From: Bugula neritina
Lineage: Eukaryota > Animalia > Bryozoa
NCBI GenBank assembly: GCA_964035545.1
Contig: CAXIUT010000200.1
Coordinates: forward strand, 1 to 15,814
DNA length: 15,814 nucleotides
Direction of reading: 5' to 3'
A program made the translations under genes and the position numbers. The notes under the pieces are model-generated. The model was not told where the DNA came from, did no database searches, and saw nothing but the letters and a program-made list of their open reading frames with translations. Of the stretch, positions 1-15,814 are shown one piece after another. Position 1 is the first letter of the stretch. The number at the start of each line of letters is the position of its first letter.

Positions 1-77
1 CCCAACCCCAACCCCAACCCCAACCCCAACCCCAACCCCAACCCCAACCCCAACCCCAACCCCAACCCCAACCCCAA
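1..77 (+). repeat. Left telomere, (CCCCAA)n
   Basis: Perfect C4A2 array at the window start; Tetrahymena-type ciliate telomere repeat. Confidence 0.97.
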
Positions 78-158
78 TAATCATCATTCAAAAAAATAAT
101 TATTCTATGAAAATTTATAATTTAAAACATAACTTGAAAATAATAAATAGAATAATAC

Positions 159-971
159 TCAGAATATGAAATCATCACACTAGATTGCTCCCCAAGGTGA
201 TATCATACTTTCTTGATTTTCTTTATCAACAAACTGTTTTCTTTTCCTCTGAATACCCCTCCATCTACAAGGCTTTTTATCTTCAATCAAATGAATATCT
301 TTCTTCTCAACTTTATTTTCACTTTCCTTATTAAAGTCCTTTTCTCTGAGAATCAATTACTTTAAATCCTATGTTAAAGTTTGAATATTAATGGCTTTAG
401 CTGGCATTACTAAAACCTCCTGACAACCACTTTCTCTTCTTATAATATCTTCATTTAGTTTTTATTTCTTTAGTTAAAAAGGTATCAAACTATGACTTCG
501 ACGTTTATATCGTTTTTGAGGTATATTAGAATGAAAAAGGTTAGATTGTGGAGTTAAACTATTTACCTCAATGATGCTCTTTTAATGCTATTTTTCTTTT
601 CTTCCAGTATTTATATAAAATTCTTTCAGTTTTGATTGTTTTATCATTGTACTTTTAGCTCTTAATACGTTTTAAAATTTATTCGGTATCGCTATTGTAT
701 GATCTGTTTTTATATTCTTTTTGTTTTTATTCTCTGTTATTCTTCTATGTTTAGCGAAAAATGGTTTTGAAATGTTTTTTCTATAGTCTTACTCAAAAGC
801 TTGAGGTAACTTTTATGGTCTAAGTAAACAATTAGAAATAGTTTTTGTAATTGCAGAAGTTACATATTGTGAATGACTTCTTTGTCGCGTAGCTGCAGAT
901 TGAGGTTTATAATTACCTTCTTCTCTCCGATTTTGAAATAGATGGACAGGATCAATAGTGGAATAGCTCAT
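159..971 (-). CDS. Hypothetical K/E-rich protein, 270 aa (MSYSTIDPVHLFQNRREEGNYKPQ...SPWGAIECDDFIF)
   Basis: 813-nt ATG-to-TGA frame with no internal TGA when TAA/TAG are read as sense. No recognisable domain. Confidence 0.75.
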
Positions 972-982
972 GTAAAAACGGT

Positions 983-998
983 ATTATCGATCGATAAT
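983..998. promoter_or_regulatory. Perfect 16-bp palindrome ATTATCGATCGATAAT in a 45-bp divergent intergenic region
   Basis: Lies between the ATG at 971 (-) and the ATG at 1017 (+). The palindrome is directly visible; a regulatory role is inferred. Confidence 0.35.
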
Positions 999-1016
999 TT
1001 ATAATTAAATTTTGAT

Positions 1017-1592
1017 ATGTCAGTATAGATACGCCTAGTGTCAGCTCAGATGATAAAGAACACTGAGACCTTCTCTAAGATTGTATAAATGATTCTCAAC
1101 TTAGGATCCCTATGTTATATTCAGACTTGGTGATGAAGAGAAGGCCTCAAAGGTAAAAGATGAAGGAGGGCAAAAAGTTAACTTTAATGAAAAATTCACT
1201 TTCAAAGACAACAGTAATAAACTTAAAGTTACTGTTATGGACTAAGACACTTTTGTCGATGATAAACTTGGAGAAGGATAAATGGATATTACTCAGTACA
1301 GAATGCAAGGTATGGATCAGGACGGTAAATCTTATTTTATATAGTTGTCGTTATGTTATTCTTAAATGGACAGCCTTCAGGCAAAGTAATGCTAAAGGTC
1401 AGAGGATCTGGAGGAAATCAATTCGGAGGACAGAACCAATATGGAGGACAAGGTCAACAATGGGGACAACAAGGTCAACAACAATGGGGTCAAGGTCAAA
1501 ACAATAACTCTGGTAATGTGAATCCTCTATGGAATGCTTCTTAAACTCTTGCTCAACAAGGACAAAACAACCCACCTCCTGGATGGAATTGA
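1017..1592 (+). CDS. C2-domain protein with Gly/Gln/Trp-rich low-complexity tail, 177 aa; introns 1083-1104 (22 nt) and 1325-1344 (20 nt)
   Basis: Spliced product has C2 motifs (ETFSKIDPYVIF, KVNFNEKFTF, LKVTVMDEDTFVDDKLGEG) followed by GQQWGQQG repeats. Both GT-AG introns restore the frame. Confidence 0.9.
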
Positions 1593-1646
1593 TAAAATAC
1601 ATCTCAATCATAGTTTATTATCAAAATTATATTAGTAATAACGACA

Positions 1647-2516
1647 ATGCGGCAATAACCAATAGAAATTAAAGAAGAACTATCAAAATTTATTAACCTC
1701 TTGCAAAACGATTATGCCTCTCATACTAATAGTTAATCTTCCAAGTTTGTACTCCAATAACTAAATACTCCTAAATAGCTTAGTATTATTTATAGTGCGA
1801 GTTAGCCATAATCATCGAATCTTGATAAGTAAAATTCAAATCCTTCGACAAATAGAATTTTTTAAAGTAAATAAATAAAAAATACTTTTCCTAAGTAAAT
1901 CATCAGTGTTCTTATGTAAACTAAACTTGATTCAAATCAAGTAAGGTTAGTTTAAAAACTAAAAGATGCTATTGACTAGCTGAGACTTGATAACTTGAAA
2001 ATATTCAATTAGCTAGAATAAACCAAATGTTCACTTGCTTCTTAAAAGAAAGCTAATGACTAGATACTTAATGTTCTTGTTAAATTAGATTAACAAGAAA
2101 AATAATTAGAACAAAACTATAATTTCTTATCAGAAAAACATAAAAAAATTACTGAAAACTATATCTAACTTTAAAAATAATTATCAAAAACTAATAATAA
2201 TCTAGTATCTCTACAAAATGATAACAATTTCATGAAAAAACTTATATACTATGCAAATGATAACTATTAAGCTTTATAAAAAAAGTGTAATAAGCTGGAA
2301 TATTCAAAAGAAAAGAGTTAAGTAACAACTGAACAAAGAAGTTTTAAAAAATCATCAACTGATAATTTACTAAAAAGTAATAGAACCAAAAAGAATGGGT
2401 ATTCTCCAAGTCGTAGTGAATTAGTAAGAACTCCAAGTCCTAAAAATTTTTAATAAATATATCATAAAATGATTATTAGAACTCTTAAATTCAAAGGTAG
2501 AAGCTAACATAGATGA
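1647..2516 (+). CDS. Hypothetical coiled-coil protein, 289 aa
   Basis: 870-nt ATG-to-TGA open frame with an L/K/E/N-rich heptad-like centre. Confidence 0.75.
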
Positions 2517-2586
2517 TAATTTATAGAATCTTTTTATTTTATAATTTATTCTCATAAAAGTAAAACAAGAATATATTTTTATGAAA

Positions 2587-3488
2587 TCACTTAAAAAATT
2601 GCATCCAAAATTCATCTTTTATACAATCCTAGTTAGAATTAATAAGTCTACGTCTTATTTTTTATGCTTTTGATGATTTCTTTGATTTTTATTAGACCTT
2701 TTTCTTAATATTCATATTTTCTTCTTTTATATTTTATTATTTCGAAACACTTTAGTTCTAAGTCAATATATTTTAATATATTTTTTCTTATTTTGAGATT
2801 TATTTCTTTTATTATAGAACATTTTATGTGACATAATAAAGAAGCGTTCCTCTTCTATAGATTTCTTAGAGAGTATTATAGTTAATTCCAAAATCTTGAA
2901 ATAGAATTTAATTTTTTTGTCCAGAATTCGTATCTTTTAATATTTTTTAAACCTATTGATTACTTTTTCCTGATCTTACCATTTCCCAAAATACTGTATT
3001 ATAAAGGTTATTGATATGGCAATCAACTTGCCTCCATTTAAAATAATCTTTTAAACACTGCTAATTAGGATATACAACAACTCTACTATCAAAAGTTGGA
3101 ATATCTTTAAGTTCTATTTCAAAATATTTATTCCAATTAAAAACATAAGCTGATGTAAAAGCAGATACCACACAACTCAATATCTTATCTGTTCTTCTTG
3201 AAAAAAGAGTCGTATTTTTGTTAAAAACAAAAGAATATTCATCTGATTGACCATAAGCAAGGAATATTTAATTAAAATTTGTACAAACATACTCAGCAGC
3301 TGCATTCATTAGCTTGATCGCTCTTAGATCATTAGGTTTTTTAAATTCATGAAGCTGACAAAATTTTGTAAAACCTCTACCCTATATAAAACAAAATATA
3401 CATCGACTCTCACCACGATATAGGTTTGAAGAAGAGCACTTTGTTTTTATTCAAACTTTTTGACATACTCGAATTTAGAACAAGCCAT
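2587..3488 (-). CDS. THG1: tRNA(His) guanylyltransferase, 293 aa; one 20-nt intron 3382-3401
   Basis: Motifs [78 protein letters not shown]. The intron splits VD|GRGF. Confidence 0.96.
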
Positions 3489-3535
3489 ATAAAAGAAATT
3501 AATATTTATAATTTGATTTGTCTAGATCATTTCTA

Positions 3536-4594
3536 TCATTTCTAGGTGACCGTATGAGCTTGCAAATCATGGATAATATATTCATCTGATGTCAAATCAG
3601 GGTATTTTAGATCAGCTTATGGTGATCGAAAAGGTTATAAAGGACGAATACTCATATTACCTTGTACATGACAGAATAAAGTTGAAGTGACTCTCCATGT
3701 CGATTTCTTTTCCTTAAGACTCTTTTACACTTGAGACTCAACAATATCATTGTAGATTACTTCATGAAAACCAGCTTTCAAATGTCCTTCAGTCATCCAT
3801 TAAACCTGCTTACCAGTTTGAACCAAAAGATGATTTTCAGGAAGTTTCACCACAAATTTTTACCCTGTATGAAGCCAAGCATAAAGACCTGAAAAACGAC
3901 ACTTTCCATGGACTGTAAACAATGTAAAATCTCTATGAAAAGCTGTGATAACGTCTCCTTTATTTATTTTATTTAGATCAACTGCAGGAGGAGATAGATA
4001 AAGTTGACCATTTTATATGGTCCTTGAAAAAGCATTTAAGTCAAGTCCTAGTCCTATGGCTGTCATTTATGAGACAGTTAGTCCCGTTTTAAATAACTGA
4101 TTTCCCCAATCTTCCATAACATTGCCAAATTAAGGGTATTCTTTAGGTTTTAAGTTTTTTTGAGAGTTTAATATCCAATGATATCTCCAAGTAGGATCTG
4201 GAATAGGCATCTCTGGTGTTAGAGCAGTATGTGGTTACTTAAGTATTTTTTTATCCTCTTTATAAGGCAGAATTAGTTAATGATATTTAAACTTTAATCC
4301 AACTGGCATTTCATCAGGACTCCCACCCACATCAATATCTTTAATTCCTTTATCATATTGATTACTTCTGAGATCAAAGTAACTTTGCATTTGATCCATA
4401 AAAAGTTAATTTTTACTATGATCAACTCTTGGATCATTAGCATAAGCTAAACCATATACACGAAATAGTTCTGCAGCTCTTTAACAATCTTTTTACCAAC
4501 CTTAAGCTTTATTTAAATAATTTGTTAGATCAAGAGTTGGAACAGATATGTTAGAAAAATGATTTATTCTTTTTAGTAATAGCCTAGAAAACAT
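3536..4594 (-). CDS. 2OG-Fe(II) dioxygenase (isopenicillin N synthase-like), paralog A, 352 aa
   Basis: Intronless frame. HxD (FHRDF), distal His (AGFHEV), WRVTST 2OG-binding region, DPTWRYHW. Basic presequence-like N-terminus MFSRLLLKRINHFS. Confidence 0.88.
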
Positions 4595-4655
4595 ATAAAC
4601 AATATTATGATTCATCATGAATAAATAATCTATTTATAATTTGACATTCGAATAA

Positions 4656-5729
4656 TCATTTTTGGTGCTTTAGGATTTGTTGCTTCCTCTTATAATCTTC
4701 ATTTAATTCCTAAAGAAGATACTAATCTGCTGTTTTTGACTGATATTTAGATTCTTAGCTAATTGAAGAAAATCGATTAAATGGTTTAAGTTTCATATCT
4801 CCCTGGACATAACAAAACAAAGCAGAAGCTACTCTCCAATTTGATCGACCCATCTTCAAATTTCTTTTTACTTGAGCCTCAACATTTTTGTCATGAACTA
4901 CCTCGTGAAATCCTGCCTTAAGATAACCTCCAGTTAATATCTACAGCTGCTTACCTGCTTGAATAAGTAAATGCTTATCAGGCCAACTAACCTAAACCTT
5001 TTCTCCTGTTAACAACCATGCACTCAGTCCAGAAAATCTACATGGTGCATACGCAGTAAGTATTCCAAAATCTCTATGAAATCCTGTAATAACATCATTA
5101 ACTTTGTTTTTTGTTAAGTCAACAGCAGGAGGAGAAAGATAGTTAGATCCATTTACAAATGTTTGAGCTATTTCATTTGGTTCGAGATCAAGTCCTATGG
5201 AAAGCATCTAACTAGCTGTAACAGTAGTTTTGAAGGCTTCTTCACCCCAGCTATCCATCACAGTAGCAAAATCAGGAAAATCATCAGGTTTAATGTTTCT
5301 ATCAGAATGTAAGAGCCAGTGATATCTCCAAGTTGGATCTATCTTAGGCATCATAGGAGTAACAGATAAATTAGAACCTGATAGTGAACTTTTTTCTTCT
5401 TGATAGGCATCTCTAACTTAACTAAAACTCTATTTAAGTCCAACTTTTATATTGTCAATGCAAACATCTAAGTCTTTTTATCCATCTTCATATTGTCTAC
5501 TTCTCAAGGCAAAGTAACACTACATTTGATCTAAAAACCTTTAATTCTTCGAGAAATCTACCCTGGGATCAAATACATTAACAAAGCCAAATCTATGAAA
5601 ATGCTAAGCTATCTTATCACAATCTTCTTACCACCCAGGCAGTTTAGCAAGATATCGAGTCATATCCAGAGAAGTATTGTGACTAGAACTAAAAGTTCTC
5701 ACCATGTTTTTTAAAAGTTTTGATAGCAT
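4656..5729 (-). CDS. 2OG-Fe(II) dioxygenase, paralog B, 357 aa
   Basis: FHRDF, AGFHEV, WRVASA; colinear with paralogs A and C. N-terminus MLSKLLKNMVRTFSSS. Confidence 0.88.
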
Positions 5730-5800
5730 CTTATAATTATTTATACAGATATTGAATCATATCGTATTAGTACTTGTAATATTTTATTAAATTTATATGA

Positions 5801-6844
5801 TCATTTTTTCACTGTTTCTTCAAGTTCTTTTTTATATAGATCTATACTAAGTATTTCTGGATATAGTTCAGCAGTTTAAGGATTATAGAATTTTTAATGA
5901 GGCTTGAGAATCACTTTATGATCAACTTCACAAAACATAGTAGAAGAAACTCTCCAAAAGTTACTATCTTTGTTTAAAGATTTTTTCTTTTACTTTAGCT
6001 CTTCAACCTATTTCGAATAAACAACTTCATGAAATCCTGCCTTAATATATCCTCCTGTCATCCACTATAATGTTTTACCTGCTTGAACTAAAAGGTGTCC
6101 TTCTGGAATTCTTACTGTAAATTTCTATCCTGAACTAACCCAAGCAACTAAAGCTGGATATCTGGATCTTCCGTGTATTGTCATCATGCAAAAGTCTCGA
6201 TGAAAAGCAGAAAGAATATCTCCTTTTTTTTATTTTTAAAGGTCAACTCCATTAGGAGAAAGAATACATTCTCCAAGAATACTTGAAAGGTAATAAGGTT
6301 ACAATCCCATTCCACGAGCTACCATTTAACTAATTGTCGCACATCCACTTTTCATACAGGTTCCCCATTCATTCATTGTATTTTATATTTCAGGAAAATC
6401 TTATGGAATAATGTTCTAAGAAAATCCCATTTTCCATTGAAATCGCCACTTAGGGTCTCTTGAAGGTATTATTGGTGTTTGAGATTGATGAGGATATACT
6501 AATTTTTACTTTTATTATTTATAAGATAAAAAGTTCTCATGATACTTGTGTAAAATTCCAACCTGAATTTCCCTTTAAGGATAATAATCCACAGTTTTAT
6601 TTCCTTATTAAAATTGCTAACTTCTTTTTTTAAAATAGTTTTCCATCAAATTAAGAAAACGATCACCTTGTTAAACTTTAACTCTTGGATCTTTAATGAT
6701 CACTAACCCATAATCTCTAAAACTTTTTGCAACTGATTAACAATCTTGTTCCCAATTACCTTTTTTAGTTAAAAAATTTGTTATATCGAGATGTGGGACT
6801 TTTATTTGGTTGAAATGATTCTTCAAAAGTTTCGATAAAAGCAT
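5801..6844 (-). CDS. 2OG-Fe(II) dioxygenase, paralog C, 347 aa
   Basis: DPKWRFQW, FHRDF, TIHGRSRYP, AGFHEV, WRVSST. Confidence 0.88.
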
Positions 6845-6899
6845 TTCCTGAATATATTTGAATTAATAATAAATATGACTAAATGTATTAATAAAGTAA

Positions 6900-7865
6900 T
6901 CAATCATCTAGGGGTATAGGGGTTGGGGTTGGGGTTGGGGTTGGGGTTGGGGTTGGGGTTGGGGTTGGGGTTGGGGTTGGGGTTGGGGTTGGGGATTTCT
7001 TCTAAGTATCATTTTCTATCTTTTAAATATTTTTGTAATCTTCTTCAAAATTAAACCCTTTTTCTTTCATCCACTGCTTCATTCCCGTTCTTTTAGGAAA
7101 TACTTTCTTTTCAAATTTATACTATTTCATTTAAATCTACTTTAAAGGTATTTCCTATTTTTTACTTTCTTCCTCTTCTTTCTTTTAAACAAATTTTATC
7201 TTCTTCTTTTATTGCTCCTCATGTCTGATTTATTCTTATGTAATCGGATTCAGCAATGAATCATCAATTTTTTATACTTGAAAATATAGAGGTCTTTCAA
7301 TTATTTGTTTTCCTTCTAGTTGAATTAAATCTTCTGCACTTTAAGGATTTGAAATAATGAAATATCCAGTTCCTTCATGTTTTTCATCATCATCTTCTCG
7401 TATGAAGTTAATTATATGCTTTACTTTTTAGTGATATTTATTAATTATTTCCTTTTTAGTACTATGATGACCTAAATTTTAAATATAAATTCTAACAAAA
7501 GAGGTCTTAGGATATTCAGCTAAATAAGATAAATTCTAGGCAATAGCTGCGACTATTTATTCTTCATTTTCTTCTTATTAAACATCATCATCTGAATAAT
7601 TACCTGGTCTTCCAAATTATTTCTCATATTAATCAAGTTCAGAACTAACTGAAGAAGAACGATCACTTTAGTGGGAATAAGACTCACTTGATGACGGGGG
7701 ATCGTCAGCTGAACCATTTTAATTATAGTAATTTCCATATTCATCATACCAACCTCCATAGCGGTCCAGATAGAATATAAAATTTGTATCTTTTATCGTA
7801 AATGATTGACCATCTGGTAAAGTGTTAAACTAATGAAATCTCTAAGGCTGATGTCCGGGGTTCAT
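6900..7865 (-). CDS. RRM-like protein with aromatic N-terminal motif (LDRYGGWYDEYGNYYNENG) and acidic linker; the 3' end runs into the telomeric tract (true end uncertain, possibly truncated at 6995)
   Basis: Open frame from ATG 7865 with RNP2-like RIYIENL and RNP1-like EGTGYFII. There is no TGA before the tract; the first TGA is at 6900-6902. Confidence 0.7.
6911..6994 (+). repeat. Internal (GGGGTT)n telomeric tract 1 (perfect 6919-6994, preceded by one degenerate unit GGGGTATA)
   Basis: Directly visible; same orientation as the right terminal telomere. Confidence 0.95.
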
Positions 7866-8022
7866 TTTTTAAAAGTAATTTAAATATATAATTAAGCTAA
7901 GCTTCAAAGAAGTAGTAGTTTATTCTAGGGTATTTTATTTTTGGATTTTTATTTTTATTTGAATGTATGGAGTTTGAAAGTTTGATCTAAGAGAGTCGGT
8001 TTTTGAATTTTTATATATTAAT

Positions 8023-10593
8023 ATGAAGTTTATATTAAAAGGAAAGGAGTTCATCTCAAAGAAGTTATAATAACTAGATATAGCAACAGATAATCTAGAT
8101 TTAATAAACTAGCAAATACCTGGCAGACTAAAATAGCCATTAAAGATCCTCCAAAACAATCAAATAGATCTAGATTCAAATTAATCATATTAAACTTACT
8201 TCAAAAACTATCCAAACCATCATATCTCACACTACTTATTATAAAAGTTTCAACTAGCGGTCTAAACTAACACAATAGCTCCTTAATATACATTACCAAC
8301 ATAAGACAAATAAATATTCATTCCTAATTCCAATAAAGAACTCTAAACAAAATCACTTCTCCTAAAATAAGTAGTAGATTAGTACGACGAAGGATACTAT
8401 AAAATAGATTAAGCCATCATTTGTCTAGCAGTCATACATTTCCATCATAAAAGAGGCACAGAAGTATAATATCGATATCCACAAACTAAAACAGTATAAG
8501 ATTTGTAAAATTTAATTGTACATCATGCTATGCCGGATTCATCTCATAACAAAATGGAAGATTATAATTTTTTTAACTTCTAAGCTGTAGTCAAAGGAAA
8601 GAAAAGAATGCTTTTCGGAGTATCATACTTCAAACAAATCAAAGTCACCGAATAAATGAAAGCGAATAATAGCTAAATCACCAGATCATACATGCAAAAA
8701 GCTTTAGCTGTCGTCAGTACCTTACCATTGTTCGGCTATCTTAAACTAAGATTATCAAGCACCATTAAAGTATTCTTTTCAGATTTCAATAATTATGAAC
8801 TCATCAACGCAGCCTTTAAGGATCTAAATAAAAATGTTAGCTAGTCTTGGCCAAAATTAGAAATGAATCAACTTTACATAGGCAGTGATCTTAAAGTCAT
8901 CATCAAGTTATTTGGAGTTCAATAATTCTACTAAATTTATAAAGCGATATTATATCAAAAAAGAGTTGTCATTTTTGCTCATTCAAGCTCATCAGCAAGT
9001 TCTTTCATTATTTCTCTTCTGACTTTGTTTCCAGGATTAAGTGCTTTTGGACTCTACTCTAAACCTATCAGTAAATACATGCAGTCTTTAAGATAGTATG
9101 CTTTGCCATTAAGAACCTTTAATAGTGATAACTTTATGGCCATGTCATTTCATATTCAAGATTTTCATTTACTTAGCAGATTTCAAAAGAGTAATAAAGG
9201 AAGTTTTTTACTAGGAACAACGAATCGTTTACTTAAAGAAGCTAATGATTATGGAATTTAGATGTTAATCAACCTCTAAAATTGCACTATCTAGAAAAGA
9301 AAACCAAGGAATCCTTGGTAGCCTTTATCAAAAATTTAAAAAGCTTTTATTTATCAGATAGATCAAATAATAAAAACATAAAAGAGTTTAGGATATTAAG
9401 GAAGTGAAGATATGATTAGAAATAAATTTCATAATTTTCTTAAATTGCAGCTAGTAGGAATAATAAAAGCAGGAACAAAATTAAAATAATGGGTTAGTAA
9501 GTGTAAAGAATATGAGCATAATAATAAAAATAAATCAAAAAATAAAGATAAGAATCAATAAAAGGCAAGATAGTATGAATTAATGAATGAATAAGGTTAA
9601 GAATAGGCACCTAAAAAAAATTAAGATTTTCCACCTCTTATCCCAAATGAAGTGTCTAATATTCCTTTTCCAGGTTTGTTATTAACTAAATCTTTTCCAT
9701 ATTTTCTTCAATTTCATAATGAAAAGATCCCTGATATCATTGATAACAAGATATTTCCCAGTCTAATGATCTAAAATTATTAATACTGTCTCAAATTGAA
9801 TGAATCCTAGTTCATTCGCTACAACTGGTATTAGAATAAACTTCTATTCGGAAAAGGCTAGCCTTCAGATTTCTAAGGCAAATAAATTAAATTTTATCCA
9901 GATAACAAATAAGAATTAAATGCTAAATATATCTATATTGGACATAACTTGAACAACAAGTTTTCTAAAAATGGTTTTTATTTAGATAAAAACGAACTCT
10001 ATGAAGGATAATACTAAAGTGGTATCAAATAAGGATATGGTAAACTAACTAACTCTATTCATAAATATATAGGATATTTTAAAAATGATTTATATGATGG
10101 AGAGGGGCAACTAATTACAGGACAAGATATCTATGTTGGATAATTCAAATAAGGCATGAAAAATGGGAATGGTAAAAATCAAGGAGAACTTGATTATGAT
10201 GGTTAATGGGCCAATAATAGACCAGAAGGAAGTGGAATCATGAAAATAAAAGGAGAATAATTTATGGGAATATTCAAAAAAGGAACAATAGATTAATAAA
10301 AATAGTATACTATCAAATATTAAAACGGATCACTTTATAAAGGTAAAATTAAAAATTTAAAACCAGAAGGAAAAGGCTATATTATAAATAAAGAAGGAAC
10401 TAAAAAAGTTTAGTATAAAGAGGGAGAAATAGTATATTAGGTTTTAGAAAATTAATATCCATAGAAAAATTAAAATAATTAAGTAAAAAATCAAGAGGTT
10501 GAATCGTAAAAAGCAGAGAAAAAAGAGGACGATATGATTGAAAAGAAATAATAAAAGAATTAACCATAATAGAAAGTATAATAGTAATCTTGA
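8023..10593 (+). CDS. AVL9-family (DENN-like) trafficking protein with C-terminal MORN repeats, 856 aa
   Basis: Intronless frame. AVL9 motifs FHHKRGTEVEYRYP, AMPDSSHN, LFGVSYFKQI, TRSYMQKAL, GTTNRL, YEGSEDMIR. MORN repeats at about 9930-10430 (YEGEYESGIKEGYG, YVGEFKEGMKNGNG, YDGEWANNRPEGSG). Confidence 0.88.
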
Positions 10594-10652
10594 TTAGCCA
10601 TATAAACTTATTTAACTTTATTTTAATTTATATTTAAGAGACATTTAACTTA

Positions 10653-10709
10653 GGGGTTGGGGTTGGGGTTGGGGTTGGGGTTGGGGTTGGGGTTGGGGTT
10701 GGGGTTGGG
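10653..10709 (+). repeat. Internal (GGGGTT)n telomeric tract 2
   Basis: 57-bp perfect array beginning 59 bp after the AVL9 stop codon. Confidence 0.95.
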
Positions 10710-11117
10710 ATTCATAATTTAAAATTTGACTTCAAATCAATATGCTCTTGATCCAAAAAACATAAAACTTGAACACCACAAAAATCTACAAAGTTGTCAA
10801 TCTTGATTAAGTTTTTTAAAGTACTTATCTCGTAGTAAAGAACTTATCCACATGTTTGTTGAACATTATAGTGAAGAAGATCAAATACCAGATAATATAA
10901 TAGGATTCAAATGAAAGAAGTGTGCTAATATTATGAACAAATATATGACTTAAAATATTTTGATAAATGTCCCATCCAATAAAATAAGCTAAATAAAAAT
11001 AAAGATGAATAATAAATGAAAACATATGGTAAAAACACTCTTATAGATATGATGATCAATCATTTCAATGGAAAATGCTCAAATCAACAAGAGATGGCTG
11101 CTTTTTTATCTAATTGA
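10710..11117 (+). pseudogene. Probable 3' fragment of a gene (…MKEVCEYYEQIYDLKYFDK…EMAAFLSN*), 5'-truncated or frame-disrupted
   Basis: Coding-like segments occur in different frames and end at a TGA near 11115. I could not build a clean single model. Confidence 0.3.
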
Positions 11118-11182
11118 TCATTTATTCCCTCATATTAAATATTTATCTTATTCATAAAGATTATTCTAAATAAAAAATAAAA

Positions 11183-11727
11183 TCAGTTATCAGGAACAAG
11201 TGATGGCTTCAACTTTGAACAATAGAAAGACTAGCGAAACAATTATGGTTTGTTATGTTTGGCAAGTGGTGTTTTATTTCTGTTTCTCAATCTAAATAAA
11301 TACTTAGCTTTTCTATTGATATGCTAATGTATTGATCCCATCTTATCAGATTGCAAATCAGAATGTTTTCTTTTATGTCGATTATCAATCACTATATAAC
11401 TTGCTATATCAAAATACTATTACTCACGTTCAAAGGTTTACCATTAACAGTCTGAAAAGTCTAACGAAAACTTTTATGTTAGAGAGGTAATATCTCAAGC
11501 ATTTATTTCTTTTTTGGCAAAGAAATTGAATTTTTTTCAATAATTGGTTTCTTTGGAAGTACTTTTGAAAAATCATGGAGAAAGTTTGTTTGTTACTTTA
11601 GTTAATCATCTATTTTTGATATTTCGAAAAGTGATTACTGAGCTTGTAGTTAGTTATTGCTTTCTGGGTTATGATATTGGTTTTATTTAAGAACTTTTTG
11701 AAGTTGGAAACTGTGAATTTTGTTCAT
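11183..11727 (-). CDS. Hypothetical protein, 174 aa or longer; 20-nt intron 11404-11423
   Basis: Removing GTAATAGTATTTTGATATAG joins two open frames to the TGA at 11183. The frame stays open upstream to about 12020 without an ATG, so the start is uncertain. Confidence 0.55.
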
Positions 11728-12044
11728 TAATAATAAAACTAAATTTATCAATGAATAAACCTGATAATAAAATTATTAAATAAACAAATCAAAAGAAAAA
11801 TAACTTTAAAATAAGTTTAAGCTTTTTTTTATTGTTTTATTAAAAGTTTATAAAGAAGTTTCATTTTAGAAATAAAACTTCAAAAGGAGATATTCTTGTT
11901 AAGTTTCATCTTTTTTAAAAGTCTAAATATCGATATAAAAAGAAAAGAGATATTACTTTTTGTTATGTTTCTGATCATATCTGACCGTAAAGACTATTAA
12001 GTGAGACCTTAACAGTAATTCTCAGATATAATAATTTAACTCTT

Positions 12045-13201
12045 ATGCACAAACTTCAAATAACCATAGTTCCAAAGTAAGTAGGCTAACTTTACGACTA
12101 AATCCTAAATAATGTCCTTGAAGACGTCTGCAATCCAACCAAATAAATTCCAATAGCAAGTCTTCCCTAAATGATTCCTCATACATACAATCCAAGATAT
12201 AATATTTATCAAGGCCAATGCTACCAGCAATATTCTCCCAACTTGTGTGGCTATCACGCTTCCTTTAATACTCTTTGTTTTCTCAATTTTATCAAAGGAG
12301 GCACAACTAACTACAATATCCTCAGTGGATCTTCTTTCTGGAGATTCAAACAAAAAGTTTAATCCTTTTTGTTTAAAGTTAAAAAGTACTATAATCGTGG
12401 ATAAGAATGGCCTTGGAGATAAGAAGATATTAAGTATGGAGATTTTTAAAGAACATACAATAAATTTTGTCTTTAAAAATTCTAAGAATTTTAAATCTAT
12501 AGAAAGCATGATCAGTTCTAACTAAAATCCTTTACTTGGGAATTTCAATACTAAAATCTTTTGGTCTCAGACTAAAAAAGAAAAGAACTAAACCGACTTA
12601 TTGAATATTTTAAAAAATATAAAAGCCAAAAACCTTTAGTAATTAGCTTTATGTTGGCAATAACAAATCATTGGATGTGTTTAAATGCAGTAAAAGTTGG
12701 AAATTAAACCCAATATTGGTTTTTCGATTCTTTCAACAGACATATTTTAGATCTTGATAATGATCAGATCCATAAACTAGTTTAAGAATTAAATCAATAA
12801 AGAATCAAATACAAAGGTAAATAGTTCACATAATTCTTCAAAAAAATATATCTGTATGCTACAAAGATACACAAATCAGCTTAAAGTTGATCGTTGATTG
12901 TCTAGAAGGAAAAAATACCATCGATTAGTACACCTACAATCAAATATTTAATATTTTTGCAAATCGTCTTTAAGAATACTGGGAAAAAGATCACAAGATG
13001 TATGTCAATACCATAAAGTAATATTGGTATAATATAACATCTTTCTTCAAAAGACCTGTTCAGCATGATCTCTTTACAGCTCATAACCTGAAGAGGTTTA
13101 AAAAAATGATTTAAACTATTCAAATGGTTAAATCTCACTCTGAAGAAGGTAAAAGACTCTATCAAATGGTTAAAAAATATGAAGTCATATCATGTATTTG
13201 A
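12045..13201 (+). CDS. Putative papain-fold cysteine peptidase (Josephin-like motif order), about 375-385 aa
   Basis: QQYSPNLCGYHASFN … NHWMCL … WFFDSFN (Q, C, H, D). A frame change near 12850 is explained by a 26-nt GT-AG intron (12854-12879) or a 1-nt deletion. Confidence 0.65.
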
Positions 13202-13328
13202 AATATTGAGAATATGATCGTTTAATCTTTATAATTATTATCTATATTTAACAAATAATACAAGTAAATTAATGAATAAACAAACATAAAATCGGGAATG
13301 GTTAGGATTATGGGGGAATCAAAAGAAC

Positions 13329-15307
13329 CTTTATATACTTATACTTACGCTTTTATAAATCATAGATTACTCTGAAATTAAGAAGAATTTACTCTCACTT
13401 AGTCATTAAATTTTAACCTCTATATTTATACAATAATTACATTATTAAAAAACTAAAACCTTTTTTCGATTTAAGCTTACTTCTGAATAATAAAACCTTT
13501 AACATTTCTAAGTTGCTCTACTTTTTACCCCTAAATAACATATTGTTGACACTGTATTATAAAAATTAAACTTCTTTTTATATTTTCAATCAAACCCTAA
13601 ATAAAATAAATGTTGCTTCTAAATTAATAAGTAAAAACTCTAAAGTAATTCAAATATTACATCTATGTTTAATAATATTTAAACCCTTGATCAAGATATC
13701 TTTTACGGCTAACTCACAGTATTTTAACACTAAATGAATTTATTAATACTTCTTTATCAATTTTTAATAACCATGGCCTAGTTGAAAAAATAATCTTATC
13801 ATATTTTTTGTACTCTATAATATTCTTGTTAAAACGCCTTATTCAAATAATTATAACACTTATTTTCAATAAACATACTTCTGAAATAAGAAATTAAAAC
13901 TCTGAATAAGAAAAAGATGAACTCCTTTAATACTCAAGTAAATACCCTTAAATCAAAGCCCTTTATACGTCTAAAATAGACTTTAATATACTCTAAGTTT
14001 CATAAAAAATAAACCTCTGAATTTGTTAATTTAAACTCTACATATTCAAATGAATACGCCTTCATCATTTAATCAATACACTAAGTTCTAGAAATTTTTA
14101 CTTCTATATTGAACAAAAATCAACTCTAAGGTTATTTTTAAAATATACTTCTGATATTAAAACTTTTATACTCTTCATCATTATAAAATTACCACTATTT
14201 TTCCTCGTAAATACCCTAAATAAGTTCAAAATTAACATGTTTCTTAATGATTCAAGAATTCTTTATCTATATAAAAATACCAATGAGTTCAATAGTAATT
14301 TACCCTATTTTTAATTGAAAAAACTTCTTAATTAAACATTAATAACTCTTAATTATCGATGTTCTACGCCTAAATTAAAAAATTTTTACACTAAATTTTT
14401 TCAAATATAAACTAAATTTTATCTGATTTACCCTTTTATTTGAATCAATTTTACTTCATCTATGGAGATCAATGGATACACTAAAACAAAATTGACTGTA
14501 CGCCTTATTTAGACGAAATATTACCCTGAAATGACTAAAATCACACATCTTATTTCATCAATAAATACTCTTATATTTGTAAAGAAAAACCTCTGTATTT
14601 ACTAACTTTAACTCTTAAGTATTTAGATCATACATTTTCTATATAACAAAGTTGATACTCTGAATAACAAACAAATTACCTCTAAATAATAGTTTTAGAA
14701 CTCTAAATTGAATCTTAAAATACGCCTAAATTATCAGATAAATACACTTAATATCACTATGTGTACAACTAATTTATGAGTCAATTACTCTTCATTAGAA
14801 AATTATACAACTAAAATAGCTTTATTTATTACTCTGTATTCTTAAAATTAAACTTCTTTCATCATTTAGAAAATACCCTTTATTTTTGAAAATCAACTTC
14901 TAAATAATCTTAAATTTAGCCCTTTATAAAGAATCTTTAACTTCTAAATTACTATTAAATAAACCCTTGATTAATTATCAAAAATACAACTGAATTAACA
15001 ATAATCAACTCTTAGTATTATGATTAATACTGCTAAAAAATATTTATTTAATACACTTTATAGTTATTTTTTAATACTTCTAGATTAAGATTAAAAAACG
15101 CTATTTGAAGATAATATTACATCTTTATTAGAAGTTTAATACTCTATATTGAAAGATTAAAACCCCTTTTTCAAAATAAATTTTACACTTCATTATTTAT
15201 TAAAAACATCATCTATTTATATTAGATATACCATGTTATTCTACAATTTTAAAAATAAATACTCTTTATTGTGATGACTATACGATGCTGATTAGAATTA
15301 GAAGAAC
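13329..15307 (-). other. Array of about 86 tiny spliceosomal-type introns, period about 21-22 bp
   Basis: On the + strand the motif AC-N(1-2)-CT recurs every ~22 bp (AG-N(1-2)-GT on the - strand). Units are AT-rich, mutually dissimilar, and the same size as introns in THG1 and the C2 gene. Confidence 0.9.
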
Positions 15308-15366
15308 GTGAGACCCAAAGAAACGGAGACCAAAACCAAAAGAGTCAATAGTTTATAAATCGACAT
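13395..15366 (-). CDS. Hyper-fragmented gene for a small secreted 4-Cys protein (77 aa or more), about 83 introns up to the first possible stop, mostly 1-2 nt exons
   Basis: Exon 1 (15366-15308) encodes a signal-peptide-like sequence. Serial removal of GT(GC)…AG units, nearly all 19-23 nt, yields an open, protein-like frame. Two junctions are non-canonical and two introns are double length. The 3' end is ambiguous (TGA at 13395-13397, or a longer form). Confidence 0.82.
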
Positions 15367-15428
15367 TAAAAAGAAAGATAAAATGATATAAAAATAATGA
15401 TTTAAATATAAACTGTATATCTTATTTT

Positions 15429-15614
15429 ATGGGATTTAGATTTATTTTAGAGCAGTATAATCAATTTCAAATCATCAAAAGCACCTCTATTTAAGAGATT
15501 TCATAATTAAACTGTCTAAGTATCAAATTACTGAGAACAAAAATAATCTCTATTGATTTTTATCATTAACTTATTGCTTTAGAAGTGTTGTCACATTTCA
15601 TCTATCATGTATGA
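15429..15614 (+). CDS. Possible short ORF, 61 aa
   Basis: ATG-to-TGA frame only. With a single stop codon in this code, such ORFs arise by chance. Confidence 0.15.
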
Positions 15615-15745
15615 CATACAAATAACCCTCAAAATAAATTAACTCTATTAATAAAAGACAATTTATTCGACAAAAAATTAATTCTATTGATATTTAATTT
15701 CCTTTTTTGAATAGATATCTCTAATATTTCAATATAGTTTATTTA

Positions 15746-15814
15746 GGGGTTGGGGTTGGGGTTGGGGTTGGGGTTGGGGTTGGGGTTGGGGTTGGGGTTG
15801 GGGTTGGGGTTGGG
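15746..15814 (+). repeat. Right telomere, (GGGGTT)n
   Basis: Perfect G4T2 array at the window end. Confidence 0.97.

Follow-up and report, generated by a model that had tools for sequence, protein, structure and literature searches.

On the minus strand of the window (the whole 15,814-nt stretch of DNA that was analysed), the region 15366→13329 resolves, both by direct reading and with a dynamic-programming parse, into 86 consecutive removable units that are separated for most of their course by exons of only one or two nucleotides. The locus is probably a ciliate gene that codes for protein, with UAA and UAG read as Glu, and a member of a widespread, fast-evolving and often cysteine-rich family of small secreted peptides whose transcripts would lose minimal introns by splicing. 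After a normal exon for the signal peptide, nearly every codon would be interrupted twice, by a phase-1 intron behind its first position and by a phase-0 intron behind its third.

Organization of the locus

The unit termini are GT..AG in 82 cases, GC..AG in two, TA..AG in one and AA..AG in one (n=86), 84/86 satisfying the GT/GC plus AG rule. Three units are 19 nt long, 44 are 20 nt, 25 are 21 nt, 11 are 22 nt and one is 23 nt, so that 84/86 fall between 19 and 23 nt, and the remaining two measure 36 and 37 nt. The exons begin with lengths of 59, 4, 1, 9 and 5 nt and then settle into a nearly pure alternation of 1 and 2 nt, broken only by exons of 5, 5, 6, 6, 4, 19 and 5 nt (Table 1). Every junction retains at least one nucleotide, and zero-length exons, in which AG and GT would be directly juxtaposed, do not occur. 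Inside the coding sequence 40 introns are in phase 0, 41 in phase 1 and one in phase 2. The coding sequence amounts to 234 nt spread over 1,972 bp, with 175/234 nt lying in exons of 19 nt or less, and the predicted joined product has 77 amino acids, terminated by an in-frame TGA. The GC content of exon nucleotides is 0.28 vs 0.14 in intron interiors, a difference of about 2-fold.

Most of this had been anticipated by a sequence-only reading of the locus. Its tandem array of about 86 GT…AG introns of ~20 nt with 1–2-nt exons stands in kind and in count, with the qualification that two units (14409–14391, 14264–14243) lack a 5' GT and that two others (14303–14267, 13813–13778) are 36–37 nt long. 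The parse reproduces its 234 coding nucleotides over 1972 bp, and each 1-nt spacer read with the next 2-nt spacer does continue in frame from the signal-peptide first exon. The 77-residue product was likewise recovered, with one residue corrected (...CKDKH..., not ...CKVKH...).

Table 1. Features of the micro-exon locus, listed in the direction of reading; product segments are those of the predicted joined sequence.
Feature	Position	Strand	Remarks
Exon 1, 59 nt	15308..15366	-	ATG and hydrophobic, signal-peptide-like N-terminus MSIYKLLTLLVLVSVSLGL(T); hydrophobicity judged by eye
5' mini-exon block	15208..15307	-	20-nt intron, exon CATC, 20-nt intron, 1-nt exon A, 22-nt intron, exon AATAACATG, 19-nt intron, exon ATGAT
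Array part 1	14412..15207	-	36 canonical units in a row (35 GT..AG, one GC..AG at 14920–14900); exons strictly 1,2,1,2 nt plus two of 5 nt; encodes ...DDWNQSIEEEIICKKNKNGYE(V)
Degenerate unit 1	14391..14409	-	19 nt, TA..AG, 5' GT absent
Irregular block	14237..14304	-	1-nt exon G, 37-nt GT..AG intron (14303–14267), exon AT, 22-nt AA..AG unit (14264–14243), exon AAACAT
Array part 2	13814..14236	-	19 canonical GT..AG units; encodes VKKCKNGKC...
Long unit	13778..13813	-	36-nt GT..AG intron resembling two fused units, followed by 6-nt exon GCCATG (13777–13772)
Array part 3	13398..13771	-	Canonical units including one GC..AG (13616–13597), 4-nt exon AAAT and 19-nt exon 13459–13441; encodes ...SHESDKEWKEVLVFEEE
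Stop codon	13395..13397	-	In-frame TGA of the 77-codon reading
Downstream introns	13329..13392	-	Three further GT..AG introns of 20–21 nt with 1-nt exons A and C between them; 3' UTR under the 77-codon reading
Start of terminal exon	13300..13328	-	Contains family motif CATAATCCTAACC (13312–13300)

Relatives of the gene and conservation of the splice sites

Paralogues are present in the same assembly on contigs C274 (genes A and B) and C305 (genes C1 and C2). Both genes on C274 start with a first exon of 59 nt followed by exons of 4 nt, 1 nt ('A') and 9 nt, as in the window, with differing sequences. The 5' block would give T-I-K-E-H in the window vs S-L-K-A-H in these paralogues when spliced by hand with a third intron of 22 rather than 25 nt. 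Alternative AGs left the parser without a single solution for the reading frame of A and B. C1 and C2 have a related signal-peptide start, MSTIKLAILVLLL..., and the 3' motif in common with the window. Motifs related to CATAATCCTAACC lie 3' of the arrays in A and B (CACAATCCTAACC), in C1 and C2 (CATAATTCTAACC) and also on environmental contigs, where AATCCTAA is found within 100 nt downstream of 29/110 complete arrays.

The further arrays that the sequence-only reading had proposed looking for are not confined to these paralogues, since a scan of JGI metagenomes recovered 191 arrays with 7,514 array introns on at least 120 contigs from at least 17 datasets; the environmental sample contains 3,560 one-nt and 3,476 two-nt exons. 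On another contig, C285, a true 43-nt repeat forms a cassette of 13 copies in which introns are 97–99% alike and 41% of exon nucleotides have changed. The variation within this cassette is concentrated in its three exon nucleotides.

Several searches for relatives of other kinds came back blank. A 29-mer from exon 1 had no match in the JGI metagenomes, an exact protein look-up of the variant contigs returned no record, and tblastn of 79 spliced peptides against 0.85 Mb of fetched sequence found no contiguous (intron-poor) paralogue. When a spliced environmental precursor of 50 aa was compared with a protein database, no candidate emerged; standard ORF calling would be disrupted at UAA/UAG codons, and this blank therefore carries little weight.

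Most window introns have A (49/84) or T (32/84) at position +3, and A occupies position −6 in 61/84 and −7 in 51/84. The same signals are sharper in 6,667 environmental array introns, with A at +3 in 88%, A at −6 in 94%, T at position 2 in 98% and AG in 100%, and the A at −6 may serve as the branch point. Between C1 and C2, intron interiors in 68 homologous units differ at 208/1169 sites (17.8%), with 41 additional gap columns, vs splice dinucleotides that are identical in 272/272 positions (P≈7e-24); exon lengths are identical in 66/68. Metagenome allele pairs differ at 257/4660 interior sites (5.5%) and at 1/1124 splice-site positions (sum of six non-redundant pairs). These comparisons, made on other members of the family, argue for purifying selection on intron termini relative to intron interiors.

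Ordinary genes offer a less clear view of introns. The HSP70 gene on C291 has a gap of ~20 nt in its profile match, at which a GT..AG intron was not pinned down, and joining of open reading frames gave 15 frame-restoring GT..AG candidates at 20 nt vs 1 at 21 nt. This harvest is too noisy, because there is a single stop codon and because the counts at 34 and 38 nt match or exceed that at 20 nt. A design of the NMD type was also considered for the arrays and found no support, as retention would bring in an in-frame TGA for only ~9% of 21-nt introns.

State of the window copy

Under a strict GT/GC..AG rule, TGA is reached after codon 48, since 14409–14391, left in place, reads GTT TAT ATT TGA. 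The full 77-aa product consequently requires removal of the two units that lack GT. For the irregular block, no parse other than that in Table 1 would carry the 1+2 frame without a break from the array on one side to the array on the other. An open frame in the window alone proves little, because ORF-constrained flexible parses reach every phase at similar cost; codon-usage log-odds on the short exon stream of the window likewise leave two of three frames tied.

With its two units that lack GT, the window copy either makes use of non-canonical splice sites or is a family member that has suffered recent damage. It is somewhat unlikely, yet a serious alternative, that this copy is decaying or dead, with the loss of GT at 14409 cutting the product to 48 aa (...GYEVYI*), the rest being a drifting remnant, and the architecture functional elsewhere. 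Consistent with this notion are the stop that the strict parse meets at codon 49, the two fused-looking units of 36–37 nt next to the two non-GT units, a separate splice-site lesion (GT>AT at 13857) in the allele of runs X1 and X3, and a divergence between strains of ~6% in the array vs ~1% in the neighbouring gene, by contrast with C1 and C2 on C305, which have no broken unit in 2×77. However, ~45 units 3' of the lesions still keep GT..AG termini, length and the 1/2 alternation, and the 1+2 frame crosses each lesion intact and ends at an in-frame TGA at the place typical for the family. All ten indels displayed between alleles (10/10) fall inside intron interiors and keep the lengths at 19–23 nt. 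The non-canonical 5' sites, moreover, might be acceptable for splicing, or they might reflect variation between alleles or in the assembly.

Evidence for translation, and the genetic code

If the spacers are pieces of codons, they should be linked across the introns that separate them. Across the arrays, the identity of a 1-nt exon is statistically tied to that of the 2-nt exon after it, with a chi-square of 632 and a mutual information of 0.168 bit, vs 149 and 0.048 for the reverse pairing; such a link is what codon usage leads one to expect. Among the resulting codons, there is an excess of TGG, TGC, CAA and GGA and a deficit of AGG, CGN, ACG and GGG. The 110 complete arrays should contain 30 in-frame TGA, yet only 3 occur internally (P=5e-10), and 26 in-frame TGA sit exactly three exons before the end of the array. 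TGC and TAA, unlike TGA, are spread evenly along the complete arrays. Of three exon-cost settings used in a frame-blind parse of C1, one gave an open reading frame running from ATG as far as the conserved TGA, and two broke the frame. Cys residues are conserved 4/4 between C1 and C2 (P=0.03).

Two further features of the spacers can be read in more than one way. They change faster than intron interiors (36% vs 18% between C1 and C2, 10% vs 5.5% among metagenome alleles, 41% vs 1–3% in the C285 cassette), which also counts among the comparative signs of splicing and translation, and the substitutions between C1 and C2 are even over the three codon positions (13/12/11), a pattern unlike that normally left by purifying selection. 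Both observations could suit a spliced non-coding 'host' transcript, whose product would be the released ~20-nt introns, or splicing itself, with the 1–2-nt spacers as unconstrained filler; snoRNA host genes with tandem introns do exist, SNHG14 being an example (PMC11608373). This account is nevertheless improbable. Filler would not couple across an intron, the 1 nt with the next 2 nt, while avoiding rare codons in a ciliate-like manner; it would not remain free of TGA in one frame and then place TGA at a fixed site near the 3' end; and it would neither keep Cys codons nor follow a conserved signal-peptide exon in frame. The window introns, furthermore, share no sequence, and are therefore not a repeated small RNA.

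The evidence on the code comes from ordinary genes. The HSP70 gene on contig C87 has in-frame TAA and TAG within familiar motifs, at positions that presumably correspond to Glu or Asp (read from the translation), and a computed comparison with the paralogue on C95 finds 3 E and 3 D at 16 such positions. The peritrich-type code with UAA/UAG as Glu, which had been proposed earlier, is thus supported by the C87 reading, the C95 comparison contributing only these 3 E and 3 D of 16. Likewise, the proposal that the spacers are pieces of codons and the units minimal introns gains weight from the invariant splice sites of paralogues and alleles, the coupling within codons and the TGA at array ends.

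Possible removal from DNA, and controls for chance and artefact

Ciliates excise short sequences from DNA, and the units might accordingly be removed from DNA by programmed elimination, as are IES, rather than from RNA, the contigs then representing germline or unprocessed DNA. The rarity of telomere repeats at environmental loci (only 1/120) would agree with this. The window, however, is a complete contig capped by telomere repeats, CCCCAA on the left and GGGGTT on the right, as somatic chromosomes are, and the array is present on it, against the expectation that IES are absent from telomere-capped chromosomes. Its units are bounded by GT..AG rather than by TA, and they combine a branch-like A at −6 with the tiny length class of the introns of other ciliates. 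Since the DNA contigs of three runs also span the array with no joined form, elimination from DNA is highly improbable.

The DNA is a real sequence rather than an assembly artefact, as contigs of three public runs (X1, X2 and X3) from two studies cover the array contiguously and without joints. The search of public runs returned DNA-like runs only, and one presumed RNA run gave no matching contig, which speaks neither for nor against expression. Between 15212 and 13329, the array proper has 80 strict introns, 70 exons no longer than 2 nt and a longest unbroken chain of 26. The shuffled AT-rich control that the sequence-only reading had called for falls far below this: 300 dinucleotide shuffles gave 40±2.6 introns, 3.9±1.9 short exons (max 9) and a longest chain of 2.3 (max 5). 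Each of 58 other windows on the same contig has at most 5 short exons, and the opposite strand of the same region has 9 introns and 0 short exons. Tandem Repeats Finder reported no array over 13329–15212, and the units share no sequence beyond the splice signals. Although AT-rich shuffles do yield ~40 loose GT..AG 'introns' per 1.9 kb, a chance pattern, a degenerate satellite or an artefact of assembly is refuted, with next to no probability left to it, by these short-exon counts and chains, by units without mutual repeat similarity, by independent runs and by the many metagenome arrays.

Relation to known systems

Literature searches found no published precedent for a gene built of 1–2-nt exons, in line with the earlier remark that no described gene of this kind was known; the gene is no single case, however, but one of many in a widespread family. 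In Schistosoma mansoni, the micro-exon genes (MEGs) have symmetric exons of 3–81 bp and introns of up to 5 kb (PMC10526429). The window gene shares with them a signal peptide, a coding sequence lying mostly in very short exons and a fast-evolving, lineage-restricted family of secreted proteins, all of which are here predicted. In contrast to MEGs, its exons are 1 and 2 nt long, so that only a pair makes up a codon, and its introns are ~20 nt long, two to a codon. MEG exons can be skipped in frame because they are symmetric, and the window gene has no sign of exon skipping. Its likeness to MEGs is loose, and it does not belong to that group.

Isolated 1-nt exons have been described in Arabidopsis (PMC4674806), in Fusarium CYP621A (PMC12940212) and in placozoan cox1 (PMC5436844), and correct splicing of a 1-nt exon is therefore possible. 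Unlike these single cases in ordinary genes, the present arrays place tens to ~100 such exons back to back in each gene. Tiny introns are also established, those of chlorarachniophyte nucleomorphs being 18–21 nt long. Among ciliates, introns measure ~25 nt in Paramecium and ~15 nt in Stentor and Blepharisma, tiny introns occur in Nyctotherus as well (PMC2633312, PMC9505925, PMC13685798), and three peritrichs have narrow intron length distributions (PMC13685798); the three papers make no mention of arrays or of 1–2-nt exons. The window introns resemble these in their GT..AG termini, their very narrow range of lengths and the predicted recognition of the intron as a unit; they differ in being arranged in arrays, whereas in those genomes the introns lie dispersed between normal exons.

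In recursive splicing, known from Drosophila Ubx and from long vertebrate introns, one long intron is removed by way of zero-length exons, and 0 nt are left behind. There, as here, a 3' splice site almost abuts the next 5' splice site, and stepwise removal from 5' to 3' would be natural; the differences are that 1 or 2 coding nucleotides would be left at each step and that the introns are minimal. Finally, conotoxin-type precursor genes combine a conserved signal sequence with a hypervariable mature peptide in a few ordinary exons. Similarly, the signal peptide and flanks of the present family are conserved, its Cys framework persists amid turnover of the remaining residues, and its coding nucleotides diverge faster than the adjacent introns. 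The organism is unrelated and the micro-exons are many, and the likeness is one of gene pattern only.

Proposed maturation of the transcript and significance

Taken as a coding gene, the locus would be matured by spliceosomal-type removal of minimal introns, defined by a 5' GTA, an A at −6, a terminal AG and a length of 19–23 nt. The pre-mRNA would be spliced intron by intron, most simply from 5' to 3' during transcription, such that each 5' splice site then faces an already assembled upstream exon, in a process akin to recursive splicing in which 1–2 nt are retained at every step. The resulting 234-nt coding sequence would be translated by joining each 1-nt exon to the next 2-nt exon until the TGA at 13397–13395, and the 3' UTR would contain three more introns and the conserved motif; the peptide would then presumably function as a secreted product. 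The suggestion that the array acts as a splicing timer or sensor, or as a combinatorial generator of peptide variants, finds nothing in the analysis that supports either role.

A broader and more tentative reading is that this ciliate lineage may assemble and diversify its secreted peptides codon by codon in a dedicated manner. Cassettes of [intron][1 nt][intron][2 nt] would be duplicated in tandem, the coding nucleotides would turn over faster than the introns, and splicing would be strictly ordered and processive, carried out by a spliceosome that handles exons below its own exon-binding footprint.

If the transcripts are spliced as predicted, the lower exon-size limit of 1 nt would be a routine feature with thousands of uses rather than an exception confined to isolated genes. 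The arrays would offer a natural test of how an intron-defined spliceosome chooses its sites when introns lie 1–2 nt apart, and of whether order or co-transcriptional removal is needed, as well as a concrete example of intron gain through cassette duplication and a secreted peptide family whose coding nucleotides evolve faster than the flanking introns. Standard gene finders and spliced aligners do not see such arrays, so that ciliate annotations and metagenome gene catalogues probably lack a whole class of small secreted proteins. Were the cassette reading true, it would represent a new mode of gene growth and hypervariability, together with a new operating regime of the spliceosome.

Structure of the Array

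Downstream of its first exon, the window gene divides on the minus strand into back-to-back units of about 20 nt that start with GT and end with AG, separated by exons of 1 and 2 nt. The sequence-only reading had counted about 86 such putative introns and 234 coding nt over 1,972 bp; the parse returns 86 units, and the exon sum reproduces both figures exactly. In the curated model, 82 of the 86 units are GT..AG, two GC..AG, one TA..AG and one AA..AG, and their lengths are mostly 20 nt (44 units), 21 nt (25) or 22 nt (11), with three of 19 nt and one each of 23, 36 and 37 nt. The exons run 59, 4, 1, 9 and 5 nt and from there alternate 1, 2, 1, 2, broken here and there by exons of 4, 5, 6 and 19 nt. 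Within the CDS, 40 introns are in phase 0 (after codon position 3), 41 in phase 1 (after position 1) and one in phase 2. The units share A (49/84) or T (32/84) at +3, A at −6 (61/84) and a T-rich tail, and within this array they are not repeats of one another. The predicted spliced product, MSIYKLLTLLVLVSVSLGLTIKEHDDWNQSIEEEIICKKNKNGYEVCKDKHVKKCKNGKCSHESDKEWKEVLVFEEE, matches the peptide deduced earlier in all but one residue.

The array holds 70 exons of at most 2 nt, and its longest unbroken chain is 26 units. In dinucleotide shuffles (n = 300), short exons number 3.9 ± 1.9 (at most 9) and the longest chain is 2.3 units (at most 5), so shuffled sequence does not parse equally well; 58 other stretches of the same contig gave at most five short exons and the opposite strand of the array none. 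The pattern is far beyond chance, and the observation of tandem units with 1–2-nt exons is confirmed. A TGA-free frame of 366 codons antisense to the array lies on a C-rich, G-poor strand where TGA is the sole stop; it is a by-product of composition and not a gene, and is unfit as a coding reference.

Features of the window and of related contigs of the same assembly
Feature	Location	Strand	Details
Exon 1	window, from ATG 15366	−	59 nt, encodes MSIYKLLTLLVLVSVSLGL(T)
Array	window 15307 to 13329	−	back-to-back units
TA..AG unit	window 14409-14391	−	no GT; curated model
AA..AG unit	window 14264-14243	−	no GT; curated model
3' motif CA(C/T)AAT(C/T)CTAA(C/T)C	window 13300-13312	−	terminal exon just past array; also L003, L005 and environmental loci L021, L024, L096
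366-codon frame	window 13218-14315	+	rejected
GGGGTT tract	window 6923-6994	+	internal
GGGGTT tract	window 10657-10704	+	internal
Paralogue C1	C305 (L005) 2571-4450		tandem with C2; 75-77 introns, no damaged unit
Paralogue C2	C305 (L005) 6407-8290		tandem with C1; 75-77 introns, no damaged unit
Cassette array	C285 (L002) 5817-6400		43 nt x13: [20-nt intron][2 nt][20-nt intron][1 nt]; true repeat
Shorter array	C147 (L004) rc 4687-5165	−	~18 introns, exons 1-8 nt

Condition of the Window Copy

The window copy has several weak points. Besides the two units that lack GT, two units of 36–37 nt have the look of fused units, the frame meets TGA after codon 48 under strict splice rules, and the allele in X1 and X3 (public DNA runs whose contigs align to the window) has a further unit with GT changed to AT at 13857. 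Strains diverge by about 6% in the array versus about 1% in the neighboring gene; all ten of the indels shown between alleles fall within intron interiors, with lengths kept at 19–23 nt. A freer parser can reach every end phase at nearly equal cost, and the codon-usage score of the window's short exon stream is indecisive. Because of these lesions, freely reachable phases and indecisive scores, the window alone cannot prove a full-length ORF. The lesions agree with the idea that this copy has decayed, which is quite possible at this locus, if the less favored reading, and would leave the architecture itself unaffected.

Related Arrays in the Genome and in the Environment

Pattern searches for other arrays in the genome, suggested by the sequence-only reading, gave contigs C147, C274, C285 and C305. 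The two inverted genes on C274 have a 59-nt first exon followed by exons of 4 nt, 1 nt ("A") and 9 nt, as in the window; their spliced 5' block reads S-L-K-A-H against T-I-K-E-H in the window, a splice made by hand with the third intron taken as 22 nt and not 25 nt. On C305, the intron number of C1 and C2 (75–77 each) depends on the reading of the first exon. Their signal peptides (MSTIKLAILVLLL...) are related to that of the window, and so is the last-exon motif, CATAATTCTAACC in both, where the window has CATAATCCTAACC and C274 has CACAATCCTAACC. C1 is open up to the conserved last-exon TGA, and C2 ends earlier, at GGT TGA. The 3' motif, conserved just past the arrays throughout the family, could serve as a signal in the 3' UTR or, read in a different frame, belong to a hydrophobic C-terminal tail, for which the window has SFDSPIILTIP.

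The C285 cassettes lie downstream of a trypsin-like protease/TPR ORF. Relative to their consensus, the introns differ at 3/260 and 7/220 sites and the three exon nucleotides, which read FLYSDGKYDGNAD, at 16/39 (41%, Fisher P = 1 × 10−13). The C285 array appears to be young, a hint that arrays grow through duplication of one-codon cassettes. The C147 array sits within an apparently different, larger gene, so that runs of micro-exons extend beyond the family of secreted peptides.

When JGI metagenome contigs were scanned for five consecutive units, at least 120 matched, and in 800 kb these hold at least 191 arrays with at least 7,514 introns. The first 80 matches listed come from at least 17 datasets. 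Among the matches listed, arrays reach 200 introns, 57% of the 7,514 introns are 20 nt long and 35% are 21 nt, and the micro-exons comprise 3,560 of one nt and 3,476 of two. The intron consensus is GTA...A(−6, 94%)...AG. Across these loci (L011–L130), 20 nt is the prevailing length in phase 1 (2,451 introns versus 742 of 21 nt), and phase 0 is divided between 20 nt (1,420) and 21 nt (1,716). The encoded peptides are abundant in Ala, Cys (9%), Gly, Thr, Ser and Asn.

Evidence for Translation

With duplicate environmental arrays taken out, the 1-nt exon is strongly coupled across the intron to the 2-nt exon that follows (chi-square 632, 45 d.f., P = 1 × 10−104, 0.168 bit mutual information), and weakly to the one that precedes (chi-square 149, 0.048 bit). 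TGG, TGC, CAA, GGA and AAR are over-represented and AGG, CGN, ACG and GGG under-represented, which is a codon-usage pattern. From composition, 30 in-frame TGA would be expected in the 110 complete arrays, and only three are internal (P = 5 × 10−10); 26 more stand at one fixed site, three exons short of the array end, as T|GA. TGC, TAA and out-of-frame TGA are evenly distributed. Codon coupling and stop placement contradict the notion that the arrays are non-coding host transcripts. Signal-peptide-like exons precede the arrays, and where an array closes a gene, the same 3' motif comes after it. Parsed blind to frame, C305 C1 gave an ORF from the ATG to the conserved TGA under one exon-cost setting of three and lost the frame under the others.

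Selection on Splicing and Probable Selection on Peptides

C305 C1 and C2 correspond unit for unit. Across 68 homologous units, the alignment of intron interiors has 208 differences in 1,169 sites (17.8%) and another 41 gap columns, and the splice-site nucleotides are identical at 272/272 (P ≈ 7 × 10−24 at the interior rate); exon lengths are equal in 66/68 units, and every intron is 20–25 nt. Six non-redundant metagenome allele pairs together show 257/4660 differences in interiors and 1/1124 at splice sites. Micro-exons change faster than interiors, at 36% versus 18% between C1 and C2 (P = 6 × 10−5), 10% versus 5.5% among metagenome alleles (P = 0.001), and 41% versus 1–3% in the C285 cassette. 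Between C1 and C2, substitutions are even across codon positions, and the peptides keep Cys at 4/4 positions and change 19 of 34 residues. The faster change of micro-exons probably reflects diversifying selection that acts on secreted peptides while their Cys framework is kept, as conotoxin-type genes do; a targeted mutational process is a possible alternative.

The Host Chromosome

The window is a complete contig within a 216-Mb assembly, begins with CCCCAA repeats, finishes with GGGGTT repeats and has a G+C content of about 28%. HSP70 genes on other small contigs of this assembly contain many in-frame TAA/TAG and no TGA. Read off the C87 translation by eye, not by computation, these codons fall at x of, for example, TKMK-x-TAE, GG-x-D-D and VI-x-NAEG, positions taken to be Glu/Asp in familiar HSP70 motifs; when C87 is compared by computation with its paralogue on C95, only three E and three D stand opposite them in 16 positions. 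On the strength of these genes and motif positions, the organism is treated as a ciliate with a peritrich-type code (UAA/UAG = Glu, UGA the sole stop). Contigs such as the large contig C1, more than 35 Mb long, are quite different in appearance, and the ciliate therefore appears to be a passenger inside the assembly of a larger genome. Over window 10710–15740, X3, from another study and under another organism label, has near-identical sequence, and the ciliate is therefore present with two differently labeled samples. The two internal GGGGTT tracts have the polarity of the right end, so that the window resembles three segments, each closed by a right-hand telomere, a layout common to contigs C10, C11, C14 and C15. 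One X1 contig apparently continues across the second tract; the layout may arise from alternative sites of fragmentation, from genuine interstitial tracts or from the assembly itself.

Contigs of the three public runs, from two studies, span the array contiguously, and the array DNA is thus real; around 15385–15394, a short distance upstream of the ATG, several X1 and X2 contigs diverge from the window. DNA reads covering the array contain no excised form of the units. Removal of the units from DNA, chance, a satellite and an artefact all conflict with the telomeres, with the independent runs and with the controls.

Proposed Splicing Mechanism and Precedents

Because the chromosome is somatic and telomere-capped and DNA reads hold no excised form, the units would be removed, if at all, at the RNA level. 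Removal would have to be sequential, since no spliceosome can occupy two introns separated by 1 nt simultaneously; if it proceeded 5' to 3' during transcription, each 5' splice site would meet a normal, already joined upstream exon. The logic is that of recursive splicing, the difference being that 1 or 2 nt would be retained per step. If left in place, only about 9% of 21-nt introns would expose a TGA, so the arrays have no obvious built-in surveillance of the Paramecium type.

Isolated 1-nt exons (PMC4674806, PMC12940212, PMC5436844), micro-exon genes in schistosomes (PMC10526429), tiny introns in ciliates (PMC2633312, PMC9505925, PMC13685798) and host genes with tandem introns (PMC11608373) are on record. 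None of these papers, drawn from full-text literature that covers few subscription journals, reports arrays of 1–2-nt exons, and an earlier description is possible. The earlier statement that no such gene is known to have been described agrees with the literature within that scope; the gene is not unique, since further arrays exist in this genome and in metagenomes. The coding and splicing reading is plausible for the window copy itself and, on comparative sequence evidence, well supported for the family, in which C305 C1 and C2 are the best copies for RNA work.
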